From sequence record OM386662.1: a stretch of DNA of 64,000 nucleotides; one strand, written 5' to 3'. The notes below the pieces were generated by a model that saw only the letters and a list, made by a program, of their open reading frames with translations, ran no database searches and was not told the DNA's origin. Shown piece after piece: positions 1-64,000 of the stretch. The position numbers and the translations under genes were made by a program. The stretch comes from Escherichia phage vB_EcoM_ESCO47. Numbering within the stretch: position 1 is the stretch's first letter; each line of letters begins with the position of its first letter.

Positions 1-1222
1 CACCACGGCCTGCACCACGAACAAATAGTCCTCGCATATCAGGAATACCCGGGTTCTGAGCATTTCCACCGAAGCGAGTACCGACAACAGATGCATACAC
101 AGGGTATGAAGCAGCGGAAACAGAACCACCTGTGCACATACGCCATTTATCGTTAGGAGCAGAAGTACCAGCCCACATAATAATAGTACCAACCGGAGCG
201 TCTTGAACCACTGTGTCTTGAGTTACAATTGCACTTCCGTTAACATTGCCCGCTGACATATTTACAGTACCGGTGATATTAGCTCCACCTCCAGCAATTG
301 TAAGTGTGTTATTAACTCGAAGAGTTCCATTAATAGTTTGGCCGCCTCTTTGATGTATTACATCGGCATTCCACGCTAAAGCTGATGCAGCGTCACCACC
401 ACTTTGCGAACCTGCTGTAGTTGTTAATCGAACAACACCACGTAAAGATGTCGTGGAAGCTCGTCCATTTAATGTAGCACCGGTTACAACAACCGATGCG
501 TTGTTGCTATTTACTTCAGCCTGTGTGCCTAGTTTAACGACGCCTTTATTAGAATCCGTGGCTACGGTATTCATAAACGTATATGGTGATATGGCATAGC
601 CTTCACGCAGTGTGCCCTGATAAGCTTGTGCTACAGTCGCCAATCGAACAACACCAGTAATAGATTCTGATGCATTGTCATTATTTGGGGCAATTTGGGC
701 AATTAATTTAATTGCCAACTGTTGGGTTTTCAACGGTGTCATTGCTGTGGTGTCATCAGATCCGGCTAACGCTGCTGCCGAGGTAGAAATTTTAATTACC
801 CCATTATTAGATTCAGTGGAATTACGAGTCAAAAACGCGTTATCAATACTCCCTAATAATTTTAATGGAGTGATTGAAGCATCATCAATAGTCCCGTCGA
901 TTGCTTCAGCTTCGGTTGCATAACGCGTCAAACCATACTGGGTTTCAGTGGCATTAGGATATTGTAAACGTGCATTTAATGTTGCAGGCGTTACCGCTTT
1001 ACTATTATCCAACCCATCAATAACTTCTTGATGAGTTGCTAATTGAATAATTCCAGGATCAGTTGTAGTTGCTTCTGGGACACCATCAACACCGACAGGA
1101 CTAATAGAAGCTAATGCATCCTGGACTGTTGTAATTGTATCCGGAAAACTCGACCCGGTAGGGTCGAATTCAACATATTGAGATTCATTTGAAACGTGTT
1201 GGTATGTATTGTTATTACTCAT
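1..1222 (-). CDS. 12: Short tail fibre protein gp12 (partial; 3' end lies beyond window start)
   Basis: Minus-strand frame open to window edge; N-terminus [21 protein letters not shown] resembles recalled T4 gp12; ATGA overlap with gene 11 stop. Confidence 0.85.
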
Positions 1223-1878
1223 GAGGCTCTCACAAAGTGATAGAAAACAGTAGGAGTGGTATGATTATCGAGAGTAACCGTCTGGGCACCCAATAAATTC
1301 CATGTTCCATAACCTGATTTAGATTCGGATAATATTTCTTGTGTTGTGGTTATTCCAAGGGATGAATGTGGATTTAATACATGTCGTTGGTTATCCAAAT
1401 ATACTATTTGGAGTTTATTACCTTCAGTTGGATGGTCCTGATAAGAAGCAATAGCCACACGATTTGCTATTGCATTCTGTAATGCTATACGGACTTGTGC
1501 AGTGAATTCGTTATCAGTCATACCAACAGTAGCATCGACATGAAGTCCAAATACATTAACAATAACAGGGTCACCGTCATTTAAAGTATCTTCCGTAACG
1601 GTTCCGGAAAACGTCCAATAATCTACTTGGGCTGTGCCTTCAGGAGAAACCCCACTTGTGTTTGTAATAACCGTGCCAATATCAGCGCGTGCTATATTAT
1701 GGACGTCATTTATTGCAGATTCGACGTTGGCTTCATAAAAACCTTTTGCCAACTGCGAAATAGTAACAGAACCGACGGATTGATTATTCAAAACATCGAT
1801 TTGCTGGTTGTTTTTTCTAAAATCTAAAAAATCTGCATGGCGGGATATGACTCCCGCCTTAGTATTAAGAATAGTCAT
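1219..1878 (-). CDS. 11: Baseplate wedge / short tail fibre attachment protein gp11
   Basis: 219-aa product [13 protein letters not shown]... T4 gp11-like; start set at TAATG overlap with gene 10 stop (ORF-track start 1896 is an upstream in-frame Met). Confidence 0.85.
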
Positions 1879-3683
1879 TATGCAATCCTTACCCAACGGT
1901 ATACGGTTATAGATGGTTGGATATTAGTTACCGAACGAGCCGGAGTATGAGATTCGTTAGTTGTAGCAAAATCTTCACGATACTTCGTATACACAGGACC
2001 TTCAGTATCAGGATCATATTGACAACCACCGATAATTACAGGACCATTCTCATCGGAAATAAGAACCTTTTCATCGGTTTTAGTTGCAGGTAAATCTGCA
2101 TTTTCTAATGTAATAGTTGTAACACCGACTGTTCCACCTGCAGTATGTGTTGGGTTGCCTGATACATCAAGGTCATTATTATTTAATGCAAAGTTAGGAT
2201 CAGAAATATCATCATTCCAACCTGCAAGAACTTTACCTTGTCCCCACAATTTCCATGAACCAAAACCTAAATACGTCGCTGGGTTATTAGGGTTAACGGC
2301 GTTTTCGTAAATAGTTCCTACAGGATAAATTGTATCAAATATCGCTGCCACTGAAGTGAATTGACGTTCATATGTAGGAACAGGCTCTACATTAGGCCAT
2401 CCAATTTTATCGAAATCTGTTAATGCAACGTCACCGGTAATTTCAGCATTAGGACCTTGAGAAACATATGTCTCGTCAGTTACATCAAGGATTTCGTCCA
2501 TTTCTAAAAGAGTTCCTAAGTCATTATTAAACCATGTGATATTAATAATGTCCTGGTCTTCAAATTGGCGATCAAACAAAATTGCGGTCGGGATATTATC
2601 CGTATATTCGATAGAATAATCGGTATTAGATTGCACCCAAGTTCCACCTAATTCAGCACAACCTTCCATCGAGTCCGAATCAGCGCCTTCACAACGGAAA
2701 ATCGGCATCCCGACTGTTCCAGCTAATTCTTGAAGAATACCATTAAAACGAACTTCTAATGAATTAGGATTCACCGGTTCAGTAGGATTAACACCAAACG
2801 CTTCAAATGGGATAGAACGAAGAGTTGTCAAATCATCAACTAAAATACTGCCTGGGATAGATTCCTTTTTAGTAAATCTAGAATCTAGAATTCTGATTTG
2901 GCGGCGACTATATGAACTACGCCATTGTGATACACCATCTAAGAATGTTTCGATTTGTACGGTGTCACCGATATTACAAGGTTGACGTAAACGAATATTA
3001 AATCCATCTAAAGCTATTACTTCACCATCATTAGCGCCCGGAGAACCGAAATCACTGTTATCACTAAACACATCACCGTAATACAATTCGTTACCACGAT
3101 GTTTTACACGGATGTTATTGACATTGTATGCAGTACCATTGAAAACATCTAAGAAGTCGGTTTGGCCTTGAGTTTCGATTAGAAATTCTCTACGAGCAAC
3201 ATTACTAATATCAGAGCTAACGATTTTATCGATTTGTTTATTTTTAATATATTCCCAACGACCTGGTGAACAATAAACTAGCTCTAAATCAGAGAATTGA
3301 ACATTGATTTCTACAGGGGATGAAGAACCTTTAATTGTATCACCAACAGCCGGAATTAACGTTACAGGGTTGATATTCCATGTAGCGAATACATCACGAG
3401 CACGAATAACTTTATTGTAATCTTCAGTGGTTCCTTTAGGGAGATTTAAAGAAACACGTCCTGCTGTAGTGTCAATAGCATATGATTTACCCCATGACGC
3501 CGCTAAATTAAGTCCATCAGATGCTTTATATGTTTTCCATGCGCCTGCGGCATATGGAACTTCTCCATCACCTAATTCGTAATAGATTTCGTCAAAGTTC
3601 TCATTTATTTTCTCGCCACCACGACGAAGGTAATCGCCTTGTCCGTCATCAACGACGTTACCAATTTTAATATTTTGTTTCAT
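1878..3683 (-). CDS. 10: Baseplate wedge protein gp10
   Basis: 601 aa, size and position match T4 gp10 (602 aa); coupled to genes 9 and 11. Confidence 0.85.
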
Positions 3684-4555
3684 TATTGAGCGACCCCAAT
3701 TTTCTGTGTTGAGATAACTTTAACTGCTGTACGTAATCCAATAATAGAGGATGTTACCGTCATAGTAGCAAAGTTGTTAACTATAGCAAAGCTAATATTA
3801 GCAATTTCATCTGCCTCATCAACGTTACCGACTCGCATAACAGCATATTCTGTTGAAAGGACCTGAGAATTGATTGCATCTATTAGAATATTTATTTCGC
3901 AAGTTTTAATTTTTCTACCATCAGTTGACTGGCACGTTACTAACAACTTCGCAGTATTATAATCCGTGCGATAGAACAACGGAATGTCCACTGATGTACC
4001 TGTTAAGCTCCATGTTCCGTCAACCGGAGATTCCTTTTGCCCAAACATACTATCGATGGAATAGTTCCAAACCGATTCACCGCCATTGCTTGAAATACAA
4101 CGAAGAACGACATGAGTAAATGGAGTAGAAATAACAAGATTTCCGAGAACACCTTTAATGGAACCATTTGTTACTTGAATACTTAACGGGTTGTTTACAG
4201 AAATAGACCCATTAGAGTTAATGAATTCCACCGAATCACCTAGCTCAGCACGGTCAACAATTGCAATAACACCGCCTTCGGTAGTGTCGATATCATGCAT
4301 TGTGCCTACTGCAACAGGTGTTTGATAATCAGTTGCCTTTCCTTTTTGATAATAGCCTGTTGCATAAATGGTTTGTCCACTAGGACCAGTTCCATTAGCT
4401 GTAGCCATTTTACGTTGGTCACCAAATGCGTTGTAAATAGCATTGATGTCATCATTTATTTTATTACCACCGTCGAATAAGATATCACCAGTAGAGGCGT
4501 TACCAATTTCACCGGTGTCAATTAATTGTTTAGGGGTTTGCCTAAAGAATGCCAT
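3683..4555 (-). CDS. 9: Baseplate wedge protein gp9 (long tail fibre socket)
   Basis: 290 aa, synteny and size match T4 gp9; late promoter TATAAATA upstream on minus strand. Confidence 0.85.
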   Translation of the reverse strand: MAFFRQTPKQLIDTGEIGNASTGDILFDGGNKINDDINAIYNAFGDQRKMATANGTGPSGQTIYATGYYQKGKATDYQTPVAVGTMHDIDTTEGGVIAIVDRAELGDSVEFINSNGSISVNNPLSIQVTNGSIKGVLGNLVISTPFTHVVLRCISSNGGESVWNYSIDSMFGQKESPVDGTWSLTGTSVDIPLFYRTDYNTAKLLVTCQSTDGRKIKTCEINILIDAINSQVLSTEYAVMRVGNVDEADEIANISFAIVNNFATMTVTSSIIGLRTAVKVISTQKIGVAQ

Positions 4556-4588
4556 AATTCCACCTTTTGTTGTCCGATATTATAGTAC

Positions 4589-4596
4589 TATTTATA
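4589..4596 (-). promoter_or_regulatory. T4 late promoter (gene 9)
   Basis: TATAAATA on minus strand about 35 nt upstream of gene 9 start. Confidence 0.6.
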
Positions 4597-4601
4597 GATA
4601 C

Positions 4602-4625
4602 AAAAACGGGAGCCCGAAGGCTCCC
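4602..4625 (-). terminator. Intrinsic terminator after gene 8
   Basis: Minus-strand hairpin GGGAGCC-TTCG-GGCTCCC followed by GTTTTTG. Confidence 0.6.
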
Positions 4626-4630
4626 TAAAA

Positions 4631-5635
4631 TTAGAACACAAACAAAATATTAATTTCTTCCGTCTGGTCCATTGCCATAATAATTGGCGGACGGTTTTCC
4701 ATGTAAATCATTTCACCTGAATGTCGTTGTAAATCTTTGGGGTCATAATAGTCCTTTTCAGCTTTAACATTAGGGTCATTAGGATTTTTCTTGGCTTCTA
4801 ATGGGTTAGCGATAATAGAGATTTGACGAAAACCTCTATTACCAGGTAGAGCCGCTTCTGGAAAATACACCGAATCTAAATACGCTTTAAAACGCATCGT
4901 GTTGGCTTTAACACGATATATCAATCCAAAATCATCTTGCTGCCACGTTAGGTTATTTTCATATCCCCAACGAGAAGGGTCTTCTTTGATTTCTTCTGGC
5001 CACGGAACAACAAGGTATTCGTTAGTGCAACGGTTTATCGATACATCAGGTGGAATCTCATAAAGATATTCCCAAATGTAACCATCACCGGTTTCAATAA
5101 TACCGTTTGCATCACCACGTCCTTCAGGAGGCGACATTGAACGAATAGATGGAGTCCATTTACCACCTAATTTGAGACACTCTTCTTTATTAGTAAGAGA
5201 TTCTATTGAACATAATCCTACATCCGGCACATCTAAACAACGATAAATTAACCATCCAGCGCCAACTTCGGTGGCATTATACGGAGCGGTATTACATGCA
5301 ACGATATCATTAATTCTAAACGTATATGGATCAGGATAACGCACATCGCCCCAATCACGTCTAGGAATAACGGAATCTAGCATAGAAGGTAAAACTTTTA
5401 CGGTGCCCATCATATGGGTCCACATATCAGTTACACCGAGAACAGAATCTGTAGGATAAGGTGGGGCAAAGCCCACCTCATTCTCGTTTGCTGACCATGG
5501 TTCAGAACGTCCAAATGTAATAAAAATGGTGTTCTTGTCTTCCCCATTTCCTACCGAATTATAAAAATTCAGCATTTTCTCTGTTCTAAATTTTGATGTA
5601 ACTATTGCACGATAGATAACACTTGAATCATTCAT
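4631..5635 (-). CDS. 8: Baseplate wedge protein gp8
   Basis: 334 aa; sequence MNDSSVIYRAIVTSKFRTEKMLNFYNS... closely matches recalled T4 gp8. Confidence 0.9.
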   Translation of the reverse strand: MNDSSVIYRAIVTSKFRTEKMLNFYNSVGNGEDKNTIFITFGRSEPWSANENEVGFAPPYPTDSVLGVTDMWTHMMGTVKVLPSMLDSVIPRRDWGDVRYPDPYTFRINDIVACNTAPYNATEVGAGWLIYRCLDVPDVGLCSIESLTNKEECLKLGGKWTPSIRSMSPPEGRGDANGIIETGDGYIWEYLYEIPPDVSINRCTNEYLVVPWPEEIKEDPSRWGYENNLTWQQDDFGLIYRVKANTMRFKAYLDSVYFPEAALPGNRGFRQISIIANPLEAKKNPNDPNVKAEKDYYDPKDLQRHSGEMIYMENRPPIIMAMDQTEEINILFVF

Positions 5636-8600
5636 CTAATTTAACCTGTGGTGGATTCACGGGGTCTCTAGGATTTCCTACATTATCGATTAGTCTTTTC
5701 TCGACTAAATCTCTGAACTGAGCAAACGTAGTACCAGACGCATCGAATAATGGGCTCATCAGTTTACGACGTTCTGATGGTAATTGACCTTGGAAAATGG
5801 AGTTATCATTTTCTGCGTTGTAGTCGGCAGGTAAAGGATATTCCTGTCCAGCCATAGGACCTGCATCATATAATGCTTCGCCTGTAACAGGGTCGTATTC
5901 AACATTACCTTGAGGGTCCAATCTTGCCACCCGGTCAGCGTATTGCGTAGGTAATCCAGAATCCCACTTATAGTTTTTATATTTATTAATTATTGTTTCA
6001 ACATGTTTAAGCGTTAATCCAACGTTAATAAACATTGTCAAAAGAGTTATTGCGATGAAGCCAAATCCAACCGGATGAACAAAACGTAATACGTCAGATT
6101 TCCATCTAGACGAAGGCAGATTTGATTTAATCTTCATTACATAATAAGATCTACCACGATTTATGTAGTCTATATTGTTTTGAGATAATTCTTTACCTTT
6201 GATTCCACGAACGATCATACCGTCAAAGCTCGGAAGTCTTTCCGCTTTAACTTCTTGTCCCTCAATAAGACGACCTAAAAGGTTATGAATCGTTACAGTC
6301 CACTGCAATTTACCCTTAGAGTAGCTTCTTTCTAAATAAGTAACATTACAACGTCCTGTGGCCGTGAATATTGTCTGTCCTACTAAATCTTCTGTAATAG
6401 TGTCAGACTCAACAACAATATCATACTCGGTCCCAGAAGACGATTCTATTTCGACTTCAACGTCTTCATTATACAAAACTTTAAACAAGAATTTATATGA
6501 CGCTTCAGTTCCTTTTGTCGAATAGAAATCATAACTTCTTGACTCAAAGAATCGAGCCACCAAATCACGCTTTTCAGCATTAAGGTAAATATTTCGCTTA
6601 TAAATCTCAGACCATAAGTATTCCCATGCGTGTTCTTCACGTGGATACTGGTTTTTAATAAGATTTAACAGGTTGTTATAGTGGGTCCCATATCCATCTG
6701 ATAAGTATTGGATATATGCTTCACAGAACGCTTCAAAGTTTGAATTATCTAGCAAATACGATTCTGGCATCATAGTCGTGATCAAAGGACGTAAATCCGG
6801 ATCTGCAATACCGTTCTCTTCAACAGGATTCCATGGAGTTTCTCTTTCCTGATTTTGTAAAAATGCCAGTAAGAACGTTTCGGTAGGTTTCCAAATAATG
6901 GAAACGTTATCTCTTACACGATAACTAAAGTCGTAATAGGAAATAATCTCACCTGATGATTTATAGAAAATCATACCGGATGCATATTTTTTAAAGCCGG
7001 TGAAATCAATATTAGGCATAACGATAGTACAATCGCCATCATTCCAATATTCGTGTACTTTTCTATCCGGAGAAGACGCTGGTAAGTTTTCAACGGCCTT
7101 TGTATATAACAACTCAGAATAAATGACAACAGCCCTATCTGAGTTATTAATCCAACAACGGGTGTCAGACTTTCTTGAATAGTTAAAGAAAGGTTCTGCA
7201 TAGTATTTCATAGGTTGCGGACTAAATGATTCCCAACCGGACTCTTCTGTTGAAATGAATGCCATCATATGGTAATGCTTATCAGCAAGCCATTCTCGCG
7301 GGTATTCATATTTTACTGCGCCAAGAAGACCGTACTTTATTTGGGTGACCGGGTCATTAACAATATCAGATTCCAAGAATTTAAAATTGCTTGACGAAAT
7401 AAAGAGTTCGGTGCCATCTGTGGACATACTGGTGAATGCAGGTTCAATACGACGACGTTCTTCTTCAGTATTACCAAAGACTCTAGTAAATGTACCTGTG
7501 GAGTGGTCTAGTACGTAAACTCCTTTATCAACAGAATCAAGAATAGGATTTGTTCTAGGGTCGTCATTCACATTAGCAACTTCGCCAATAATCAATGCAA
7601 ACACCTTACCACCGATAGAATCCATTTTATAACAAACAGCTTTAGGATTACCTGTAATATTAAATGTTTCCGGCTCGAACAAACGCTCAGAATATGTCGG
7701 AGACAATGGGTCTGAATCAATAGGAGCATTACTCGTTCTAATAAAGCGAACTTTATCTCGAGCAGCAACATATACATAATCGTCGTTACAAACAATAGCT
7801 TCTGCGACACGAGATACGTTTGCAGGTAACGATGCATAGTTACCGAAGATTTCTACGTCAAAACCTAAATTCAATTGGTCGCCAATTTTAGCAAATGTTA
7901 CGTCTTGAGAACTAAATCGAACGTCATCAGACGACCAACGAACATCCGTCGATTTACGTCCATAAAATACTTTATCATAGCCGAGAACATAAGTTGTGTA
8001 ATCAGATTGATAATAAACTGTGCGAGATAATGGATATCCCACGCGGTCATTAAACAATTTAACGGCTTTCCATGTTTGGCCTTTGTCATTAGATACTTTA
8101 ACCACAGGCTGATAACGTTCAAACAAGTAAAGAATACCTTCAGATTCCATCAAATAAACACGATTAATATCTCGACAAACATGTTTAATGGACCCTTGAA
8201 TTTCATGGTACTCATTTTCACCAACGATAAAGTTTCTAATGGATGAAATATCAGCATAAGCCGGACTGAATTGGAACGATTCGTTCATCAATGCGGCCAT
8301 GATAGTGTCGTTATTAAAATCGACATAGGCATGGTTATTATTTGTAAATTTTTCACGAATAAAACTATTTGCCAACTGCATTTCAATCATATTTTGAAAT
8401 GTATAAGCGTTGGTTTGAAACGTTTCAAAAATTTCTGTTTGAACCCAGTCAGATTGAGTAAATCCTTCTGCTGCTGTTGCTACACGCATAGTATAAGACG
8501 TTAACGGGTCCAAGCCACTTTCAAAGTAGTTACTATTTGCTGTGTAGCCTAAATTAATCCAACGATAACTAGACTGGGGAATATCCTCCCCAGCGGCTGT

Positions 8601-8726
8601 TTTAGTCTCAGCAATTTCTACGAAATAGTAGAAATTAGCACCAACGTCATCCCAGCGTATTTGAACTTGGTTTGCGGACAACTTGGATATTCTGAGACTT
8701 GTGACTGCTGGCGCTTTTACGGTCAT
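5628..8726 (-). CDS. 7: Baseplate wedge protein gp7
   Basis: 1032 aa, identical length to T4 gp7; synteny between 6 and 8. Confidence 0.85.
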   Translation of the reverse strand: MTVKAPAVTSLRISKLSANQVQIRWDDVGANFYYFVEIAETKTAAGEDIPQSSYRWINLGYTANSNYFESGLDPLTSYTMRVATAAEGFTQSDWVQTEIFETFQTNAYTFQNMIEMQLANSFIREKFTNNNHAYVDFNNDTIMAALMNESFQFSPAYADISSIRNFIVGENEYHEIQGSIKHVCRDINRVYLMESEGILYLFERYQPVVKVSNDKGQTWKAVKLFNDRVGYPLSRTVYYQSDYTTYVLGYDKVFYGRKSTDVRWSSDDVRFSSQDVTFAKIGDQLNLGFDVEIFGNYASLPANVSRVAEAIVCNDDYVYVAARDKVRFIRTSNAPIDSDPLSPTYSERLFEPETFNITGNPKAVCYKMDSIGGKVFALIIGEVANVNDDPRTNPILDSVDKGVYVLDHSTGTFTRVFGNTEEERRRIEPAFTSMSTDGTELFISSSNFKFLESDIVNDPVTQIKYGLLGAVKYEYPREWLADKHYHMMAFISTEESGWESFSPQPMKYYAEPFFNYSRKSDTRCWINNSDRAVVIYSELLYTKAVENLPASSPDRKVHEYWNDGDCTIVMPNIDFTGFKKYASGMIFYKSSGEIISYYDFSYRVRDNVSIIWKPTETFLLAFLQNQERETPWNPVEENGIADPDLRPLITTMMPESYLLDNSNFEAFCEAYIQYLSDGYGTHYNNLLNLIKNQYPREEHAWEYLWSEIYKRNIYLNAEKRDLVARFFESRSYDFYSTKGTEASYKFLFKVLYNEDVEVEIESSSGTEYDIVVESDTITEDLVGQTIFTATGRCNVTYLERSYSKGKLQWTVTIHNLLGRLIEGQEVKAERLPSFDGMIVRGIKGKELSQNNIDYINRGRSYYVMKIKSNLPSSRWKSDVLRFVHPVGFGFIAITLLTMFINVGLTLKHVETIINKYKNYKWDSGLPTQYADRVARLDPQGNVEYDPVTGEALYDAGPMAGQEYPLPADYNAENDNSIFQGQLPSERRKLMSPLFDASGTTFAQFRDLVEKRLIDNVGNPRDPVNPPQVKLDE

Positions 8727-10696
8727 TGTGAAATAGGCTCCAAATCTATAGTTAAGTATTGCGGACGTAAATCGTTTTCAAATACAATTAAGGAACCATC
8801 TTTTGTAAAAATAACATCATCTGTTGGATCCGAGTACAGTTCAATAGTTTGAACTTCAAAACGATCGGAAGAGAGGTCAATTTTATCAATATTCCAATAA
8901 ATCGAATCGGAAGGATAATTTATATCACCGATTGAATAGTATTTGTTTCGTCCATCAGTAACAGGAAGTTTATTAAAGTCATCACCTGTATATGGTTGTA
9001 TGTTTGCATTCTCGACAACATCACCATCGGCAAATGGTCCGATAATAACCTGACCAATACCGCGGTCATTACGATCTGAACCAACAATACGCACATCATA
9101 TTTGATGGTTTTGTTTGGATCCTCGACAGTAGGACGTAATGTATCAAATGAGAATGTATTTGATTCTAGTGAACGATCTTTAATCTGGTTATTATATTTA
9201 ATACCTGCTTCTGGGGTCTTATAAAAGTTCTGAACTTCACGAACTATTTGGATAGTGGCGGACGAACCAATTACAGAGATATCAGCATTATCAACATAAG
9301 TCAACATTTTAGATTTGGCAAATGAAGAGTTAAAGATTTCAACATCTTCGATATAATACCTATCAATTTTGTTAATAATTTGACCTTCGAGCCACTGTTC
9401 AGATTCTTGCAACTTATTTAATGCATACGTAACTTTGATATTCATTTTAATGAACAAATAATCAGGAGAAATAACAACAGGAGTAATCGTTCCTAAGTTA
9501 TAGTCATTTAAGTAGTTTTTAATATCGTCACGTTGGATAGAAGTCAGATATAAACCGGATTTAGGTTTAGCAGCGATAAATGCATAACCAGGTTTAGATG
9601 AATCTGTAAATGTTCTTACCGCTTGAATAATAGAACCAAAACGTTCCGAAACAAATGTATCATAGTCCGAAGCAGTAACACATCGTTGTTGTGTTTCGAG
9701 TTTGATAGTACCTAATTCACGGATACGTTCGATATCTTCTGGGTCACCACCACCGTCAGCACCTACGAAATCAGGATTTCCACTTGGGTTTTCATTAATA
9801 TCAATAACTGTGATATTAGACAGTGTATCAGCATAAGAAAATCCTACAGCACCATTGGCGTCAGCGCCGTTAGTCGAAATATATTCGATAACGATAGTAG
9901 AACCTTGCACAGGTTTTAAACCACCAATGTAGTTAGCAGATAATGCACCTTCAGATGTGTTAAGAGAGATCTCACCTTCACCAAAGTAAAATTCAGTATT
10001 GCCATCAATAGTTTCACGCATATAATAAATGGTGGAAGTTGAACCGGCATGAACCATTGATTTGCGCGTCCAGTCAGTCCATTCTGCTCCATCAACATAC
10101 AATTTAACCAGATTGCGATCAATATTTTTATCACGAATAATAATTGGTTTTAATTTATCAAATGTTAATTCAGTGCGAACAATACGTCCTTGAGCCAAAC
10201 GAAGACGTGGGAAATATTGGTTATTTCTATCTTTAACCACAATAACATCTTCTGTTGATACAAAGTTATATGGGTTAACAGATGTATCTTTAGCATAAGC
10301 CAAGAAACGAGTACCACGTGGAATAGTAATATAGTTTCTATTCAAAGCATCCGTACAGGTAAGCATAATTTCTGTTTGCGCCGCGGATTTAGACGCAGGC
10401 AAATATCCATTATCTTGCGCAGCTTGAACCACGGAACTACGTAAGTTTGCCGTACGTATAAAGCTTTCATATACTGCACTATTACTGAACTGTTGGATAT
10501 AAAGAGTATTGTATGCTAAAAGGTCGCACAATACGTTAAGGCGTGAACCTTCAAAATCATAGTCAAGAAATTCATTTTGACCATTAAGCCATTGGATGAT
10601 GTTTTGTTTAATTTCACTAAATGTACCCCCGATAAAAATCTCGGGAATAGCATTCGCTGTTCGAACTAATTGATAATTTACAGGGGTGGTTGCCAT
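8723..10696 (-). CDS. 6: Baseplate wedge protein gp6
   Basis: Start set at MATTPVNYQLVRTANAIPEIF (matches recalled T4 gp6 N-terminus) with AGGA RBS; ORF-track start 10753 is upstream in-frame. Confidence 0.85.
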   Translation of the reverse strand: MATTPVNYQLVRTANAIPEIFIGGTFSEIKQNIIQWLNGQNEFLDYDFEGSRLNVLCDLLAYNTLYIQQFSNSAVYESFIRTANLRSSVVQAAQDNGYLPASKSAAQTEIMLTCTDALNRNYITIPRGTRFLAYAKDTSVNPYNFVSTEDVIVVKDRNNQYFPRLRLAQGRIVRTELTFDKLKPIIIRDKNIDRNLVKLYVDGAEWTDWTRKSMVHAGSTSTIYYMRETIDGNTEFYFGEGEISLNTSEGALSANYIGGLKPVQGSTIVIEYISTNGADANGAVGFSYADTLSNITVIDINENPSGNPDFVGADGGGDPEDIERIRELGTIKLETQQRCVTASDYDTFVSERFGSIIQAVRTFTDSSKPGYAFIAAKPKSGLYLTSIQRDDIKNYLNDYNLGTITPVVISPDYLFIKMNIKVTYALNKLQESEQWLEGQIINKIDRYYIEDVEIFNSSFAKSKMLTYVDNADISVIGSSATIQIVREVQNFYKTPEAGIKYNNQIKDRSLESNTFSFDTLRPTVEDPNKTIKYDVRIVGSDRNDRGIGQVIIGPFADGDVVENANIQPYTGDDFNKLPVTDGRNKYYSIGDINYPSDSIYWNIDKIDLSSDRFEVQTIELYSDPTDDVIFTKDGSLIVFENDLRPQYLTIDLEPISQ

Positions 10697-10704
10697 TTTA
10701 ATTC

Positions 10705-10998
10705 CTATTTGATAAAGACTTTTGATGAGGCCTGAGAAACAGTATCCCCACATGAAATTGGGTCGGCCATTTGAACCGCCTTCTTACCGGTGACATAAAC
10801 TTTAGGTGTACGTGGTTGAGTAACACCACCATGGGTTTCGTATGGCTTTTTAATTTCTGTATGAGGTGTTATTTGATCTCCCGCAACAAGAACAGGAATA
10901 CCACCGGTAAAAACTTTTGATTGAGAAGAATTTATTACAGTAGGTGGCCATGAAGCATGGCCAGTCGTAATGCATTTATCGTAACTTAAGCCGGACAT
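10705..10998 (-). CDS. 5.4: Baseplate spike tip PAAR-repeat protein gp5.4
   Basis: 97 aa [21 protein letters not shown]...; matches recalled T4 gp5.4 in length and sequence. Confidence 0.8.
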
Positions 10999-11513
10999 TA
11001 TGGCCTCGCATAAACATAGTTTCTAAGTTGATTAGCCCATTTACTCCAGTTTCCTACGATAGTTTTCGTATAAACCTTAACAAGTTTTCTTTGTACTGGA
11101 GCTGGTGGAGGCTCATTGTCTGAGCCACTTCCTGAGCCGCCTGTTGAACCTTCTTCTTGGTAGTTATAAATCATTTCAACTGTATAACTAAACACTTTAA
11201 CGAGATTCTGTGGAGCTCTCCACAAATATAACTGTGTGCTCTCATCTGAAGGCAGATCATCCCACGAAGAAGCAGTTTCAAAATCATCGCCTAAACGATA
11301 ATTTAATGCATCGGAAGAAAAACTAAATACGCTTTCGTATGTTCCAAATAAATGATTTCCGTCTACTGTGATGCCTTGTGTAGGTTCATAATCTGTTATA
11401 TTTATTGACACTAATGTTTCAGACGTTTCTAACTGTGGAGTAAAAAGGACGTCAATAGACGCCCCTTCCATGTCTTCTCCTAAGTCGGTATTTAGAGGAA
11501 GTATTTGTGCCAT
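10998..11513 (-). CDS. Conserved hypothetical protein (T4 5.1-like position)
   Basis: 171-aa ORF between genes 5 and 5.4; Gly/Ser-rich acidic protein. Confidence 0.5.
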
Positions 11514-11516
11514 ATA

Positions 11517-13253
11517 TTACCCAATATCAATACGTGAACCGTCGATGGTGTATTGTCCTGAAGCGATGGAACTCATAGTGTTCATTGTTTCAGCCCAGTT
11601 CCCAGCCACAGTCATGTCAACGTTACCATTAACGGTCCATTTAACGTTACCATTAACAGTATAATCATGATTTCCTTCAACCTGAGTTTTAGCGTCACCT
11701 TTAACTAGGATATCGGCATTTCCATCAACAACAATTTTAATATTGCCTTTGACATAAAGTGTCCCATCACCTTCAACTGTTTTTACTTGGTCGCCTCTAA
11801 TAAAAATAGTGTCAGTGCCATCTATTTGATGGAGACGATTTGCCATGTTGTAATAAATTTCATCACAACCAACGTTAACTTTTTTATTACCGGAAACAAG
11901 GAAATTACCATCGCCGTTAGTTATATCGAAAAGGTCTTCAACTGTTTTACGAGTTTTACGTCCAGAAGGTGAAACCTCTTCATATGTTCCTGTTGGATGA
12001 ACTAAACGATACCGTTCTTGGCCAGGAGTATCATCGAATTCTTGGATATGACCACTTTCGGTTTCCATTGTATGAACATACGGATATTCGCCTTTATAAC
12101 TTGATTCCGGCTCTTTAAAAAGAATACGAGAATCAAAAGGAATAGGAGGCCCTGCAGGATCTTCTTCGTCATTAGAATTTGCTTTTACAAGATCAGCACC
12201 TACACCCGGTGATGGTGGAGTTTTAACAGGGACACCATACGATTCTAAGTTGCCTGTTAAAATAATCATTGTTACGCGAGACGCACGTCCTTTTGTTTGT
12301 TGGAACCATAAAGAATCACGTCCGGCTTTATATGCTGTTTTCCAATCACCTGCAGCCATGGCCGTAAGCATAGTATTAAATTTTGCTACACCGCCAACGC
12401 CCATCTGAAAACACATATTTTCTAATGCCATCTGACGAGATCTATTCATTTGAGCATAAACAGGACCCACCTTAGAGTTAGCCTTAATATCACGTTGCAT
12501 TTTAGCAATGTCTTTCTCAAATAAATTTGTAGCTTCTTCAAGTGTAATAGTTCCTGGGTTACCAGTTACTTCACGTCCTATTTGGTCAGAAAGAAGTTTA
12601 TTAATTTTTACCATATCACGAGTCTGTTCCATTGTGATAAGGTGTCCTATACCAATTGTAGGATAACCGAGATGATCCCAATAAACTTTATCACGAAGAC
12701 CTTCATCACGACGTAGCATTTCGGTTATTGTATAATTTGGATCATCGTCAGATGGAATATTGGCAATATCTGTATCATCAGGATTAATACCAACATCTAA
12801 GTTGTTGTCTTGAATAATGTTTGAAGTGGAATAATAACCTGCTTCTCCACCCTGGTTCAAAACGTTTGTGTCATTACCTAATCGACGCGGATACTGTCCT
12901 GTTGGGTCCGAAAATCCTTGAAGTCTATTCGGTTTCTCACGAACTATACCACCGTAAGTGCCTAAAACAATCCCATTTGTTTTCCATTTGTCTAAGAAAT
13001 GACCATATACTCTTGTTCCTTCAACTGGGCCTGTGACGGATCCACCAATACCTGACATAGCGGCAGAAGTTATAGGTTGGATAACTGTCATCCACGGAAG
13101 TTTCTCGGTAGGAATACCTTGAACATCACCTTGGGCTCTTTGCGCAGGATGAAGACCTATAACGCGTACACGTACACGTCCTTGTTTCAACGGGTCCATA
13201 CGATCTTCAACGACACCGACGAACCAATTTAAACTATTACTGATCATTTCCAT
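11517..13253 (-). CDS. 5: Baseplate hub / tail lysozyme gp5
   Basis: 578 aa MEMISNSLNWFVGVVEDRMDPLKQGRVRVRV...; OB-fold, lysozyme and beta-helix (VxGxxxxx repeats) as in T4 gp5. Confidence 0.9.
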   Translation of the reverse strand: MEMISNSLNWFVGVVEDRMDPLKQGRVRVRVIGLHPAQRAQGDVQGIPTEKLPWMTVIQPITSAAMSGIGGSVTGPVEGTRVYGHFLDKWKTNGIVLGTYGGIVREKPNRLQGFSDPTGQYPRRLGNDTNVLNQGGEAGYYSTSNIIQDNNLDVGINPDDTDIANIPSDDDPNYTITEMLRRDEGLRDKVYWDHLGYPTIGIGHLITMEQTRDMVKINKLLSDQIGREVTGNPGTITLEEATNLFEKDIAKMQRDIKANSKVGPVYAQMNRSRQMALENMCFQMGVGGVAKFNTMLTAMAAGDWKTAYKAGRDSLWFQQTKGRASRVTMIILTGNLESYGVPVKTPPSPGVGADLVKANSNDEEDPAGPPIPFDSRILFKEPESSYKGEYPYVHTMETESGHIQEFDDTPGQERYRLVHPTGTYEEVSPSGRKTRKTVEDLFDITNGDGNFLVSGNKKVNVGCDEIYYNMANRLHQIDGTDTIFIRGDQVKTVEGDGTLYVKGNIKIVVDGNADILVKGDAKTQVEGNHDYTVNGNVKWTVNGNVDMTVAGNWAETMNTMSSIASGQYTIDGSRIDIG

Positions 13254-13828
13254 TATGCGATCTCCATCTCACGAATCAAATCGGTAATAAAGGAGTTAAT
13301 ATCTTCTTTTGCCACAATTTTTATTTTACGTAATGCTTCGTTTTCAAGGACTGCCGCTTCATATGTATCAACTGCAGCTAAAGGACCTTTATACTGAGGA
13401 TATCTACGAGCTTTATCGCCCTTGTCATACCAAACTAATGGCTCATCAGGGTAAGAAACTAAATTATAAAATTTCTCACGATTTTCATTTATATGATAAA
13501 GAACTTGGTCTCCACCGGCATTAGCGTATTTTTGAATAGACGCTTGGTACGCCGCTTCTTGGGATGTAATCCAACCATAATACGGGTCGTAATTATCATT
13601 ACACATTAAAAGCACCCAGTACAACTGTGGATTGCCATAGATTTGGTTGGCTAGTTCTTCTGGGCGAGGAGAACCTTTAATATAATACGTACGTAATCTA
13701 TAATTGGCAGCAACGCGTTTAAAGTACTCTTTATAGTTACGAAATATATCAGTCATAGGAATAACAGGCGCATTCTTATCAATAGTTTTAGCACTGTACC
13801 CTATTGGATCAAAAAATGTAAAGAGCAT
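13253..13828 (-). CDS. 53: Baseplate wedge protein gp53
   Basis: 191 aa MLFTFFDPIGYSAKT...; T4 gp53-like; GGAGG RBS; divergent late promoter. Confidence 0.85.
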   Translation of the reverse strand: MLFTFFDPIGYSAKTIDKNAPVIPMTDIFRNYKEYFKRVAANYRLRTYYIKGSPRPEELANQIYGNPQLYWVLLMCNDNYDPYYGWITSQEAAYQASIQKYANAGGDQVLYHINENREKFYNLVSYPDEPLVWYDKGDKARRYPQYKGPLAAVDTYEAAVLENEALRKIKIVAKEDINSFITDLIREMEIA

Positions 13829-13850
13829 GGCTCCTCCAAGTATAAATTGG

Positions 13851-13858
13851 TATAAATA
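13851..13858 (+). promoter_or_regulatory. T4 late promoter (gene 4)
   Basis: TATAAATA about 27 nt upstream of gene 4 ATG. Confidence 0.65.
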
Positions 13859-13865
13859 ATAATAC

Positions 13866-13873
13866 TATTTATA
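13866..13873 (-). promoter_or_regulatory. T4 late promoter (gene 53), divergent from gene 4 promoter
   Basis: TATAAATA on minus strand about 38 nt upstream of gene 53 start. Confidence 0.6.
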
Positions 13874-13884
13874 AGGAGAACGCT

Positions 13885-14334
13885 ATGTCTTACTCTGGCA
13901 AATGGGTTCCCACCAATTTAAAAAAATATCGTGGAGATCCCACTAAAATTACATATAGGTCAAACTGGGAGAAATTTTTCTTCAATTATTGTGATAAAAA
14001 CCCTGACATCATTGCTTGGGGAAGTGAAACTGCGGTAATTCCATATTTTAGTAACGCAGACGGTAAGAAACGACGCTACTTCATGGATATATGGATGAAA
14101 GATGCTTCAGGCCAGGAGTTCTTTATAGAAATAAAACCAAAGAAAGAAACTCAACCACCTATTAAGCCTGTAAATCTTACAACTGCAGCAAAGAAACGTT
14201 ATATGAACGAGATCTATGTGTGGTCTGTTAACACAGATAAATGGAAAGCCGCGTCAGCGTTAGCAGAAAAGAAAAATATAAAATTCCGAGTTTTGACTGA
14301 AGATGGATTACGCAAACTTGGATACAAGGGGTAA
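13885..14334 (+). CDS. 4: Head completion protein gp4
   Basis: 149 aa [33 protein letters not shown]... matches recalled T4 gp4; late promoter TATAAATA at 13851. Confidence 0.9.
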
Positions 14335-14336
14335 TA

Positions 14337-15167
14337 ATGAGCATATTCCAACTAGTTACTGAAGGCACACAAGCCCCAAAGGTTGCACAGTCATTAAACG
14401 AAAAGAAATGGGTTGAGATTGGATTAGAATATAAGAAAGCTAAAGAGAAAGGAACCACCGCAAAGCAGTTTGCTGAAGCAAAAGGATTAAAATACTCATC
14501 CTTTACTGCAGCAATGTCTCGTTATGCATCGGCAATTAAACTTGCTCAAAAAATTGAAACACTTGAATCTAAACCTAAAAATAAACTTAGTAAACAAGAC
14601 CGCCAATTGATTATGATAAATTCATTTCGTAGCTCGATTAGAGAAAAAATCCGAAATGAAGGCGCAGCAGTTAATAACAAGTCAGCAAAATGGTTTGCTG
14701 ATACAATTAAAAAGAGTGTTAAAGGTCATAAGGTCGCAAAACCTCAACCTGGTAAAATTTATGCTTACATGTATGACGCAAAACATAAAGACACTCTCCC
14801 TTATTGGGATAAGTATCCTTTAATTATTTATTTAGGGCTAGGTAAACAAGGTTCAACTCCATTGATGTATGGATTGAACTTACACTATATTCCGCCTAAA
14901 GCTCGCCAACAGTTCCTTGAAGAATTGCTGAAGCAATATGCTAGCACGCCTACTATTACTAATAATACTAAGTTGAAAATCGACTGGAGTAAAGTGAAAG
15001 GTTTTAAAGGGACAGACAAGATGATTAAAGCTTATCTCCCTGGTCATATTAGAGGAACACTAATGGAAATAGCTCCTAAAGACTGGGCTAATGTAATTAT
15101 GTTACCTACTCAGAGCTTCCAATCTAAAGGAAAACGTTTCTCTGCTAATACCGTTTGGAAATCATAA
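14337..15167 (+). CDS. 2: DNA end protector protein gp2
   Basis: 276 aa, basic; size and synteny match T4 gp2 (274 aa). Confidence 0.75.
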
Positions 15168-15268
15168 TTCTATTCTCTTCCGTTCTTCTGAGTATCTGCT
15201 TAACCGGATTAATGGAAGAGACCTAAAACCATTATACTGTATTTTTACGAAAGCATTTTGAGGTGCTT

Positions 15269-15850
15269 ATGACTCGTCCTACGAGACAGATTTTTAACCA
15301 AGCGAATATAACAAACTTTGTTGTTGATATTCCAGATAATGACCGAGTATCAGGATTCGTCCTTAATGCTCAAGCTGCGCCTCTTCCTGGCGTAAGAATT
15401 CCAATAGTTGACACTGTCACGGGCACTATGGGATTAGGACGTGCGTCTCGCGCTGGCACATCATTTGAATATGACCCATTTATAGTTCGCTTTATCATAG
15501 ATGAAGACATGACGTCCTGGTTGAACATGTATAAATGGATGCTCAGCACTAATAACTATATTACAGGTGAGAATACTGCCCAAGCAGATGGTCCTGAGTT
15601 CGCTACACTACACATCTTGGATAACTCTAAGACAAAAATTGTTTTAACAGCGAACTTTTACAAACCCTGGGTTTCTGATCTATCTGAAATCGAATTTAGC
15701 TATACTGAAGATGCTGATGTTGCAATGGTTTGTACTGCTACTATACACTATGCATATATGACCATTGAAAAGGACGGAGAAATCATCCAGACTCAACAAC
15801 CTAAGGAATACGGTACGCTTTCACGCCCAAGACACCCTTCTCTACGATAA
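15269..15850 (+). CDS. 3: Tail completion / sheath stabiliser protein gp3
   Basis: Start moved to ATG 15269 with GAGG RBS (ORF-track start 15263 is GTG); synteny between 2 and 1. Confidence 0.75.
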   Translation: MTRPTRQIFNQANITNFVVDIPDNDRVSGFVLNAQAAPLPGVRIPIVDTVTGTMGLGRASRAGTSFEYDPFIVRFIIDEDMTSWLNMYKWMLSTNNYITGENTAQADGPEFATLHILDNSKTKIVLTANFYKPWVSDLSEIEFSYTEDADVAMVCTATIHYAYMTIEKDGEIIQTQQPKEYGTLSRPRHPSLR

Positions 15851-15903
15851 TCGCTTTTAGTTCCATATGATATAATTCCTCATAAATTAACTGAGGAAAA
15901 CTT

Positions 15904-16635
15904 ATGGAACTAATCTTCTTAAGTGGTCTCAAACGCAGTGGTAAAGACACTACAGCAGACTACATCAATTCAAACTTTAAATCCATTAAATACCAATTGG
16001 CCGCACCGCTAAAAGACGCTCTAGCTATTGCATGGGCTCGCAAACACGACGAAAATCCGGATGTGTTCATTGAATTAAAATATGAATATTTTGAAGGTGT
16101 CGGGTATGATCGTGAAACACCATTAGACCTTAACAATTTAGACGTTATTGAACTAATGGAAGAAGCTATTACTTATTTGCAAAAGTGTTATTTGCCTATA
16201 GGTGATATTAAAATACTGTCGGCTGGAGACGAATACTCTTATTTAGATGTTAAATCCTACAATGCTCTGCGAGACGTTATAAATAAAATCAACGACACAT
16301 GGTCTATCCGCCGTCTTATGCAAGCCCTCGGTACGGATGTTGTTGTTGATTTATTTGACCGTATGTATTGGGTTAAGCTTTTTGCATTAAACTATATGGA
16401 TTATATTGGAAGTGATTTTGATTACTACGTTGTAACCGATACACGCCAAGTCCATGAAATGGAAACCGCTAGAGCGATGGGTGCTACAGTTATTCACGTA
16501 GTTCGCTCTGGACAGGAATCCAATGATACACATATTACAGAAGCTGGGTTGCCTATTGAAGAAAGCGACCTGGTTATTACAAACGACGGCTCCCTAGAAG
16601 AGCTTTATTCTAAAATTGAAACTATCTTAAGGTAA
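15904..16635 (+). CDS. 1: Deoxynucleoside monophosphate kinase gp1
   Basis: P-loop SGLKRSGKDTTAD; sequence close to recalled T4 gp1. Confidence 0.9.
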   Translation: MELIFLSGLKRSGKDTTADYINSNFKSIKYQLAAPLKDALAIAWARKHDENPDVFIELKYEYFEGVGYDRETPLDLNNLDVIELMEEAITYLQKCYLPIGDIKILSAGDEYSYLDVKSYNALRDVINKINDTWSIRRLMQALGTDVVVDLFDRMYWVKLFALNYMDYIGSDFDYYVVTDTRQVHEMETARAMGATVIHVVRSGQESNDTHITEAGLPIEESDLVITNDGSLEELYSKIETILR

Positions 16636-16639
16636 TAAA

Positions 16640-16870
16640 ATGTCTACTGAAACTATCGAAAAACTGCAGTCCGAAATCGTTACTCTGAAATCTCGTATTC
16701 TTGATACCCAGGACAAAGCTACGGCTATCCAGCAGGAATCTCAGCTTCTTGGTAATGCATTGGCTAAAATTGCTAATCTGGTCGGTATCACCGGTGAATC
16801 TGTTAAAGTTGATGATCTGGTAGAAGCGGTTCGTTCCCTGGTTGAAGATTCTACTGAAGAAGCTGAATAA
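16640..16870 (+). CDS. 57A: Tail fibre assembly chaperone gp57A
   Basis: 76 aa coiled-coil MSTETIEKLQSEIVTLKSRILDTQDKA... like T4 gp57A. Confidence 0.8.
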   Translation: MSTETIEKLQSEIVTLKSRILDTQDKATAIQQESQLLGNALAKIANLVGITGESVKVDDLVEAVRSLVEDSTEEAE

Positions 16871-17326
<456 letters not shown>

Positions 17327-17338
17327 TTTCACAAACCA

Positions 17339-17379
17339 GTTTACAATGTTATAGGGCTATGTTATAGTAGTCCTATCAA
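17339..17379 (+). promoter_or_regulatory. T4-type early promoter
   Basis: GTTTAC -35, ~17 bp, TGnTATAGT extended -10, conserved CCTATCAA start region. Confidence 0.55.
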
Positions 17380-17405
17380 AACAAAACCAAATTAAAGGAA
17401 ATAAA

Positions 17406-17717
17406 ATGAAAACTTATCAAGAATTTATCGCCGAAGCTTCTGCTGCGCCAAAGACATTCATTATTAATACTCAGGTAGGTCTTGACGATGAGTATGCGGA
17501 TGCAATTCTGAAGTCACTTGCTAAGAACGGCGTTGAAGTAATCGCTTCGGACTTTAAGAAAGGGGCTTCCGAGATGTTTATTTCTATAACTAAAGGATCT
17601 AAAGCTAAGATCAAATCATCGTTCGGAGTTGCTCGCACCGATCAAATCGACAGACATGACTTTAAACAAACCGGTGTTAAACGACAGAACACAATTGCAT
17701 CACGTGGAATAAAATAG
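17406..17717 (+). CDS. Internal head protein (IpI-like) with capsid targeting sequence
   Basis: N-terminus MKTYQEFIAEA = T4 internal-protein capsid targeting sequence with LxE prohead-protease site; own early promoter. Confidence 0.7.
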   Translation: MKTYQEFIAEASAAPKTFIINTQVGLDDEYADAILKSLAKNGVEVIASDFKKGASEMFISITKGSKAKIKSSFGVARTDQIDRHDFKQTGVKRQNTIASRGIK

Positions 17718-17730
17718 TTTCACAAACCAT

Positions 17731-17771
17731 GTTTACTTTTAGATGGGGTAGTGATACTATTACCCTATCAA
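17731..17771 (+). promoter_or_regulatory. T4-type early promoter
   Basis: GTTTAC ... TGATACTAT ... CCTATCAA. Confidence 0.55.
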
Positions 17772-17820
17772 AACAAAACATCCAAATGGAAACTAAAATG
17801 AAAACATATCAAGAATTTAT
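17752..17820 (+). repeat. 69-bp direct repeat (promoter, leader and first codons of an internal-protein gene), copy 1
   Basis: Identical to 18095-18163. Confidence 0.8.
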
Positions 17821-18070
17821 CTCCGAATCCAGCCTTAATGAAGAAGTAAAAATTAACAAACCCGTTAAGGCTATTATCGATAATATAAACTATCTTTATA
17901 ACATCGATCTTACAAACTATATATTGATAGGCAATAAACGGAACTTTTTTACATTTGATATCTCGGAACTTGACCAGAATCAAATCAATAATATTGAACG
18001 CTTTGCTAATGACAAAGGGTTACGCCACGAGACAGCCGGCTATAAAAAATATGCAATTTATCTAAAATAA
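17798..18070 (+). CDS. Internal head protein family member (capsid targeting sequence)
   Basis: Start set at MKTYQEFISE (ORF-track start 17729 is upstream); 69-bp leader repeat shared with next gene. Confidence 0.65.
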   Translation: MKTYQEFISESSLNEEVKINKPVKAIIDNINYLYNIDLTNYILIGNKRNFFTFDISELDQNQINNIERFANDKGLRHETAGYKKYAIYLK

Positions 18071-18073
18071 ATT

Positions 18074-18114
18074 GTTTACAACGGGCTCTAGTGGTGATAC
18101 TATTACCCTATCAA
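18074..18114 (+). promoter_or_regulatory. T4-type early promoter
   Basis: GTTTACAACGGGCTCTAGTGGTGATACTATTACCCTATCAA. Confidence 0.55.
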
Positions 18115-18163
18115 AACAAAACATCCAAATGGAAACTAAAATGAAAACATATCAAGAATTTAT
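18095..18163 (+). repeat. 69-bp direct repeat, copy 2
   Basis: Identical to 17752-17820; adjacent 44-bp promoter block 18071-18114 also recurs at 18366-18409. Confidence 0.8.
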
Positions 18164-18365
18164 TGCAGAAGCTAAAAGACATGAAGATGAACTGCCTTTT
18201 GTTTCAAAAACCGTTGTTGGAACATTGGCTGATTTTAAAAAAATTCCTAATGATAAACTTGCTAAATTGGTTGGTTCTATCAGTGAAAAAGGTGGCAAGG
18301 TCACATTTACTGCTCAAGGCACAGCCAATCTTAAAAAACTTTTGAAAGCAGCTGGTGTTGAATAA
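18141..18365 (+). CDS. Internal head protein family member (capsid targeting sequence)
   Basis: Start set at MKTYQEFIAEAKRHEDE; identical promoter/leader repeat as previous gene. Confidence 0.65.
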   Translation: MKTYQEFIAEAKRHEDELPFVSKTVVGTLADFKKIPNDKLAKLVGSISEKGGKVTFTAQGTANLKKLLKAAGVE

Positions 18366-18368
18366 ATT

Positions 18369-18409
18369 GTTTACAACGGGCTCTAGTGGTGATACTATTA
18401 CCCTATCAA
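18369..18409 (+). promoter_or_regulatory. T4-type early promoter
   Basis: Exact repeat of promoter at 18074. Confidence 0.55.
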
Positions 18410-18424
18410 CTTGAGGAGAATAAA

Positions 18425-18610
18425 ATGAAACGTTGTGAATTAATTAGAAATGTTACTGCACTGGTCGCTGTTACTGCTTTTGGTTTTAGCATGTTTGCAG
18501 GATTCATGCTCGATATGCTTTCAACTTCCGAGAATATAATCTCTTTAGTAGTGGCATTTTTAATTGGTTCAATCTCTTTTGTTATGGATAAAATCTCTAA
18601 AGGTGGCTAA
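18425..18610 (+). CDS. Small hydrophobic membrane protein
   Basis: Start at MKRCEL with GAGGAG RBS; two predicted TM segments. Confidence 0.5.
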   Translation: MKRCELIRNVTALVAVTAFGFSMFAGFMLDMLSTSENIISLVVAFLIGSISFVMDKISKGG

Positions 18611-19017
18611 TGAACGTTGAATATTATGTATATGCGGATTATGAAAATAACCCGTCTAAAGATGAAGATAACCGTTTAGGCGTTGATCCTTTTGATTCTC
18701 CTGGTGCAGCTTGGCAATGGATTGAAAGCACTGATATTCCATATCGCTATATTGAAGTTGTTGACCAGGTTGGTAATAAGTATCCTAAGGAAGCATACGT
18801 CCCTTCAGGTAAGGTGAATTTTCTTTTGTTCGCCGGTGATAACTATTATCCACGTGGCGGCTATACCGATTTAATCGCTAAAGCATTTTCTGAAGACACA
18901 TTACGTGAAATCATTAAAGAAAACGAGAATAAGCCGCGATACGGTTCTGATCGTTTCGACTGGTGGCAGATTGTTAATGCCATCACCCATACTATTGTTG
19001 ATGAGGGTCAAGCATGA
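18610..19017 (+). CDS. Hypothetical protein
   Basis: 135-aa ORF, TAATG coupling to upstream gene; no recognisable domain. Confidence 0.5.
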   Translation: MNVEYYVYADYENNPSKDEDNRLGVDPFDSPGAAWQWIESTDIPYRYIEVVDQVGNKYPKEAYVPSGKVNFLLFAGDNYYPRGGYTDLIAKAFSEDTLREIIKENENKPRYGSDRFDWWQIVNAITHTIVDEGQA

Positions 19018-19298
19018 TTCTTTATGCTAAAGTATCATCCATTGAAAATGGATATAAAGGCGACCAAGATGCAGCAAAACAGTTGATTGATGTCTATGGT
19101 ATTTTAACATGTTTTGAAGTTGAAAAGGTTTATATCGACCGTTCATCTTCACAAGTCAAATTGATTTGGGAAGACCGTAAATTCAACACGGTTAATTTTG
19201 ATTTCTTTATTGAAACTGAATCAGGCCCAGTTGAATACGACATCTTCAAGAATCCTTTAGGACTGGATTGCATTCAGAACACATACACAATATGGTGA
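19014..19298 (+). CDS. Hypothetical protein
   Basis: 94-aa ORF, ATGA-coupled; no recognisable domain. Confidence 0.45.
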   Translation: MILYAKVSSIENGYKGDQDAAKQLIDVYGILTCFEVEKVYIDRSSSQVKLIWEDRKFNTVNFDFFIETESGPVEYDIFKNPLGLDCIQNTYTIW

Positions 19299-19330
19299 GA
19301 AATTGTTTTACTGACAGTAAAAATGATTAA

Positions 19331-19357
19331 TTTGCTTTAAGAATTATGTGTTATTAT
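19331..19357 (+). promoter_or_regulatory. MotA-dependent middle promoter candidate (upstream of tRNA cluster)
   Basis: MotA box TTTGCTTTA, 12 bp, -10 TATTAT. Confidence 0.45.
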
Positions 19358-19418
19358 TAATAAGTACCCTCTATTACCAAAGGTTCTTCCCTCAAAGAGC
19401 CTTTCATAATAGAATTAT

Positions 19419-19493
19419 GGCCCTTTAGCTCAATGGGAGAGCTGTCAGCTCATAACTGATAGGTAGCTGGATCGAAACCAGCAAGGGTCACCA
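19419..19493 (+). tRNA. tRNA with CAU anticodon (Met or lysidine-modified Ile)
   Basis: Manual cloverleaf: acceptor GGCCCTT/AAGGGTC, D-arm GCTC..GAGC, anticodon loop CTCATAA, T-stem GCTGG/CCAGC, 3' CCA encoded. Confidence 0.75.
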
Positions 19494-19497
19494 ATTT

Positions 19498-19569
19498 GGA
19501 TGCATAGCTCAGTGGTAGAGCAGTTGACTGTTAATCAATTGGTCCATGGTTCGAATCCATGTGTGTCCG
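19498..19569 (+). tRNA. tRNA-Asn (GUU anticodon)
   Basis: Manual cloverleaf: D-loop AGTGGTA, anticodon loop CTGTTAA, T-arm CATGG-TTCGAAT-CCATG; acceptor with G-U pairs; no encoded CCA. Confidence 0.7.
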
Positions 19570-19576
19570 CAAATTA

Positions 19577-19652
19577 CGAGGCATAGCTCAGAAGGAAGAG
19601 CAAGGACCTTCTAAGTCCTAGGTCGTAGGTTCGATCCCTACTGTCTCGACCA
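19577..19652 (+). tRNA. tRNA-Arg (UCU anticodon)
   Basis: Manual cloverleaf: acceptor CGAGGCA/TGTCTCG, anticodon loop CTTCTAA, T-loop TTCGATC, CCA encoded; T4 also carries tRNA-Arg(UCU). Confidence 0.75.
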
Positions 19653-19813
19653 AACAAGAAACCGGGTCGCTACCGGCAAGTCGTCGGACTGATGTTCCCT
19701 GTTTAAGGACTGGCATTAACAAATCTTTATGTTTTGTTAATGCCCCCTTACATCACAACAGAAACGGCGCATTGAACACTTACCTAGTAGGTGGAAACCC
19801 CGACAAGGTATAT
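19653..19813 (+). ncRNA. Candidate small structured RNA downstream of tRNA cluster
   Basis: Non-coding stretch with perfect 12-bp hairpin (19712-19744) ending at intrinsic terminator; T4 encodes small stable RNAs at the equivalent position. Confidence 0.3.
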
Positions 19814-19842
19814 AGCCCCTTCCGAAAGGTTGGGGCTTTTTT
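19814..19842 (+). terminator. Intrinsic terminator after tRNA/small RNA region
   Basis: AGCCCC-TTCCGAAAGGTT-GGGGCT followed by TTTTTT. Confidence 0.7.
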
Positions 19843-19843
19843 G

Positions 19844-19851
19844 TATAAATA
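19844..19851 (+). promoter_or_regulatory. T4 late promoter
   Basis: TATAAATA immediately after terminator, 36 nt upstream of ORF 19887. Confidence 0.55.
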
Positions 19852-19886
19852 TAGTAAACAATAAACCTACTTTCTAAGGACCATCA

Positions 19887-20507
19887 ATGTATACCTTTAA
19901 TGAATTTTTAGCCGAAACGGAAGTAATCACCGAAGCCGGTGTACGTATGACAAAAGAGAAATGGCAAGCTGCTTACGACGCTATTTCTGGTACAAAAACT
20001 AGTACAGAGTTTTTCAAAAACGTTCAAGCCATGTACGGTATCGACACTTCCAGCCAAAAAGAATATTACAGAGCTTCTAAAGCATTCAAAGATATTGTTA
20101 GTGGTGGTGTTTCTGCTAAATCAGGTTCGCCTAAAGTAAAACCTGCTCCTACCATTCCTAAACCTGCGTCCCCTAAAGCAAAACCTGAGCCTAAGCCGGA
20201 AGTAAAAGCAACTCCTAAAGCTCCTGCTCTTAAGTTTGATACTTCTAGCCTGGAAAAAAAATATAAACAACTATCTTCGCTTGTTCGTGATATTGAATCT
20301 GATACATCTTCACTCGTTCGTGAATTCAATAGTCTTCGTAATGGCCAACATATCAACAACCTTGATACCCCAGACCTTTATCGTCTTTATTTGACTATCG
20401 AAGGTTTGAAGTACACTCAACCACTTCATGATGAGATTAAAGAAAAACTTCGTCAAGCAGGTCGTTTGGCTGCTGACGCTGCTCAGTATGCAAAAACTCG
20501 TAAGTAA
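19887..20507 (+). CDS. Hypothetical protein with CTS-like N-terminus and Pro/Lys-rich linker
   Basis: MYTFNEFLAETE resembles the capsid targeting sequence; KPAPTIPKPASPKAKPEPKPE linker; late promoter TATAAATA upstream. Confidence 0.55.
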   Translation: MYTFNEFLAETEVITEAGVRMTKEKWQAAYDAISGTKTSTEFFKNVQAMYGIDTSSQKEYYRASKAFKDIVSGGVSAKSGSPKVKPAPTIPKPASPKAKPEPKPEVKATPKAPALKFDTSSLEKKYKQLSSLVRDIESDTSSLVREFNSLRNGQHINNLDTPDLYRLYLTIEGLKYTQPLHDEIKEKLRQAGRLAADAAQYAKTRK

Positions 20508-20510
20508 AGA

Positions 20511-20530
20511 ATGGGGACTTCGGTCCCCAT
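20511..20530 (+). other. C(UUCG)G tetraloop RNA hairpin
   Basis: ATGGGGAC-TTCG-GTCCCCAT directly after stop codon of ORF 19887-20507. Confidence 0.6.
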
Positions 20531-20568
20531 TAGGGGTCTATAACTTACTGAAAAAGTTGTTTACTTCT

Positions 20569-20608
20569 TCCCTAGATGTGTTACTATAGACCTATCAACA
20601 ACATGAGG
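20569..20608 (+). promoter_or_regulatory. T4-type early promoter
   Basis: GTTTAC ... TGTTACTAT ... CCTATCAA. Confidence 0.55.
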
Positions 20609-20616
20609 AGAATATT

Positions 20617-20922
20617 ATGAGTCTTTACACTGAACTGAATAAAAAAACTGAAGAATCTGCTGAAACTATTTTTAAAAACGTGCAAAAGCGTATTTTAGAA
20701 AAGATGTATAACGCTGCAGCTAAAGGTGAAAAATCTTGTCGGTTTCCGATGAGGTGTTCTTCTGATTTATGCGCAAATACTATTGAATGGTTGGAAAGTG
20801 AAGGTCTTACGGTAGAGAAAAACCCGGCGACTTCTATTGATGGCGAATCATATATTAGTATTTCTTGGGATAAACCACGTATGAATGAAGGACACTACAA
20901 GTTGTTAAGTTGGAAAAATTAA
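20617..20922 (+). CDS. Hypothetical protein
   Basis: 101-aa ORF with GAGGAG RBS and own early promoter. Confidence 0.5.
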   Translation: MSLYTELNKKTEESAETIFKNVQKRILEKMYNAAAKGEKSCRFPMRCSSDLCANTIEWLESEGLTVEKNPATSIDGESYISISWDKPRMNEGHYKLLSWKN

Positions 20923-20931
20923 AAATAATGA

Positions 20932-20970
20932 TGTATAAACACCAATGATGGTGATACTATAGACTTATCA
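20932..20970 (+). promoter_or_regulatory. T4-type early promoter (variant -35)
   Basis: GTATAAAC ... TGATACTAT ... CTTATCAA. Confidence 0.4.
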
Positions 20971-20989
20971 ACTACAGAGGAGAAACAAA

Positions 20990-21217
20990 ATGGCTAAAGT
21001 TAGTATTGATGTCGTTGATTATGAATACACAGAAGAAGTTATTCGCAACCGTCACCCTGAAGTTCGTATCGATTCAGTACAAGATTCCAAGTTCTGGACA
21101 ACTGAGCTTAATCTGAGTGGTCCTTATGAAGCTGTTAAGAAGTTCATGGTTGAAGAATACTGCGAAGGAATGCACCCGGAAGACGCCAAGTTTTATGTCA
21201 ATTTGATTAAAAAATAA
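20990..21217 (+). CDS. Hypothetical protein
   Basis: 75-aa ORF with GAGGAG RBS. Confidence 0.5.
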   Translation: MAKVSIDVVDYEYTEEVIRNRHPEVRIDSVQDSKFWTTELNLSGPYEAVKKFMVEEYCEGMHPEDAKFYVNLIKK

Positions 21218-21252
21218 TTTACAAACTCTTGAGAGCAGAGTATAATGCTCTC
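21218..21252 (+). promoter_or_regulatory. Sigma70-type promoter with -10 embedded in a palindrome
   Basis: TTTACA-N17-TATAAT; inverted repeat GAGAGCA / TGCTCTC brackets the -10. Confidence 0.5.
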
Positions 21253-21287
21253 ATTGGATAATAAACCACCAATTGAAAGGTAATAAT

Positions 21288-21881
21288 ATGAACACACTGA
21301 AGAAACTTGTTGAATTCATCCGCACTAAACTGGGTACTGCTATGGCTAAAAATCTTACTGTCGAAGAACAGTATAACGCAGCTGCAGATAAGTTGATTAC
21401 CCAAATCAAAGAACTAAAAACGGCTTCTGTTAAATCTATTAATGAAGAAAAACGTATTCGCGAACTTGTTAATGAAAAGAACAAGCAAGCCGCTTCTAAG
21501 GAACGTGAAATTCGTAAGCTCCTGGCTGAAGGACAGGATGTTACCATGCATGCTAAGCTTGGTCTTCTGTATCGTCGAACTGCCGAACAACTTAATACAA
21601 AAGCTGATGGGTATGCCGCTATGCGAATTGAAATTGCTCGTAAGGTGGTTGAACTTGACGATGCTCGTCAGAATCTGGCAATCAAACTCGAATACATTCG
21701 TGAAACTCGAGCAGCCAATGCCCTTGGTATCTCTACGGCTGATGATGTAATTGAAATCGCTGCACTGACTAAGGTTGATATCGAAGACACTCTGACTCGT
21801 GTTGAAACGTTCAATGGCTCTCCAGCTGGTGTCGAAACCACTTCTGCTGATGTACAAGAATATATTAACTCTTTGAAATAA
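21288..21881 (+). CDS. Hypothetical coiled-coil protein
   Basis: Start set at MNTLKK with GAAAGG RBS; long predicted helical/coiled-coil region. Confidence 0.5.
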
Positions 21882-21889
21882 AATAATAC

Positions 21890-21911
21890 GGAGGACTCCG
21901 GTCCTCCTTTT
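21890..21911 (+). terminator. Intrinsic terminator
   Basis: GGAGGAC-TCCG-GTCCTCC followed by TTTT. Confidence 0.65.
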
Positions 21912-21930
21912 GGATAATAAAGGAGTTAAC

Positions 21931-22533
21931 ATGCGAAACCAAAATAATGATATTGACTCAATGTTCGAAGAGTTCCGAGATAAGGTAAATCCACCTACGT
22001 CTTTAGTTGATTCATTACGATATGTTGCAACCGGACGTAAATGGTACTGGTCGTCTTCTTATGAGACCACCGAGAAAACGGCTAGCCATAGCAGAAAATC
22101 TTTATTAGCCCCAGGTATTATGATTCATGATATCGGAGCTATTGCTAAACTAGTTGCAGACCATGATATTAGATTCACTGATTTCGTTGCTCCTACGTGG
22201 TCTGTTTGTTGTTTAAACACTGAATGGGAATATATCAGCGAACGCTCTGAAGATTATTATGGTTTTAGAGATAAGCTTCTGAGGTCTAATATGTTTTATA
22301 TCGATACAGAAGTTCTAGTCGATAATAAAAAATATTACTTTACGTTAATCATCGATTCTGAAACTATGTATGAAGGCAAGCCTTTGCTTAAAAGAGTTGA
22401 TGCTTTAAGTGCTATTGATGCGCTTTATGAAACTATGGTTGTTAGTCCTAATTTCACTAACAATTTAATCCTTGAGCAATTTATTATGGAATGTAGAGAA
22501 TATGTCAAAGCCAACCCTGTACATGCCAATTAA
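21931..22533 (+). CDS. Hypothetical protein
   Basis: Start set at MRNQNND after AAGGAG RBS; follows terminator hairpin. Confidence 0.5.
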   Translation: MRNQNNDIDSMFEEFRDKVNPPTSLVDSLRYVATGRKWYWSSSYETTEKTASHSRKSLLAPGIMIHDIGAIAKLVADHDIRFTDFVAPTWSVCCLNTEWEYISERSEDYYGFRDKLLRSNMFYIDTEVLVDNKKYYFTLIIDSETMYEGKPLLKRVDALSAIDALYETMVVSPNFTNNLILEQFIMECREYVKANPVHAN

Positions 22534-22897
22534 GCCCTGGGCATATGAATACAAGCGTAAATTAATCCCAAATGAAGTACTATTTGGCCCTATTTTAGCT
22601 TTAGCATTTTTAATCTTTATGATTATAGGAGCCGTTTTAGATTCTAGTGAAGTTATATCGTCTGATGCAGCATTTTCATTAATGTTCGTCGCACCACTTA
22701 TTGTACCGTTTTTATTAATGCCTATTAACTGGATGGGATATTGGTACCAAGGACGTCATCACAGAGCCAGATTAAGAGAATGGAAAGTTCAGTGCGCAAA
22801 AGCCCAAGCTCAGTATGATGAAGCTGTTAAAAAATACGAATACAATGAAGCCATGGAATTCGTTAAGGAAATAAGATGCAAAAGCCTCAACTCTTAA
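22502..22897 (+). CDS. Small membrane protein, FIKECR-tail family
   Basis: Start MSKPTLYMP after conserved junction GGAATGTAGAGAATATG; two TM segments; C-terminal EFVKEIRCK. Confidence 0.45.
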   Translation: MSKPTLYMPIKPWAYEYKRKLIPNEVLFGPILALAFLIFMIIGAVLDSSEVISSDAAFSLMFVAPLIVPFLLMPINWMGYWYQGRHHRARLREWKVQCAKAQAQYDEAVKKYEYNEAMEFVKEIRCKSLNS

Positions 22898-23235
22898 CCG
22901 TATGGCCTTCTCTTGGTGAGAACATTCTAATTTTTATTATGAGTATTGGCATGGGATTTGCCTTTGGATTAGTTGGATTTCTTATTGACAGCGTTGTGTT
23001 AGGATTTATAGGGAACACTGGTGGATTCACAGACCAATGGCAGGACTTACGGTATACCCAAGCCTTTGCATCCATCGCATCATTTTGTACTGTAGTCTAT
23101 TTTTACTACGATTTTATAAACCACAACAAGAAAAATAAAAAGGTTTACGCTTCTCAAATGATTAGTTATAATGAACTCCTAGCTAGACGTGAAAATGAAA
23201 CAATCGAAAACTTTATTAAGGAATGTAGAAAATGA
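22876..23235 (+). CDS. Small membrane protein, FIKECR-tail family
   Basis: AAGGA RBS; TM segments; ends ENFIKECRK. Confidence 0.5.
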   Translation: MQKPQLLTVWPSLGENILIFIMSIGMGFAFGLVGFLIDSVVLGFIGNTGGFTDQWQDLRYTQAFASIASFCTVVYFYYDFINHNKKNKKVYASQMISYNELLARRENETIENFIKECRK

Positions 23236-23537
23236 GTAAGATTATTGAAATTAAAGTACCAGAGTTTAATGATGCCAAATCCGCTTCAGATGCAATTTAT
23301 AAACTTCTGAATCAAGCTGAACGTATCGAAGAAGAAGCAACAAAGATCGCAGACCAATATGCCGTATCATTTTCTGTAGGTGATTATGGTAGCGGTCGTA
23401 CTTATTATCCTAAGGGTGAAATCGTATCCCAGTGGATGAAAAATGAAATTGAAAATAATGGTGGCGATGTTAAGCGTGAAGGTAATGGTTACGTTATTAC
23501 TGAAGGTGCTTGGGTTTCGTCTTCTGCGTTGTGCTAA
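23232..23537 (+). CDS. Hypothetical protein, GWVSSSxxC-tail paralog 1
   Basis: ATGA coupling; C-terminus GAWVSSSALC shared with the next two genes. Confidence 0.5.
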   Translation: MSKIIEIKVPEFNDAKSASDAIYKLLNQAERIEEEATKIADQYAVSFSVGDYGSGRTYYPKGEIVSQWMKNEIENNGGDVKREGNGYVITEGAWVSSSALC

Positions 23538-23546
23538 GGAATCACT

Positions 23547-23819
23547 ATGTCTAAAGAACAAACCGAACTGGCTGAAGCTGTAGCAAAAATCTATGCATCT
23601 ATTGAGGCAGCCAAAGAAATTGCTGATAAACAAAACACCACGTTTAATTTGTATCCGGCATATGGTATGGGCGGAACCTATCATTCACCAGGTTATCTTA
23701 AAGCCGACCTTGAACATCATACTAAACATGGTAACCCTGAATGGGCTGACGTTTACCAATATGACTACAACCTGAGCCTTGAAGATGGCGGTTGGGTTGC
23801 ATCTTCTCACACTTGCTAA
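23547..23819 (+). CDS. Hypothetical protein, GWVSSSxxC-tail paralog 2
   Basis: AAGGA RBS; C-terminus GGWVASSHTC. Confidence 0.5.
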   Translation: MSKEQTELAEAVAKIYASIEAAKEIADKQNTTFNLYPAYGMGGTYHSPGYLKADLEHHTKHGNPEWADVYQYDYNLSLEDGGWVASSHTC

Positions 23820-23828
23820 GGAAACCAT

Positions 23829-24026
23829 ATGTCTCGTGAATTAGATTGTGCTGTACGTACGGCAGTAGCTGCTCTGGAAAACCTGTTCCAAATTGCAACA
23901 GAAGAACGCGAAGAAGTTACATTATGGATTGAAGATAACGCAGGTCTGAATCTCCAGGACGCGATTTCATTATCCCACAATAGTATTACTGTTCAAGGCT
24001 GGGTATCATCTAGTTATTCTTGCTAA
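23829..24026 (+). CDS. Hypothetical protein, GWVSSSxxC-tail paralog 3
   Basis: AAGGA RBS; C-terminus QGWVSSSYSC. Confidence 0.5.
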   Translation: MSRELDCAVRTAVAALENLFQIATEEREEVTLWIEDNAGLNLQDAISLSHNSITVQGWVSSSYSC

Positions 24027-24030
24027 AACA

Positions 24031-24072
24031 GTTTACAACAAGATAGGGCTATGTTATAGTAGTCCTATCAAA
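24031..24072 (+). promoter_or_regulatory. T4-type early promoter
   Basis: GTTTAC ... TGTTATAGT ... CCTATCAA. Confidence 0.55.
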
Positions 24073-24088
24073 TTAAATGGAGTCCACA

Positions 24089-24328
24089 ATGATTTATTAC
24101 GAAAGTATCGGAACCGAAGTAGTTGCTAAAACTATTACTCGTGAAAAGTTTGCAAAGATATTCGATATGCGTTATAAAAAATCTGAACACAAAGGCATCC
24201 GATTCAAAGATGCGCACTGTACAATTTGCCCTTATAATGAAGACATAAATGGTACAATCGTTCCATTGGTAGAGGCTTCACATGATGACCTCTGGGATGA
24301 ATATAATATCGCATGTCGTGAAATTTAA
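24089..24328 (+). CDS. Hypothetical protein
   Basis: Start set at MIYYESIG after early promoter. Confidence 0.45.
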   Translation: MIYYESIGTEVVAKTITREKFAKIFDMRYKKSEHKGIRFKDAHCTICPYNEDINGTIVPLVEASHDDLWDEYNIACREI

Positions 24329-24353
24329 GTAATCTAAATTCGAGGAAATTATT

Positions 24354-25310
24354 ATGATGTTAGTTATTGGTTCTCGTGCACTTCACTATCACGGTCTTAT
24401 TGATTCTAGCGCTATTAAAAATAGTGATTGGGACTTTATTGCGGATCAAGGTTCTTGGAATGCATTCAAAAATCAAATGATGGGTGTATATGTTCACCAA
24501 GATAACCCTGATGTCCAAGTTTTCAAATGCTTCCATAATGGACGCGAAACTCATTTTGAAGCATATATTGTTCCGGCAATCACTAATGTCCGTGAATTAG
24601 TCGGTGAACTCACTCCTGAAGATTTCACGTCTTCTTATGACCTTTTAAAATACGCCAGGAAAAATTTGACTAAAGACCGTTTGAACGGGTTTTACTGGGC
24701 AACTCCTGAGATATGTCTTGCAATTAAGATGTCTCATCGTTTCAAGAAAAATAATCCATTCTTTTTAAAGACTATGAACCATATTCAGTATCTTCGTGGT
24801 AAAGGTGTTACACCGAACGATGAACTTACTGAAATTATGCTGAAACGCCAGAAAGAAACCTTGAATTATGCTCACCCAGTTCTTGACACTTCTAAAAGTG
24901 CGTTCTTTAAAGATGACATCTATACATATGACCATGATACTATTCATGAAGCCATTGCACTAACAGACCGTCCAGCGTATACATTTTATATGAAAGACGG
25001 TTCTGAAGTCATGACCTCACGCGAGAAGTTCGAATTGTTACCAGAAATGGTCAAATTGGCCGGTGTATACGAAGAATCATGTGTACTAGCATTAGAACGT
25101 TCTCAGATTCCTAATGACTTTAAAATTAACCCTGAAGCCAGTTTCATGATGGCATTGGAAAAAGTCTGTACAAGCATCACCTCCGGTTGGTTCCGTGAGT
25201 ATGCCTGGGAAAACTACAGCAAAGTAGTAAGTATGTACCAAAGCTTAGGACATGATGATTACATCAAACGTTTCAAACAAAATTTCCATATGGTAAAACC
25301 TTTCAAATAA
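24354..25310 (+). CDS. Predicted nucleotidyltransferase-fold protein
   Basis: N-terminal GSRALHYHG...SDWDFIAD fits the minimal nucleotidyltransferase GS...DxD signature; GAGGA RBS. Confidence 0.5.
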   Translation: MMLVIGSRALHYHGLIDSSAIKNSDWDFIADQGSWNAFKNQMMGVYVHQDNPDVQVFKCFHNGRETHFEAYIVPAITNVRELVGELTPEDFTSSYDLLKYARKNLTKDRLNGFYWATPEICLAIKMSHRFKKNNPFFLKTMNHIQYLRGKGVTPNDELTEIMLKRQKETLNYAHPVLDTSKSAFFKDDIYTYDHDTIHEAIALTDRPAYTFYMKDGSEVMTSREKFELLPEMVKLAGVYEESCVLALERSQIPNDFKINPEASFMMALEKVCTSITSGWFREYAWENYSKVVSMYQSLGHDDYIKRFKQNFHMVKPFK

Positions 25311-25322
25311 CTTCACAAAACT

Positions 25323-25363
25323 GTTTACAACATGATAGGACTATGTTATAGTAGTCCTATTAA
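25323..25363 (+). promoter_or_regulatory. T4-type early promoter
   Basis: GTTTAC ... TGTTATAGT ... CCTATTAA. Confidence 0.55.
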
Positions 25364-25380
25364 AACATGAGGAGAATATT

Positions 25381-25686
25381 ATGAAATTAGGCGAAACCAA
25401 CCGAATTGGCCTTTTAACAATATTTGCATCACCTTTTTACGCAGCCCTTTCTGTTGCAGTATTACAAAAGGCTTACGATATGGATGGTGTTCCTGGTTTT
25501 GTATTCTTATCACCGTTTTTATTATTCGTCGGAGCATTGTTATTATATGCAACTACCGGTTTAGACCATAATGTCTGGGTCAATTATAAATGTAAATTGT
25601 CTGAAGAAGAACACGCAGAAGCTCGTAAAAAAACTATTGAATCTACCAATCTAGAAAATTTCATTAAAGAATGTCGAGGAAAATAA
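25381..25686 (+). CDS. Small membrane protein, FIKECR-tail family
   Basis: GAGGAG RBS; TM segments; ends ENFIKECRGK. Confidence 0.5.
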   Translation: MKLGETNRIGLLTIFASPFYAALSVAVLQKAYDMDGVPGFVFLSPFLLFVGALLLYATTGLDHNVWVNYKCKLSEEEHAEARKKTIESTNLENFIKECRGK

Positions 25687-25687
25687 T

Positions 25688-26374
25688 ATGAATAGTTCTA
25701 AAGTGTTTAATAGTCAAGCTCGTGCAGTAGGTGGTTTTGCTCATGCGATTAAAAACGGCCAAATTAAAAACGAGACTATGTTCTTTAACTGCGATTTGAA
25801 TTTTGCTTTTGATAATGGCGGCCCAATTACTCGTAGCTTTATCCAAAATCTTCCTGACGATTGGAAAGACTCGGATGTAGTATTTGATTCACGAGTCCAC
25901 ATGCTGATGCCTGGTTGGTATCCTGCTATCCCAGGTTATCACCATGACGATGTACCACGCCCTGATATTCCAGTTGGTCAACACTTTATTACTGCAGGAC
26001 AACCTGACTATGACAATCCTCGCTATTTGTCTGAACATATTCTTGGACTTGTTAACGCTGATGTGTGTCCTACTCATTTTGCAACAGGAACTGCAGAGTT
26101 CAGTCAGATTCCTGATGGCGAACTTATCTATCGTCAGTGGCACAAAGAAGTCCTCGAAAAAATCGAAAAAGGTGAACTAGAGAAATGGGAAGCTCCAGAT
26201 CGTACTCTTCTTCAGTTTGATTGGCAAACATGGCACACTGGTTCTCGTGCAATTAGTAACGGATGGCGTTGGTTCGGACGTGTATCTCGTAATACAGACC
26301 GAGTTAAAAAGATTACCAATGAAATTCGTGTCAATGCTCAAGTTTATCTGGAATTCCCTATGGAAGGCTGGTAA
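25688..26374 (+). CDS. Hypothetical protein
   Basis: 228-aa ORF with GAGGA RBS; no confident domain. Confidence 0.5.
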   Translation: MNSSKVFNSQARAVGGFAHAIKNGQIKNETMFFNCDLNFAFDNGGPITRSFIQNLPDDWKDSDVVFDSRVHMLMPGWYPAIPGYHHDDVPRPDIPVGQHFITAGQPDYDNPRYLSEHILGLVNADVCPTHFATGTAEFSQIPDGELIYRQWHKEVLEKIEKGELEKWEAPDRTLLQFDWQTWHTGSRAISNGWRWFGRVSRNTDRVKKITNEIRVNAQVYLEFPMEGW

Positions 26375-26865
26375 TGATTAACAAAACATATTGGTCTAAT
26401 ATTGACGACGGCAATGAAGGTATTTCGTACTATTCAGTAGATTGGACAGGATGTCCATCCTACTTAGTGAAACGTATTTGCCAAGAATTTAAAATCAACC
26501 AGCCAGCAGGTATTATCGTGAACAGATACATTAATGGATATCAACCTATCGATGAAGTAATACGAACAACTCAAGCTGATCTTGAAAAGTTTTTCAATAA
26601 GTGCCAATGGATAACAGGATGGATTATATTTGTACCGTCGGTATGGTTTTTCAGTACTAAGGTGAGTTCTTTCGGTTTTGTTGATATTATCGCTATCTTA
26701 TTAGCATCTACTATTGTAAGTGTTGTTGGTGGCATCATTGGCGGCGGTACCGCCGCCATCATTATTAATCTTATTAAAAGTAGTTTACAAGAACATAAAG
26801 ACAAGATAAAAGCCAAGAATAATGAAGTTGAACGTTTTATTACCGAATGCAGGAATTTGAGATGA
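26374..26865 (+). CDS. Membrane protein, FIKECR-tail family
   Basis: TAATG coupling; Gly-rich TM segments; ends ERFITECRNLR. Confidence 0.5.
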   Translation: MINKTYWSNIDDGNEGISYYSVDWTGCPSYLVKRICQEFKINQPAGIIVNRYINGYQPIDEVIRTTQADLEKFFNKCQWITGWIIFVPSVWFFSTKVSSFGFVDIIAILLASTIVSVVGGIIGGGTAAIIINLIKSSLQEHKDKIKAKNNEVERFITECRNLR

Positions 26866-27098
26866 GTATAGCAATTTACATTAAGTCAGAATCATGTGAT
26901 AGTTATCTGTACACATACGATAAAGATGTGTCAGAAGAAAAAATCAAAGACGACCTTAATATGGACCTTGATATGTTCTGTCCTATTGCAGATTACAAAC
27001 TTGCGGTCTCTAATAGTGAAAGTCCATCTAAAGAAACGCGCATTGAAGAATTTATGTCCGAATTAATGGCCAAATCATGGAACAGAGATGATGAGTAA
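26862..27098 (+). CDS. Hypothetical protein
   Basis: ATGA-coupled start at MSIAIYIKSE. Confidence 0.45.
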   Translation: MSIAIYIKSESCDSYLYTYDKDVSEEKIKDDLNMDLDMFCPIADYKLAVSNSESPSKETRIEEFMSELMAKSWNRDDE

Positions 27099-27546
27099 GA
27101 AAAATAAAGTGAAAGAGCTATCAGCCGGTATTATTTTCCTTACCGAAGATAAAGAGTTATTCATGGGGCGTGTAACTGGTTCTCGTCCTAAAGGTGCATT
27201 AGCTCATCGGTGGGATATTCCTAAAGGCCGTGTCGAACCTGGCGAATCTCCTATTGAAGCCGCTATTCGTGAATGCGAAGAAGAAACTGGGTTTACACAG
27301 TATGATCCGGCCTTCCTGAAAGATCTAGGTGAACATCGATACTCAGATAATAAGAATATTCATCTGTTCTATTATACGATCCCTGTAGAGCACGAGCAAT
27401 TCAGACACAGTGTTTGTAGTGCTTATCATACATTCCCTGATGGAACTTCTATCCCAGAATTTGATGCATTTGCACTAATTAAACCGAGTCAATGGGAATA
27501 TGTAATGGGTAAATCTTTATATAAGGTGCTCACTGCCATTCTGTAA
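27088..27546 (+). CDS. nudE: Nudix hydrolase NudE
   Basis: Nudix box GESPIEAAIRECEEETGF; immediately upstream of e as in T4 (e.1). Confidence 0.85.
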   Translation: MMSKKNKVKELSAGIIFLTEDKELFMGRVTGSRPKGALAHRWDIPKGRVEPGESPIEAAIRECEEETGFTQYDPAFLKDLGEHRYSDNKNIHLFYYTIPVEHEQFRHSVCSAYHTFPDGTSIPEFDAFALIKPSQWEYVMGKSLYKVLTAIL

Positions 27547-27553
27547 TTAATAA

Positions 27554-27580
27554 ATACCTCCTATAAACGTGGGAGGTATT
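27554..27580 (+). promoter_or_regulatory. RBS-sequestering hairpin with embedded late-promoter-like box upstream of lysozyme e
   Basis: Perfect 8-bp stem ATACCTCC / GGAGGTAT; 3' arm contains the SD GGAGG; loop TATAAACGTG. Confidence 0.65.
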
Positions 27581-28075
27581 ATGAATATATTTGAAATGCT
27601 TCGTAATGACGAAGGTCTTAGACTGTCTTTATACAAAGACACTGAAGGCTTTTGGACGATTGGCATAGGCCATTTAGTAACAAAGAACCCGTCTTTAGCC
27701 GTAGCTAAAGCTGAACTTGACCGAATGATAGGTCGTAAATGCAACGGTACAATTACACTTGATGAGGCTGAAAAGCTATTTAATGAAGACGTTGATAAAG
27801 CCGTTCGCGGAATCTTGGGTAATGCTAAACTAAAACTGGTTTATGATTCTTTAGATGCGGTGAGACGTTGTGCATTAATAAATATGGTCTTCCAAATGGG
27901 TGTAGCAGGCGTCGCAGGTTTTACTAATTCTCTTCGTATGCTTCAGCAGAAACGTTGGGATGAGGCAGCAGTAAACCTTGCCCAGAGCAAGTGGTACCGT
28001 CAGACGCCTAATCGCGCAAAACGTGTGATTGCTACCTTTAAAACTGGTACATGGACCGCGTATAAAAATCTATAA
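27581..28075 (+). CDS. e: Endolysin (T4 lysozyme, gene e)
   Basis: [32 protein letters not shown]... near-identical to recalled T4 lysozyme; start set at MNIF (ORF-track start 27569 upstream). Confidence 0.95.
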
Positions 28076-28079
28076 AGTT

Positions 28080-28113
28080 GTTTACTTTGTCCTGTGACCA
28101 TGATACTATATCC
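28080..28113 (+). promoter_or_regulatory. T4-type early promoter
   Basis: GTTTAC ... TGATACTAT. Confidence 0.5.
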
Positions 28114-28115
28114 AT

Positions 28116-28193
28116 AGTTACTTGAACAGACAAATCACTAATTAAAATATTTACATTTAGAACTCATATGAAAACATATAAAGAATTTATCGC
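28116..28193 (+). repeat. 78-bp direct repeat (leader and CTS codons), copy 1
   Basis: Matches 28602-28679 with one mismatch. Confidence 0.8.
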
Positions 28194-28566
28194 AGAGAAT
28201 GTAATTCCTGCATCTAAAGAACTTTTGGTGACGTTTGAATCCGAAGAGTTCACCGAAGAACTGAATGAGAACCTGACTACTGCCACACCTCAGGTTATCC
28301 GTGTTCGTAACGCCCTGCAGTCAGGCATGCCGGCCGGTGTCTCTAAGACCATGAAGTTGGCATTCACTACTTCTAATAACGAAGACTTTGGCAACGGTAT
28401 CGCTATGAACACTGGGCAGTATTATGTTGAGTGGAACGGTGAAACCGGCACGGCTAAGATTCGTCAGACACGTGCCGCTGGTGGCAAAATGCTGGACGTT
28501 AAACTAAACGTTAAAGAGAAAGACGTTGTAGCTCTGTTCAAGAACTGGATGAAATCTTACAAATAA
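28168..28566 (+). CDS. Internal head protein (IpIII-like position) with capsid targeting sequence
   Basis: N-terminus MKTYKEFIAEN; position after e as T4 ipIII. Confidence 0.65.
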   Translation: MKTYKEFIAENVIPASKELLVTFESEEFTEELNENLTTATPQVIRVRNALQSGMPAGVSKTMKLAFTTSNNEDFGNGIAMNTGQYYVEWNGETGTAKIRQTRAAGGKMLDVKLNVKEKDVVALFKNWMKSYK

Positions 28567-28600
28567 GTTTACATCTCCTAGAATTGTGATAGTATATCTA
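28567..28600 (+). promoter_or_regulatory. T4-type early promoter
   Basis: GTTTAC ... TGATAGTAT. Confidence 0.5.
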
Positions 28601-28601
28601 C

Positions 28602-28679
28602 AGTTACTTGAACAGACAAATCACTAATTAAAATATTTACATTTAGGACTCATATGAAAACATATAAAGAATTTATCGC
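28602..28679 (+). repeat. 78-bp direct repeat, copy 2
   Basis: Matches 28116-28193 with one mismatch. Confidence 0.8.
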
Positions 28680-29229
28680 TGAAGCTTCTGTAGCAAAAGC
28701 CCAAGGCATTAATAAAGACGAGTGGACTTACCGCGGAAATGGCTTTGACCCTAAAACAGCTCCTATCGAACGGTACTTAGCTACAAAGGCTTCCGACTTT
28801 AAAGCCTTCGCTTGGGAAGGACTTCGCTGGCGTAACGATCTAAATATTGAAGTTGACGGACTTAAATTTGCCCATATTCAAGATGTTGTTGCTAGTAACT
28901 TGGACGCAGCTTTTGTTAAAGCTGACGGTGACCTTCGTCGCTGGAATTTAAAACTATTCTCTAAACAGAAAGGTCCGGTGTTTGTGCCTAAAGCTGGTAA
29001 ATGGGTTATTGATAATAAATTAGCTAAGGCTGTCAACTACGCTGGTCTTGAATTCGCCAAGCATAAATCAAGATGGAAAGGTCTTGATGCAATGGACTTC
29101 CGTAAAGAATTTGCCGATGTTATGACTAAAGGCGGCTTTAAGGCAGAAATAGATACCTCTAAAGGTATGTTTAAAGACGCTAATATTCAGTACGCGTATG
29201 CTGTTGCTAATGCAGCCCGTGGTAATTAA
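28654..29229 (+). CDS. Internal head protein (IpII/IpIII-like) with capsid targeting sequence
   Basis: N-terminus MKTYKEFIAEA; 78-bp leader repeat shared with previous gene. Confidence 0.65.
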   Translation: MKTYKEFIAEASVAKAQGINKDEWTYRGNGFDPKTAPIERYLATKASDFKAFAWEGLRWRNDLNIEVDGLKFAHIQDVVASNLDAAFVKADGDLRRWNLKLFSKQKGPVFVPKAGKWVIDNKLAKAVNYAGLEFAKHKSRWKGLDAMDFRKEFADVMTKGGFKAEIDTSKGMFKDANIQYAYAVANAARGN

Positions 29230-29267
29230 TAAGGCCTATACGGCTTATTTACATTTAAAGGAAACAT

Positions 29268-29570
29268 ATGAAAACATATCAAGAATTTATTACTGAAGCG
29301 CGAGTGAGTGCAGGTAAATTAGAAGCCGCTATAAATAAAAAGGCCCATTCATTTCATGATTTGTCCGATAAAGACCGTAAGAAACTTGTAAGCCTTTATA
29401 TTGACAAAGAGCGTATTCTCGCTCTTCCTGGCGCTAATGAAGGTAAACAGGCCAAGCCTTTGAATGCTGTCGAAAAGAAAATTGATAACTTTGCTTCTAA
29501 ATTTGGTATGTCTATGGATGACCTTCAGCAAGCGGCTATCGAAGCAGCTAAAGTAATTAAAGGTAAATAA
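29268..29570 (+). CDS. Internal head protein family member with capsid targeting sequence
   Basis: N-terminus MKTYQEFITEA. Confidence 0.65.
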   Translation: MKTYQEFITEARVSAGKLEAAINKKAHSFHDLSDKDRKKLVSLYIDKERILALPGANEGKQAKPLNAVEKKIDNFASKFGMSMDDLQQAAIEAAKVIKGK

Positions 29571-29572
29571 CA

Positions 29573-29606
29573 GTTTACTTTCTCCTAGAATTGTGATATT
29601 ATATTC
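29573..29606 (+). promoter_or_regulatory. T4-type early promoter (upstream of denV remnant)
   Basis: GTTTAC ... TGATATTAT. Confidence 0.5.
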
Positions 29607-29627
29607 ATAATTACTTGGGTGGGTAAA

Positions 29628-29756
29628 ATGACTTATATTAATTTGACTTTAGTATCTGAATTTGCTGATCAACATTTAATCGCTGAATATTGTGAATTAC
29701 CATGTGGTTTTGGTGTAATTCGTAAATACGTGGCAAAAATATTTACATTCAAATAA
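29628..29756 (+). pseudogene. denV: denV (endonuclease V, pyrimidine-dimer glycosylase) remnant, truncated after 42 codons
   Basis: [25 protein letters not shown] aligns to recalled T4 Endo[26 protein letters not shown] but Arg3, Arg22, Arg26 are replaced and the frame stops at codon 43. Confidence 0.6.
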
Positions 29757-29902
29757 AATGGGAACAACCTGGACCTCATGATTCTATGAGGGATTCCCGC
29801 CGACCTGTAATAAGGTCGAGCGCAATGCGGTAATGAGTTTACATAGCGAGTCGAAGGACCTAACATGTGCCAAGGAATGGCCCAAACCTAGAGAGAAATA
29901 AT

Positions 29903-30442
29903 ATGAGAACATTTTTAACCGGACCTTATCTATCCCTGATGAATGCTTTTACACACCATTCTGATGCTAGAGTAGAAGAAATTTGTAAGAACGGTTATAT
30001 CCCACCATTTGAAGACGTACTCAAGCAGTACTGTACACTTCGTTTAGACGGTGGCAGACAATCAGGTAAATCAACTGCAGTAACTAATTTTGCCGCTAAT
30101 TGGCTGTACGACGGTGGAACAGTTATTGTTCTTTCTAATACTTCAGCTTATGCTAAAATTTCTGCTGGCAACATTGAAAAAGAATTTTCTCGTTATTCTA
30201 GCGATGATATTCGATTCCGTTTATTTACTGATTCTGTCCGTAGTTTTATTGGCAATGAAGGTTCTAAATTCCGTGGATTAACGCTTTCTCGTATTCTGTA
30301 TATAATTGACGAGCCTATTAAAGCTCCTGATATGGATAAGATTTACAATGCCCATATTAAAACAGTACAGCACTGCTGCAAAAGCAAATATTGCATCGGC
30401 GGTATTGCTCGTCCTCAATTTTTTGTGATAGGAATGCAATGA
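29903..30442 (+). CDS. P-loop NTPase-like hypothetical protein
   Basis: Walker A-like GGRQSGKST; start set at MRTFLTG with AGAGAG RBS. Confidence 0.5.
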   Translation: MRTFLTGPYLSLMNAFTHHSDARVEEICKNGYIPPFEDVLKQYCTLRLDGGRQSGKSTAVTNFAANWLYDGGTVIVLSNTSAYAKISAGNIEKEFSRYSSDDIRFRLFTDSVRSFIGNEGSKFRGLTLSRILYIIDEPIKAPDMDKIYNAHIKTVQHCCKSKYCIGGIARPQFFVIGMQ

Positions 30443-30792
30443 CAACAGTAGAAGTTTTTGAGTATTGTTACGCCAGCCCAGTGTGTAATAAACGAGCTCT
30501 CGTAGAAAATTATGAGATCTATCATTTTAAACCTAAACGATACCGTTTGACTAAAGGACCTTTTAAAGGTGAAGAAGTTCTTTGCACAGCTCCTAATGCA
30601 CGGTTGATGACTAGTATTCCGCATTTCAAAATGGAATTCATAGGACGTAAATACAAAGGGTTGATTACACAAAGTCTGATGGCTTATGACTCTGATCCGA
30701 TTTTGATGGAACCTACTGAATTTAAATCGTATTATTCTGGTTCTGTAAAGACCGTTGAAAATAATTCTTTTACGGTGGCATATCATGGCTAA
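30439..30792 (+). CDS. Hypothetical protein
   Basis: ATGA-coupled start MTTVEVFEY (ORF-track start 30391 upstream). Confidence 0.45.
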   Translation: MTTVEVFEYCYASPVCNKRALVENYEIYHFKPKRYRLTKGPFKGEEVLCTAPNARLMTSIPHFKMEFIGRKYKGLITQSLMAYDSDPILMEPTEFKSYYSGSVKTVENNSFTVAYHG

Positions 30793-31003
30793 ATTGACTA
30801 TTGAAGGCTCTGATGAAGCTTTGAAAAGATTCGTTGAATGGTTTAATGGACCTGGTGAACAAGACTTTCTGGAAGTCCAGGACGGTGGTCAATGGAATGG
30901 CAAAGAAATGGTTTATCCGACCACTTATATCTCTGTTCAGGGTTGGACCGACGGACTTCGTTTAGTAGAATATGATATTGCAACAAGTGAGGAAGTGAAA
31001 TGA
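30785..31003 (+). CDS. Hypothetical protein
   Basis: Start MAKLTIEG overlapping previous stop. Confidence 0.4.
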   Translation: MAKLTIEGSDEALKRFVEWFNGPGEQDFLEVQDGGQWNGKEMVYPTTYISVQGWTDGLRLVEYDIATSEEVK

Positions 31004-31263
31004 TTGAAGATATTAAGGGTTACAAACCGCATACCGATGAAAAAATAGGTAAAGTAAATGCTATCAAAGACGCGGAAGTCCGTCTTGGGTTGTTGTTTGA
31101 TGCTCTGATTGAAGAAGCATATATCTTGAAAGAAAATGAAACAGAGCAACAAACCAAAGAAGATATGGGTGCAGTGCAGGCTCTTAAGTATGCTAAGCAA
31201 CATCTAAAAGAAGCCAGCATGTGGGCTTGTCGCGCAGTTTTCCGACCTGAAGAAAAATACTAA
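31000..31263 (+). CDS. Hypothetical protein
   Basis: 87-aa ORF, ATGA-coupled. Confidence 0.45.
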   Translation: MIEDIKGYKPHTDEKIGKVNAIKDAEVRLGLLFDALIEEAYILKENETEQQTKEDMGAVQALKYAKQHLKEASMWACRAVFRPEEKY

Positions 31264-31267
31264 AACT

Positions 31268-31307
31268 GTTTACTTCTCCTCTAGTTGTGTTACTATAGAC
31301 CTGTCAA
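31268..31307 (+). promoter_or_regulatory. T4-type early promoter (regB)
   Basis: GTTTAC ... TGTTACTAT ... CCTGTCAA. Confidence 0.55.
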
Positions 31308-31324
31308 TTAGAGGAGAAATCAAA

Positions 31325-31783
31325 ATGACAATCAATTCAGAAGTTTTCATTCGTCGCAACAAACTCCGTCGAATCTTCGAATCGGAGTTCCGTCAAATCA
31401 ACGCCGATATCAAGAACTCTGCAAAAGCTCTTGGTATCACAGGCTTTCATATCAAGTATTCTCAACATCTTTTAGATCGTGCTATTCAACGTGAAATCGA
31501 TGAGAACTACGTTTTTGAATTATTCCGTAAAGTAAAAAATCATGTTAAAGAAGTTGCAGAATTTTTATCAATGCCAGCACGTCCTGATGTTGACGAAGAT
31601 TTTGTCGAAGGAGTTGAGTATCGTCCAGGACGTTTAGAAATAACCGATGGAAATCTTTGGTTAGGACTTACTGTCTGTCGAGAAAATCCTGCATTTGAAA
31701 TGAAAACTCTCCAATGCAGAATGGCTATTATCAATAGCAAACGACTACCTGGAAAAGCTTCAAAAGCAGTGATTAAAATCTAG
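31325..31783 (+). CDS. regB: Endoribonuclease RegB
   Basis: MTINSEVFIRRNKLRRIFESEFRQIN...RMAIINSKRLPGKASKAVIKI matches recalled T4 RegB; own early promoter. Confidence 0.9.
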   Translation: MTINSEVFIRRNKLRRIFESEFRQINADIKNSAKALGITGFHIKYSQHLLDRAIQREIDENYVFELFRKVKNHVKEVAEFLSMPARPDVDEDFVEGVEYRPGRLEITDGNLWLGLTVCRENPAFEMKTLQCRMAIINSKRLPGKASKAVIKI

Positions 31784-31791
31784 AGGTAAAC

Positions 31792-32334
31792 ATGAGAAAA
31801 GCACTACTCGCTGGTCTGTTAGCACTATCTTTAAATGCATACAGCTCCGAGCATACTTTCAGTAATGTCCAACTCGATAACTTGAAATACGCTTATCAGT
31901 TTGGGGAACAGTTTTCTAAGGATGGAAAATTTAAAACGCACGAAAATATGCATAAGAAAGGTCTTGGTTATATAATGGCTGCGATACTATGGCAAGAGTC
32001 GTCAGCAGGTATAAATGTCAAAGACAAAAAGGGACACCATTCTTATGGTATGTTTCAAAATTATTTACCGACAATGAAATCAAGAACAAAGGAACTCGGA
32101 TATAATATGTCCGATTCTCAAATTAAGAAAATGCTATCTAAGCGGTCTAATTCAGCAAGATGGGCTTATATCGAATTTTCTTATTGGTTAAATATACATA
32201 ATGGGGATATAAGAAAAGCTATATCTTCGTATAATGCGGGATGGAACCAAAAAGCAGGCCAGAAATATGCTAGTGAAGTCCTGGAAAAGGCTAATTACCT
32301 TAAATCGCATAAACTACTGGAAACACACGAATGA
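31792..32334 (+). CDS. Secreted lytic transglycosylase-like protein (T4 vs.1 position)
   Basis: N-terminal signal peptide MRKALLAGLLALSLNA; WQESSAG motif reminiscent of transglycosylase catalytic Glu. Confidence 0.5.
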   Translation: MRKALLAGLLALSLNAYSSEHTFSNVQLDNLKYAYQFGEQFSKDGKFKTHENMHKKGLGYIMAAILWQESSAGINVKDKKGHHSYGMFQNYLPTMKSRTKELGYNMSDSQIKKMLSKRSNSARWAYIEFSYWLNIHNGDIRKAISSYNAGWNQKAGQKYASEVLEKANYLKSHKLLETHE

Positions 32335-32675
32335 CCAAAATATTGCTTTTATTGGTTAGTATAGCTTCATTTGCAGCAAACGCAGTCACCAAATATGCGG
32401 AAGTTGTGGAGTATACAAATAGAACGTCTTCTGATTATTGTGGTAAAAACAAAGCGTGCCAGGTGGATTTTGCACAAAAACTTTTATATGCATACAAAGA
32501 TGGAGAAAAAGACGGAATGTCTCCCTATAAGTCAGAGACATTAATTAAACGATACAATAAAAAATGGCAAGTACTAGAATGTTCGGCAGCGGCACCAAAG
32601 GATAAAGCATTATGTGATTCTATGGTAGACCGCTTAGTTGATTCATATACAAGAGGACTAACTTCTTGTGATTAA
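32331..32675 (+). CDS. Small exported protein at the T4 vs (valyl-tRNA synthetase modifier) position
   Basis: 114 aa with hydrophobic N-terminus; assignment by synteny only. Confidence 0.35.
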   Translation: MTKILLLLVSIASFAANAVTKYAEVVEYTNRTSSDYCGKNKACQVDFAQKLLYAYKDGEKDGMSPYKSETLIKRYNKKWQVLECSAAAPKDKALCDSMVDRLVDSYTRGLTSCD

Positions 32676-33135
32676 AAACTATATCAAGGGCGATATCGTC
32701 GCCCTGTTTTCTGAAGGTAAAAATATTGCTCATGGGTGCAATTGTTTCCATACAATGGCTGCCGGTGTAGCAGGTCAATTGGCTAAAGCTTTTCCTAAAA
32801 TATTAGAAGCTGATAAGCTTCAAACCGAATGGGGTGATGAGACTAAACTTGGTTCATTTTCTGTTTACGAAAAGTATTTTAAAACTCATAAGGCATATTG
32901 CTTTAATCTTTATACACAGTTTGAGCCGGGACCTAATTTTGAGTACTCTGCTTTAATGAATTGTATGTTAGAATTAAATGACTTCGGTAAAAATAAATTA
33001 GCTAAACCGGTAATTTATATGCCACGAATTGGAGCCGGAATTGGTGGTGGAAATTGGGATGTCATCGAAGAGATTTTAGATACGTATTCCACTAAACTAG
33101 AAATTGTGATTGTTGATTGGGAACCGTTATTATGA
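32668..33135 (+). CDS. Macro-domain protein (TARG1/DarG-like ADP-ribose processing fold)
   Basis: GDIVALFSEGKNIAHGCNCFHTMAAGVAGQLAKAFP and later PRIGAGIGGGNW resemble macro-domain signatures. Confidence 0.55.
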   Translation: MIKNYIKGDIVALFSEGKNIAHGCNCFHTMAAGVAGQLAKAFPKILEADKLQTEWGDETKLGSFSVYEKYFKTHKAYCFNLYTQFEPGPNFEYSALMNCMLELNDFGKNKLAKPVIYMPRIGAGIGGGNWDVIEEILDTYSTKLEIVIVDWEPLL

Positions 33136-33344
33136 ATATACATTATCCACATCCATATGACCCAAAGAATAAGGCAGTAATTATTCGTCAATGGGAACGC
33201 ATTTGTCGTACCAAATGTCCAATTAATAGTCCACATGATGTAGATAAAGACTACATCGGAACATTAGTTGAATATACCTTTATTGATAAGAAAGGCCGTA
33301 AACAACATGTAGAAGAATATTGCTTAAAGGTGACATGGCTATGA
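33132..33344 (+). CDS. Hypothetical protein
   Basis: ATGA-coupled start MNIHYPH. Confidence 0.4.
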   Translation: MNIHYPHPYDPKNKAVIIRQWERICRTKCPINSPHDVDKDYIGTLVEYTFIDKKGRKQHVEEYCLKVTWL

Positions 33345-33547
33345 GTCAAACAAAAATTCTTACAGGTGCTAAATGCGAAAAATGCGAATGGCCTGTAGTT
33401 TTTGCTTTATGCAATGACGAAATGGCTTGTGATTTTGATTATTGGTGTTACTGTTCGAACAAAGGTTGTAGCAATCATAAAGGTGAAGGTTTTTACTCAG
33501 GATTTTACCCTTACCCAGATTTCGTTAAAGAAGGTGAACCTAAATGA
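33341..33547 (+). CDS. Cys-rich hypothetical protein (possible zinc ribbon)
   Basis: CEKCEWP...CNDEMACDFDYWCYCSNKGCSNH. Confidence 0.4.
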   Translation: MSQTKILTGAKCEKCEWPVVFALCNDEMACDFDYWCYCSNKGCSNHKGEGFYSGFYPYPDFVKEGEPK

Positions 33548-33726
33548 AATTAACTAAAGAAGAGAAAGCTAAACTGTTCGAACTTATCCATGACCTATTG
33601 GATGAGCAAGCAGCCACCAATGCGTACGATGAATATGCTCCTTTAACAGATGAAGAATATCAAGCATTGATGGAATCATTTGACAGGAAAGAACAAGAAC
33701 TCATTGACTACGTGAATTCACTATAA
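33544..33726 (+). CDS. Hypothetical acidic protein
   Basis: 60-aa ATGA-coupled ORF. Confidence 0.4.
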   Translation: MKLTKEEKAKLFELIHDLLDEQAATNAYDEYAPLTDEEYQALMESFDRKEQELIDYVNSL

Positions 33727-33735
33727 GGGACTCTT

Positions 33736-34317
33736 ATGGCTAGTTTAATTTTTACATATGCCGCTATGAACGCTGGTAAGTCTGCTTCATTACTTACTGC
33801 CGCACACAACTATAAAGAACGTGGCATGGGTGTATTAGTTCTTAAACCGGCTATTGATACTCGCGATTCAAAAGGTGAAATAGTCTCTCGTATTGGTATT
33901 CGTCAGGATGCCAATATAATTACAAAAGACATGGATATCTTTGAATTCTATAAATGGGCTGCAGCACAAAAGGATATTCATTGTGTATTTGTTGATGAAG
34001 CTCAGTTCTTAACTACTGAAAAGGTGTATCAACTTAGTCGTATTGTTGACGTGTACAATGTGCCGGTAATGGCATATGGACTACGAACAGATTTTAAAGG
34101 TAATCTATTTGAAGGTTCTCAAGCATTAATGGCTATTGCCGATAAGCTTGTTGAACTTAAAGGTGTCTGTCATTGTGGTAAAAAGGCCACAATGGTAGCT
34201 AGAGTCACGGAAGACGGACTTCCAATTACAGACGGCAGTCAAATTGAAATTGGTGATACCGATAGATATGTGTCATTATGCCGGAAGCATTGGAACGATT
34301 TGACAGGATTGTTATAA
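33736..34317 (+). CDS. tk: Thymidine kinase
   Basis: MASLIFTYAAMNAGKSASLLTAAHNYKERG... near-identical to recalled T4 Tk; P-loop and C-terminal CHCG zinc motif. Confidence 0.95.
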   Translation: MASLIFTYAAMNAGKSASLLTAAHNYKERGMGVLVLKPAIDTRDSKGEIVSRIGIRQDANIITKDMDIFEFYKWAAAQKDIHCVFVDEAQFLTTEKVYQLSRIVDVYNVPVMAYGLRTDFKGNLFEGSQALMAIADKLVELKGVCHCGKKATMVARVTEDGLPITDGSQIEIGDTDRYVSLCRKHWNDLTGLL

Positions 34318-34344
34318 ATACTAATATCTAACTAAGAGGTGTAT

Positions 34345-34557
34345 ATGCAGCATTTAAACGAAAGACAACTTCGTAATCTTACTGTTAGCCAATTAGATGA
34401 AATTCGAAGAGAGATTGGACATTCAATTTCTCATTTAAAAGAAGATATCCGTCAAACTGGTTCTAAAGCAGATTATACCCGTATGCGTAAGCTGGAAAAA
34501 TACCTCACAGATGTTAAGGCCGTCCAAAGGCGTAAAATTAATACAGGTCAAAAATAA
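34345..34557 (+). CDS. Hypothetical protein (T4 rI.-1 position)
   Basis: First ATG after AAGAGG RBS. Confidence 0.45.
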
Positions 34558-34569
34558 CAGGAGGCCGTT

Positions 34570-34869
34570 ATGGCCTTAAGAGCAATGGCCTTATTGGCAA
34601 TGCTTGGGTTGTTTGTAGCAACTACACCTTTTGTAAGTACTGCATATGTTGACCCACATTTTGATAACTATATGGAATCAGGGATTAAAAATGTTTATTC
34701 TCTATTTGAAATCCATAATGTAGAGAATTCTGAAAAATTTTATTCTTATATGGCTAAAAGTTTTAAAGCTAATCCCTGTCAAGATGCATTTGAATGCCAT
34801 GAACAAGGAACCAGAACCGCTAGACAGTTCGCAGAGTTTATGAATATAAAATTAAACGACTCATTCTGA
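34570..34869 (+). CDS. rI: Lysis inhibition regulator RI
   Basis: MALRAMALLAMLGLFVATTPFVSTAYVDPHFDNYMESGI... matches recalled T4 RI; N-terminal membrane anchor. Confidence 0.85.
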   Translation: MALRAMALLAMLGLFVATTPFVSTAYVDPHFDNYMESGIKNVYSLFEIHNVENSEKFYSYMAKSFKANPCQDAFECHEQGTRTARQFAEFMNIKLNDSF

Positions 34870-34893
34870 TGCATTTTAAATGCGACATAATCA

Positions 34894-34922
34894 AAGTCCC
34901 TTCCGAAAGGTTGGGACTTTTT
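34894..34922 (+). terminator. Intrinsic terminator after rI
   Basis: AAGTCCC-TTCCGAAAGGTT-GGGACTT followed by TTTT; same loop as terminator at 19814. Confidence 0.7.
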
Positions 34923-34933
34923 GGCATTTAGCA

Positions 34934-34974
34934 GTTTACATCTCGGTAAAATGGTGTTATAGTAGTCCTATCAA
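34934..34974 (+). promoter_or_regulatory. T4-type early promoter
   Basis: GTTTAC ... TGTTATAGT ... CCTATCAA. Confidence 0.55.
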
Positions 34975-34991
34975 ATAAAGAGGAGAACAAA

Positions 34992-35099
34992 ATGAAACTT
35001 TTGCTTATTGTATATGTTGTGATACAATACAACTATCCGATGTTCACATTCAATATGGTGAACAATATAATAAATCTTATTGAGAAGAGCATACAATGA
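34992..35099 (+). CDS. Small hydrophobic peptide (35 aa)
   Basis: GAGGAG RBS, ATGA-coupled to next gene; below ORF-track size cutoff. Confidence 0.35.
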   Translation: MKLLLIVYVVIQYNYPMFTFNMVNNIINLIEKSIQ

Positions 35100-35305
35100 G
35101 TTTATACGATCCTAGCGGTGATTCTGAAAATGGCGTTATCCTTTTAAAAGGTGAACGAACCAAAGAAATGGATATTGATGATGTTGAAGTGTCAAGTTGG
35201 ACCTTGATACCTGGTGGGATTTGTCTTGAACAGGACGATAACTTCATTTGCCTAGACGCTGGCCAAGTAGAAGCTCTCTATAGTATTTTAAAACATAACC
35301 GTTAA
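35096..35305 (+). CDS. Hypothetical acidic protein
   Basis: 69-aa ORF. Confidence 0.45.
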   Translation: MSLYDPSGDSENGVILLKGERTKEMDIDDVEVSSWTLIPGGICLEQDDNFICLDAGQVEALYSILKHNR

Positions 35306-35317
35306 GAGGAAATTATT

Positions 35318-35872
35318 ATGATTATTGAAACATCTGTTCTGTTTGGCGACCTGACAGCCGATGTAATTGATAATGCAATCGTGCTTAAACAAGAAGATGA
35401 TACAGTTGTTCTGACCATCCGGGATATTCAGAGTCTGTACGACTTGTCTATTATTGACACAGAGCAATATATTAGAGCGAACAGTCGACTTTTTAAAATC
35501 AATGATGAAGTCGTTGCCCGGTTACATCGTGGTGAAAACGGTTTTAATCTGGAAACCGAATGGGTTTGTTTATCCATTAATAACCGTTCAGAATTTTTAG
35601 AGAAAATTTTTAAACTGTTCCAAGAAGAGTGTGTACCTGAGCTTGAGTGGAAAGTCCCGGGTTGTGATGCAGTTATGCATTCAAGCGAAACCTTTGAAGG
35701 TGATGAAGAAGGTGATTATAATACTGAATTCAGTGTCCACCAACATCAAGGTCGCGATATGTTATCTATCATCCAAACCCACGATGGTGAAGCTGAAGTA
35801 GTATTCACTAAAGACGAATTGAAAGTTCTGGTAAAATACCTGAACACTATTATCCCAACTATGAACGCGTAA
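35318..35872 (+). CDS. Hypothetical protein
   Basis: 184-aa ORF with AAGAGG RBS. Confidence 0.5.
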   Translation: MIIETSVLFGDLTADVIDNAIVLKQEDDTVVLTIRDIQSLYDLSIIDTEQYIRANSRLFKINDEVVARLHRGENGFNLETEWVCLSINNRSEFLEKIFKLFQEECVPELEWKVPGCDAVMHSSETFEGDEEGDYNTEFSVHQHQGRDMLSIIQTHDGEAEVVFTKDELKVLVKYLNTIIPTMNA

Positions 35873-35881
35873 GGAATTATT

Positions 35882-36322
35882 ATGATTATTAATACAAACT
35901 CTTGGCACGCTAAATTACACGACCATTTTTATGACTGTCATTCTCGACCACACTCTTTATGTGCTTACTTCTGGAAAATTGTATGGGTCTGCTTTATTTG
36001 TTCTGTGCTTGCAGGCAGTACAGTCTTCGGTTTAACTGTTGCAGGTGCTGGTGTATTAGAGCATTTCTTTGTATTAAGTACTCCTGTTAGTTTGAGTCTT
36101 GGGTTTGTTTTAGGGCTGGCTATACTAGCGGTAGCATTTGGTTTAATGTACAGTCTAATGAATTTATGGTCCTGGTACGATTTACGTAAAGAAGAAAAAG
36201 AATTAGAACGAATTAAAGCCAAGCGTGAAGGCCGAGAAACTAAAGAAAACGTTTTCATTCAATATATCAAAGCTTGTAAATCTAAGATGTGTCCGGTAAT
36301 CCACTTCGAGGACATTAAATGA
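35882..36322 (+). CDS. Membrane protein
   Basis: AAGGA RBS; multiple TM segments; charged tail. Confidence 0.5.
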   Translation: MIINTNSWHAKLHDHFYDCHSRPHSLCAYFWKIVWVCFICSVLAGSTVFGLTVAGAGVLEHFFVLSTPVSLSLGFVLGLAILAVAFGLMYSLMNLWSWYDLRKEEKELERIKAKREGRETKENVFIQYIKACKSKMCPVIHFEDIK

Positions 36323-37305
36323 GAACTGTTATGAAGGGCTATTTTGGCTCACATCTTTATGGAACTAGTACGCCAGAATCTGACGTTGATTTTAAAGAAA
36401 TTTATGTCCCTCATGCTCGTGATATCTTGACCGGTAACGTTAAAGAACATATGAGCAAGAACACGAATAACACATCTTCTAAGAACACAAAAGACGACGT
36501 GGACCATGAGTTGTATAGTCTCAAATATTTCTTTAAACTAGCTGCGGACGGCGAAACCGTCGCATTAGATATGCTTCACACTCCACAAAGTCTAGTAGTT
36601 AAATCTGATTTGCCTGATGTATGGAAGTATATTCAAGATAACAGGTCTCGTTTCTATACAACTAACATGAAATCTTATTTAGGGTATGTCCGTAAGCAAG
36701 CTTCCAAATATGGTGTTAAGGGTTCTCGATTGGCTGTTCTTCGTCAAGCCCTTAAACGTTCTAATGAACGGGGACAATACTTTGATAATGGTGCAGTAAT
36801 TCGTTTATCACATATGAAGAATGTTCTGCCTGTAGGTGAATTTGCTTCGTGGGTTGAAACCGAAAACGAGAAAACAGGTAAGCAAACATTCTATAATCTG
36901 TTAGACCGTAAATTCCAAGACACGTTAACCAATAAAGAGTTCAATGCCATCCTGGTTAAACTGGAAGAGAACTATGGTGAACGTGCTCGTAAGGCGGAAG
37001 CCAACGAAGGTATTGACTGGAAAGCATTGAGTCATGCATGTCGTGGTGGACTTCAACTATTGGAAATTTACAAAACCGGCGACCTGGTTTACCCACTTCA
37101 GGATGCTCCATTTATTCTCGATGTTAAGCTTGGTAAACATACATTTAAAACTGTACAAGAATTCCTAGAAGATATCGTTGACCAAGTTGAACAAGCATCA
37201 GAACAAGCCGCTAAGAACGGTATGCAACAAAAAGTAGATATGAGTTTCTGGGATGATTTCCTTGAGCAAGTCTATCTCGAAAATCATAATTCTTACTATA
37301 AATAG
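36319..37305 (+). CDS. Predicted nucleotidyltransferase-fold protein
   Basis: N-terminal GSHLYGTSTPESDVDF fits the nucleotidyltransferase GS...DxD signature; paralogous architecture to 24354-25310. Confidence 0.5.
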   Translation: MRTVMKGYFGSHLYGTSTPESDVDFKEIYVPHARDILTGNVKEHMSKNTNNTSSKNTKDDVDHELYSLKYFFKLAADGETVALDMLHTPQSLVVKSDLPDVWKYIQDNRSRFYTTNMKSYLGYVRKQASKYGVKGSRLAVLRQALKRSNERGQYFDNGAVIRLSHMKNVLPVGEFASWVETENEKTGKQTFYNLLDRKFQDTLTNKEFNAILVKLEENYGERARKAEANEGIDWKALSHACRGGLQLLEIYKTGDLVYPLQDAPFILDVKLGKHTFKTVQEFLEDIVDQVEQASEQAAKNGMQQKVDMSFWDDFLEQVYLENHNSYYK

Positions 37306-37332
37306 ATAAATAACTCTTAACTTGAGGTAAAT

Positions 37333-37614
37333 ATGAAAAAATTAGTAATTGGTTTATTTGCAGTAATGATGGCGTTCTCTGTTGGTGCTACCACGGGTGC
37401 TACCAGCGGTAGTGCAGGCGCTGGTGGTAACCAGTCTTCTGGGCCTTCCAATGGTTCGGTAAATGCGTCACATTCTCAGGGTATTGAGAACATTAAATCA
37501 AGCTATATTAATAGCACGGCCGGACAAGCAACTGAAGCATGGTCAAAGGGTCGAGTAGTTACTCGCTCCGTATTCTGTGATATGCCTAATTATGTTGCTA
37601 AGTGCGATAAGTAA
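37333..37614 (+). CDS. Secreted Gly/Ser-rich protein
   Basis: Signal peptide MKKLVIGLFAVMMAFSVGA; GAGG RBS. Confidence 0.5.
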   Translation: MKKLVIGLFAVMMAFSVGATTGATSGSAGAGGNQSSGPSNGSVNASHSQGIENIKSSYINSTAGQATEAWSKGRVVTRSVFCDMPNYVAKCDK

Positions 37615-37618
37615 ATGT

Positions 37619-37638
37619 GGGGACCTTCGGGTCCCTTT
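37619..37638 (+). other. C(UUCG)G tetraloop RNA hairpin
   Basis: GGGGACC-TTCG-GGTCCC followed by TTT, after ORF 37333-37614. Confidence 0.6.
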
Positions 37639-37666
37639 AGGGGGTTAAAATATTTTTAAAAAAGTA

Positions 37667-37704
37667 GTGTACATGCTTTTAGGATATGTTATTATAGACC
37701 TATC
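37667..37704 (+). promoter_or_regulatory. Early/middle promoter (variant)
   Basis: GTGTACATGCTTTT ... TGTTATTAT ... CCTATCGAA. Confidence 0.35.
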
Positions 37705-37733
37705 GAAACGAAATGAGTAAATTGGAGAATAAA

Positions 37734-38714
37734 ATGTTCAACGTTCAAATCAAAAAAGGTATCTATCGTAATAACGAAATCTCTGGTTCTTATGTCGCCA
37801 CAAAGACCTGGTTCCCGGCAAAGCTTAATCCTGAGTGTTCTCACCTCGGTGATGGTAAAGTTTTCATTATGATTGATGGTTCTGAACGTGGAGTATGGGT
37901 CTTTAAATCAGATATCGTTATGGAAGGAGTTGAGACCTCTCCAGTTACAGTTGTTGAAAGCAACGAAGACATGAAAACTCGTATCAATAAACGCTTTAAA
38001 GTAATGAATATGATGACGAATGGCATTATCAATGGCAAAATTCGTTCACTCATTATTTCAGGTGCAGCTGGTATTGGTAAAACGTATTCTCTGGATAAAG
38101 CACTTAATAACGCTAATGATAATGGTTTCATCAAATACAAAAGCATTAATGGTAAAATCTCTGGTATTGGCCTTTACGAACAACTTTGGCTCAACCGTGA
38201 TGCAGACAGCGTTCTCTTAATCGACGACGTTGATGTATTCTCAGATATGGACATCTTGAACCTTCTTAAAGCAGCATTAGATACTGGTGATAAACGCAAA
38301 GTTTGTTGGAGCACTGCGTCATCTTATCTCGATGATAAGGGTATTGATAAAGAATTTGAGTTTGAAGGTACTATCGTTTTCATTACAAACGTTGATATCG
38401 ATAAAGAGTTAGAACGCGGTTCGAAACTTGCTCCACACCTTCAGGCTTTAGTATCTCGTTCAGTGTATCTTGACCTTGGAGTACACTCTAATGAAGAGAT
38501 TATGGTTCGAGTTGAAGATGTAATATTATCTACTGACATGATGCAGAAACGTGGTCTGACTGATGCAGAAACGTATAAAGCATTATCTTGGATGAAGGCT
38601 AACGTATCTCGTCTTCGCAATGTATCATTACGTACGGCTCTTTATGTAGCAGATTTTATTTCAACTGATAAAGATGGTTGGGAGGAAATCTCTGAAGTAA
38701 CTTTACTGAAATAA
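37734..38714 (+). CDS. AAA+/P-loop ATPase
   Basis: Walker A ISGAAGIGKT, Walker B VLLIDDVD; start set at ATG 37734 with GGAG RBS. Confidence 0.6.
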   Translation: MFNVQIKKGIYRNNEISGSYVATKTWFPAKLNPECSHLGDGKVFIMIDGSERGVWVFKSDIVMEGVETSPVTVVESNEDMKTRINKRFKVMNMMTNGIINGKIRSLIISGAAGIGKTYSLDKALNNANDNGFIKYKSINGKISGIGLYEQLWLNRDADSVLLIDDVDVFSDMDILNLLKAALDTGDKRKVCWSTASSYLDDKGIDKEFEFEGTIVFITNVDIDKELERGSKLAPHLQALVSRSVYLDLGVHSNEEIMVRVEDVILSTDMMQKRGLTDAETYKALSWMKANVSRLRNVSLRTALYVADFISTDKDGWEEISEVTLLK

Positions 38715-38852
38715 GCTTATAGGAAGTTCTGAGATAACAAAAGCCATAAAGATGAATAATCATATGGCTTACCTCAAAGAAGGACACCAGGAACCTACTG
38801 AGGGCATAGAAATATTTAAAAATAATGATGTACAAATCAAAGAGGATATGTT

Positions 38853-39140
38853 ATGGATTTTATGCAAAAAATTAAAGCCGCAGTCGAACTCTATGCTCAT
38901 CGTATGGTTAGTTCTACGATGCAATATAGCGAGGAGGTTCGCCAGGACTCTTCCTTGAAAGGAAAAACTAAAGCCTTAATTACCTTAGATCGTTTGCAAA
39001 AGAATGCCGTAGAGATGCTCCAGTACGACAAGGGTGTATATAAGAAAGAACAGGAAGAGAAACTTAAATCTGAAAAATTAAAGAAAATCCCGAAGTCGGT
39101 TTGGTTCAGTGGAAAAAATACCGAAAAAAGTTTCTTTTAG
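38853..39140 (+). CDS. Hypothetical protein
   Basis: 95-aa ORF with AGAGGA RBS; overlaps alternative ORF 38752-38958. Confidence 0.4.
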   Translation: MDFMQKIKAAVELYAHRMVSSTMQYSEEVRQDSSLKGKTKALITLDRLQKNAVEMLQYDKGVYKKEQEEKLKSEKLKKIPKSVWFSGKNTEKSFF

Positions 39141-39142
39141 TT

Positions 39143-39182
39143 GTTTACAAGGTCTATGGTTATGTTATTATAGACCTATCAA
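39143..39182 (+). promoter_or_regulatory. T4-type early promoter
   Basis: GTTTAC ... TGTTATTAT ... CCTATCAA. Confidence 0.55.
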
Positions 39183-39198
39183 CTACTGGAGGTAAAAC

Positions 39199-39723
39199 AT
39201 GAACGCTAAAGATATTTTCAATCTGGTAAATTATAACGACGGTAAATTTAAATCTGAAGCACAAAGCAAGTTCTTTAATGATGTTGCTTATGGTAACGAG
39301 ATTACCGTAGACGGAGGTCAGATTTTCAAATCTCGCTGGAATTGGATTGTTATCATCGATTCAGTTGGAATTGTGGAAGTCTACAAAAACACCAACAAAA
39401 AACGTACTCTTCACTGGAGTCGTGCTACAAACGCAGAGTATCAGGCAAAACGTAAAGCACATAACATGCCTACTGAGTCTGATATCCAAAACATTAAATC
39501 AGATATCGAATACTACGACAGTCTGATTGCAGAACAACAAGCAGTTATTGACAAGTTCGACGAAATCAAAGCTTGTAAAGAAATTCCTGAATTTATGCGG
39601 GAATCAGTAAACGAACAGTACGCCCTCACTTCAGGTCGTATCGAGCAGTACAAATCACAACGAGCAGAACGCCAAGCACTTCTTCGGAAATTTGAAGAAC
39701 GTTTAAAGACGGTTCACGCATAA
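39199..39723 (+). CDS. Hypothetical protein
   Basis: 174-aa ORF with GGAGG RBS and early promoter. Confidence 0.5.
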   Translation: MNAKDIFNLVNYNDGKFKSEAQSKFFNDVAYGNEITVDGGQIFKSRWNWIVIIDSVGIVEVYKNTNKKRTLHWSRATNAEYQAKRKAHNMPTESDIQNIKSDIEYYDSLIAEQQAVIDKFDEIKACKEIPEFMRESVNEQYALTSGRIEQYKSQRAERQALLRKFEERLKTVHA

Positions 39724-39785
39724 ACGCTTTACCCAAGGATGGGTTATAATGGTTTTGAGTTCCAATTCAATCTGAGGAAATAGAT

Positions 39786-40763
39786 ATGAGTATTACATCA
39801 AACGCAGTAAAACATGAAATCAATGTATTATGCTCCAAACAACTTCCGATTTGGTTTGCTACCAGCAATCGTCGCGAATCTCTTAATTATGAAGCGATCG
39901 CTGTTCAAGTTCATCAACTGTTAATTACTAAATTTGATTTCCATGTACCGTCAGAAATCTATATTAAGTTGGCTATTACGTTGCTTAAAGAGTGCAAAAA
40001 TTATGGTCGCTCTATGGCAGACGGTATTTTCAACGCGTTGAACAAGCTTAATGTTCTGTCAATGGTTAACTCAAACAATATTTTGCGTAATCTCGGACGT
40101 ACTGATCTGTTCTGTCGTGAAAAAGGTAAAATGACACTCAAACAGATCGCCCATCATCTCAACCAGAACCAGTCTAGGTTTATCGCAGTATCGGCACGGT
40201 TACAGACTGGTCTGAATCGTCAGATGAATTTTAAAACGTTTTCAAAATATCCGGGTTATAACGAATTCTTTAAATGCGAAGTCCAGAACATTGGTGGTAA
40301 AACCGTGTTGGTTGTTCGTGTAACATTTGAAGGACGTCGTCAGCATTATTTTAATATTATCGGGTCCGGCCTTCAACATTTAGGTTTTATCGACGAAGTT
40401 AAGATTTTACGTCAACCGAACGGATTCTCGATTGGGTACGAATGCACGTTAAAAGATGAGTTTTTAGAAAAAGCTCCTCCTAAATTCGTTGAAGCACCGC
40501 CGATTATGGCAACACGTGATATTGCCGAAGAAGACAAGCTTCAAGAGCTTATCGACAATCTTGAATCAGGATTTGATCAACCTGTACAGAAATTTAAATC
40601 AAAACATGCTGAACAAATCAAATATTTTGAAGAACTGATTAATGAGCTTAATGTAACTATTCAACAGACTGACGATGAAATCTCTCGATTAGCCGGTATG
40701 AATGGTAAAAATAAAACCGAACGAGCTAATCTTATTCAGGTTGTAAAACTTCTTAAGGAATGA
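39786..40763 (+). CDS. Hypothetical protein with C-terminal coiled coil (paralog pair A)
   Basis: 325 aa; GAGGAA RBS; upstream CCAAGGAYGG...TATAAT element shared with next gene. Confidence 0.5.
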   Translation: MSITSNAVKHEINVLCSKQLPIWFATSNRRESLNYEAIAVQVHQLLITKFDFHVPSEIYIKLAITLLKECKNYGRSMADGIFNALNKLNVLSMVNSNNILRNLGRTDLFCREKGKMTLKQIAHHLNQNQSRFIAVSARLQTGLNRQMNFKTFSKYPGYNEFFKCEVQNIGGKTVLVVRVTFEGRRQHYFNIIGSGLQHLGFIDEVKILRQPNGFSIGYECTLKDEFLEKAPPKFVEAPPIMATRDIAEEDKLQELIDNLESGFDQPVQKFKSKHAEQIKYFEELINELNVTIQQTDDEISRLAGMNGKNKTERANLIQVVKLLKE

Positions 40764-40821
40764 TGTACAACCAAGGACGGATGGAGTATAATCATTCTAT
40801 CTTAACCAAGAGGAGAACATT

Positions 40822-41775
40822 ATGAAAACTCGTTCACATTACATTGATTACTTTGCAGGTCTTATCGCTAACGTTCATGCCCAACGTGCTTCTGGTGTAC
40901 TAGGATTTGATGTTCCACACCGAGATGTAGTAAGTGGTATTCTTCGAGATTTTGGTACATACATAGGCCAAGAAAATCATATCTGTAAAGATACTCAAAA
41001 TGCATATTCTCATTCATTAGGGACACTGCTTCAATGGTTCAAACGTTCTCGTTTATTATCTTCTACTGTAGCTCGCGATAACATTAAAAACTTTATGAAG
41101 CCGAGCTTTATTAAATCTGTGACATCTAAAACCGATTTGGTTGAATTCACTATTGTTAATGATGTTAAAAAGACTCGTTTGGCTGATTGGTTAACTACCA
41201 TTCCTGAAACTAAATTTGCTGATAAATTTGCTTGTGAATTCAATAACCAAGTGAATATGCTTTTTAAACATTCTCGTAAATTATTCACAGGCGGCGATGA
41301 TCGTACAAATACAGTTCATGCTAAAGATTGGGTTACTGCAGTGTTCAAACCAACCGGTAATGGTACCGCATCATTATCAATTGATATTCAGGTTCCTTAT
41401 TATTACTCACGTAATCTCGGCACCATGAAAGCTGAAGAAATTAAGAAGCACAATAAAACCATTCGTTCGCTGACTTATAAACTTCGCATGATGTTAAGAA
41501 TCATGGACGTGGTAGAAATGTATGATGAAACCGAAGATAACGGTTCAATGTTATTCAGTTCTCGTATTCAAATTAAGCTGAAGAACCCTAATACGTATAA
41601 ACCTAAGCCTATTAAAGAACCTAAAGTAGAAAAAGTTGATAATTTAAGAGAAGAACGCGAATATCTCAAATCTCGTCTGAAAGAAGTCGAAGCCCAGATT
41701 GCAGAACAAACTAAATCGTTAAAAGCTCTGAATGCGAAAGCGGATGGTTTACGAAATGCCATTGAGGTTTTATAA
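40822..41775 (+). CDS. Hypothetical protein with C-terminal coiled coil (paralog pair B)
   Basis: 317 aa; AGAGGAG RBS; similar size and architecture to 39786-40763. Confidence 0.5.
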   Translation: MKTRSHYIDYFAGLIANVHAQRASGVLGFDVPHRDVVSGILRDFGTYIGQENHICKDTQNAYSHSLGTLLQWFKRSRLLSSTVARDNIKNFMKPSFIKSVTSKTDLVEFTIVNDVKKTRLADWLTTIPETKFADKFACEFNNQVNMLFKHSRKLFTGGDDRTNTVHAKDWVTAVFKPTGNGTASLSIDIQVPYYYSRNLGTMKAEEIKKHNKTIRSLTYKLRMMLRIMDVVEMYDETEDNGSMLFSSRIQIKLKNPNTYKPKPIKEPKVEKVDNLREEREYLKSRLKEVEAQIAEQTKSLKALNAKADGLRNAIEVL

Positions 41776-42080
41776 TGAAACTACGTCTTTTAGAGGATAT
41801 TGATATGAACACTAATCACCGCTTGGTTAAGTTTATTGACGATAGTTCAAAGATTGAATTTGTTCAGCGAGATAAAATCCACGGTGAAGAAGAGTTCGTT
41901 CCTCCGGCATGGAACGAAATAATGAAAATGGTTGAACGACGTGAAAATGCTGCCAAATCGGCAGCAAAACATCCATGCCCGGAATGTGGAACTATCCAAG
42001 TCCAACTGGTTAACTGGACCACTGATAACTTGAAATTGAAATGTCGTAAATGCTTCCACAAATTTGAGAGAACATTATAA
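41775..42080 (+). CDS. Zinc-ribbon hypothetical protein
   Basis: CPECG...CRKC four-Cys motif; ATGA coupling. Confidence 0.45.
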   Translation: MKLRLLEDIDMNTNHRLVKFIDDSSKIEFVQRDKIHGEEEFVPPAWNEIMKMVERRENAAKSAAKHPCPECGTIQVQLVNWTTDNLKLKCRKCFHKFERTL

Positions 42081-42493
42081 TGAGATATAGCCTTCGTTGT
42101 TTTATTGCAGCTTTAGTTTTTGTCATCATTCCATTCATTTGGAGCAGCCAGAATACTTACATGGAAACTAAAGTAATTCCTGTGGAGGTAGTGGAATTAA
42201 TCTCAGGCCAATCTACAGGAAAATATTCTAAATTGGAATTTATTGCAGTTTATAAAGATGAACAAGGTCGAGTTTTTGACAGGCATGTATCTCCATCATT
42301 TTATACGCTTCTGAATAAAGGTGATACGATAGCTATAGAAATTCGTGAGATGGATATCAAACAAACTACTAAAGATAACCTGATTTGGTTCTTTGGTACA
42401 GTGTTGATGTTCTCTATCGGTATCACAGGTTTTATTACATGTATTGTATTTGGTGTTGCATATTTAATCGATGAAAGGAAAAATAATGTTTAA
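42080..42493 (+). CDS. Membrane protein
   Basis: N- and C-terminal TM segments. Confidence 0.45.
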   Translation: MRYSLRCFIAALVFVIIPFIWSSQNTYMETKVIPVEVVELISGQSTGKYSKLEFIAVYKDEQGRVFDRHVSPSFYTLLNKGDTIAIEIREMDIKQTTKDNLIWFFGTVLMFSIGITGFITCIVFGVAYLIDERKNNV

Positions 42494-42749
42494 AGTGTAT
42501 GGTTATGACTCTACTATTCATAAATGCATTTATTGTGATAATGCGAAACGATTGCTGACTGTTAAGAAACAGCCATTCGAATTCATTAATGTTATGCCAG
42601 AAAAAGGTGTGTTCGACGATGAGAAAATTGCTGAGCTTCTGGTTAAGCTTGGACGTGAATCACAAGTCGGATTGACTATGCCTCAAGTGTTTGCTCCTGA
42701 CGGAAGTCACATTGGTGGATTTGACCAACTGCGAGAATATTTTAAATGA
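42486..42749 (+). CDS. nrdC: Thioredoxin/glutaredoxin NrdC
   Basis: MFKVYGYDSTIHKCIYCDNAKRLL... matches recalled T4 NrdC, CxYC active site; start set at MFKVY. Confidence 0.9.
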   Translation: MFKVYGYDSTIHKCIYCDNAKRLLTVKKQPFEFINVMPEKGVFDDEKIAELLVKLGRESQVGLTMPQVFAPDGSHIGGFDQLREYFK

Positions 42750-43081
42750 ACGATATTGATTTCGCCAAAGCATATAAATTTGTAGCAACTCTTCTCGGCC
42801 CTGACGCTCCTACTAAGCTTGAAGTTTTAAATTCGATTCCGACTTCATTGGTTCGAGATGCTGAAATATGGACATGGGACGACCCGGCTGTTTGTGAAGA
42901 CCTGTATATTCTGATGAATGACTTGATGGTTAAAAAGCCTGAAACAATGGTTACTATTACTGCTGAAGAATATAATCGCCTACAAGCCATAGAAGAGCTT
43001 CTGTGGAACATTGAATCAGCTTTGCCGTCTGGACTAGAATCCTGGATTGATTATGAAGAGCTCAATAAACTCCGCGGTTAA
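42746..43081 (+). CDS. Hypothetical protein
   Basis: 111-aa ATGA-coupled ORF. Confidence 0.45.
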   Translation: MNDIDFAKAYKFVATLLGPDAPTKLEVLNSIPTSLVRDAEIWTWDDPAVCEDLYILMNDLMVKKPETMVTITAEEYNRLQAIEELLWNIESALPSGLESWIDYEELNKLRG

Positions 43082-43130
43082 ACCGTGGTATTCGGCTCGA
43101 TGGGAGACTGTCGAGCCGGACGTCGAAACA

Positions 43131-43162
43131 GTTTACAACGACGAAGAAACATGTTATGATGA
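43131..43162 (+). promoter_or_regulatory. T4-type early promoter
   Basis: GTTTAC ... TGTTATGAT. Confidence 0.4.
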
Positions 43163-43200
43163 ACCTTCAATAAATGAATTAATTGATATGGAGTATGGTT

Positions 43201-43614
43201 ATGAATATTTCTGAAACTCGCGGTAAATGGTTCAAGATTGTTAAAGAAGATGAAGAACTACAAGCCAAGTTTCCTGAATTAAAGAAAGGAACAATCATCA
43301 AGGTAATTGGTATTTCAACAACGGCTGACCTGTCTGGTGGCATCGTTGAAGTGATGTTGTCTACTGGCGAGAAACTTTGCATCAACGACCGTGATATTGG
43401 TTTTTGGTGTTTCTGGGAATCTGATTCAATAGATGAACTCGAAGAAATTGACCAAGTAGTTCGTGACAGTGAACTACTTGGTGAATTCGAAGGGGAACGT
43501 ATTTCTTATGCTTTAGCTAAATTAGCCGCACAAGAAAATAATGACGGCTATGAAGGTAATCTGATGCAAGCCGCAGCGGAATACATTGAATATTTAGAAA
43601 GACGTTTAAGTTAA
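43201..43614 (+). CDS. Hypothetical acidic protein
   Basis: Start chosen at third ATG with GGAG RBS. Confidence 0.45.
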   Translation: MNISETRGKWFKIVKEDEELQAKFPELKKGTIIKVIGISTTADLSGGIVEVMLSTGEKLCINDRDIGFWCFWESDSIDELEEIDQVVRDSELLGEFEGERISYALAKLAAQENNDGYEGNLMQAAAEYIEYLERRLS

Positions 43615-43623
43615 AGGTTTATT

Positions 43624-43803
43624 ATGAAAACTGAATTATTTTATGGCGAAAGAAAAAATGGACAAAAATCCTGGAAATTTGTTATGACTGGGGCTCCAAA
43701 CAATCCGACTATGGCTACTTCAATTATTTCAGTAACACGTCCTACTAAGAAAATGATTCGTCAATATAAACGTTTTCATCGAGACTTTTATAACGTTTAC
43801 TAA
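43624..43803 (+). CDS. Small basic protein (59 aa)
   Basis: AAAGG RBS; below ORF-track cutoff. Confidence 0.35.
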   Translation: MKTELFYGERKNGQKSWKFVMTGAPNNPTMATSIISVTRPTKKMIRQYKRFHRDFYNVY

Positions 43804-43805
43804 AT

Positions 43806-43813
43806 TATAAATA
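43806..43813 (+). promoter_or_regulatory. T4 late promoter (gene 49)
   Basis: TATAAATA 30 nt upstream of gene 49 ATG, followed by a short hairpin. Confidence 0.6.
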
Positions 43814-43842
43814 CCCTTATCTATTTAAGGTAAGGGTTTATC

Positions 43843-44316
43843 ATGTTATTATCAGGCGCAAAATATAAAGAAGAAAAACAAAAATTTTATGATGCACAGA
43901 ATGGTAAGTGTCCTATTTGCCACCGTGAATTAGACCCTGATGTTCAAGGTAACCATCTTGACCACGACCACGAATTAAACGGGCCAAAAGCCGGTAGAGT
44001 TCGTGGATTACTCTGTAATCTGTGCAACGCAGCAGAAGGTCAAATGAAGCATAAGTTCAACCGTTCCGGTCTTAAAGGCTGTGATGTCGACTACCTAGAA
44101 TGGCTTGAAGCTCTTCTTGCTTATTTGAAACAAGATTATTCTGATAATAATATCCATCCTAATTTTGTTCCAGACAAAACTAAAGAGTTCTCAAGACTAT
44201 GTAAAGAGGAAATGATGGCTGAGATGCTTCAAAGAGGATTTGAATATAATGAATCTGATACTAAAACACAATTAATAGCTTCATTCAAAAAGCAGCTTAG
44301 AAAGAGTTTAAAATGA
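43843..44316 (+). CDS. 49: Endonuclease VII (Holliday junction resolvase) gp49
   Basis: 157 aa MLLSGAKYKEEKQKFYDAQNGKCPICHREL...HLDHDHELNGPKAGRVRGLLCNLCN matches recalled T4 gp49; late promoter upstream. Confidence 0.9.
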   Translation: MLLSGAKYKEEKQKFYDAQNGKCPICHRELDPDVQGNHLDHDHELNGPKAGRVRGLLCNLCNAAEGQMKHKFNRSGLKGCDVDYLEWLEALLAYLKQDYSDNNIHPNFVPDKTKEFSRLCKEEMMAEMLQRGFEYNESDTKTQLIASFKKQLRKSLK

Positions 44317-46130
44317 AAATCGAAAAAGAAATTGAAGGATTAATTCATAAAACTAATAAAGATCTTTTGAACGAGAATGCTAATAAAGATTCTCGTGTTT
44401 TTCCAACTCAACGGGACCTTATGGCTGGTATTGTGTCTAAGCACATTGCCAAAAATATGGTCCCGTCTTTTATTATGAATGCGCATGAAAGCGGAATCAT
44501 TCACATGCATGATATTGATTATTCTCCTGCTCTTCCGTTTACTAATTGCTGTTTAGTCGATTTAAAGGGGATGCTTGAGAATGGATTTAAATTAGGCAAT
44601 GCTCAAATTGAAACGCCTAAATCTATTGGCGTTGCTACTGCAATTATGGCACAAATTACTGCACAAGTTGCTTCACACCAGTATGGCGGAACTACATTTG
44701 CGAATGTTGATAAAGTTCTTTCTCCTTATGTTAAACGCACATACGCTAAACATGTTGAAGATGCAGAAAAATGGCAAATACCAGACATTCTGAATTATGC
44801 TCAATCCAAAACAGAAAAAGATGTCTATGACGCATTCCAAGCTTACGAATATGAAGTGAACACGTTATTCAGTTCAAACGGACAAACTCCTTTTGTTACT
44901 ATAACATTTGGAACAGGAACTGATTGGACTGAACGAATGATTCAGAAGGCAATTCTTAAAAACCGCATTAAAGGCCTTGGTCGTGATGGAATAACTCCTA
45001 TTTTTCCTAAACTTGTTATGTTTGTTGAAGAAGGTGTTAATCTTTATAAAGATGATCCGAACTATGATATTAAACAGCTTGCTCTAGAGTGCGCAAGCAA
45101 AAGAATGTATCCTGATATTATTTCAGCTAAGAACAATAAAGCTATCACTGGCTCATCTATTCCTGTTTCTCCAATGGGTTGCCGCAGTTTCTTGAGTGTG
45201 TGGAAAGATTCAACCTGTAATGAAATTCTTGACGGACGTAATAATCTCGGTGTTGTAACACTGAATCTTCCTCGTATCGCATTGGATTCTTATATTGGAA
45301 CACAGTTCAATGAACAGAAATTTATCGAATTATTTAATGAACGAATGGATTTATGTTTTGAAGCTTTGATGTGTAGAATTAGTTCCTTAAAAGGAGTTAA
45401 AGCGACTGTTGCTCCTATTCTTTATCAAGAAGGTGCATTCGGGGTTCGTCTTAAACCTGATGACGACATAATTGAGTTATTTAAAAACGGTAGAAGTTCA
45501 GTGTCTTTGGGATACATTGGTATTCACGAATTGAATATTCTTGTTGGACGCGATATTGGGCAAGAAATTTTAACTAAAATGAATGCTCATCTTAAACAGT
45601 GGACTGAAAGAACTGGATTTGCTTTTAGTTTATATTCTACTCCTGCTGAAAACCTTTGTTATCGCTTCTGTAAACTCGATACAGAAAAATATGGAAGTGT
45701 AAAAGATGTTACCGATAAAGGTTGGTACACTAACAGTTTCCATGTTTCAGTAGAAGAAAATATTACTCCATTTGAAAAGATTTCTCGTGAAGCGCCATAT
45801 CATTTCATTGCGACAGGTGGTCACATTTCTTATGTCGAACTTCCTGATATGAAAAATAACTTAAAAGGACTTGAGGCTGTGTGGGATTATGCTGTACAAC
45901 ATTTAGATTATTTTGGTGTTAATATGCCAGTAGATAAATGTTTTACATGTGGAAGTACCCATGAAATGACTCCTACTGAAAACGGATTTGTTTGTTCAGT
46001 TTGTGGAGAAACTGATCCTAAAAAGATGAATACCATAAGAAGAACATGTGGTTATTTGGGAAATCCGAACGAACGCGGATTTAATCTAGGTAAAAATAAA
46101 GAAATCATGCATAGGGTTAAACACCAATGA
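44313..46130 (+). CDS. nrdD: Anaerobic ribonucleoside-triphosphate reductase NrdD
   Basis: 605 aa (same as spliced T4 NrdD); C-terminal Cys cluster CFTCGS...CSVCGE and glycyl-radical region; uninterrupted ORF. Confidence 0.9.
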   Translation: MKIEKEIEGLIHKTNKDLLNENANKDSRVFPTQRDLMAGIVSKHIAKNMVPSFIMNAHESGIIHMHDIDYSPALPFTNCCLVDLKGMLENGFKLGNAQIETPKSIGVATAIMAQITAQVASHQYGGTTFANVDKVLSPYVKRTYAKHVEDAEKWQIPDILNYAQSKTEKDVYDAFQAYEYEVNTLFSSNGQTPFVTITFGTGTDWTERMIQKAILKNRIKGLGRDGITPIFPKLVMFVEEGVNLYKDDPNYDIKQLALECASKRMYPDIISAKNNKAITGSSIPVSPMGCRSFLSVWKDSTCNEILDGRNNLGVVTLNLPRIALDSYIGTQFNEQKFIELFNERMDLCFEALMCRISSLKGVKATVAPILYQEGAFGVRLKPDDDIIELFKNGRSSVSLGYIGIHELNILVGRDIGQEILTKMNAHLKQWTERTGFAFSLYSTPAENLCYRFCKLDTEKYGSVKDVTDKGWYTNSFHVSVEENITPFEKISREAPYHFIATGGHISYVELPDMKNNLKGLEAVWDYAVQHLDYFGVNMPVDKCFTCGSTHEMTPTENGFVCSVCGETDPKKMNTIRRTCGYLGNPNERGFNLGKNKEIMHRVKHQ

Positions 46131-46597
46131 ATTATGATAGATTTTATCCTTGTGATTTTGTGAATGGCCCTGGTTGCAGGGTCGTTCTTTTCGTTACAGG
46201 TTGTTTGCATAAATGCGAAGGGTGTTATAATAAATCAACATGGAATGCTAGAAATGGTATTCCATTCACTGGTGAAACACTAGAACAATTAATTGAATGT
46301 TTGAATAATGATTATATAGAAGGATTGACTATAACCGGAGGTGACCCTCTCTATCCTGATAACAGAGATGTGATTCACTCCGTGGTTCAAACTATTAAAA
46401 ATCTTTATCCAAATAAAAGCATTTGGTTGTGGACAGGATATAAGTTTGAAGATATTAAACAACTAGAAATGCTTAAATATGTTGATGTTATTATTGATGG
46501 GAAGTATGAGAAAAATCTTCCGACCAAAAAACTGTGGCGAGGATCAGATAATCAGCGACTTTGGTCAAATACCGATGGGGTGTGGAAACATGATTAA
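46127..46597 (+). CDS. nrdG: Anaerobic RNR activating enzyme NrdG
   Basis: Radical-SAM Cys cluster GCLHKCEGC; 156 aa as in T4; ATGA-coupled to nrdD. Confidence 0.9.
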   Translation: MNYDRFYPCDFVNGPGCRVVLFVTGCLHKCEGCYNKSTWNARNGIPFTGETLEQLIECLNNDYIEGLTITGGDPLYPDNRDVIHSVVQTIKNLYPNKSIWLWTGYKFEDIKQLEMLKYVDVIIDGKYEKNLPTKKLWRGSDNQRLWSNTDGVWKHD

Positions 46598-46712
46598 ATT
46601 GAATTACATTATGGATACTATAAATGGTATGATTTTTAATTTTGGTCCAGAATTTTATTCGCAATACAGTTTAGTGCTTATCAATGCTTGGTTAATCAAT
46701 TAAGGGTAAAAT

Positions 46713-46928
46713 ATGTATAAATTTCGTAAAGGTTTAGCTGATTTTCTTACAACTGTAACGTTCTTTTTGTTTATGGCAGTTGGAGCTATTTTTCTTATTC
46801 CTTTTACTGTTGTATTTTTCATGATTAGTTTAATTTCTCCGGAAAAGGGTTTATCCTCCAGCGAATTCAATGAACGTTTGGACAAAATTACTAATAAACT
46901 GAATTCTGTTCTTGATAAAAAGGCTTAA
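46713..46928 (+). CDS. Small membrane protein
   Basis: Two TM segments. Confidence 0.45.
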   Translation: MYKFRKGLADFLTTVTFFLFMAVGAIFLIPFTVVFFMISLISPEKGLSSSEFNERLDKITNKLNSVLDKKA

Positions 46929-46930
46929 TT

Positions 46931-47242
46931 ATGATTAGTTTTGAGCGGTATGTGGTGGAGAGATGGAATGGGTTTGATATGTTCGGTAATGACTATTATT
47001 TCTATGAATGTAGTCTAAATCCTAGTTTCTGGGCCGGACGTGAATCTGATCTCGAAGAAATTAATGCTCGCGCCGACCTGTTAGGTGAACTCCCTACAGT
47101 ATACTTTAGCTTTGACGAGTCAGGTTTCGTTATCCAAGTTTATTTTCCTGAAGAAAATTCAGGTGATGATTCTGTTAACCCGCCTTATTGGGCTTACCAG
47201 GGGATTATTTCTCGTGGAACAAAACAAGAACCTACAGAATAA
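46931..47242 (+). CDS. Hypothetical protein
   Basis: 103-aa ORF with AAAAGG RBS. Confidence 0.45.
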   Translation: MISFERYVVERWNGFDMFGNDYYFYECSLNPSFWAGRESDLEEINARADLLGELPTVYFSFDESGFVIQVYFPEENSGDDSVNPPYWAYQGIISRGTKQEPTE

Positions 47243-47537
47243 AATTGAAATCTACGGTATCCCTGAAGAAGTTGGTCGTTGTCCTGGATGCCATATGGTC
47301 ACAAAACTTTTAAAGGAACTCAATGCTCCTTTTACCTTTTATAAAGTCCTCACTAATAATGGTAAGATTGAATATGACCGTCCTTTAATCGTATCTCTTG
47401 CTAAACGTGCAGGATTCACTTCACTTAATATTCGTTATCCTGTCATATTTTTAAATGATAAGAAACAAAAGAATATTGCAGAGTTTAAAGAGTCTCTAAT
47501 TTCATTAGGATATGACTCTGATATAATCGAAGATTGA
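47166..47537 (+). CDS. nrdH: Glutaredoxin-like protein (NrdH-like); start uncertain
   Basis: CPGC redox motif in KIEIYGIPEEVGRCPGCHMV; only in-frame ATG (47166) overlaps previous gene in another frame; domain begins near 47241 without canonical start. Confidence 0.45.
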   Translation: MILLTRLIGLTRGLFLVEQNKNLQNKIEIYGIPEEVGRCPGCHMVTKLLKELNAPFTFYKVLTNNGKIEYDRPLIVSLAKRAGFTSLNIRYPVIFLNDKKQKNIAEFKESLISLGYDSDIIED

Positions 47538-47559
47538 CCAGGAGCCGTCTGGTCTTCTT
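47535..47559 (+). terminator. Intrinsic terminator candidate after glutaredoxin gene
   Basis: GACCAG-GAGCCGT-CTGGTC followed by TTCTTT. Confidence 0.5.
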
Positions 47560-47645
47560 TAACCCACTTCCTATATAATCTATTAGATTTCTTTCCTCTT
47601 TATCACAGTGTGCCCCTCTCAAATCAAAAATATTTTCATAAAGCA

Positions 47646-47678
47646 GTTTACTTTTGCCTATGGTGTGATACAGTAGTA
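47646..47678 (+). promoter_or_regulatory. T4-type early promoter
   Basis: GTTTAC ... TGTGATACAGT. Confidence 0.45.
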
Positions 47679-47702
47679 TTAACAACGTGTAAAGGAGCTC
47701 GT

Positions 47703-48113
47703 ATGAAGATACAAACTGATTCTACCCTAACCGAGCTCCATGAGCAAATAGAAGAACTCGGACTACCATGGTTTGAAGTTCCAATTTATGATTTCACAAT
47801 AGTGCCCTTGACTCCTGAAGATGAGGATGTCGCATCAGAGATATTTGAAGATGTTGAAATCGGTGATTCGTATGGTGTGACTCTTTCGTACAGTTCTGTT
47901 ATAGTTCTTACGATAAACTTGAATGAATCATGGGTGAACACCTTAGCGCATGAAATCGTTCATATCAAAAACAGTATTGCGGCGCATAAAGGGATAAAGT
48001 GGTGTGTAAACAATGACGAGGCTGAAGCCTACCTAGTCGGATGGTTATCTGAACAACTTTTTAAATTTTACACAAATCGTTTAAAAACAGTTTACACACC
48101 AAATGATAAGTGA
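47703..48113 (+). CDS. Putative zinc metallopeptidase-motif protein
   Basis: HExxH motif LAHEIVHIK; start set at MKIQTDS with AAGGAG RBS. Confidence 0.45.
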   Translation: MKIQTDSTLTELHEQIEELGLPWFEVPIYDFTIVPLTPEDEDVASEIFEDVEIGDSYGVTLSYSSVIVLTINLNESWVNTLAHEIVHIKNSIAAHKGIKWCVNNDEAEAYLVGWLSEQLFKFYTNRLKTVYTPNDK

Positions 48114-48130
48114 TACTATCGACCTATCAA
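48090..48130 (+). promoter_or_regulatory. T4-type early promoter (inside 3' end of upstream gene)
   Basis: GTTTAC ... TGATACTAT ... CCTATCAA. Confidence 0.5.
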
Positions 48131-48147
48131 CTACCGATGAGAACATT

Positions 48148-48330
48148 ATGCTTATCAAAGATAAAGAAATTAAAGTTGACTGGTATTATTCGGTAAATGG
48201 CTATCCTGTACAGGTAACCAAAGTGACTGACCAAGATGTATGGTATCGTCCTTTGAAACGGCCTGACTCACCATTAATGGTATGTAATCATTCGGTGTTT
48301 TGTTCGGTAGCAAAGGAAATTAAATCATGA
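48148..48330 (+). CDS. Hypothetical protein
   Basis: Start set at MLIKDKEIK downstream of early promoter. Confidence 0.4.
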   Translation: MLIKDKEIKVDWYYSVNGYPVQVTKVTDQDVWYRPLKRPDSPLMVCNHSVFCSVAKEIKS

Positions 48331-48575
48331 GCCTGAAAATACACGCAAAGAGAAATGTTATTACCCTGAATCTTGACGACGAACGTTTGATTTTTATTAC
48401 TATCACAGATAAAAATATTGAAATTGCTAATGGTCCTAAGGCTTATTGCTGTCCTGTTAAGAATTGGAAACACGTAACATTTCTTACTTTAGGCGACCTC
48501 CTTGAAGATATTAAATTGGATTTAGGAATTCGAGATATCCAATACATTAAAAATATTATTGATGCTAACTGCTGA
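48327..48575 (+). CDS. Hypothetical protein
   Basis: 82-aa ATGA-coupled ORF. Confidence 0.45.
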   Translation: MSLKIHAKRNVITLNLDDERLIFITITDKNIEIANGPKAYCCPVKNWKHVTFLTLGDLLEDIKLDLGIRDIQYIKNIIDANC

Positions 48576-48583
48576 GGTAACTA

Positions 48584-48876
48584 TGGGTAAAACTATCCGT
48601 CGTAAAGAATTGACTGTAAAAGATTTTTATTATTCAGGACGCCGTAAAGCACCTGACGGTGTAAGTCAGGATCAAGTTGAAGAAAATATCTTCCGTTCCG
48701 ATAAGTGGAAACGTATGCGCGGAACCAGTTCTGAAGTTAAAAAGCATCAAAGCAGCCTTTTACGAGGCGAAGTAAGAAAATTGAAAAAAGATGTTTACAG
48801 TAAAGAGGATTATGATTATAATACTTCTCATACTGAAGCCAAACGTAAAGCCAATGAATGTTTCAAATACAGTTGA
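48584..48876 (+). CDS. Hypothetical basic protein
   Basis: Start MGKTIRRK with GAGGT RBS. Confidence 0.45.
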
Positions 48877-48885
48877 GGAAATTGA

Positions 48886-49036
48886 TATGACTATTTTAAC
48901 AGAATCCGTAAAACGCACTCTCTACAAGCAAGGTCTTTATTCACTGCCACGTGCTCCTAAAGCAGATTCAAGCAAATGGACCCTGGCAAAGTGGATTAAG
49001 TTTATTGACGAAAATGGGACTTGGAACACAAAATGA
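48886..49036 (+). CDS. Hypothetical small protein
   Basis: Start MTILTESVK after GAGGAAATTGATATG junction (same junction precedes 49309). Confidence 0.35.
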
Positions 49037-49233
49037 ACACTGAAAATATTGTGTCATGGCAACTTCGTGAAGAACGCGCCGAATTCTTTGCCAACATGAA
49101 ACTCAACGGTGTTGAGGACGAAGACTTTTTACGCTGGTTCTGGATTTACAAATATAAAGAATGCCAACATGCCGTGCTATTGACTTGCGCAGTTATGTAC
49201 GAAGGCTGGAAAGGTGCCAAAAAGTTCGGATAA
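49033..49233 (+). CDS. Hypothetical protein
   Basis: ATGA-coupled start MNTENIV. Confidence 0.4.
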   Translation: MNTENIVSWQLREERAEFFANMKLNGVEDEDFLRWFWIYKYKECQHAVLLTCAVMYEGWKGAKKFG

Positions 49234-49236
49234 CGA

Positions 49237-49271
49237 TTTACAAACTCTTGGGAGTAGAGTATAATACTCCC
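49237..49271 (+). promoter_or_regulatory. Sigma70-type promoter with -10 embedded in a palindrome (second copy)
   Basis: TTTACA-N17-TATAAT; inverted repeat GGGAGTA / TACTCCC with compensatory changes relative to copy at 21218. Confidence 0.5.
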
Positions 49272-49308
49272 AATGGATAATAAAATTTTAATTACCGAGG
49301 AAATTGAT

Positions 49309-49641
49309 ATGTCTACTGAAATCAAAAATGTTGTTAACTCCTTTGCCTACGATAAAGTTGTAGATCTGATGGAAAAAGGCAATTCTGTTACTCCTCAAAT
49401 TCTTGATGCATGGGAAGCGCGCCTTTATGAAATCATGCAGAAACATGATCAAAAAATCGGACGTAATTCAATTCGTGAAATTCTGGTTCAGTACATTCTC
49501 TCTGAATTTGATGTTGCAGCATTTGGTGTTGAATCAAAAGCTTACCAGAAACATGAAATCTCTGAAACGACTATCCGTCGTATGAAGAATCAGCGTAAGA
49601 AAAAATTCGTTGACCTGAAAATTGTTAAGGCGGCAAAATGA
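49309..49641 (+). CDS. Hypothetical protein
   Basis: Start MSTEIKNVV after GAGGAA RBS; sigma70-type promoter upstream. Confidence 0.45.
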   Translation: MSTEIKNVVNSFAYDKVVDLMEKGNSVTPQILDAWEARLYEIMQKHDQKIGRNSIREILVQYILSEFDVAAFGVESKAYQKHEISETTIRRMKNQRKKKFVDLKIVKAAK

Positions 49642-49865
49642 GCTTAAACGAAACTTTGATTAATGACCTTCGTTTAGCTGGTTATGAAGTAAACACCAAT
49701 AACATTGGTTTGATTCAGATCGAAGGTCCTGGATTTATTTTAGAACATGAATTCAATCAGTGGTGGTTATATGAATCATATGACGATTCACTGCATTTTG
49801 AATACGTCGACCAGTTTGATCGTTTAGATGATGCTCTGGAAGCGGCTAAGTCGATGAGTCTATAG
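49638..49865 (+). CDS. Hypothetical acidic protein
   Basis: 75-aa ATGA-coupled ORF. Confidence 0.45.
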   Translation: MSLNETLINDLRLAGYEVNTNNIGLIQIEGPGFILEHEFNQWWLYESYDDSLHFEYVDQFDRLDDALEAAKSMSL

Positions 49866-49879
49866 TCGATAGTATCTCG

Positions 49880-49917
49880 TGCTTTAAGACGGGTCTTCAA
49901 ATATTATGATATAATAG
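49880..49917 (+). promoter_or_regulatory. Promoter upstream of gene 55 (class uncertain)
   Basis: TGCTTTA box-like element, TGATATAAT extended -10 and CCTATGAA start region. Confidence 0.35.
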
Positions 49918-49944
49918 ACCTATGAATTGAGCCAAGAGGTACTT

Positions 49945-50505
49945 ATGACTAATGTAAAGTTAACCAAAAATAACTATGTAAATAACAAAGAGCTTCTCGC
50001 TGCTATAACGGAGTGGAAAAAGGAGCTCCTAAATAATAAAGACCATAATAAAATTGTTCGACAGAATGATACAATAGGGTTGGCAATTATGCTAATTGCT
50101 GAAGGTCTCTCTAAACGTTTTAACTTTTCAGGATACACCCAGTCTTGGAAACAAGAAATGATTGCCGACGGAATTGAAGCTTCTATTAAAGGACTTCATA
50201 ATTTTGATGAGACTAAATACACTAACCCACATGCATACATAACTCAAGCTTGTTTTAATGCTTTTGTCCAACGTATCAAAAAAGAGCGTAAGGAAGTTGC
50301 AAAGAAATATAGTTACTTCGTTCATAATGTCTATGACAGCCATGACGATGATATGGTAGCGTTGGTAGATGAAACCTTTATTCAGGACATTTACGATAAA
50401 ATGACGCATTACGAAGAATCTGCTTATAAAGCTCCTGGGGCTGAAAAGAAGGAAACTGTTCGCGATTCACCAAGTTTGGATTTTTTATATGAGGACGACA
50501 ATTGA
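49945..50505 (+). CDS. 55: Late-transcription sigma factor gp55
   Basis: [20 protein letters not shown]...[47 protein letters not shown] matches recalled T4 gp55; start set at MTNVKL with AGAGGT RBS. Confidence 0.9.
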
Positions 50506-50707
50506 CATCTCTAATTTTTTAGAAGAACCATTTGATGAAGCATTACCTTATTCCGTAAAAATGTTGGGTCGAGAAGCATTTAAAATTAATTTCGATATCG
50601 ACCCTTTAAATCCACATGACGTATCCTTTTCAATTAATGGACAAGAAGTTGAGTACACGTTTAGTATTGAAGAGGATGGACGTTTTTATTTTAATTTGAT
50701 GAGATAA
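50489..50707 (+). CDS. Hypothetical protein
   Basis: 72-aa ORF overlapping gene 55 end; start uncertain. Confidence 0.35.
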
Positions 50708-50708
50708 T

Positions 50709-51074
50709 ATGAATACCGAGATTATTGAAAGCGCTGAACATAAATTGGCTAAAGAATTTGAAGAAATTCGTGAAGCCGAAAACAAAGAAGCCGAAGATAA
50801 AGTAGCCAAAATGCTACAAGAAATCCAAAAGAAAAATGAAGCTGAAGCCGCTAAGAAAGCCGAAAAGATTCTTAAAAAGAATCGCGGTGAACTCAACCGT
50901 CTTTATGCTCATGCGCAAGAAGCTGCAATTCAAAATAACTTCGAAGCTTATGAATACGCTATTAAAAAATCTCGTGATATTCTGCGTCAACCTTACACCG
51001 ACGAATTGATTAAAATTCAGTGGGTTACCACTCGTCAGGCTATTGAGGATATCATTAATGGCATTAGTAAATAA
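50709..51074 (+). CDS. Hypothetical helical protein
   Basis: 121-aa ORF, Glu/Lys/Ala-rich. Confidence 0.45.
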   Translation: MNTEIIESAEHKLAKEFEEIREAENKEAEDKVAKMLQEIQKKNEAEAAKKAEKILKKNRGELNRLYAHAQEAAIQNNFEAYEYAIKKSRDILRQPYTDELIKIQWVTTRQAIEDIINGISK

Positions 51075-51258
51075 ACCATTTAAACGGCTTCTAGTAGGAG
51101 CCGCTTTTAGACTTCGCTCTTATGGTGATATTTGTATCAAGCAGTCCGAAACCGAATACAAAATGATTGGACGTACGTCTGATGGTATTTTTCAGATTGA
51201 GCCTGTAGCGAAGGTATGGGTAGATTCACATCAACTTAAAAAATGGTGGCAGCGTTGA
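51058..51258 (+). CDS. Hypothetical protein
   Basis: Start MALVNKPF with GAGGA RBS; followed by intrinsic terminator. Confidence 0.4.
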   Translation: MALVNKPFKRLLVGAAFRLRSYGDICIKQSETEYKMIGRTSDGIFQIEPVAKVWVDSHQLKKWWQR

Positions 51259-51266
51259 ATAATTTA

Positions 51267-51293
51267 AAGGAAGCACTAGTGCTTCCTTTTTTT
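51267..51293 (+). terminator. Intrinsic terminator
   Basis: AGGAAGCAC-TA-GTGCTTCCT palindrome followed by TTTTTTT. Confidence 0.7.
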
Positions 51294-51317
51294 GCTTTCT
51301 ATACGGGATGATAGAAT
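51291..51317 (+). promoter_or_regulatory. MotA-dependent middle promoter candidate (genes 47/46)
   Basis: TTTGCTTTC, 12 bp, -10 TAGAAT; directly after terminator. Confidence 0.45.
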
Positions 51318-51341
51318 GAATTATCTTAATGAGGAAATGAT

Positions 51342-52361
51342 ATGAAAATTTTGCAATTAGGTGACTTCCATATCGGGGTCAAACAAGACGACCCATGGGT
51401 TCAAGATATTCAGCGTGACGGCATTCGACAAGCAATTGAGTATTCTAAGAAAAACGGAATTAACACATGGATTCAATATGGTGATTGGTTTGATGTCCGT
51501 AAAGCAATAACACATCGCACAATGGAATTTAACCGTGAACTGGTCAACATGATTACTAAAGCTGGTATTCGTGTCCATGTAACTATCGGGAATCATGACA
51601 TTGCGTTCAAGAATACAATAACACCAAATACGGTTTCTGAACTACTTACCCAATTTGAAAACTTTACAATCTATGAACATCCAACTACAGTAGATTTCGA
51701 CGGTTGTCTTATTGATATTATTCCATGGATGTGTGAAGAGAATACAGGCGAAATCTTAGAACATATCAAAACGAGTTCAGCCGCGTATTGTGTTGGGCAC
51801 TGGGAACTGAATGGCTTTTATTTCTATAAAGGAATGAAGTCTCATGGGCTTGAACCTGATTTCTTAAAGACTTATAAACAAGTCTGGTCCGGCCACTTCC
51901 ACACAATCTCTGAAGCTGCTAACGTCAAATATATTGGGACACCATGGACCCTTACTGCAGGTGATGAGAATGATCCTCGCGGATTCTGGGTATTTGACAC
52001 TGATGTTGAACGTATGGAATTTATTCCTAATGAAACAACATGGCATCGACGAATCACTTATCCGTTTAAAGGCAAAATCAATTATTCTGATTATACTAAT
52101 CTAGCCGTACGTGTTATAGTATCAGAAATTGATTCAGAGTTGACTAAGTTTGAATCTGAACTTGAAAAAGTAGTTCACTCTCTTCGTATGGTTTCTAAAG
52201 TTGATAACAGTGTTGAATCTGATGACGACCAGGAAATCGAGATTAAATCACTTCAAGATATCATTAAAGAATATATTGACGCGATTCCAGATATCTCGGA
52301 CGAAGACAGAGAAGCGCTGGTCAAATATTCCAACGAACTTTATATTGAGGCAACACAATGA
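51342..52361 (+). CDS. 47: Recombination endonuclease subunit gp47 (Mre11-like)
   Basis: MKILQLGDFHIGVKQDDPWVQ...; phosphoesterase motifs GDxHxG, GNHD; 339 aa as T4 gp47. Confidence 0.95.
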   Translation: MKILQLGDFHIGVKQDDPWVQDIQRDGIRQAIEYSKKNGINTWIQYGDWFDVRKAITHRTMEFNRELVNMITKAGIRVHVTIGNHDIAFKNTITPNTVSELLTQFENFTIYEHPTTVDFDGCLIDIIPWMCEENTGEILEHIKTSSAAYCVGHWELNGFYFYKGMKSHGLEPDFLKTYKQVWSGHFHTISEAANVKYIGTPWTLTAGDENDPRGFWVFDTDVERMEFIPNETTWHRRITYPFKGKINYSDYTNLAVRVIVSEIDSELTKFESELEKVVHSLRMVSKVDNSVESDDDQEIEIKSLQDIIKEYIDAIPDISDEDREALVKYSNELYIEATQ

Positions 52362-52615
52362 CTTTAGATGAATTTAACAATGCTGGACTCAGGCTTGAAG
52401 TTGAAATGGACGTTAAAGATGATGATGGATTCGAGAACACTATCAAGTATTGGATTGAGCCATTACGCGTTGAAGGCAATGAAGTTAAAGCAGTTCATGT
52501 CTGCACCGACTGGGCTATTGAATTTAGCTTTAATATAATGGACGACGATACTCCTGGCTCTATTCTTAAAATGGCTGAAGCATGTATCAAGGATGCGTAT
52601 AATGACGAAGACTGA
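52358..52615 (+). CDS. Hypothetical protein (T4 46.2 position)
   Basis: 85-aa ATGA-coupled ORF. Confidence 0.45.
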   Translation: MTLDEFNNAGLRLEVEMDVKDDDGFENTIKYWIEPLRVEGNEVKAVHVCTDWAIEFSFNIMDDDTPGSILKMAEACIKDAYNDED

Positions 52616-52841
52616 TTATGAAATCCATCGTCATGAATTTAGTATTGATGACGGTTATATTGGTGTCGTTGAATGGACTGAGAATTACGAGGAGACAACT
52701 CCTCGTTTCTTTGGAACAATGTATGTTACCTGTGAGTACGCACCGGGTGTTGTTATGTATGCAGAACTAGATGAATATTTTGCTGATAGAGATGACATGT
52801 TAAAATATGTAGAGGACTTCATTCGAAGAGAATACATATGA
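52593..52841 (+). CDS. Hypothetical protein (T4 46.1 position)
   Basis: 82-aa ORF with AAGGA RBS. Confidence 0.45.
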   Translation: MRIMTKTDYEIHRHEFSIDDGYIGVVEWTENYEETTPRFFGTMYVTCEYAPGVVMYAELDEYFADRDDMLKYVEDFIRREYI

Positions 52842-54526
52842 AATCATTTAAATTAAATCGTGTTCGTTATAAAAATATAATGTCTGTTGGGCAAAATTTT
52901 ATCGATATCCAATTAGATAAAGTCCAAAAGACCTTAATCACAGGTAAAAATGGTGGTGGTAAATCTACGATGTTAGAAGCCATCACTTTTGGACTTTTCG
53001 GCAAACCATTTCGTGATGTTAAGAAAGGACAAATCATTAATAGCACGAACAAGAAAGAGCTCTTAGTTGAGCTTTGGATGGAATTCGATGATAAAAAATA
53101 CTTCATCAAACGAGGTCAAAAGCCCAATATTTTCGAAATCTCCGTTGACGGTGTTCGTCTCGATGAATCTGCCAGCAGTCGTGACTTCCAAGAAGAATTT
53201 GAACGTAGCATCGGAATGTCCTATGCGTCTTTTAAACAAATCGTCGTTCTTGGTACAGCAGGGTATACCCCTTTCATGGCTCTTAGCACCCCAGCTCGTA
53301 GAAAACTTGTCGAAGACCTTTTAGAAGTCGGCACACTCGCTGAAATGGATAAAATCAATAAGTCTCAAGTTCGCGAACTTAATTCCCGGGGGCAAGTTCT
53401 CGATGCCAAGAAAGATGGTGTTATCCAACAAATTAAGATTTATAATGAGAATATCGAACGTCAAAAGAAATTATCCGGTGATAATGTAGCTCGTCTACAG
53501 AATATGTATGATGACCTGGCTAAAGAAGCTCGGTCATTAAAAGCAGAAATCGAAGAAGCTAATGAGCGACTACTTAATATCGTTCTTGACGAAGACCCTA
53601 CTGAGGCATTCAACAAGATAGGACAAGAAGCATTATTGATTAAATCTAAAATTGACTCATATAACAAAGTTATTAAGATGTATCATGACGGCGGTACATG
53701 TCCTACTTGTGCATCACAGTTGCACCAGGGTGATCCTATTGTCTCTAAGATTACCGATAAGCTTCATGAATGTAATCACTCATTCGAGCAACTTACCTGT
53801 CACAGAGATAATCTGAGTGTCCTAGTGGACGAATATAGAGCTAATGTTAAGACTAAACAGGACCTTGCATCTGATATTCGTACCAAGAAACAAGCAATGA
53901 TTGCCACTATTGATAAAGCTAAGAAAGTTAAAGCTGCAATAGAGCAAGCCTCAGCAGAATTTATCGACCATGCCGATGAGATAGCTTTGCTTCAAAAAGA
54001 ACTTGATAAAATCATTAAAACAAAATCGGATATCGTTCTTGAAAAATACCATCGTGGTATTATCACAGATATGTTAAAAGATTCTGGTATTAAAGGTGCT
54101 ATCATTAAAAAATATGTGCCTCTGTTCAACAAGCAGATTAACCATTACCTTAAAATCATGGAAGCTGATTACGTGTTTTCTATTGATGAAGAATTCAATG
54201 AATCTATAAAATCCCGTGGTCGTGAAGATTTTAGTTATGCTTCATTTAGCCAAGGTGAAAAAGCACGTATTGATATCGCTTTATTGTTCACATGGCGAGA
54301 TATTGCTGAAAAGGTTTCTGGTGTTAGAATCAATACATTAATTATGGACGAAGTCATGGATTCCGCGACTGATTCTGAAGGTATTAAAGCTATTTCAACA
54401 ATTCTTAACTCTCTAACCGATGCAAACGTGTTTATAATTAGTCACAGAGACCATGACCCACAAGCTTATGGACAACATCTTCAAATGAGCAAAGTTGGAC
54501 GATTTACTGTAATGAAAGCCTCTTAA
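52838..54526 (+). CDS. 46: Recombination endonuclease subunit gp46 (Rad50/SbcC-like ATPase)
   Basis: Walker A GKNGGGKST, long coiled coil with CPTC zinc hook, signature SQGEKARIDIAL, Walker B LIMDEV; 562 aa. Confidence 0.95.
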   Translation: MKSFKLNRVRYKNIMSVGQNFIDIQLDKVQKTLITGKNGGGKSTMLEAITFGLFGKPFRDVKKGQIINSTNKKELLVELWMEFDDKKYFIKRGQKPNIFEISVDGVRLDESASSRDFQEEFERSIGMSYASFKQIVVLGTAGYTPFMALSTPARRKLVEDLLEVGTLAEMDKINKSQVRELNSRGQVLDAKKDGVIQQIKIYNENIERQKKLSGDNVARLQNMYDDLAKEARSLKAEIEEANERLLNIVLDEDPTEAFNKIGQEALLIKSKIDSYNKVIKMYHDGGTCPTCASQLHQGDPIVSKITDKLHECNHSFEQLTCHRDNLSVLVDEYRANVKTKQDLASDIRTKKQAMIATIDKAKKVKAAIEQASAEFIDHADEIALLQKELDKIIKTKSDIVLEKYHRGIITDMLKDSGIKGAIIKKYVPLFNKQINHYLKIMEADYVFSIDEEFNESIKSRGREDFSYASFSQGEKARIDIALLFTWRDIAEKVSGVRINTLIMDEVMDSATDSEGIKAISTILNSLTDANVFIISHRDHDPQAYGQHLQMSKVGRFTVMKAS

Positions 54527-55239
54527 TGAGGCTTATGTTTACAGTTATCAAAATGCCAACGATGCATATTAGCAGGGATCCCTATTTTATCGCAATGAGG
54601 ACATTTAATTTTCTTGTCCTCTTTTTTCTTTCTGTTAGGATTTGATTTACAGAATTTTATATGCGGCTTTAACGCCGATAACTTAGTAGTTAAGCCACAA
54701 AACGGGCAAGAATCTTCTTTCCAAATTTTCGTGGCCATGGTTTTAATTATTTTATCCTTTGTTTCTTGATCAAGTTTTACTATTTTAGGCGTAGGGCCTT
54801 GTTTACAGTTATCAAAATGCCAACGTCTCATGTTTCCTTCAGTGCCAGTTAAACCGCAGTGTGGACATGTAATCTTTGGTTTATTTTTTGCAGACTCGGA
54901 CATTTTCTTACGAGTTTCAGCAGTGAATTCTTTGTTCTTTTGAACTTCTTGATTCTTACGTCGAAGCCATCCAAATAATTTGTTTTTGCTTCTATCTGCT
55001 TTAGGAGATGAGATAGTCATCATACGAGCAGCATATATTAAAGAGGCATTATCTGGATGGATTTTTACTAGCAGTTGATGTGCCAAATAATGTTCTTCTG
55101 GTGTTAAATCTACTAAGTTTAAAGCATCATCACTTCCACCTAAACATTGTGGTATAATGTAATGACGTTCTGTATAACCATCTAAACTTCTTGATTTAGC
55201 ATTGGTGATAAGCTTTTCGTATATTGAGTTATAATTCAT
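54523..55239 (-). CDS. Free-standing HNH homing-endonuclease-like protein with triple zinc-finger repeats
   Basis: N-terminal HNH-like ERHYIIPQCLGGSDDALNLVDLTPEEHYLAH; three CPHCG...WHFDNCK repeats; opposite strand to neighbours; AAGGA RBS. Confidence 0.7.
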   Translation of the reverse strand: MNYNSIYEKLITNAKSRSLDGYTERHYIIPQCLGGSDDALNLVDLTPEEHYLAHQLLVKIHPDNASLIYAARMMTISSPKADRSKNKLFGWLRRKNQEVQKNKEFTAETRKKMSESAKNKPKITCPHCGLTGTEGNMRRWHFDNCKQGPTPKIVKLDQETKDKIIKTMATKIWKEDSCPFCGLTTKLSALKPHIKFCKSNPNRKKKEDKKIKCPHCDKIGIPANMHRWHFDNCKHKPH

Positions 55240-55284
55240 TTACTAAATCCTTATTTGATACAGCAACAGATAAATTGATAAACC

Positions 55285-55292
55285 TATTTATA
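55285..55292 (-). promoter_or_regulatory. T4 late promoter (HNH endonuclease gene)
   Basis: TATAAATA on minus strand 46 nt upstream of the HNH gene start. Confidence 0.5.
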
Positions 55293-55318
55293 TTGCTTTA
55301 AACACGGAGATTTATAAT
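55293..55318 (+). promoter_or_regulatory. MotA-dependent middle promoter candidate (45.2/rpbA/45)
   Basis: TTGCTTTA, 12 bp, -10 TATAAT. Confidence 0.4.
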
Positions 55319-55508
55319 GGCTGAATTTTCAACCGGACAACAACTTCTAGCTGTTCCAGAAATTAAAAAATATGTTCTGACTAATACCTTTTCAGGTGAA
55401 GAACATATTGTTACTGAAGAAATGCTCAAAAATGCTTTTAAAAATGAGTATTATAAAATAATGTCTAATCGTTCAAATGCTTTTATTGTTAGCGACTACT
55501 ATGACTAA
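55317..55508 (+). CDS. Conserved hypothetical protein (T4 45.2 position)
   Basis: 63-aa ORF; synteny. Confidence 0.5.
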   Translation: MAEFSTGQQLLAVPEIKKYVLTNTFSGEEHIVTEEMLKNAFKNEYYKIMSNRSNAFIVSDYYD

Positions 55509-55521
55509 AGAGAGAAATAAT

Positions 55522-55938
55522 ATGTTTACTACTGCTAAAGGTTTTACTGCTGCTGATCTGAAAGTTACTTCTATTCGTACTGACGCTAACCCACATAACC
55601 GGAATCGTGTTCGTAAAGCATGGGTCCTGCATTGTGATGATGTAAGCGCTAAGAAACTTCAGTCTCTGCCACAAGAAATTAAATTCATGCTGTATGGTTT
55701 CATTGATAATGATGTTTCCGATAAGTGGATCGAACTAATGCGCAAACATCGTGAAAATGCTATCGCAGCTGGTGGTAAAATGATTCTAGATAAAGATGGT
55801 TCAGAACGATTGGAAGACTTCTATTGTGTAGACTCAAATGACCAACTTATTGCAGCCGGTGAAATTGTAGCTGCTAAGATTCCAGAATATATTGAAACAC
55901 TGCCTGAAGCTATTAAAAAGCAAATGGTTGCTGCATAA
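55522..55938 (+). CDS. rpbA: RNA polymerase binding protein RpbA
   Basis: Position immediately upstream of gene 45 as in T4; start set at MFTTAKG with AAGAGAG RBS. Confidence 0.55.
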   Translation: MFTTAKGFTAADLKVTSIRTDANPHNRNRVRKAWVLHCDDVSAKKLQSLPQEIKFMLYGFIDNDVSDKWIELMRKHRENAIAAGGKMILDKDGSERLEDFYCVDSNDQLIAAGEIVAAKIPEYIETLPEAIKKQMVAA

Positions 55939-55987
55939 TATTTTTGATATAAAATAAACTTCTTGATTTGAATTGAAAGGAAATAAA

Positions 55988-56674
55988 ATGAAACTGACTA
56001 AAGACACCATCGCTATTCTTAAAAACTTTGCTTCCATTAACTCTGGTGTCATGCTTACTCCAGGTAAGTTTATTATGACTCGGGCTATTAACGGAACCAC
56101 ATATGCTGAAGCAACTATTACTGACGAAATTGATTTTGAAGTTGCTCTTTATGACCTTAACAGTTTTTTAAGTATTCTGAGTCTTGTTTCTGATGATGCA
56201 GAAATTTCTATGAATGAAGACGGTAATATTAAAATCGCCGACACTCGTTCTACTGTTTACTGGCCAGCCGCAGACAAGAGTACAATCGTATTCCCTAACA
56301 AACCAATTCAGTTCCCGGTAGCATCGGTTATCACTGAAATTAAAGCTGAAGACCTTCAGCAATTGCTTCGAGTTTCACGTGGACTCCAGATCGATACAAT
56401 TGCTATCACTAATAAAGATGGTAAAATCGTTGTAAATGGTTATAACAAAGTTGAAGACTCTGGTCTTACTCGTCCTAAGTATTCTTTGACTCTGACTGAT
56501 TATGATGGTTCTAATAACTTCAACTTTGTAATCAATATGGCTAACATGAAAATTCAACCAGGCAATTACAAAGTTATGCTCTGGGGAGCTGGTGATAAAG
56601 TTGCAGCCAAGTTCGAAAGCTCTCAAGTTAGTTATGTTATTGCAATGGAAGCTGATTCCACTCACGATTTCTAA
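55988..56674 (+). CDS. 45: Sliding clamp gp45
   Basis: MKLTKDTIAILKNFASINSGVMLTPGKFIMTRAINGTTYAEA... matches recalled T4 gp45; 228 aa. Confidence 0.95.
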   Translation: MKLTKDTIAILKNFASINSGVMLTPGKFIMTRAINGTTYAEATITDEIDFEVALYDLNSFLSILSLVSDDAEISMNEDGNIKIADTRSTVYWPAADKSTIVFPNKPIQFPVASVITEIKAEDLQQLLRVSRGLQIDTIAITNKDGKIVVNGYNKVEDSGLTRPKYSLTLTDYDGSNNFNFVINMANMKIQPGNYKVMLWGAGDKVAAKFESSQVSYVIAMEADSTHDF

Positions 56675-56700
56675 GCTTTACGTTTAATATGTTATGATTT

Positions 56701-56723
56701 GGAGGAGAAATCCTCCACTTTTT
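56701..56723 (+). terminator. Hairpin plus T-run between genes 45 and 44 (attenuator candidate)
   Basis: GGAGGA-GAAA-TCCTCC followed by ACTTTTTG. Confidence 0.5.
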
Positions 56724-56741
56724 GATAATGAGGAAAATTAT

Positions 56742-57704
56742 ATGATTACCATCAATTCCAAAGAACACATTCTAGAACAGAAATATCGTCCTTCTTCCAT
56801 TGACGAATGTATTCTGCCTGCGTATGACCATGAAACATTCAAGTCTTTAGTATCTAAAGGAAAACTTCCTCATATTATTTTGCACTCTCCTTCTCCTGGC
56901 ACAGGTAAAACAACCGTAGCAAAAGCATTATGTAATGATATCAATGCAGAAATGATGTTCGTCAACGGTTCTGATTGTAAGATTGATTTTGTGCGTGGCC
57001 CGTTAACTGCATTCGCTCGTTCAGTCTCAATGGAAGGCAAGCCTAAAGTTATTGTTATTGATGAATTTGACCGTAGTGGCCTCGCCGAATCACAACGTCA
57101 CCTTCGTACGTTTATGGAAGAATTCTCTAGTAACTGCTCTATTGTTATTACTGCTAACAACATCGATGGAATTATTGAACCATTACGTAGTCGTTGTCGA
57201 GTTATCGAATTCGGACGTCCAACCGAAGAAGATAAAATCTCAATGATGAAGAAAATGATTCATCGTATGGTTGAAATCTGTAAGAATGAAAATATCGAAA
57301 TCGCTGATATGAAAGTTGTTGCAGCTCTGGTTAAAAAGAACTTCCCGGACTTTCGTCGTACAATCGGTCAATTAGACCAGTACTCGTCTAAAGGTGTTCT
57401 TGATGCTGGTATTTTGTCTATCGTAACTAATGACCGTGGCACGGTCTCTGATGTTATCGAAGCAATGAAGAACAAAGATATCAAACAGCTTCGTGCATTA
57501 GCTCCAAAATACGCTGCAGATTATTCATGGTTCATCGATAAATTAGTTTCAGAATGTTATGACCAAGTTGCACCTGGTAAAAGTATTATTTCGCTTTATG
57601 AAATCGCAGGCGAAAATAATAAGTTTCATGGATTAGCAAGTAATATTGAATTACATGTTATGTATATGCTTCTTCAACTGACCTGTGAACTGACTTGGAA
57701 ATAA
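56742..57704 (+). CDS. 44: Clamp loader large subunit gp44
   Basis: Walker [15 protein letters not shown] Walker B, SRC motif LRSRC; start set at [11 protein letters not shown]. Confidence 0.95.
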
Positions 57705-57705
57705 T

Positions 57706-58269
57706 ATGAACTTATTCGATGATGACGTCCGGCTTAACGAGCACCAAATTGCATGGAAGTCTAATGACGCTGATGCGATTCAAAAATGTGCTGATATGTT
57801 TAAAGAAAAACCTGAGAATGAATTCTTTAAAATCATTAATGCTATTAATGAAAAGAAATCTATGTCAATTGCTCAGGTCGACTACTCAAAATTTATGGTT
57901 GAGAACTCATTATCCCAGTTCCCAGAATGTATGCCAGCTGTTTACATGATGAACTTAGTCGGTTCTGAATTAAGTGATGAAGCGCACTTCAACTATATGA
58001 TGGCGGCAATTCCGCGCGGTCGTCGATTCTCTAAATGGGCTAAACTAGTCGAAGACACTTCAGAGTTACTAGTTATCAAACTGTTGATGAAACATTACAC
58101 AATCAACATGAATGATGCTACAGAGTATAAGCGGCTCCTTGAAAAAAATAACAAGTTGCCAATAGTCCTTAAAGAACTGAAGGCCATGGTCACTGATGAA
58201 TTTCTCAAAGAAGTTACCAAAAACGTGAAAGAACAAAAACAATTTAAAAAAATAGCATTGGAATGGTAA
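57706..58269 (+). CDS. 62: Clamp loader small subunit gp62
   Basis: 187 aa as T4 gp62; coupled to gene 44. Confidence 0.9.
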
Positions 58270-58271
58270 AA

Positions 58272-58640
58272 ATGATTGAAATTAAATTGAAGAACCCTGA
58301 AGATTTTCTGAAAGTCAAAGAGACTTTGACCCGTATGGGCATCGCTAATAACAAGGATAAAGTCCTTTACCAGTCTTGTCATATCCTCCAAAAGCAAGGT
58401 AAGTATTATATCGTCCACTTTAAAGAAATGTTGCGTATGGATGGACGTCAGGTTGATATTGACGGTGAAGACTATCAGCGACGTGATTCGATTGCCCAGT
58501 TGCTTGAAGACTGGGGATTGATTGTTATTGAAGACTCTGCTCGTGAAGATCTATTTAGCCTGACTAATAACTTCCGAGTTATCTCTTTTAAACAGAAAGA
58601 TGACTGGACTTTGAAAGCAAAATATACAATTGGTAATTAA
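58272..58640 (+). CDS. regA: Translational repressor RegA
   Basis: MIEIKLKNPEDFLKVKETLTRMGIANNKDKVLYQSCHILQKQGKYYIVHFKEMLRMDGRQV matches recalled T4 RegA; 122 aa. Confidence 0.9.
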   Translation: MIEIKLKNPEDFLKVKETLTRMGIANNKDKVLYQSCHILQKQGKYYIVHFKEMLRMDGRQVDIDGEDYQRRDSIAQLLEDWGLIVIEDSAREDLFSLTNNFRVISFKQKDDWTLKAKYTIGN

Positions 58641-58644
58641 AGCA

Positions 58645-58662
58645 ATGGGACTTCGGTCCCAT
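58645..58662 (+). other. C(UUCG)G tetraloop RNA hairpin
   Basis: ATGGGAC-TTCG-GTCCCAT directly after regA stop, upstream of gene 43. Confidence 0.6.
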
Positions 58663-58722
58663 TTGGAGTATAATGTCTATAACAACAAACAAAGACAATA
58701 ACTCGTCTATAAAGGAAAAATA

Positions 58723-61434
58723 ATGCAAGAATTTTATTTGACAGTAGAACAGATTGGTGACTCAATTTTCGAACGTTATATCGATTCTAACGGTCGTGAA
58801 CGTGTTCGTGAAGTAGAGTATAAGCCATCATTGTTTGCACATTGTCCCGAAAGTCAGGCTACAAAATATTTTGATATCTATGGTAAACCATGTACTCGTA
58901 AGTTATTCGCTAATATGCGTGACGCATCTCAGTGGATTAAACGCATGGAAGATATCGGTCTTGAAGCATTAGGTATGGACGATTTTAAATTGTCTTATAT
59001 CAGTGATACGTATCCGGTTGATATCAAATACGACCATACTAAAATTCGTGTAGCGAACTTTGACATCGAAGTAACATCTCCTGACGGGTTCCCTGAGCCG
59101 TCACAAGCAAAACATCCTATTGATGCTATCACTCATTATGACTCAATTGATGACAGGTTTTATGTATTTGACCTTTTGAATTCTCCATATGGTAATGTAG
59201 AAGAATGGTCTATCGAAATTGCGGCTAAGCTTCAAGAACAAGGCGGTGATGAAGTTCCATCCGAAATTATCGACAAAATTGTTTATATGCCGTTTGATAA
59301 TGAAAAAGAATTATTGATGGAATATCTCAATTTCTGGCAACAGAAAACTCCTGTCATTTTAACCGGATGGAACGTTGAGACATTTGATATTCCATATGTG
59401 TATAACAGAATCAAGAATATTTTTGGTGAATCCACAGCAAAACGGTTGTCACCACATCGCAAGACTCGTGTTAAAGTTATTGAAAACATGTATGGTTCAC
59501 GAGAAATCATTACATTGTTTGGTATCTCTGTTCTTGATTATATCGACCTTTACAAAAAGTTCTCTTTCACGAACCAACCGTCATATTCTCTGGACTATGT
59601 TTCAGAATTTGAATTGAATGTTGGTAAACTGAAATACGACGGTCCTATTTCTAAACTTCGCGAAAGTAATCATCAACGATATATAAGCTATAACATCATC
59701 GACGTATATCGTGTATTGCAAATTGATGCTAAACGCCAGTTCATTAACTTGAGCTTGGACATGGGTTATTATGCTAAAATTCAGATTCAATCTGTGTTCA
59801 GTCCAATTAAAACTTGGGACGCTATTATTTTTAATAGCCTTAAAGAACAAAACAAGGTGATTCCACAAGGTCGTTCGCATCCAGTTCAACCTTACCCGGG
59901 TGCTTTTGTTAAGGAACCTATTCCAAATCGATACAAATATGTGATGAGCTTCGACCTCACATCTCTGTATCCAAGCATCATTCGCCAAGTGAATATTAGC
60001 CCAGAAACAATAGCAGGAACGTTTAAAGTAGCTCCATTACATGATTATATTAACGCTGTTGCTGAACGTCCTTCTGATGTGTACAGTTGTTCTCCTAACG
60101 GCATGATGTATTATAAAGACCGTGACGGTGTTGTTCCAACTGAAATCACTAAAGTCTTTAATCAACGTAAAGAACATAAAGGTTATATGCTTGCGGCTCA
60201 ACGTAATGGTGAAATAATTAAAGAGGCCTTACATAATCCTAATCTTTCTGTTGATGAACCATTAGATGTTGATTATCGTTTTGACTTCACTGACGAGATT
60301 AAAGAAAAGATTAAAAAGTTGTCTGCTAAATCTCTTAATGAAATGTTGTTTAGAGCTCAACGTACTGAAGTTGCAGGTATGACTGCACAAATTAACCGTA
60401 AATTGCTCATCAACTCGCTTTATGGTGCACTTGGAAACGTTTGGTTCCGTTATTACGATTTGCGTAATGCAACTGCAATCACAACATTCGGTCAAATGGC
60501 TTTACAATGGATTGAACGTAAAGTTAATGAATATCTTAACGAAGTTTGTGGTACACAAGGCGAAGCTTTCGTTCTATATGGTGATACAGACTCCATTTAC
60601 GTATCTGTAGATAAAATTATTGATAAGGTTGGTGAATCTAAATTCCGCGATACTAACCATTGGGTAGACTTCTTAGATAAGTTCGCTCGTGAACGTATGG
60701 AACCTGCTATTGATAGAGGTTTCCGTGAAATGTGCGAATACATGAATAATAAGCAACATTTGATGTTCATGGACCGAGAAGCTATCGCTGGGCCTCCGCT
60801 TGGTTCTAAAGGTATTGGTGGATTCTGGACTGGTAAGAAACGTTATGCATTAAACGTGTGGGATATGGAAGGAACCAGATACGCTGAACCTAAGCTTAAA
60901 ATCATGGGTCTCGAAACACAGAAATCTTCGACTCCTAAAGCAGTACAGAAAGCTCTTAAGGAATGTATTCGTCGTATGCTTCAGGAAGGCGAAGAATCAT
61001 TACAAGAATATTTTAAAGAGTTTGAAAAAGAGTTCCGTCAGCTGGATTATATTAGCATCTCATCAGTGTCATCGGCAAATAACATTGCTAAATATGATGT
61101 CGGTGGATTCCCAGGTCCTAAATGTCCATTCCATATTCGTGGAATTCTGACATATAACCGAGCTATCAAAGGTAATATTGATGCTCCACAAGTTGTAGAA
61201 GGTGAAAAGGTATACGTTCTGCCTTTACGTGATGGAAACCCGTTCGGTGATAAATGTATCGCATGGCCATCTGGTACAGAAATCACTGATTTGATTAAAG
61301 ACGACGTGCTTCGTTGGATGGACTACACTGTTCTCCTTGAGAAGACATTTATTAACCCACTTGAAGGATTCACGTCAGCAGCGAAACTCGATTATGAGAA
61401 GAAAGCATCTCTGTTCGATATGTTCGATTTTTGA
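58723..61434 (+). CDS. 43: DNA polymerase gp43 (family B)
   Basis: 903 aa; exo motifs FDIE, YNIIDV; pol motifs DLTSLYPS, YGDTDS; sequence near-identical to recalled RB69 gp43. Confidence 0.97.
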   Translation: MQEFYLTVEQIGDSIFERYIDSNGRERVREVEYKPSLFAHCPESQATKYFDIYGKPCTRKLFANMRDASQWIKRMEDIGLEALGMDDFKLSYISDTYPVDIKYDHTKIRVANFDIEVTSPDGFPEPSQAKHPIDAITHYDSIDDRFYVFDLLNSPYGNVEEWSIEIAAKLQEQGGDEVPSEIIDKIVYMPFDNEKELLMEYLNFWQQKTPVILTGWNVETFDIPYVYNRIKNIFGESTAKRLSPHRKTRVKVIENMYGSREIITLFGISVLDYIDLYKKFSFTNQPSYSLDYVSEFELNVGKLKYDGPISKLRESNHQRYISYNIIDVYRVLQIDAKRQFINLSLDMGYYAKIQIQSVFSPIKTWDAIIFNSLKEQNKVIPQGRSHPVQPYPGAFVKEPIPNRYKYVMSFDLTSLYPSIIRQVNISPETIAGTFKVAPLHDYINAVAERPSDVYSCSPNGMMYYKDRDGVVPTEITKVFNQRKEHKGYMLAAQRNGEIIKEALHNPNLSVDEPLDVDYRFDFTDEIKEKIKKLSAKSLNEMLFRAQRTEVAGMTAQINRKLLINSLYGALGNVWFRYYDLRNATAITTFGQMALQWIERKVNEYLNEVCGTQGEAFVLYGDTDSIYVSVDKIIDKVGESKFRDTNHWVDFLDKFARERMEPAIDRGFREMCEYMNNKQHLMFMDREAIAGPPLGSKGIGGFWTGKKRYALNVWDMEGTRYAEPKLKIMGLETQKSSTPKAVQKALKECIRRMLQEGEESLQEYFKEFEKEFRQLDYISISSVSSANNIAKYDVGGFPGPKCPFHIRGILTYNRAIKGNIDAPQVVEGEKVYVLPLRDGNPFGDKCIAWPSGTEITDLIKDDVLRWMDYTVLLEKTFINPLEGFTSAAKLDYEKKASLFDMFDF

Positions 61435-61475
61435 TATAATGCCATGGACGGCAAACTAACCTAAATGAGAGAAAT

Positions 61476-62108
61476 ATGAAAACCACTCCTATTACTATCG
61501 CAATTGACGCAATCGTAAAGCAAGCTTCATCTCTGGCTACTATGGCTAAAGTAATTAGTCAAAATTCAGCTCGATACAATGCCATTCTTGAAACCTTGCG
61601 ACGTCCTGGTCTGAGTAATTATGAAAGTCGTGTAATTATTACCGGTGTCGGTAAAAATGCTAATATCGCAACTAAAGCTTCTGAAACATTTGCTTCACTC
61701 GGTATCCCGAGTATGTACTTGAACACTGGGCATTATTCTCACGGTGATGCAGGATTCATTGCGCCTAATGATGTGTTGATTCATATTAGTCGTTCTGGTA
61801 AAACTGAAGAAATGATTGGCGTGGCTAAGCATCTTAAAATGATTCGTCCGAACGTCAAACAGATTCTGTTGCATTGTAACCCGGACATTCCACAAGAAAA
61901 TGAAGCCCTTTTTGATTACTCTTTCTGTACAGGCATCGCAGTAGAGGTTGATGAGAATTCTCTGGCTCCGACTATGTCAACTACATTGTTGTTAGCGCTT
62001 ATCGATACGTTTGCTATCAACCTTTCATCTGAACGTGGATTTACCTCTAATGACTTCCTTAAGTTCCACCCTGGTGGTGCACTAGGTGCCATGTTACGAG
62101 GCGAATAA
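61476..62108 (+). CDS. SIS-domain sugar-phosphate isomerase (arabinose-5-phosphate isomerase KdsD/GutQ-like, no CBS domains)
   Basis: ITGVGKNANIATKASETFASLGIPS...SHGDAGFIAPNDVLIHISRSGKTEE...FLKFHPGGALG resembles KdsD SIS-domain motifs; ends where KdsD CBS domains would begin. Confidence 0.65.
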   Translation: MKTTPITIAIDAIVKQASSLATMAKVISQNSARYNAILETLRRPGLSNYESRVIITGVGKNANIATKASETFASLGIPSMYLNTGHYSHGDAGFIAPNDVLIHISRSGKTEEMIGVAKHLKMIRPNVKQILLHCNPDIPQENEALFDYSFCTGIAVEVDENSLAPTMSTTLLLALIDTFAINLSSERGFTSNDFLKFHPGGALGAMLRGE

Positions 62109-62251
62109 TGAAAGCAATAGCAATAGGACTTTTACTATTGATGCTTGTTATGACTATCTACTGGAGCTTAACTGCTCCAGTAATGGTTCCGACTCTTATA
62201 ATCGGATGGATTATGATTGGACTACAAGCAAAGTATGAATGCTTTAACTAG
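62108..62251 (+). CDS. Small hydrophobic peptide (47 aa)
   Basis: TAATG-coupled; two TM-like segments; below ORF-track cutoff. Confidence 0.3.
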   Translation: MKAIAIGLLLLMLVMTIYWSLTAPVMVPTLIIGWIMIGLQAKYECFN

Positions 62252-62292
62252 AATAGTGTACAATACTCCTACTTACCAATGAGGACCACAAC

Positions 62293-63978
62293 ATGAAAAA
62301 AGCTGTTATTCTTGGTGCTGGACTGGCAACTCGTTTGTATCCAATAACGCATCATATTCCTAAGGTGCTTGTTAACTATAAACAAGACACTATTCTGAGC
62401 AATTTGTATACAATTTATTCTGATCTTGGCGCAGACGAAATTATTGTAGTAGTTCATTCAAAATTTGCTGAAACTGTTCGAGCTTATTGTGAGCAAGAAG
62501 GGTTCAATGTGACTATTCGTACAGTTGATGAAGCGTATGGATCTGCTTATGCTCTTGCTAAATTACACAAAGATTTAGACGGCCATAATGTAATTGTTAA
62601 CTGGTGTGATATTATTCCTGATTTTGGTTCATGGTCATGGAATGTTAACGCAATCTATGTTAAGGGCGACGAATGTCGATATAATTTCGACGGTGAAAAT
62701 ATCACTAACGTAGGTTCAACAGGTGGTAATGTTGTAGGAATTTATCAGTTCAAAGACTGGGAATTCTATATGGGTTCTACCGATGAGGAAATTCATGAAT
62801 ACTGCAAAGGACGTGATTTCGTAGAATTCCTTTACGGCAGCGCATTCAATAAATCAGAGCTTATGAATCTAATTGATTTAGGTGATATGCCTAAACTTGA
62901 AAAAGCTCATGAAGTTCGTGAACTTAATCGTAGTTTTAATGCAGTTGAAATTGGTGAAGAAACTGTAACTAAATTCGCATTAACCGAACAGGGTCGAGCT
63001 CTTCAGAAAGATGAGATTTCATGGTATCTTAAAGTGAAATCAGATTCAGTTCCTCAGTTAGTTTCTGTTAATGAAAATAACTTTGAAATGGAACGCATTA
63101 AAGGTAGGCCGGCATTTGAATATATTAAATCCAAATCAAGTCTTGCTCGTCCACAAATTGTTGATGCAATTTTAGATGCACTGAAATTCAGCACAGACAC
63201 TTATTTTGTAAGTCCTGAAACTGTTCGTCGTGATTTCACTAAAGAATTCTATACTAAAGTTATTGATCGTTGTGAAAGCATTCAACCATTGATTGATTCA
63301 TTTGGTAAAATCACACATGTGAACTACACCAAGATTGGACGTCTGAAGCCAATGCTGAAACAAGCTTTAGAACACCTTATTCGTTATCATAACCGTTCTC
63401 AGGGACAGTACTCTGTTATTCATGGTGACCCGAACTTCAGTAATACTATGATTACTGATAACGGCGAAGTCAAGTTTATCGACCCTCGTGGATATTTTGG
63501 CGAAACCAAGATTTACGGCCCGAAATTGTATGATGAAGCTAAAGTGCTTTATGCTGTTTCAGGTTATGATGAATTCAATGCTAATCCGACCTGGGGGCAG
63601 TTTACTATTGATGAAACAACTTGTAATGTGTCTATTAACATCAATCCATTAGTTTACAAATATGGAAAGATGAGTTCGTTTAACGAGTATCATCATTTGG
63701 CAGTGGCAATTATCTGGATTGCATTAGGTGGTTATTTCAAGAATAATCCACTTAAAGCGGTAGCCGCATATTATAAAGGTATGGAACTTCTGACTAAGCA
63801 ATTACGTAACATGGGCCGTGTACTTCAGGACGGCTCTATTAGTTATGACGTAGCAGAACCTGTAACGGCTACACTGATTACAAAAAATCCTGGTAAATGG
63901 GTACTAACTGATAAAGAAACTGGTGTTTCCTATCGTCCAATCGGTGGCGATATCACTCATCAATGGGAACGAATCTAA
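62293..63978 (+). CDS. Bifunctional sugar-1-phosphate nucleotidyltransferase / sugar kinase (APH-fold) fusion
   Basis: N-terminus MKKAVILGAGLATRLYPITHHIPKVLV = NTP-transferase signature; C-terminus HGDPNFSNTMI...IDPRGYFG = aminoglycoside/choline-kinase-type catalytic loop. Confidence 0.65.
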   Translation: MKKAVILGAGLATRLYPITHHIPKVLVNYKQDTILSNLYTIYSDLGADEIIVVVHSKFAETVRAYCEQEGFNVTIRTVDEAYGSAYALAKLHKDLDGHNVIVNWCDIIPDFGSWSWNVNAIYVKGDECRYNFDGENITNVGSTGGNVVGIYQFKDWEFYMGSTDEEIHEYCKGRDFVEFLYGSAFNKSELMNLIDLGDMPKLEKAHEVRELNRSFNAVEIGEETVTKFALTEQGRALQKDEISWYLKVKSDSVPQLVSVNENNFEMERIKGRPAFEYIKSKSSLARPQIVDAILDALKFSTDTYFVSPETVRRDFTKEFYTKVIDRCESIQPLIDSFGKITHVNYTKIGRLKPMLKQALEHLIRYHNRSQGQYSVIHGDPNFSNTMITDNGEVKFIDPRGYFGETKIYGPKLYDEAKVLYAVSGYDEFNANPTWGQFTIDETTCNVSININPLVYKYGKMSSFNEYHHLAVAIIWIALGGYFKNNPLKAVAAYYKGMELLTKQLRNMGRVLQDGSISYDVAEPVTATLITKNPGKWVLTDKETGVSYRPIGGDITHQWERI

Positions 63979-64000
63979 TGCACCGTGTAGAAAACATGCT

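Follow-up and report, generated by a model that had tools for sequence, protein, structure and literature searches.

Gene organisation of the locus

The window analysed here, a 64,000-nucleotide stretch of the Escherichia phage vB_EcoM_ESCO47 record (OM386662.1), encodes two predicted nucleotidyltransferases (NTases). ORF1 (24354-25310; 318 aa, MMLVIGSRALHYHG...SDWDFIAD) is a homologue of RB69ORF134c, and ORF2 (36319-37305; 328 aa, ...YFGSHLYGTSTPESDVDF...) is the orthologue of T4 NrdC.11. Both lie on the + strand with ATG starts, at the coordinates given in a first-pass annotation of the window, which had described them as paralogous NTases with a GS...DxD signature, the second of them associated with an ATPase.

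Three small genes precede ORF1 on the + strand, each encoding a protein with a similar cysteine-terminated tail (hereafter tail-Cys proteins). The first (23232-23537, phrog_899) encodes an acidic protein of 101 aa ending in GAWVSSSALC, and the second (23547-23819, phrog_899) an acidic protein of 90 aa with an internal YGMGGTY that ends in GGWVASSHTC. The third (23829-24026, phrog_4882) encodes a 65-aa protein ending in QGWVSSSYSC. Between the small genes and ORF1 lies an 83-aa ORF (24077-24328, + strand; phrog_3723, RB69ORF135c), which we regard as lineage-specific and outside the conserved module because it does not belong to any of the neighbour families found repeatedly across clades. A sigma-70-like promoter match with a TG element (TTTACA-17-TATAGT, 24032-24060, + strand) also falls between the small genes and this ORF; it is a consensus match only, and such sites are no more numerous in the ORF1 region than in shuffled sequence.

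ORF2 is followed on the same strand by a 93-aa ORF (37333-37614, phrog_2243) whose N-terminus, MKKLVIGLFAVMMAFSVGA, looks like a signal peptide. Next comes the NrdC.10 homologue (37713 or 37734 to 38714, + strand; phrog_1250), a predicted P-loop ATPase with the Walker A motif GAAGIGKT and the Walker B-like motif LLIDDVD. The start at 37734 is favoured over that at 37713 because the PHROG match begins at residue 8. The ATPase thus lies two genes downstream of ORF2, as originally described. Its Pfam matches (AAA_22, AAA_16, AAA_14 and nSTAND) are all under the gathering cutoffs.

ORF2 and the NrdC.10 ATPase

ORF2 matches the RlaP family (PF10127; E 1.2e-12, 48.5 bits against a gathering cutoff of 23), a match that spans residues 8-139 and extends over just the N-terminal half of the profile (positions 25-147 of its 249). 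Its GS-x10-DxD motif lies inside this match and is invariant in five homologues down to 34% identity, as are D22, D24 and D60/D62, with either D60 or D62 as the third ligand. It is assigned to phrog_388, is annotated nrdC.11 at the syntenic position in JS09 and is 78% identical to T2 nrdC.11. RlaP enzymes carry three strictly conserved catalytic Asp residues and add one or two NMPs to RNA 3'-OH ends, an activity demonstrated for Pseudomonas enzymes only; T4 NrdC.11 has been named as a member of the family (PMC12776372, preprint). The distribution of RlaP parallels that of RNA ligases in jumbo phages (PMC7824862). We infer, by analogy with Pseudomonas RlaP enzymes of another sequence cluster, that ORF2 is an RlaP-family RNA 3'-end nucleotidyltransferase. 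It is an ordinary member of an already known RNA-repair family, and the first-pass statement that the substrates of both proteins are unknown is outdated for ORF2. The analysis also corrects the 'thioredoxin' annotation that has spread over many NrdC.10 and NrdC.11 entries.

The two ORFs could be paralogous NTases of related role, with ORF2 working alongside the NrdC.10 ATPase. The GS...DxD signature is common to both, and NrdC.11 adjoins NrdC.10 in T4/RB69-type phages. Paralogy is nevertheless rejected by BLASTP (E 6.2) and by profile-profile comparison with hhalign (probability 0.14%, E 0.42), which leaves the two GS...DxD motifs unaligned. The proteins belong to different Pfam families (DUF7277 plus DUF7275 for ORF1, RlaP for ORF2) and different PHROGs (2141 and 388), their partners differ, and at most they share the Pol-beta superfamily fold. 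The link to the ATPase fares no better: no NrdC.10 homologue was found within 8 kb on either side of the NrdC.11 homologue in four distant T4-like phages (Vibrio phage PVA8, Acinetobacter phage 133, Aeromonas phage AS-gz and Cronobacter phage LPCS28), and bacterial RlaP genes occur in RtcB/RtcA operons, not beside this ATPase (PMC12776372). The association looks like local synteny only. We reject a functional connection between NrdC.11 and NrdC.10, the adjacency not being conserved in these phages, and consider this whole reading highly improbable.

Active site and distribution of ORF1

ORF1, assigned to phrog_2141, is predicted to combine an N-terminal minimal Pol-beta NTase domain with a family-specific helical domain. 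The former corresponds to the DUF7277 region (24357-24656, + strand; aa 2-101; Pfam E 8.7e-28) and holds the NTase core (G6-S7, D25xD27 and E69). The latter is the all-helical DUF7275 region (24711-25268, + strand; aa 120-305), the best-conserved portion of the protein in the family alignment, in which K125, K139, H194, D195, H198, E240, E241, E248 and R249 are strictly invariant.

Across 263 family members down to 35% identity the catalytic residues are almost invariably retained (G6 99%, S7 97%, D25 99%, D27 100%), and position 69 is acidic in 259 of the 263 (98.5%; E in 244, D in 15). ORF1 conforms to the Pol-beta pattern of hG[GS] followed after 9-20 residues by [DE]h[DE]h on the next strand, with G6-S7 and D25-W-D27 in the corresponding places. 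Its AlphaFold model (pLDDT 92.3) has an alpha/beta NTase fold with strand-helix-strand topology, in which the DxD opens strand 26-31 and E69 sits on strand 64-73; from this modelled topology, E69 is probably the third catalytic carboxylate. The closest PDB structures to the model are MenT1, ANT(2''), MenT3 and MenT4. The alignments and the model show that the two-metal NTase site is intact and that the fold resembles those of MenT and ANT(2''); ORF1 is very probably an active NTase. In both ORFs the GS...DxD signature proved to be above chance, with catalytic residues present in the alignments, and conservation, the fold of ORF1 and the RlaP match of ORF2 bear out their description as nucleotidyltransferases with intact motifs.

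The structural matches raise the possibility that ORF1 is a MenT/AbiEii-like RNA nucleotidyltransferase extending the 3' ends of tRNA or other RNA, which would block the charging of host tRNA or repair or remodel RNA ends. The small acidic proteins would then act in the manner of antitoxins, as inhibitors or timers, with the C-terminal tail lodged in the active site as a pseudo-substrate that plugs it, much as the small, 68-aa MenA1 blocks the active site of MenT1 (PMC10435456). The spacing of key residues is compatible with such a relationship, 98 residues separating D27 from the invariant K125 in ORF1 and 96 separating D41 from K137 in MenT1. However, the Asp of MenT motif IV was not identified in ORF1: MenT1 has K137 as motif III and D152 as motif IV, whereas about 15 residues past K125 ORF1 has K139 and T140 and no conserved Asp. 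Searches for DUF1814/AbiEii likewise gave no match in Pfam at E <=0.1 for ORF1 and <=1 for 40 family members, or in PADLOC at E <=1.

The family is present in 733 sequenced phages and comprises 1,595 clusters at 50% identity, with a constant architecture of about 300 aa. Among the genomes of about 185,000 species only five loci were found, all on MAG contigs, and the only locus looked at more closely clearly belongs to a phage. Members occur almost solely in phages, mostly virulent ones, and this absence from bacterial genomes proper also speaks against a MenT-like toxin. Searches with the ORF1 sequence and its profile against PDB, PADLOC and NCBIfam gave no meaningful match, and a literature search on DUF7275, DUF7277, the RB69ORF names and the PHROG identifiers yielded nothing relevant. 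The ORF1 family is without a sequence link to any characterised NTase and without a published study.

Linkage of ORF1 to the tail-Cys genes

The neighbourhood of ORF1 homologues was analysed at 88 loci from 22 clades, comprising 14,441 ORFs. A small-protein family defined by BLAST is found at 73 of the 88 loci and in 15 of the 22 clades, and is the only neighbour family to recur in more than five clades; the only other recurrent neighbours are NAMPT (five clades) and an ATP-dependent DNA ligase (four clades). A scan for the motif W.[SAGTNP]S.{2,4}C at the C-terminus returned 192 of the 14,441 ORFs, 183 of which fall in the same-strand 2.5-kb zone upstream of ORF1 homologues, a zone containing 9.4% of the ORFs. 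Such ORFs are present at 79 of the 88 loci and in 20 of the 22 clades (hypergeometric P 1.7e-179; clade-level P 1.7e-31), P-values that overstate independence because linkage among related phages is partly inherited synteny. Within the window the motif occurs in only three of 721 ORFs, the three genes directly upstream of ORF1. No motif gene lies upstream at nine of the 88 loci, or within 2.5 kb of the short actinophage homologues. The small genes are not always adjacent to the ORF1 homologue, the median gap being about 600 bp, often with unrelated genes intervening. These counts show a gene linkage far beyond chance. The first-pass annotation had missed this conserved linkage to three tandem small genes (23232-24026), the best defining feature of ORF1.

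The same association appears from the other side. With the small protein as query, divergent matches were found in Erwinia jumbo phage Kaldavass and Acinetobacter phage Ac42, each with an ORF1 homologue about 1 kb downstream. In the T4 record, which is that of a genome-reduced clone with the e.2-e.8 region present, a scan found both ORF1 and the motif genes missing. These observations bear on the idea that ORF1 acts alone as a small-molecule nucleotidyltransferase of the ANT(2'') or LnuA kind. It would make or inactivate a metabolite, a signalling nucleotide or an anti-phage compound resembling an antibiotic, and the small genes upstream would be functionally independent early genes that travel along with it. 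Against this idea stand the joint absence from T4, the outcome of the reverse search and the persistence of the linkage across clades in which the ORF1 homologues are only about 40% identical and nothing else in the neighbourhood is conserved. Because independent genes would not remain so linked, we disfavour this idea and judge it improbable.

Several other candidate associations were rejected. A gene of 212-243 aa adjoins ORF1 homologues in three distant phages; its products are mutually non-homologous, and the window ORF at 25688-26374 has no homology to them. An apparent fusion of a small protein to an NTase (P0338; small-family HMM E 2e-7) is a gene-calling artefact, since under code 11 there is a stop after '...WNSSGGPACW' and the NTase starts four codons on. 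Rnl1 and PNKP genes lie 4-5 kb upstream of ORF1 homologues in jumbo phages, a tRNA cluster adjoins the homologue of a Gordonia phage, and an 'RNA ligase' is close to that of a Streptomyces phage. An RNA-repair or tRNA context of this kind would suit a MenT-like enzyme, but it is anecdotal, and we rejected it: no such family is recurrent in the 88-locus analysis.

The tail-Cys proteins are 60-110 aa long and acidic (median pI 4.4), and occur as one to four tandem, divergent copies. They share the C-terminal consensus W-x-[SA]-S-S-x-x-Cys-COOH; when conservation is assessed without the bias of the regular expression, Cys is last in 98%, Ser stands at -5 in 95% and at -4 in 88%, and Trp at -8 in 87%. 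A model of the small protein suggests an N-terminal helix and a small sheet, with the Trp within the last strand and the SS..C tail protruding. The Pfam search found no HEPN domain or any other match. Their small size and acidity would be in keeping with antitoxins, as would a small gene upstream of the NTase, the canonical toxin-antitoxin order. Antitoxins, however, are not typically present in one to four divergent copies, often with unrelated genes between them and the enzyme, and the presence of several such copies in one genome is more easily reconciled with substrates than with a single inhibitor. Taken with the sequence differences, this leaves a MenT-like RNA enzyme restrained by the small proteins as a rather unlikely explanation, if a credible one.

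Proposed role of the ORF1 module

ORF1 is predicted to provide the catalytic part of a conserved module restricted to phages, in which one to four tandem tail-Cys genes are followed on the same strand by an NTase-DUF7275 gene. Its linkage to small proteins with a conserved tail points to an undescribed enzyme-partner system, and it is likely that ORF1 and the small proteins function together. We propose that the helical domain and the NTase core would form a cleft that takes in the conserved tail, and that ORF1 would transfer an NMP, or a short chain of NMPs, from NTP onto a tail serine hydroxyl. Such a modification might activate or inactivate these small early proteins while the phage takes over the host or counters its defences. 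The principle would be that of MntA, which oligo-AMPylates HepT in type VII toxin-antitoxin systems; in that pair a minimal NTase covalently (oligo)AMPylates a small partner encoded next to it and so controls its activity (PMC7641770).

That the tail is the nucleotidylylation substrate of ORF1 is a reasonable prospect by this analogy, albeit one we put somewhat below an even chance. Several points count against it. Upstream motif genes are missing from some loci and do not always adjoin the enzyme gene; the structurally nearest enzymes whose substrates are known modify the 3' ends of tRNA (MenT) or small molecules (ANT, Lnu) and not proteins; and for the terminal Cys, the most strongly conserved residue of the tail, no part in O-nucleotidylylation is evident. 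The fuller proposal, in which ORF1 and the tail-Cys proteins are an undescribed phage-specific protein-modification system writing a nucleotide or short oligonucleotide on a W-x-S-S-x-x-Cys tail, is put forward only tentatively.

With this linkage to a protein family whose invariant C-terminus is highly unusual, what had been a 'hypothetical protein' can be framed as one half of a concrete hypothesis with two components. If ORF1 modifies the tails, it would bring a new protein-nucleotidylylation system to phage biology, with nucleotide-tagged effectors for host takeover or counter-defence and a new type of enzyme-substrate pair found widely among large phages, including T4-like and jumbo ones. 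If the small proteins instead restrain a MenT-like RNA enzyme, this would be the first case of virulent phages having an NTase module of their own that resembles a toxin-antitoxin system. In both cases the result would be relevant to the manipulation of host translation or immunity by large phages.

Comparison with known nucleotidyltransferase systems

The RlaP family (PF10127) is the closest known system to ORF2, which shares with it the GS...DxD motif, the third conserved Asp region and the length class, and is a positional and sequence orthologue of T4/T2 NrdC.11. A cleft formed by an N-terminal NTase domain and a C-terminal helical domain is a trait of the family. The two differ in that the Pseudomonas enzymes PfRlaP and PaRlaP belong to cluster 1a and are encoded in RtcB operons, whereas T4 NrdC.11 belongs to cluster 5 (PMC12776372).

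For ORF1, the nearest structures include MenT1, MenT3 and MenT4, which together with AbiEii are the DUF1814 (PF08843) nucleotidyltransferase toxins of MenAT/AbiE toxin-antitoxin and abortive-infection systems. ORF1 does not match DUF1814 in sequence; where MenT has [ST]xD it carries a canonical DxD, and its DUF7275 helical domain is larger, with its own invariant His/Asp/Glu/Arg set. Its family is phage-restricted, unlike the bacterial context of MenT/AbiEii, and the partners encoded upstream of it, multi-copy and of the tail-Cys type, have no relationship to MenA or AbiEi.

MntA-HepT resembles the ORF1 module in pairing a minimal Pol-beta NTase with a small partner protein encoded beside it (PMC7641770). 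The two are distinct in sequence, ORF1 having no MNT match (NTP_transf_2 or MntA) and its partners being neither HEPN proteins nor matched by any Pfam family, and the setting of ORF1 is a virulent phage. The acceptor described for MntA and HepT is a tyrosine, whereas that proposed for ORF1 would be a C-terminal Ser-Ser tail. Finally, ANT(2'')-Ia (AadB) and LnuA are small-molecule (antibiotic) enzymes encoded by bacterial resistance genes, and differ from the phage protein ORF1 in having neither a large conserved helical domain nor partner proteins.

Genomic setting of the locus

ESCO47 belongs to the RB69/JS09 type of T4-like phages (Mosigvirus), and the 14.8-kb stretch around the finding is ~93% identical over ~80% of its length to Escherichia phages G2469, mogra and JS09. 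Two predicted nucleotidyltransferases (NTases), ORF1 (24354-25310) and ORF2 (36319-37305), lie in an early/middle gene block with all genes on the + strand, running from tRNA genes (tRNA-Met, tRNA-Asn and tRNA-Arg, 19419-19652, +) through e.2-e.6, nudE, e, the internal proteins, vs, regB, tk and rI to the nrdC.x genes. Three consecutive ORFs in this block (28168-28566, 28654-29229 and 29268-29570) occupy the position annotated IpIII and IpII (internal head proteins) in relatives and have the N-terminus MKTY[KQ]EFI[AT]E in common. It resembles the capsid-targeting sequence of T4 internal proteins, which we take to be known biology.

ORF calling of the window recovered the GS...DxD signature in both ORFs, exactly as described in the first-pass annotation, and a P-loop ATPase gene indeed lies two genes downstream of ORF2. 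The annotation's specific claims, that ORF1 and ORF2 are paralogues and that ORF2 is the partner of this ATPase, fail, yet the locus hides a well-supported, directly testable module that includes ORF1. BLASTP between the two proteins returned an E value of 6.2, while hhalign, run with a profile of 40 ORF1-family members against one of five NrdC.11 homologues (down to 34% identity), gave a probability of 0.14% (E 0.42) and did not align the GS...DxD motifs to each other. ORF1 and ORF2 have at most the Pol-beta superfamily fold in common.

ORF2 and the neighbouring ATPase

ORF2 (328 aa) carries the annotation nrdC.11 in JS09, shares 78% identity with T2 nrdC.11 and has homologues in 1,569 phage records. 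Its matches to Pfam RlaP (PF10127; 48.5 bits, cutoff 23) and phrog_388 ('nucleotidyltransferase') place it in the already known RlaP NTase family, and alignment with NrdC.11 homologues reveals that G10-S11, D22xD24 and D60/D62 are retained. Structurally, RlaP combines an N-terminal NTase domain with a helical domain at the C-terminus, and three of its Asp residues are strictly conserved (PMC12776372, a December 2025 preprint). According to the same study, two Pseudomonas RlaP enzymes extend RNA 3'-OH ends by one or two NMPs, modify neither DNA nor protein, and favour nicked-tRNA mimics; bacterial RlaP genes are found within RtcB/RtcA operons, and T4 NrdC.11 is assigned to cluster 5 of the family network. 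In an earlier comparative study, RlaP followed the distribution of RNA ligases across jumbo phages (PMC7824862), and the T4 gene block nrdC.11-mobD.3 can be deleted in the laboratory (PMC9825161).

The ATPase gene (start at 37713 or 37734, end at 38714) encodes a homologue of NrdC.10 (phrog_1250) with visible Walker A and Walker B motifs; its Pfam AAA matches are all sub-threshold. No NrdC.10 homologue was found within 8 kb on either side of the NrdC.11 homologue in four distant phages, PVA8 (Vibrio), 133 (Acinetobacter), AS-gz and LPCS28, and the NrdC.10/NrdC.11 adjacency looks like local synteny. Other nucleotide-handling genes, not the ATPase, lie near the NrdC.11/RlaP homologue in LPCS28 (Cronobacter phage; locus L014, 2725-3765 and 8001-8990), namely an annotated CCA-adding enzyme, a NUDIX gene and NAMPT, and in AS-gz (Aeromonas phage; locus L013, 6376-7434 and 7995-8969), namely an annotated 'cytidyltransferase' and NAMPT. 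Many GenBank records label NrdC.11, NrdC.10 and other nrdC.x homologues 'thioredoxin'. Neither ORF2 (36319-37305) nor the NrdC.10 homologue (37713-38714) gave a thioredoxin match, and the label looks like an annotation error propagated from the gene name nrdC.

ORF1 represents an unstudied nucleotidyltransferase family

ORF1 (318 aa), a homologue of RB69ORF134c, contains the Pfam domains DUF7277 (aa 2-101, E 8.7e-28) and DUF7275 (aa 120-305, E 6e-78) and matches phrog_2141. The family has 2,210 matches in a 90%-clustered database and forms 1,595 clusters when grouped at 50% identity, nearly all full-length at ~300 aa. Homologues occur in 733 phage records, spanning T4-like, ~95-kb Pseudomonas, ~150-kb Escherichia and Klebsiella, Stenotrophomonas and jumbo phages, as well as actinophages, where the protein is shortened. 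The family is essentially absent from cellular genomes: those of ~185,000 species yielded five loci only, each on a MAG contig, and the single locus looked at has a phage replication module. Sequence searches against Pfam, PADLOC, NCBIfam and PDB sequences tied the family to no characterised protein, even with 40 members scanned one by one, and the searchable literature makes no mention of DUF7275, DUF7277 or the RB69 ORF names; the family is unstudied.

Across 263 sequences, the most distant at 35% identity, conservation is 97-100% for G6, S7, D25 and D27, and 98.5% have an acidic residue at position 69. In the confident AlphaFold2 model (pLDDT 92.3, pTM 0.86), the DxD stands at the start of strand 26-31, and strand 64-73 carries E69. 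Conservation and model together place an intact NTase active site on a predicted MenT/ANT-like fold, and ORF1 is very likely an active NTase. The most conserved part of the protein is the helical DUF7275 domain, in which K125, K139, H194, D195, H198, E240, E241, E248 and R249 are strictly invariant across the 263 sequences. The same residues are invariant in the 251-263-aa actinophage versions, where the sheet region is shortened, and this domain is under extreme constraint. It has no convincing PDB counterpart outside the part overlapping MenT-type proteins. The catalytic residues of MenT1 are T39, D41, K137 and D152 (PMC10435456). K125 of ORF1 lies 98 residues after D27, the corresponding spacing in MenT1 being 96, and is plausibly the equivalent of MenT motif III; the motif IV Asp was not found in ORF1.

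One family member, Ac42p068 of Acinetobacter phage Ac42 (411 aa; locus L105, 5518-6753), has ~100 extra N-terminal residues that gave no match to either the small-protein HMM or the ORF1 profile and may be an extra domain in the Acinetobacter lineage.

Small tail-Cys proteins are encoded upstream of ORF1

Three tandem genes (23232-23537, 23547-23819 and 23829-24026, +), 9-10 nt apart, precede ORF1, from which they are separated by an 83-aa lineage-specific ORF. Their products belong to a family (phrog_899 and phrog_4882, both of unknown function) with no Pfam match. Its members have a helix at the N-terminus, a YG[MS]GG.Y motif and a variable, acidic linker, and their C-terminus is striking. 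Of 130 unique members defined by BLAST, whose median pI is 4.4, 98% end in Cys, 95% have Ser at -5, 88% have Ser at -4 and 87% have Trp at -8.

Linkage to ORF1 homologues was assessed in 88 loci (80 diverse viral loci, seven fetched earlier and the window region), in which ORFs were called and clustered, the loci being dereplicated to 22 clades by ORF1-homologue identity (60%, single linkage). The small-protein family was found in 73 loci and 15 clades, with 1-4 copies of ~60-110 aa per locus on the same strand as the ORF1 homologue, ending a median of ~600 bp upstream of it. The next recurrent neighbour families, NAMPT and ATP-dependent DNA ligase, recur in only five and four clades, respectively, and general synteny therefore fails to explain the linkage.

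A homology-independent scan for six-frame ORFs ending W.[SAGTNP]S.{2,4}C gave 192 positives among 14,441 ORFs, 183 of them in the same-strand 2.5-kb upstream zone that holds 9.4% of ORFs. Upstream motif genes were present in 79 of the 88 loci and 20 of the 22 clades (hypergeometric P 1.7e-179). When each clade was reduced to a single representative, 19 of 22 had a motif gene, the null being ~1% per locus (P 1.7e-31). Both P-values overstate independence, because gene order is inherited among related phages. Only three of the 721 ORFs in the 64-kb window bear the motif, all of them the tandem genes (23232-24026). The T4 genome record (a genome-reduced clone with the e.2-e.8 region present) has no motif ORF among 1,779 and no small-protein or ORF1 homologue, and the short actinophage ORF1 homologues have no motif gene within 2.5 kb. 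A reverse query with the small protein returned Kaldavass (Erwinia jumbo phage) and Ac42 as its two most divergent phage matches, each with two motif genes ~1 kb upstream of an ORF1 homologue; Acinetobacter phage Lazarus has the same arrangement. The genomic coupling of ORF1 to small acidic proteins, whose exposed C-terminal tail is invariant, goes far beyond chance. This partner family is a new observation, and ORF1 likely works with it. ORF1 could instead be a stand-alone small-molecule NTase, independent of the small genes, but the genomic linkage makes this improbable.

Four of the nine loci without an upstream tail-Cys gene (L060, L061, L063 and L089, from IMG/VR) have a minus-strand motif ORF (...GTYAWCSSSMEC-stop) about 5-6 kb (5.3-5.8 kb) downstream of the ORF1 homologue, on the opposite strand; here the partner may have been relocated, not lost. 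An apparent small-protein/ORF1 fusion, P0338 (377 aa; L106 107-1240, an ENA metagenome scaffold), was rejected, the gene caller having translated a stop codon as Gln. Read with code 11, the small protein terminates at ...WNSSGGPACW-stop, with Cys at -2, and the NTase begins four codons on, a caution on Rosetta-stone inference from metagenomic gene calls.

Larger genes flanking ORF1 homologues were rejected as conserved partners, being mutually unrelated in three distant phages. The 228-aa ORF directly downstream of ORF1 (25688-26374; RB69ORF132c, phrog_1843), which contains a PGYHHDDVPRP stretch, has no match in Pfam, PADLOC or NCBIfam; it is not homologous to similar-sized neighbours of ORF1 homologues in distant phages, and so probably lies outside the module. 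The module is flanked by small predicted membrane proteins, e.3-like (22876-23235), RB69ORF133c-like (25381-25686) and e.2-like (26374-26865), whose translations end ...ENFIKECRK, ...ENFIKECRGK and ...ERFITECRNLR; a looser example lies at 35882-36322. Sharing this C-terminal motif, they appear to form a second family of small proteins here whose conserved tail contains Cys.

Proposed function of the module

We tentatively propose, as the most likely mechanism, that the small-protein tail is a substrate of ORF1. The tail would enter a cleft formed by the NTase core with the helical domain, where a tail serine would be nucleotidylylated. Two features suggest this reading: the hydroxyl residues are invariant in the exposed tail, and several divergent copies per genome look more like substrates than a single inhibitor. 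That the locus encodes a new type of phage protein-nucleotidylylation system is a realistic, if less likely, prospect. The main rival invokes the same contact with its logic reversed: ORF1 would act on RNA 3' ends as a MenT-like NTase, and the small proteins would be antitoxin-like pseudo-substrate inhibitors, in the manner of MenA1 acting on MenT1 (PMC10435456). We regard the inhibitor role as the less likely of the two. Modification of the tail by ORF1 has a precedent too, in MntA, which oligo-AMPylates HepT (PMC7641770).

Follow-up and report, generated by a model that had tools for sequence, protein, structure and literature searches.

Four cases have been published in bacteriophage T4 in which a late promoter set within a hairpin forms a switch for translation, namely those of the lysozyme gene e, gene 49 (endonuclease VII), soc and I-TevI (PMC3014915). 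For e, the section of the review by Uzan & Miller 2010 that deals with this leader (PMC3014915, section 29 and Fig. 5A), which cites the original study of McPheeters et al. 1986 (NAR 14:5813), describes how early transcripts run into e, fold into an inhibitory structure and are not translated, lysozyme synthesis from them being cut ~100-fold; late e RNAs that lack the 5' strand of the structure are translated. Two late promoters are given for T4 e in the same review, and the legend of its Fig. 5 attributes the 5' ends shown there for T4 to the upstream one. The logic described for gene 49, soc and I-TevI is similar, in that early or middle promoters lying upstream give RNA in which a Shine-Dalgarno sequence (SD) or AUG is buried, and open RNA comes from a late promoter set in the 5' strand (PMC3014915). 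However, these three leaders belong to different genes and have unrelated sequences, and they resemble the e leader by analogy rather than by homology.

Similar e leaders have also been predicted in closely related T4-type phages (PMC3014915). Since that review already covers both the mechanism and the relatives of T4, the finding described below, including its comparative aspect, is already in the literature: the mechanism is the textbook T4 case, its conservation in T4 relatives is published, and the significance of the present analysis lies mainly in correct annotation. No usable RNA-seq or transcription-start-site data for T4 came out of a literature search.

The leader of gene e in a Mosigvirus-like genome

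The DNA analysed here is a single stretch of 64 kb (hereafter the window) from a Mosigvirus-like (RB69-group) T-even phage, in which the nudE-e region is 90-92% identical to ~150 Mosigvirus records. The end of nudE is separated from the start codon of e by 34 nt, both genes lie on the same strand, the gene order is that of T4 and RB69, and the e product is ~84% identical to that of T4 e (tblastn). Judged by this setting and by its sequence, the element between the two genes is orthologous to the nudE-e junction of T4, and represents the RB69-type form of the gene e translational timing switch. The coordinates of the features discussed are collected in Table 1.

Table 1 Features of the nudE-e junction and of related sites in the window, with the T4 and window leaders for comparison
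Feature	Position	Strand	Sequence	Basis and remarks
nudE (NUDIX hydrolase)	27088-27546	+		ORF list; Pfam NUDIX, E 2e-16; stop codon 27544-27546
Upstream box	27549-27556	+	AATAAATA	gp55-type late box with A at -13; overlaps first 4 nt of 5' arm
5' arm	27553-27561	+	AATACCTCC	Repeat finder; RNA arm reaches 27564 (UAU)
Loop	27562-27571	+	TATAAACGTG	Holds degenerate box TATAAACG (27562-27569), counterpart of the second, loop-borne TATAAATA of T4
Predicted late transcription start	27562-27563	+		6th or 7th nt after the upstream box; from the geometry in PMC1524935
3' arm	27572-27580	+	GGAGGTATT	Repeat finder; contains Shine-Dalgarno GGAGG 27572-27576
Gene e, T4-type endolysin, 164 aa	27581-28075	+		Pfam Phage_lysozyme, E 2e-13; product starts MNIFEMLR like T4 lysozyme
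Nearest T4-early-type promoter-like site	25323-25352	+		Consensus scan; GTTTACA, 17 nt, TATAGT with TG extension
Leader of gene 49 homologue	43806-43845	+	ACCCTTATC...GGTAAGGGT	Perfect TATAAATA at 43806, then the hairpin; ATG 43843
Leader comparison: T4			tttTATAAATAccttcTATAAATActtaGGAGGtattATG	
Leader comparison: window			ttaATAAATAcctccTATAAACGtgGGAGGtattATG	

Between positions 27546 and 27583 the window reads aTTAATAAATACCTCCTATAAACGTGGGAGGTATTATG, and a repeat finder recovers from it two arms of 9 nt each, 100% complementary and separated by 10 nt. The sequence-only reading of this DNA, made before the present analysis, had described a perfect 8-bp stem, ATACCTCC / GGAGGTAT (27554-27561 / 27572-27579), enclosing the same loop as we find; this is correct, with one extra outer A-T pair to be added. 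It had also placed a GGAGG ribosome-binding site in the 3' arm, which holds, yet the distance of 5 nt that it gave to the start codon does not, as the spacer is TATT, 4 nt long (a count of five runs from G to A), and the ATG occupies 27581-27583. In the RNA, three inner pairs (U-G, A-U and U-G) extend the stem to 12 bp, closed by an AAAC tetraloop. This fold has a predicted energy of -16.3 kcal/mol (z = -5.56), a stability reached by none of 200 dinucleotide shuffles, and the same hairpin is dominant when folded in a 101-nt context. Moreover, in an in silico model of a 161-nt read-through RNA, the probability of being unpaired is 0.00 for all five bases of the SD. The SD-sequestering hairpin at e is genuine and, judged by homology with T4, functional.

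Comparison with T4 and RB69

The leader is nearly identical in sequence to that of T4 and occupies the same junction, which bears out the earlier claim that the architecture of the T4 e leader is conserved here. The 3' arm and the ATG that follows it are identical in the two phages, and the 5' arm differs at a single base (CCTTC in T4, CCTCC in the window), which turns a U-G pair into a C-G pair. An upstream late box lies at the same position in both, overlapping the 5' arm. However, T4 possesses two perfect copies of TATAAATA, the first overlapping the 5' arm and the second lying in the loop, and both are altered in the window: the upstream box reads AATAAATA, and the loop box has decayed to TATAAACG, so that one plausible late promoter for e is left in the window versus two in T4. 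The 9-bp arms are separated by 12 nt in T4 and by 10 nt in the window, the terminal loop of the minimum free energy structure measures 8 and 4 nt respectively, and the hairpin is predicted to be stronger in the window (-16.3 vs -13.3 kcal/mol). The predicted outcome for early and late RNA is nonetheless alike for the two leaders.

RB69 (NC_004928) is closer still, with the 35 nt from AATAAATA to the ATG identical to those of the window, whereas the sequence just upstream (the end of nudE and the spacer) differs. In its RefSeq record, e is annotated from an internal methionine, Met6 (ATGCTTCGT; record positions 65200-65673, or 5201-5674 of our locus L078), an annotation that omits MNIFE together with the hairpin-borne GGAGG-ATG start. 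We regard this as probably a misannotation of the start codon, and its effect is to hide the relationship between SD and hairpin in the record. The start codon of e is the ATG that stands at 27581 in the window, and it is this codon that the RB69 record misses.

The probable late promoter of e

The T4-type late box spans -13 to -6, and T at -13 is poorly conserved in RB69 and other phages (PMC1524935). Among 50 late sites of T4, 32 are perfect and 9 carry A at -13, which is the commonest natural variant, the rest showing single deviations, with multiple deviations at only 2 of the 50 (PMC2988020). We checked 19 late sites of RB69 taken from a published HMM list of 31, and found TATAAATA at 15 of them, AATAAATA at three and TATAAAGA at one; none of the 19 deviates at both -7 and -6. 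Judged by its sequence and by its alignment with the upstream TATAAATA of T4, the upstream box (27549-27556) is likely to be the functional late promoter of e. The published list of 31 RB69 late promoters contains no site near e, which counts against this preferred reading, but e is probably missing from it because CCTCC makes the segment after the box rich in GC, where typical late promoters are AT-rich.

With the box at -13 to -6, CCTCC would occupy -5 to -1 and +1 would fall at 27562/27563. The strand that pairs with the SD would consequently be promoter DNA that is missing from the late RNA, and indeed truncated RNAs that start at 27562/27563 lose the -16 kcal/mol hairpin when folded.

A separate arrangement of late boxes is found at 13851-13873, where two perfect TATAAATA boxes, one on either strand, stand back to back at a distance of 15 nt, and each is followed by an ORF start. 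A similar divergent pair of late promoters is published for RB69, at 80613+ and 80684-, where it lies between genes 4 and 53.

Conservation across relatives

For comparison we used 75 loci encoding lysozyme relatives (IMG/VR). In 33 of them the lysozyme identity is 62% or higher, and with T4, RB69 and the window added, these 33 provide 19 distinct leaders. In every one of the 33 loci, as in T4 and RB69, [A/T/G]ATAAATA directly abuts a hairpin that carries the SD in its 3' arm. The base at -13 is A in 11 of the distinct leaders, T in 4 and G in 4, and ATAAATAC (the ATAAATA box) is invariant. The loop, in contrast, varies freely (TATACTCA, TATATAAG, TATCAATA, TATTAGAG, TATAATTT and others), and a loop box is, on this sequence comparison, a peculiarity of the T4 group. 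Predicted stabilities across the 19 leaders range from -8.7 to -16.6 kcal/mol, with lineage-specific flanks supplying extra pairing. Such extra pairs lie outside the core (AAUA/UAUU) in the T4, RB69, JS98-like and VR25-like groups, and inside it (UAUC/GAUA, UAUAU/GUAUA) in the CC31-like, Klebsiella-phage-like and CHI14-like groups, all group names being our own assignments. The more distant lysozyme loci among the 75 lack the arrangement, in agreement with the list in PMC3014915 of phages without the structure.

A MAFFT alignment of the 19 leaders put two stem registers out of phase, because the 5' arm of one group is 1 nt shorter, and was replaced by the alignment of a covariance model built from 6 leaders. 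This model finds the e leader at the start of e in all 33 loci, T4, RB69 and the window (58.3 bits in the window, 56 bits in T4), and in its alignment 88% of cells are paired, compared with 42-62% once partners are shifted by 1-3 columns. Of the 12 pairs, four are invariant and no more than three carry double changes, which come in part from reverse-strand rows of the palindrome. In an SD-anchored table all leaders share an unchanged CUCC/GGAG core, and one lineage (L010) shows a change from U-A to C-G within the SD itself, giving CCCC/GGGG. Strict covariation is weak because the core CCUCC/GGAGG pairs hardly vary, and the comparative support, as read from these sequences, is consequently one of conserved SD sequestration and pairing, not of compensatory change.

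A hairpin of similar kind was encountered on an unrelated T4-like contig (L032, 2517-2551, + strand) ~1 kb downstream of e, where a perfect SD-sequestering stem, GTCCTCCTA...TAGGAGGAC, precedes another start codon (ATATG). It matches the covariance model at E 0.9 and has no recognisable late box in front.

A proposed timing switch

We consider it highly probable that the hairpin is a Mosigvirus switch of the T4 e type, with a late start from the upstream AATAAATA box. To the anatomy, fold, T4 orthology and conservation across relatives observed above, this proposal adds early and late RNA ends and a translational effect that are predicted from promoter geometry and from what was found experimentally in T4. 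In the early phase of infection, transcripts starting at sigma-70-type early promoters, the nearest candidate being ~2.2 kb upstream (25323), would cross nudE into e. In such read-through RNA, AAUACCUCC(UAU) would pair with (GUG)GGAGGUAUU, and, with the SD thus buried in a hairpin of ~-16 kcal/mol, 30S subunits could not bind and no lysozyme would be made. After the onset of replication, gp55-RNA polymerase would initiate at the upstream box, and the late RNA, starting at about 27562/27563 and thus without the 5' arm, would have its SD largely exposed and would be translated. The two halves of this scheme, an untranslated early read-through RNA and a late RNA that exposes the SD, had been ascribed to T4 in the sequence-only reading, in agreement with PMC3014915.

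The late RNA is, however, not predicted to be fully open. An imperfect palindrome, GAGGTATTATGAATATA / TATATTTGAAATGCTTC (27573-27602, + strand, 71% complementary), allows the SD to pair with codons 5-8 in RNA lacking the 5' arm, and this weaker pairing, through GAGGUAUU, has a predicted energy of -7.8 kcal/mol. The helix with codons 5-8 is not predicted for late RNA of T4 (-3.5 kcal/mol, the SD being unpaired with the coding region). In several other lineages the SD is predicted to pair in a similarly weak way with GCUUCG.

Early RNA would likely be supplied by the candidate promoter at 25323, a function that we assign from its sequence and position. Consensus scans place three early-type promoter-like sites (GTTTAC, 17 nt, TATAAT/TATAGT) upstream of e on the + strand, at 23143, 24031 and 25323. 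Between 25352 and 27581 a terminator scan calls no T-run terminator, its sole call in this interval being a weak GC hairpin with a poor tail (26739-26758).

Alternative explanations

Several other explanations may be offered for the hairpin. That it is a chance palindrome with no regulatory role seems extremely improbable, even though structures of this stability are not rare: a sliding 35-nt fold over the whole 64-kb window finds ~9 hairpins on the + strand at or below -16.3 kcal/mol, so that with ~9 equally or more stable hairpins per strand, the e hairpin is not unique by stability alone. Nor do promoter-like 8-mers exceed chance within the window, where the loop 8-mer TATAAACG is observed twice versus 3.4 expected, and [A/T]ATAAATA (WATAAATA) 16 times versus 17.7 expected; as these motif counts are unsupportive, our promoter calls are based on position and conservation only. 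A search of Rfam gave no family match, the sole hit being a chance one to a miRNA model (19.5 bits vs a gathering score of 72). The 35-nt segment that ends at the start codon was folded for the 86 ORF starts in the window that possess an SD-like tetramer. The e leader is the most stable of them (-16.3 kcal/mol, against a median of -2.4 and a 5th percentile of -7.4), and it alone combines an energy of -10 kcal/mol or lower with a fully paired SD. In second place comes the gene 49 (endonuclease VII) homologue, with its start at 43843, so that both of the best-folded starts belong to homologues of known T4 switches. The hairpin of this homologue covers an AAGG ribosome-binding site (-12.9 kcal/mol), its product is 157 aa long with a Pfam Endonuclease_7 match, and its leader has the same design as the e switch, matching the published T4 gene 49 case. 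Moreover, a chance origin fits poorly with an arrangement retained in all 33 related loci despite turnover of flank and loop sequences, or with the experimental characterisation of the orthologous element in T4. A reading with better grounds, although one we still consider improbable, is that the hairpin serves mainly as an intrinsic terminator or 3'-end stabiliser of the early nudE transcript, the timing of lysozyme being set by transcription alone. Indeed, at least one Mosigvirus record (NBG1, MH243438; 757-804 of our locus L079) places a 'terminator' feature precisely in the interval from nudE to the lysozyme gene, three more list one somewhere under a 988-nt nudE-e query, and the stem is stable with a moderately U-rich downstream sequence (UAUUAUGAAUAUAUUU). 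However, the pattern of an intrinsic terminator, a GC-rich stem followed immediately by a U run, is absent at the e hairpin, whose tail reads AUGAAUAUAUUU without a T-run, and the terminator scan does not call it. T4 early transcripts, furthermore, extend into e and form the inhibitory structure (PMC3014915), and the features that are conserved, pairing of the SD and placement beside a late box, are ones that a terminator needs in neither case. Termination as the main function is rejected here and kept as a low-probability rival or secondary role, and the label 'terminator' is inappropriate for the nudE-e hairpin in Mosigvirus genomes.

The remaining explanations concern the promoter. The sequence-only reading had proposed a T4-like switch in which the late-promoter box is the loop box TATAAACG; late transcripts would then start inside the 3' half of the hairpin. 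This version we judge to be unlikely and its choice of box probably wrong. The loop box does stand at the position of the second TATAAATA of T4, for which PMC3014915 speaks of two e late promoters, and T-A-T-A-A-A is intact in it, with all three of the bases (-12, -9 and -8) that are inserted into pockets by gp55 (PMC7892883). Yet it carries two deviations, C at -7 and G at -6, occurs in the window at no more than chance frequency, and lies in a loop for which no lineage beyond the T4 group shows conservation, in contrast to the invariant upstream box. Its start geometry is also poor: given a loop 2 nt shorter than that of T4, transcription beginning 6 nt beyond the box would start inside GGAGG, with +1 predicted at 27574/27575, leaving at most AGG and a leader of 6-7 nt. 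In T4, with its loop 2 nt longer, a start from the loop box would leave GAGG. Of similarly low probability, in our view, is a more radical departure from T4, namely that either the RB69-type e switch has been rewired, or TATAAACG is a working non-canonical gp55 promoter that produces an almost leaderless e mRNA. Rewiring may comprise the loss of the loop promoter, the 12-bp tetraloop stem and a single A(-13) promoter that is GC-rich from -5 to -1, and late RNA may be partly damped by the weaker pairing of the SD with codons 5-8 (27573-27602); if so, these features together could delay lysozyme or lower its level. Under the preferred reading, of a T4-type switch with its late start at the upstream box, the loop box is probably a decayed counterpart of the second late promoter of T4 that contributes little or nothing, and may have weak promoter activity. 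For annotation purposes, the late promoter relevant to e is thus the box at 27549-27556, and not the loop sequence.

Sequences flanking the nudE-e region

A cassette is repeated three times on the + strand of the window, at 24015-24095, 25307-25387 and 17715-17795. Each copy contains, in order, GTTTAC (-35-like), a hairpin of ~28 nt (GATAGGGCTATGTTATAGTAGTCCTATC), AAAA and an SD-ATG, with a TATAGT -10 element carried by the loop and 3' side of the hairpin. The cassette resembles the promoter-early stem-loop (PeSL) modules described for T4-type phages.

On the 3' side of e, the match between the window and other Mosigvirus records breaks off 11 nt before the end of the gene (in the 988-nt query, matches end at base 977). 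Three ORFs follow directly on the + strand (28168-28566, 28654-29229 and 29268-29570), none of which has a Pfam match. All three products start MKTY(K/Q)EFI(A/T)E, a shared beginning that resembles the capsid-targeting sequence of T4 internal proteins and suggests that the ORFs 3' of e form a variable internal-protein locus.

Follow-up and report, generated by a model that had tools for sequence, protein, structure and literature searches.

Bacteriophage T4 encodes two small stable RNAs, RNAC and RNAD (species 1 and 2), whose roles are still unknown (PMC3014915, PMC9697503). They are noncoding, structured, and encoded with the phage tRNA genes. According to a 2010 review, neither a riboswitch nor a regulatory RNA acting in trans had been characterised in T4 (PMC3014915). 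Another described element of these genomes is the PeSL, a stem-loop joined to an early promoter of the form TTTACW-N17-TAYWAT (PMC4122927). T4 cis-regulatory pseudoknots (e.g., the autoregulatory pseudoknot of gene 32) lie directly upstream of a gene, and HDV-like ribozymes are built as nested double pseudoknots. Theta ribozymes occur beside phage tRNA genes.

Here we describe an RNA element with likenesses to all of these systems. It was found in a 64,000-nucleotide stretch of Escherichia phage vB_EcoM_ESCO47 (the window), between a broken denV gene and vs.8. In our reading, to which we assign a probability of about 0.55, a dead denV remnant lies beside a native, conserved RNA element that acts as an autonomous RNA module. 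The element most likely represents an undescribed family of autonomous phage noncoding RNA, with its function inferred.

Intact DenV (endonuclease V) uses the catalytic residues Thr2 and Glu23 and the DNA-binding residues Arg3, Arg22, and Arg26, all near its N terminus. An earlier note, made from the sequence alone, had recognized a DenV-like N terminus in a 42-amino-acid open reading frame (ATG at 29628, TAA at 29754-29756), and both tblastn and PHROG 1183 (endonuclease V) confirm it. When DenV from T4, JS09, and VIPECOOM01 was compared with the whole window by tblastn, the sole region matched was 29628-29735 (36 amino acids, 75-78% identity, E 4e-13 to 5e-14); the PHROG match spans positions 1-37 of the 139-position profile (E 4e-10). 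The similarity, which it was feared might vanish in a real alignment with T4 DenV, not only persists but is longer than the 25 residues first reported. Thr2 and Glu23 are kept and Arg3 and Arg22 are replaced by Tyr and Cys, as had been noted, but Arg26 has become Cys, and the Gly assigned to that position instead replaces Val27. The set of catalytic and DNA-binding residues is incomplete, and residues 1-36 alone remain of a full-length protein of about 138 residues with a complete glycosylase fold.

The loss is due to a 292-nt out-of-frame deletion, with both endpoints internal to denV, that removed residues 37-138. JS09 shares the identical junction, and the same remnant is already annotated there; denV of RPN187 and SF was broken independently by another deletion, which lies at an ACTCG repeat. 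The denV Shine-Dalgarno sequence is degraded as well (GGAGAGG to GGGTGGG). We conclude that the denV remnant is an old pseudogene. Because 292 nt of coding sequence are missing, full-length DenV is unrecoverable by frameshifting or splicing, the two routes of rescue that the earlier note had considered. RB69-type Mosigviruses have a second, intact denV between the e and ip genes, and no second denV-like sequence was found in the 64-kb window, including that interval. With denV dead and no second copy in 64 kb, the proposed loss of UV-dimer repair by the phage is therefore plausible, as judged from the part of the ~168-kb genome that the window covers. Upstream of denV, a block (CAGTTTAC...TATA) is conserved in T4, JS09, RPN187, SF, and VIPECOOM01, and a putative promoter at 29574 would drive the denV remnant, the RNA element, and vs.8.

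The 146 nt between the remnant and the vs.8 ATG at 29903 are, as had been observed, noncoding and GC-richer than their surroundings (GC 0.46-0.48 versus 0.24-0.38 in the flanks). Their alignment to the stretch that follows intact denV in T4 and VIPECOOM01 is base for base, and they are among the most conserved noncoding sequences of this genome region. Read from that alignment, the segment is native denV-vs.8 intergenic sequence, neither a replacement nor a remnant of an inserted element. Both hairpins picked out in the earlier note are present. CCTCAT/ATGAGG, at 29774-29791, is kept in relatives with compensatory changes (CCUUAU/AUAAGG at locus L179, CCUCA/UGAGG at locus L030), and the inner four pairs of CGACC/GGTCG, at 29801-29818, are the invariant helix P2. 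The suggestion of a small RNA is borne out in spirit, as covariation backs a conserved structured RNA element.

Comparative evidence indicates that the element is a pseudoknotted structured RNA read from the + strand (Table 1). The predicted fold has three parts: P1 and P1a form a variable hairpin domain; Px, P2, and P3 meet in a three-way junction that is nearly invariant, with unpaired bases that do not vary and a conserved bulged G in Px; and a pseudoknot (PK) joins the internal loop of the P1/P1a hairpin to the 3' tail. The terminal hairpin is conserved in sequence without covariation: three of its four pairs never vary, and one cell is unpaired (helix 8). No terminator-like site, in the sense of a GC-rich hairpin followed by a U tract, was found in 29757-29902.

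Table 1. Features of the denV-vs.8 locus in window coordinates; helices, pseudoknot strands, and promoters are predictions.
Feature	Position	Strand	Sequence, basis, or remark
Early-type promoter-like site	29574-29602	+	TTTACT-17-TATTAT, TG-extended; 9/12 matches, TG present
denV pseudogene remnant	29628-29756	+	36 DenV-like residues, then 6 out-of-frame residues and stop
Deletion junction	29732-29737	+	GGCAAA; joins two GGCAAA direct repeats of intact denV
denV-vs.8 intergenic segment	29757-29902	+	conserved structured RNA element and vs.8 ribosome-binding region
5' hairpin domain P1/P1a	29760-29798	+	compensatory variants in relatives
P1	29760-29764 with 29794-29798	+	GGGAA with UUCCC
PK 5' strand	29769-29771	+	CUG
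P1a	29774-29779 with 29786-29791	+	CCUCAU with AUGAGG
Core three-way junction	29797-29840	+	covariance model R1 and covariation counts
Px	29799-29802 with 29834 and 29836-29838	+	G29835 bulged; C29801.A29836 mismatched
P2	29803-29806 with 29813-29816	+	loop GUAAUA
J2/3	29817-29819	+	CGA
P3	29820-29822 with 29826-29828	+	
J3/x	29829-29833	+	GGUAA
3' tail, "type B" kind	29838-29868	+	PK covariation in relatives; chimeric origin
Weak promoter-like site	29838-29866	+	TTTACA-17-TAACAT; 9/12; overlaps 3' tail
PK 3' strand by homology	29846-29848	+	GCG; non-complementary to CUG
Terminal hairpin	29869-29881	+	GCCA-AGGAA-UGGC; T4-like phages only
vs.8 homologue	29903-30442	+	179 aa, P-loop-like; first gene after element

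Covariance model R1 finds the element once in the window (56.2 bits, E 5e-16). In the core alignment fitted to this model (A6; 51 distinct sequences), 95.1% of cells are paired and six of ten pairs show compensatory changes; on each of the five measures, none of 500 shuffles reached the observed value, and slid controls gave 23-47%. Px takes the forms GCCA/UGGGU, ACUA/UGAGU, GCAA/UGUGU, AGCA/UGGCC, and UGGU/AGCCA across relatives. The alignment of type-B copies (A3) is 98.8% paired, with compensatory changes in P1 (pair 10:57 is GC, CG, or AU), the 5' domain, and the pseudoknot, which occurs as CCG:CGG, CAC:GUG, or CGC:GCG. A fourth pseudoknot variant, CUG:CAG, is found in L219-type and T4-type copies; P1 reads GGGAG/CUCCC in L030; and L206, an out-of-sample locus, has P1 as GCUGCA/UGCAGC and the pseudoknot as AAACCA/UGGUUU. 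G-U pairs are tolerated on the + strand only.

The evidence for structure, drawn from sequence comparison, is comparative and not energetic. The helices are short (2-7 bp), and single-sequence folding is only marginally better than that of shuffles (+ strand, z = -1.9; - strand, z = -0.8). P2 and P3 yield no covariation information because they are invariant. For P1, shuffle tests restricted to Watson-Crick pairs are weak in each lineage taken alone (P 0.007-0.4) and uninformative once G-U pairs are allowed, and its support comes mainly from compensatory changes inside alignable subgroups. P1 and PK cannot be counted pair by pair across lineages because MAFFT aligns the 5' strands of P1 wrongly there.

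The window's own copy is the weakest-scoring complete first copy among T4-like phages. Like the copies of RPN187 and vB_EQ1, it is a chimera of two subtypes, with the crossover within the conserved core. Px has one mismatch (C.A), and the pseudoknot is non-complementary in the homologous register, although a shifted partner, UAG at 29844-29846, is possible. This copy may be partly impaired, with Px and the pseudoknot weakened; because of the C.A mismatch and the non-complementary pseudoknot, function in this phage is less certain.

The element matches no known RNA family. Rfam 15 (4,227 models) returned nothing in 29757-29902 even at E<=10, the check that the earlier note had proposed, and nothing at E<=0.1 over the element in seven loci of other lineages (rV5-like, 47-kb, and others); permissive scans gave tRNAs and chance-level hits only. 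Neither ARAGORN nor the Rfam tRNA model found a tRNA cloverleaf on the element, in the window or at the other loci. Searches of the literature on vs.8 and denV, T4 small RNAs, and phage structured RNAs turned up no description of the element, which may nonetheless be listed in a catalogue of 10,006 viral RNA candidates (PMC10690425).

The likeness to RNAC and RNAD is one of kind and, in part, of place. Outside T4-like phages, the element lies in or beside same-strand tRNA gene clusters; in T4-like phages, however, it belongs to an early operon, and the tRNA cluster is about 5-10 kb away. Short shared strings suggested kinship with T4 rnaD, but model R1 gave no hit to T4 rnaC or rnaD, even with filters off. 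The window itself has three tRNAs at 19419-19652 (ARAGORN) and an rnaD homologue at 19657-19771.

The order of helices (P1, PK 5' strand, P1a hairpin, P1 3' strand, Px domain, PK 3' strand) is identical to that of HDV-like ribozymes, a b c c' a' d d' b' (a, P1; b, pseudoknot strand; c, hairpin; d, closing domain). Nevertheless, the element fails HDV-like ribozyme tests, and the Rfam ribozyme models do not match it. Its first P1 pair is G-C, A-U, or U-A, not the G.U wobble that closes P1 at the cleavage site of these ribozymes; the joiner before the last strand, where they have a conserved catalytic C, is a variable 1-8 nt (U, A, AUAG, UACA, AAAUA, UUUACAUN) without a conserved C; the conserved nucleotides fall in the domain that matches the dispensable P4; and P3 is not directly continuous with P1.

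Three further resemblances were considered. The type-B 5' domain contains hammerhead-like CUGAGUGA and GAAC, but the consensus fold of that domain is one interrupted hairpin rather than a three-way junction. Mimicry of the tRNA-Tyr anticodon loop, prompted by CUGUAAU, was rejected: the C and U of this string take part in P2 pairing, and the loop is not constant (GCAACA and GUAAAA occur). P3 with J3/x (GC-loop-GC-GGUAAU) shares the local pattern of G521-U534 in the 530 loop (helix 18) of E. coli 16S rRNA, a lead only, as an 8-nt identity is expected by chance for a 45-nt motif (~2-3 matches estimated).

At E<=1e-3, 945 phage records match the element, 555 of them over at least 80% of its length; Tequatro-, Mosig-, Dhaka-, Gapriver-, Jiaoda-, Moon-, and Roskildevirus are among the genera that have it. 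Its 31-nt centre is 91-97% identical where vs.8 retains 62-65% nucleotide and 41-46% amino acid identity. The window has one copy and nearly all records have one place, with SF as an exception in which an inserted ip-like gene has a copy on either side. Wherever flanking sequence is available in a non-T4 lineage, the element has the same orientation as nearby tRNA genes, and no protein neighbour shared across lineages was found. In ~47-kb Klebsiella phages, it lies among long hairpins that resemble processing sites. A blastn search of 5,426 E. coli genomes gave no match, and therefore no host copy. A pattern scan of bacterial and archaeal genomes returned 120 loci, which were chance matches in GC-rich coding sequence without the P2 part; Grimontia L106 alone scored, weakly (18 bits), and the scan is uninformative on hosts.

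We propose that the element would be an autonomous RNA module and not part of a particular gene. It would share transcripts with the genes beside it, tRNA genes in the case of other phage lineages; the window's copy lies between the early promoter-like site at 29574 and vs.8. The RNA would fold to a compact pseudoknotted particle whose invariant unpaired junction nucleotides bind a conserved factor, putatively a protein or another RNA from the machinery for translation or RNA processing in enterobacteria, or else a small ligand. More tentatively, the element could be a new class of autonomous, tRNA-travelling phage noncoding RNA that acts in trans on a conserved host factor through its three-way junction and is common to T4-like, rV5-like, T1-like or other coliphages, and Klebsiella phages, an extension that we consider possible but well short of even odds. 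Candidate modes are a decoy or mimic in translation or RNA processing, a counter to RNA-targeting defence, and a small-molecule sensor.

The strongest alternative, though still an unlikely one, is a 5' leader that acts in cis, whether as a riboswitch-like RNA or as a translational operator bound by a protein. It would control vs.8 together with the vs genes downstream, with access to the vs.8 ribosome-binding site set by how the junction and pseudoknot fold. In each T4-like locus examined, the interval from the upstream stop codon to vs.8, or to an ip gene inserted before it, is taken up by the element, and the T4-like-specific terminal hairpin lies 8-20 nt before the Shine-Dalgarno sequence. 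The invariant unpaired junction bases are reminiscent of riboswitch aptamers, and the operon includes vs.4, a cyclic-nucleotide sponge. However, outside T4-like phages the element is no longer tied to any one downstream gene, and no vs.8 homologue occurs near it. There, its own near-consensus promoter (L033) or intrinsic terminator (L206) separates it from the next protein gene, and at L175 and L193 it lies inside tRNA arrays. Moreover, a search for conserved alternative pairings that involve a terminator or the Shine-Dalgarno sequence found none, and the terminal hairpin lacks covariation.

Less probable again is a role in RNA processing or stability, in which the compact pseudoknot stops exonucleases or directs endonucleolytic cuts and so defines transcript ends between cistrons and beside tRNAs. 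Consistent with this idea, the element occurs where cistrons meet and within tRNA arrays, which are sites of intense processing; its setting in the Klebsiella phages and the upstream stop codon that abuts P1 fit as well. Yet a plain roadblock needs no ~25 invariant unpaired nucleotides, known self-cleaving ribozyme families give no match, and the defining features of HDV-like ribozymes are absent.

We consider it improbable that the element works at the DNA level as a PeSL-kind cassette, a stem-loop with an early promoter that serves as a recombination substrate for shuffling ip and accessory genes. Like PeSLs, the element is a conserved block between genes of a hyperplastic region and is associated with gene shuffling, as evidenced by the paired copies of SF and by the chimeras, and some element subtypes, including the window's, have a TTTACA box in the tail. 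But the promoter hexamers are not conserved: the -10 differs per subtype, and T4 itself lacks a -35 box. PeSLs recur in many copies flanking variable ORFs, whereas the element is single copy in nearly all records, measures ~100-145 nt, has a pseudoknot and a three-way junction that covariation supports, and occurs in unrelated phage families too. Pseudoknot-preserving covariation and one-strand G-U pairs indicate selection on RNA, and recombination at the element is better read as a consequence of its conservation.

Protein coding is very improbable. The T4 reference annotation starts vs.8 at an ATG inside the element (219 aa), and one frame is open across the segment in some copies, which could suggest an N-terminal extension of vs.8 or a small ORF on either strand. 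The window's frame closes after 15 codons, though; close relatives differ by 1- and 4-nt indels in loop length; and the open frame is not the same one among copies. The vs.8 homologue, which also matches AAA_14 weakly, covers positions 2-177 of the 177-position PHROG 1488 profile (E 2e-78), which begins at the downstream ATG. A newer T4 record leaves the element region unannotated. On these comparisons, the T4 reference hides the element under an over-long vs.8 annotation; in NC_000866 the region lies on the minus strand at about 64,790-64,940, with the core at 64,857-64,901. Equally improbable are the earlier note's view that a remnant of an inserted element took the place of the end of denV, and the view of the segment as decaying junk. 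The raised GC content speaks in their favour, but they are already refuted by the alignment with T4, where, as in VIPECOOM01, the same segment follows intact denV; conservation above that of neighbouring genes and deletion endpoints inside denV itself also speak against them.

These findings bear on annotation and biology alike. Mosigvirus "denV" calls of 42-45 aa are pseudogenes, and annotations of T4-type phages need a corrected vs.8 start. As a hot spot of recombination, the element shapes the internal-protein locus. T4 has one of the best-studied genomes in biology, yet on this evidence it holds a deeply conserved, pseudoknotted RNA that is unannotated, is under stronger constraint than neighbouring genes, and in unrelated phage families behaves like a small RNA gene beside tRNAs. 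The finding raises the questions of a third orphan structured RNA in T4, of its binding partner, and of further functional RNAs in phage tRNA islands. If the trans-acting class is real, it would be the first functionally new T4 RNA species in decades.

The window belongs to a T4-type myovirus that is nearest to Mosigvirus (RB69-like) phages, at ~92 to 96% identity, and no record among those compared matches it over its full length. Its gene order (see the table) is the T4 order, e-ipIII-ipII-denV-vs.8. Three consecutive internal-protein genes have in common an N-terminal targeting motif, MKTY(K/Q)EFI(A/T)E; the first of these (132 aa, PHROG 15461) and an ipIII-like gene sit where RB69-type phages have an internal head protein, an intact denV, ORF125c, and Ip10. 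The window also holds a homolog of T4 rnaD (species 2 RNA), which comes after three tRNA genes (Met, Asn, and Arg), and no rnaC homolog was found in the 64 kb. The roles of RNAC and RNAD were unknown at the time of a 2010 review (PMC3014915).

Features of the window around the denV remnant, with the rnaD homolog
Feature	Coordinates	Strand	Remark
tRNA-Arg	19577-19652		adjoins rnaD homolog
rnaD homolog	19657-19771	+
nudE	27088-27546	+
e lysozyme	27569-28075	+
Internal-protein genes (three)	28168-28566, 28654-29229, 29268-29570	+	targeting motif, 28168-29570
Short ORF (denV remnant)	29628-29756	+	DenV match, 29628-29735
denV deletion junction	29732-29737
ORF-free stretch (146 nt)	29757-29902	+	between denV remnant and vs.8
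Covariance model match	29797-29840
Promoter-like site	29838-29866		9/12 matches
T4 vs.8 homolog	29903-30442	+	followed by vs.7 homolog

An earlier note on this DNA had read the short ORF as a decayed denV, and both tblastn with three full-length DenV queries and a PHROG 1183 match support that identity. The queries returned a single DenV match in 64 kb (75 to 78% identity, E of ~1e-13). The N-terminal similarity that the note had described for 25 residues stands in an alignment with T4 and relatives and is longer, extending over 36 residues; Thr2 and Glu23 are kept and Arg3 and Arg22 are replaced by Tyr and Cys, as proposed, but Arg26 is replaced by Cys rather than by Gly. Relative to the intact denV of VIPECOOM01, 292 nt are absent between two GGCAAA copies, and the out-of-frame deletion leads to six unrelated residues and then a stop. 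Because sequence for DenV residues 37 to 138 is nowhere in the window, rescue of the protein by frameshifting or splicing is excluded. The Shine-Dalgarno sequence is degraded as well, from GGAGAGG to GGGTGGG.

The remnant is already known from phage JS09, which has the identical junction and an annotated 45-aa "DenV" citing a 1994 entry from phage Pol. In phages RPN187 (L005, 3428-3450) and SF, the T4-position denV was lost by another deletion, one at an ACTCG repeat. Loss of denV at this position has therefore been repeated; the allele is an old one with existing database entries. In Mosigvirus-like phages, the gene was deleted at least twice independently. Each deletion is bounded by short direct repeats (GGCAAA or ACTCG), and neither touches the promoter, the start codon, or the RNA element downstream. 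JS09 additionally keeps an RB69-type denV that is intact and located between e and the ip genes. No second, intact denV lies at the Mosigvirus position in the window, and a loss of UV-dimer repair is plausible as judged within these 64 kb alone.

Alignment of the 146 nt with T4, JS09, RPN187, VIPECOOM01, and SF revealed a near-invariant stretch, GGGAACAACCTGGACCTCATGATT.TATGAGGGATTCCCGCC.ACCTGTAATAAGGTCGAGC...GCGGTAATG.GT. Sensitive blastn found the element in 945 phage records, which cover several Tevenvirinae genera and hosts that include Klebsiella, Citrobacter, Erwinia, Enterobacter, and Yersinia. Its 31-nt center is 91 to 97% identical to the window in genera where vs.8 is only 62 to 65% identical in DNA and 41 to 46% in protein, and all differences in the center are confined to one small loop. 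Scanning viral and metagenomic contigs for a pattern brought in copies from further lineages, namely, rV5-like Vequintavirinae, Klebsiella siphovirus-like contigs of ~47 kb, and contigs of 70 to 117 kb; the core AACCUG(U)AA(U)AAGGUCGAGC-(5-6 nt)-GCGGUAA is common to all lineages, while the flanks are wholly different. A blastn search of 5,426 E. coli genomes found no copy. The only bacterial pattern-scan locus resembling the element beyond the searched pattern, in a Grimontia marina contig (L106, 1493-1536; CCGACCUAACCCAAAGGUCGAGCCGGAGCGGUAAAG), scores 18 bits with R1, the covariance model of the core; this resemblance is probably due to chance, since the pattern itself selected the locus.

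The core is closed by a helix, Px, with a conserved bulged G. Px takes the forms GCCA/U-G-GGU, ACUA/U-G-AGU, GCAA/U-G-UGU, AGCA/U-G-GCC, CCCU/G-G-GGU, and UGGU/A-G-CCA, with double changes in all four pairs; pair 6:42 is paired in 51 of 51 distinct sequences through six pair types. P2 (ACCU/AGGU, loop GUAAUA) and P3 (GC/GC plus a third pair, C:G, G:U, G:C, or A:U) are almost invariant. Directly 5' of Px lies P1, a helix of 4 to 7 bp that varies widely (GGGAA/UUCCC, GGGAG/CUCCC, GGGG/CCCC, GGAAC/GUUCC, and UGAGG/CCUCA; also GAGUG/CACUC, GUGUAU/AUACAC, AAAGG/CCUUU, AAAGCUA/UAGCUUU, and GCUGCA/UGCAGC). Within alignable subgroups its changes are compensatory: type-B pair 10:57 is GC, CG, or AU, and one pair is A:U in T4 and G:C in L030. 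A pseudoknot, PK, joins the internal loop of the P1 domain to the tail 1 to 8 nt past Px. In T4-like phages, it reads CCG:CGG, CAC:GUG, CGC:GCG, or CUG:CAG at the same two aligned positions; other lineages have CCAG:CUGG, GAGG:CCUC, CGG:CCG, or CCC:GGG; L206, looked at only after the model was fixed, has AAACCA:UGGUUU.

In the type-B alignment, 98.8% of cells are paired, against 21 to 45% in slid controls, and none of 500 shuffles reaches the covariation score or the percentage paired. The core alignment, which was fitted to the model and is ungapped outside one loop, gives 95.1% against 23 to 47%, with 0/500 shuffles on all five measures, two of which have low false-positive rates. The helices are short, the shuffle test of P1 is weak for single lineages, and single-sequence folding energy is unremarkable. 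On the opposite strand, the G-U pairs of several helices would read C-A, which identifies the + strand as functional.

R1 has one match in the window (56.2 bits, E of 5e-16). No complete first copy among T4's closest relatives scores lower, although lower scores (38 to 53 bits) occur in more distant T4-like lineages; most other copies reach 59 to 72 bits. The window copy is a recombinant, with a T4-type 5' domain and, from P3 on, the tail of the longer type-B 5' domain, as in SF copy 2; RPN187 and vB_EQ1 have the same arrangement. Consequently, the PK strands CUG (29769-29771) and GCG (29846-29848) are noncomplementary in the homologous register, although CUG could pair with UAG in a shifted one. 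Two Px changes are unique to the window: A to G at 29802 keeps the pair as G:U and also lengthens P2 into a hairpin seen in the earlier note, and G to A at 29836 creates a C.A mismatch. Such changes may have reduced the function of the copy in part, or they may be tolerated by PK. Two copies are present in some T4-like genomes: in SF (L003, 1987-2031 and 2483-2526) they flank an inserted ip-like gene, and L209 (5094-5249) and L212 (9022-9178) carry tandem copies ~114 nt apart, the second degenerate (38 to 48 bits). Together with the chimeras, these arrangements show that the conserved core is also a recombination point.

In every non-T4 lineage with enough flank, the element is co-stranded with tRNA genes 10 to 1300 nt away: within a tRNA array (L175), directly after four tRNAs (L193), 200 to 400 nt upstream of tRNAs (L197, L214, L211, L204, and L163), downstream of them (L199, L206, and L169), or, in rV5-like loci, ~550 nt upstream of tRNA-Arg. 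Two near-consensus sigma-70 promoters (17-45 and 222-250) bracket the element in L033, where it thus has a promoter of its own. In rV5-like contigs (L033, 50-220; L010; and L205), the element also lies between two copies of a short hairpin motif, CCC(U/A)UAGAGGGCUUGA(U/A)AGUGC. This motif may act in processing, and its initial bases appear similar to those that open the E. coli type I-E CRISPR repeat. In L206 (7566-8061), tRNA-Pro is followed by the element, a strong intrinsic terminator (7999-8026), and a 629-aa ORF; of all loci, this one shows the element most plainly as the final member of a noncoding transcription unit. No protein neighbor is common to the lineages. L033 also contains a group I intron (RF00028, 81 bits; 3115-3418) ~3 kb downstream of the element. 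The ~47-kb Klebsiella phages have long imperfect hairpin arrays, CACAACAGGUAAGAGCA...UGCUCUUUCCGUUGUG, between the major tail gene and tRNA genes (L163, reverse strand, 1370-2060; L181; L190; and L195, Klebsiella phage KlebP_265, 830-1300). These arrays flank variable inserts, of which the element, missing in KlebP_265, is one; another has GGUUUACAUAGUG in common with the T4-like type-B tail.

The tRNA-linked context, the element's own promoter and terminator, and the lack of a common protein neighbor favor reading the element as an autonomous RNA gene or module rather than as a dedicated regulator of vs.8. Our best explanation (overall probability, roughly 0.55) of this conserved, plus-strand fold, which is independent of neighboring genes, includes an RNA that is autonomous, probably acts in trans, and binds a conserved factor of the host or the phage. 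The folded RNA would contact its partner via invariant junction nucleotides, namely, CGA, GGUAA, the bulged G, and the GUAAUA loop. Ranked next, and unlikely, is a cis-acting leader of vs.8: in T4-like phages the element always precedes vs.8 or an ip gene inserted before it, regardless of the upstream gene, and a cis role there is possible, but outside these phages vs.8 is not found near it. We are more doubtful of a processing or stability module.

Less probable again is a DNA-level cassette like PeSL, a stem-loop plus TTTACW-N17-TAYWAT present in many copies per genome (PMC4122927). The window has a promoter-like site, but the element is single-copy and does not keep the promoter hexamers: T4 lacks a -35 box, and the -10 box is unlike in every subtype. 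As for coding, vs.8 in the T4 reference (NC_000866, 64,253-64,912; L004 1754-2413, minus strand) is 219 aa and starts at an AUG within the P1a hairpin, whereas the profile of the family (PHROG 1488) spans 177 aa from a downstream ATG. The extended frame closes after 15 codons in the window and is also closed in most relatives, so the T4 start is over-extended by ~40 codons, and this over-long annotation masks the RNA element (window equivalent, 29786-29902); a newer T4 record leaves the region without annotation. These observations, 1-nt and 4-nt indels between close relatives, and an open frame that, where present, is not the same one in different copies make a coding segment very improbable, as is the remnant of an inserted element that the earlier note had suggested, because the same stretch follows an intact denV in T4 and VIPECOOM01 and so did not replace part of that gene.

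The note's small-RNA idea gains a conserved fold but no known family, as Rfam 15 yields no match even at an E of ≤10. HDV-like ribozymes have the same helix order, but the element lacks their closing G.U of P1 and conserved catalytic C, and its conservation sits in a domain that is dispensable in them. We also rejected a tRNA (no match at the element in the window or other loci), an intrinsic terminator (no such site in 29757-29902), and kinship with T4 rnaC or rnaD (no match with R1). The 2010 review of T4 posttranscriptional control reported no characterized riboswitch or trans-acting regulatory RNA (PMC3014915), and the element goes unmentioned in a 2022 dual-omics paper on T4 (PMC9697503). 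Although we found no description of it in the literature, it may be listed, uncommented, among the 8,495 IMG/VR candidates of PMC10690425. We class the element as a new family of phage-encoded structured noncoding RNAs, which are themselves a known category.

Follow-up and report, generated by a model that had tools for sequence, protein, structure and literature searches.

A stand-alone macrodomain encoded between vs and tk of a T-even Escherichia phage: an ortholog of T4 tk.4/adfM with a predicted glutamine-type active site

DarT2 ADP-ribosylates thymidine in DNA, and its cognate antitoxin DarG2 consists of a macrodomain and a DarT-binding domain (PMC11825919). A phage gene acting against this system was described in a November 2025 preprint, in which a T4 transposon library was screened on a DarTG2-expressing host; tk.4 was the single significant hit, its clean knockout made T4 sensitive to DarTG2, and the gene was renamed adfM, for anti-DarT factor Macrodomain (bioRxiv 10.1101/2025.11.20.689424). 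The same preprint proposes that T4 AdfM enzymatically removes ADP-ribose from DNA and emphasizes its likeness to M. tuberculosis DarG; the evidence is genetic, comes from the preprint, and concerns T4 itself only (bioRxiv 10.1101/2025.11.20.689424). Orthologs of tk.4 had been matched to an "A1pp phosphatase" (macro) domain in 2006 (PMC1524935), and many GenBank records label the gene "macro domain protein" or "phosphatase". The name AdfM was given independently to gp104 of phage PhiKZ in a 2026 Cell Rep paper, where the protein was shown biochemically to remove DarT2-made ADP-ribose from TNTC DNA (PMC13309987).

Cellular macrodomains of related type differ in their catalytic residues. Human TARG1/OARD1 (PDB 4J5R/4J5S) uses the dyad K84/D125, and the DarG macrodomain (T. 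aquaticus, 5M31/5M3E; M. tuberculosis, 5M3I) has a catalytic lysine, K80 in the T. aquaticus protein. SCO6735 from Streptomyces coelicolor (PDB 5E3B) has neither the Lys nor the Asp, yet rescues E. coli from DarT, and it clears DNA of thymidine-linked ADP-ribose more rapidly than DarG or TARG1 does (PMC9411070). The SCO6735 variants Q85A and N27S are dead, with Q85A abolishing hydrolysis of T-ADPr DNA; its authors put forward a mechanism in which the attack comes from a water held by the backbone and the Gln serves to place the distal ribose, and they tie an extended mobile loop of the protein to DNA processivity (PMC9411070). RNA carrying uracil-linked ADP-ribose is a further substrate from which SCO6735 and TARG1 take off the modification (PMC13036486).

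The window analysed here is a 64,000-nucleotide stretch of Escherichia phage vB_EcoM_ESCO47 (OM386662.1). Its ORF list contains a gene at 32668..33135 (+ strand, stop included) that encodes 155 aa from a GTG start; the preliminary description had taken this for a macro-domain gene between vs and tk, and the ORF, its Pfam and PHROG matches, and its neighbours bear this out. Because it is matched in Pfam, PHROG and tblastn searches, the ORF is not a chance reading frame. The upstream neighbour is vs (32331..32675, +; phrog "valyl tRNA synthetase modifier"), whose stop is overlapped by 8 nt by the GTG start, and the annotated homolog in Shigella phage JK42 begins at the corresponding codon. Further 5' lie a vs.1-like ORF and then regB, the latter assigned by position and by annotation of the matching JK42 region; downstream, three small ORFs, in order tk.3-like (phrog_2008), phrog_2306 and tk.2-like (phrog_653), separate the gene from tk at 33736..34317. 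The order regB-vs.1-vs-macro-tk.3-like-...-tk is that of T4 and JK42. The phrog_2306 ORF between the tk.3-like and tk.2-like ORFs (33341-33547, +) encodes a cysteine-rich 68-aa protein, CEKCEW...CNDEMACDFDYWCYCSNKGCSNH; T4 has no gene at this place, and instead has tk.1 adjoining tk.

The window DNA is that of a T-even phage, and the genome around the macrodomain gene is Mosigvirus-like rather than T4 itself; the region is about 90% identical at the nucleotide level to Mosigvirus genomes such as JK42 and SA79RD, and 25 kb around the gene show about 92% nucleotide identity to JS09 and TU01 over 88% of their length. A record identical to the window was absent from the phage collection searched. 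Elsewhere in the window a tRNA cluster is found at 19419-19652 (+) with Met-CAT, Asn-GTT and Arg-TCT (ARAGORN and Rfam). A gene for a NudE-like Nudix hydrolase (27088-27546, +) lies directly 5' of the lysozyme gene e (27569-28075, +), some 5 kb before the macrodomain gene. T4 NudE is reported to hydrolyse ADP-ribose, and therefore the NudE-like enzyme could dispose of the macrodomain product.

Several RNA and promoter elements are predicted at the start of the gene and within it. A Shine-Dalgarno-like AAGAGGA (32651..32657, +), read from the sequence, lies 10 nt 5' of the GTG, within the 3'-terminal part of vs; its predicted pairing partner is 32662-32668, and the resulting small hairpin (32650-32668) reaches the start codon and suggests translational coupling of the macrodomain gene to vs. 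A perfect 8-bp hairpin, AGGGCGAT-ATC-GTCGCCCT followed by GTTTTCTG, occupies 32687-32705 (+) over macrodomain codons 7-13, and the RNA fold of 32650-32725 has an energy of -19.5 kcal/mol (z -3.2). The stem at 32687-32705 is identical in T4, JK42 and UAB_60 and is absent in the T4-like Klebsiella phage kv_tblp5; an attenuator role for this terminator-like, intra-ORF hairpin was set aside on the loss of the stem in the Klebsiella phage. The hairpins at the gene start may serve in translational coupling to vs or as an RNA-stability element. Within the ORF, a MotA-type middle-promoter-like motif, GCTT-N15-TAGAAT, is found at 32950-32974 (+); phage SA79RD has a T4-like middle promoter annotated at the homologous site, and from this motif the small ORFs further 3' and tk would be transcribed. 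Sigma-70 promoters were not enriched when 30.5-35 kb was scanned for them (16 found, 16.9 expected from shuffles), and Rfam had no match in the macrodomain region, its only matches being the three tRNAs at 19.4 kb.

The encoded protein is an ALC1-like (TARG1/DarG) class macrodomain, an assignment made because Pfam, AlphaFold2, Foldseek and family-profile results agree. The checks proposed in the preliminary description included an HMM search and a structure prediction, and it had named a fold that is not macro-like as evidence to the contrary. Pfam Macro PF01661 is matched above its gathering score (25.8 bits against 22), residues 22-136 covering profile positions 2-117 of 118, and PHROG 335 ("phosphatase") is matched at 1.5e-65. 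The AlphaFold2 model, built with 52 homologs, has a pLDDT of 95.5 and a pTM of 0.90 and shows the three-layer alpha/beta/alpha macro fold. Foldseek against the PDB with this model finds TARG1, Poa1p, Bt_1257 and DarG at E 1e-10 to 1e-7, and a sequence search with the family profile finds the same four again at 3e-16 to 1.5e-10; the nearest relatives by structure and by sequence thus belong to the ALC1-like class (TARG1, DarG, Poa1p, SCO6735), apart from MacroD-type and viral macrodomains. The TARG1/DarG-type domain that had been proposed is confirmed at this level of class by the Foldseek and profile matches.

The two motifs that the preliminary description had picked out in this ORF correspond to the loop-1 and loop-2 regions, and both Gly-rich loops of a macrodomain are present (residues 30-36 and 119-128). 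The loop-1 region, residues 20-43 (IAHGCNCFHTMAAGVAGQLAKAFP; 32725..32796, +), contains His22, Gly23, Asn25 (codon 32740-32742, +) and the first Gly-rich, phosphate-binding loop. The loop-2 region, residues 119-130 (PRIGAGIGGGNW; 33022..33057, +), is the second Gly-rich loop, for the diphosphate and distal ribose; it aligns with PRIGCGLAGG of Bt_1257/SCO6735 and with PRIGCGLDRLQW of TARG1, and P119, I121, G122 and G124 are invariant in a 52-sequence alignment. Ala31 (codon 32758-32760), in the first phosphate loop (M-G-x-G), is the protein's sole departure from the family consensus at the level of at least 85%. Gly stands there in 105/120 relatives, and K, D or N in other members; residue 31 seems tolerant of change, because close relatives carry Lys.

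The closest characterized homolog is T4 Tk.4 (NP_049723), which is identical at 137/155 residues (88%) with no gaps (E 2e-108). Both proteins are 155 aa long and share N25, Q84 and the loop motifs, and T4 tk.4 likewise lies between vs and tk.3; they differ by 18 substitutions, among them G31A, S32A and K127G, and at the start, which is GTG with an 8-nt vs overlap in the window, whereas T4 tk.4 has ATG and a 4-nt overlap. The window gene is an ortholog of T4 tk.4/adfM and thus of an already known kind, because the role of that gene has been assigned experimentally.

The catalytic residues were compared in three independent alignments. In the first TARG1 was aligned to the family HMM, in the second the family was matched by hhalign to a DarG-type alignment (probability 98.8%), and the third was a MAFFT set of the window protein with Bt_1257, SCO6735, TARG1, two DarGs and PhiKZ gp104. 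In all three, Gln84 (codon 32917..32919, +) stands where DarG (K80) and TARG1 (K84) have their catalytic Lys. Gly126 aligns with TARG1 D125, so that the dyad K84/D125 is replaced by Q84/G126, and Asn25 aligns with N22 of DarG, N27 of SCO6735 and N23 of PhiKZ AdfM, whereas TARG1 has Ser there. Q84 is found in 121/121 family members and N25 in 120/121. In the MAFFT alignment Q84 and N25 correspond to Q85 and N27 of SCO6735; judged by these alignments, the Asn25/Gln84 pair is the putative active-site pattern of SCO6735 and Bt_1257, not the lysine of DarG. This Gln-type active site of the T4-type AdfM is a detail beyond the preprint, and a modest novelty.

The resemblance to described proteins is partial in each case. 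SCO6735 and Bt_1257 (Bacteroides, PDB 2FG1/2AFC) are cellular proteins, 22-30% identical to the phage protein, and they carry a mobile loop about five residues longer than that of DarG/TARG1, which the phage protein lacks: 7 residues separate Q84 from Y92, compared with 13 in Bt_1257 and 12 in SCO6735, so that its loop is shorter by 5-6 residues. TARG1 is the top Foldseek match (2.6e-10) and shares the PRIGxG loop and the overall size. Membership in DarG was rejected on several grounds. NCBIfam NF048014 scores 27.5 bits against a cut-off of 250, with only the macro part of its 338-position model matched; the protein, 155 aa with one macro domain, has no C-terminal DarT-binding domain, a requirement for DarG (PMC11825919). 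In addition, the window gene has no darT alongside (its neighbours are vs and the tk.3-like ORF), and its product lacks the catalytic Lys. Yeast Poa1p (PDB 6LFQ), an ADP-ribose-1''-phosphate phosphatase, has Ser rather than Gln at the Q84 position in an ungapped alignment; its His23 and Ser30 align with His22, which is kept in 118/121 family members, and Thr29, at a position that is variable (T 75, L 11, S 7, V 7, A 6 and M 4 of 121).

PhiKZ gp104 and T4 AdfM share a name and a role, as phage macrodomains against DarT2-made DNA ADP-ribose. When the published sequence of gp104 is translated, it is of DarG type (E 9e-25 to Mtb DarG), and its FPTK motif contains Lys78. An equivalence of the window protein with PhiKZ AdfM was rejected, as BLASTP aligns only 26 residues at E 0.01 and gp104 is a Lys-type relative of DarG. 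By these comparisons "AdfM" covers two distinct macrodomain subfamilies that differ in the catalytic position, the Gln-type, SCO6735-like T4 Tk.4 and the Lys-type, DarG-like PhiKZ gp104.

Relatives of the window protein are encoded in 2,768 of 50,697 phage records (tblastn), the carriers being T4-like phages of many hosts, Felixounavirus, Vequintavirus-like and Ackermannviridae-like phages, and Pseudomonas and Vibrio phages. Among E. coli T-even phages two allele classes occur, 87-94% and about 57% identical. Tk.4 of Salmonella phage UAB_60 has about 57% protein identity to the window and T4 alleles, and the first ~45 nt of its gene are those of T4. Because this start is identical to T4 in a gene whose protein is only ~57% identical, the UAB_60 sequence points to a recombination junction inside tk.4, with two allele classes circulating in Tequatrovirus. 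When one genome per bacterial species was scanned, 375 bacterial stretches were found to encode relatives at 35-44% identity; these come from Rhodobacterales, Verrucomicrobia, Desulfobacterales, Bacteroidota and further groups, and many of them lie on large chromosomal contigs. The best 80 of the 375 are stand-alone ORFs of about 150 aa; H22, N25 and Q84 are kept in all 80, and the loop after the Gln is mostly 3 residues longer. A Pfam scan of the 139 ORFs flanking these 80 loci found mixed housekeeping neighbours (Exo_endo_phos 7, PALP 6, semialdehyde dehydrogenase 6, NADAR 4, NUDIX 2), and the NADAR and NUDIX neighbours hint at small ADP-ribose-processing gene pairs. DarT is absent among the 25 commonest neighbour Pfam families of these ORFs, and this argues, short of proof and as judged on those 25 families, against a DarTG operon as the source of the T4-type family.

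With high probability, by analogy with T4 AdfM and SCO6735, the window protein removes DarT2-made ADP-ribose from phage DNA as a stand-alone macrodomain glycohydrolase. The gene would be expressed early in infection, within the regB-vs.1-vs-tk.4-tk string. Host DarTG2 would release DarT2, which would ADP-ribosylate thymidines in single-stranded phage DNA at the TNTC motif and block replication; the two Gly-rich loops of the phage protein would then bind the ADP-ribose, and hydrolysis of the thymidine-ribose bond would restore replicable DNA. In the proposed chemistry, Gln84, kept in place by Asn25, would position the distal ribose for attack by a backbone-activated water, with no lysine nucleophile. 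This chemistry is most likely SCO6735-like rather than DarG-like; for the window protein itself, we infer T-ADPr DNA hydrolysis by the SCO6735 mechanism from these likenesses. Points that weigh against the reading are the 12% divergence from T4 Tk.4, Ala31 in the phosphate-binding loop, and the short loop after Gln84 in place of the extended one tied to processivity in SCO6735.

Other roles can be considered for a protein of this class. It might act as a Poa1p-like small-molecule enzyme, an ADP-ribose-1''-phosphate phosphatase or O-acetyl-ADP-ribose deacetylase that clears NAD-derived metabolites rather than repairing DNA. Such a role is very improbable: residue 29, the site of Poa1p Ser30, is variable across the family, the conserved pair is instead N25/Q84, the signature of the DNA hydrolase SCO6735, and the sole phenotype found for T4 tk.4 is DarTG2-specific; the "phosphatase" label itself stems from the 2006 domain-database match and not from an assay (PMC1524935). 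For a purely binding role, either as a sponge for ADP-ribose-derived signals or as a stoichiometric inhibitor of DarT2, there are precedents in macrodomains that bind their ligand alone and in AdfA and AdfB, anti-DarT factors that inhibit the toxin directly (PMC13309987). It is very unlikely, because the residues needed for catalysis in SCO6735 are strictly conserved; the Asn/Gln catalytic positions and both Gly loops are retained across more than 200 relatives including cellular ones, and the window protein has no counterpart of the C-terminal domain with which DarG binds DarT.

The preliminary description had left open whether the protein regulates the phage's own ADP-ribosylation or serves counter-defence. 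T-even phages encode three ADP-ribosyltransferases (Alt, ModA and ModB), which modify arginine, so an eraser or tuner of these marks on host proteins or of RNA-linked adducts is conceivable, the more so as the substrates of TARG1-like macrodomains extend beyond DNA, for example to U-ADPr RNA (PMC13036486). It is nevertheless very improbable that this is the function, since the chemistry known for the ALC1-like class does not support reversal of the arginine modification made by Alt, ModA and ModB, insertions in T4 tk.4 are depleted only when DarTG2 is present in the condition compared, and the family is also spread over Felixounavirus, Ackermannviridae, Pseudomonas and Vibrio phages, which would count against this function if these phages lack Alt/Mod homologs. 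To our knowledge, the enzymes reported to hydrolyse ADP-ribosyl-arginine belong to the ARH family, and ALC1-like macrodomains are not among them. The counter-defence half of the earlier suggestion therefore stands, on orthology to the DarTG2-linked T4 tk.4, while the regulator half is disfavoured by the DarTG2-specific phenotype and the chemistry of the class.

As a T-even counter-defence, erasure of the DNA mark made by DarTG2 complements the NADAR protein AdfN, which handles DarTG1. To this the window gene adds one more ortholog, with the predicted Asn/Gln active site as a mechanistic by-product; for T4-type AdfM the labels "DarG-like" and "phosphatase" are both misleading, and the catalytic mutants to choose are Q84A and N25A, not a lysine mutant. 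A more tentative idea, which we hold to be possible but rather doubtful, is that T4-type AdfM is not a captured DarG but a stand-alone cellular nucleic-acid de-ADP-ribosylase of the Gln type (SCO6735-like), with broad action, that phages recruited independently. If so, T4 Tk.4 and PhiKZ gp104 would be convergent solutions with different catalytic chemistry; T4-type AdfM might, as SCO6735 and TARG1 do, act on any thymine- or uracil-linked ADP-ribose in DNA and RNA, whichever transferase had made the mark, and would be a broad-spectrum counter to base-ADP-ribosylating defences rather than one specific to DarT2.
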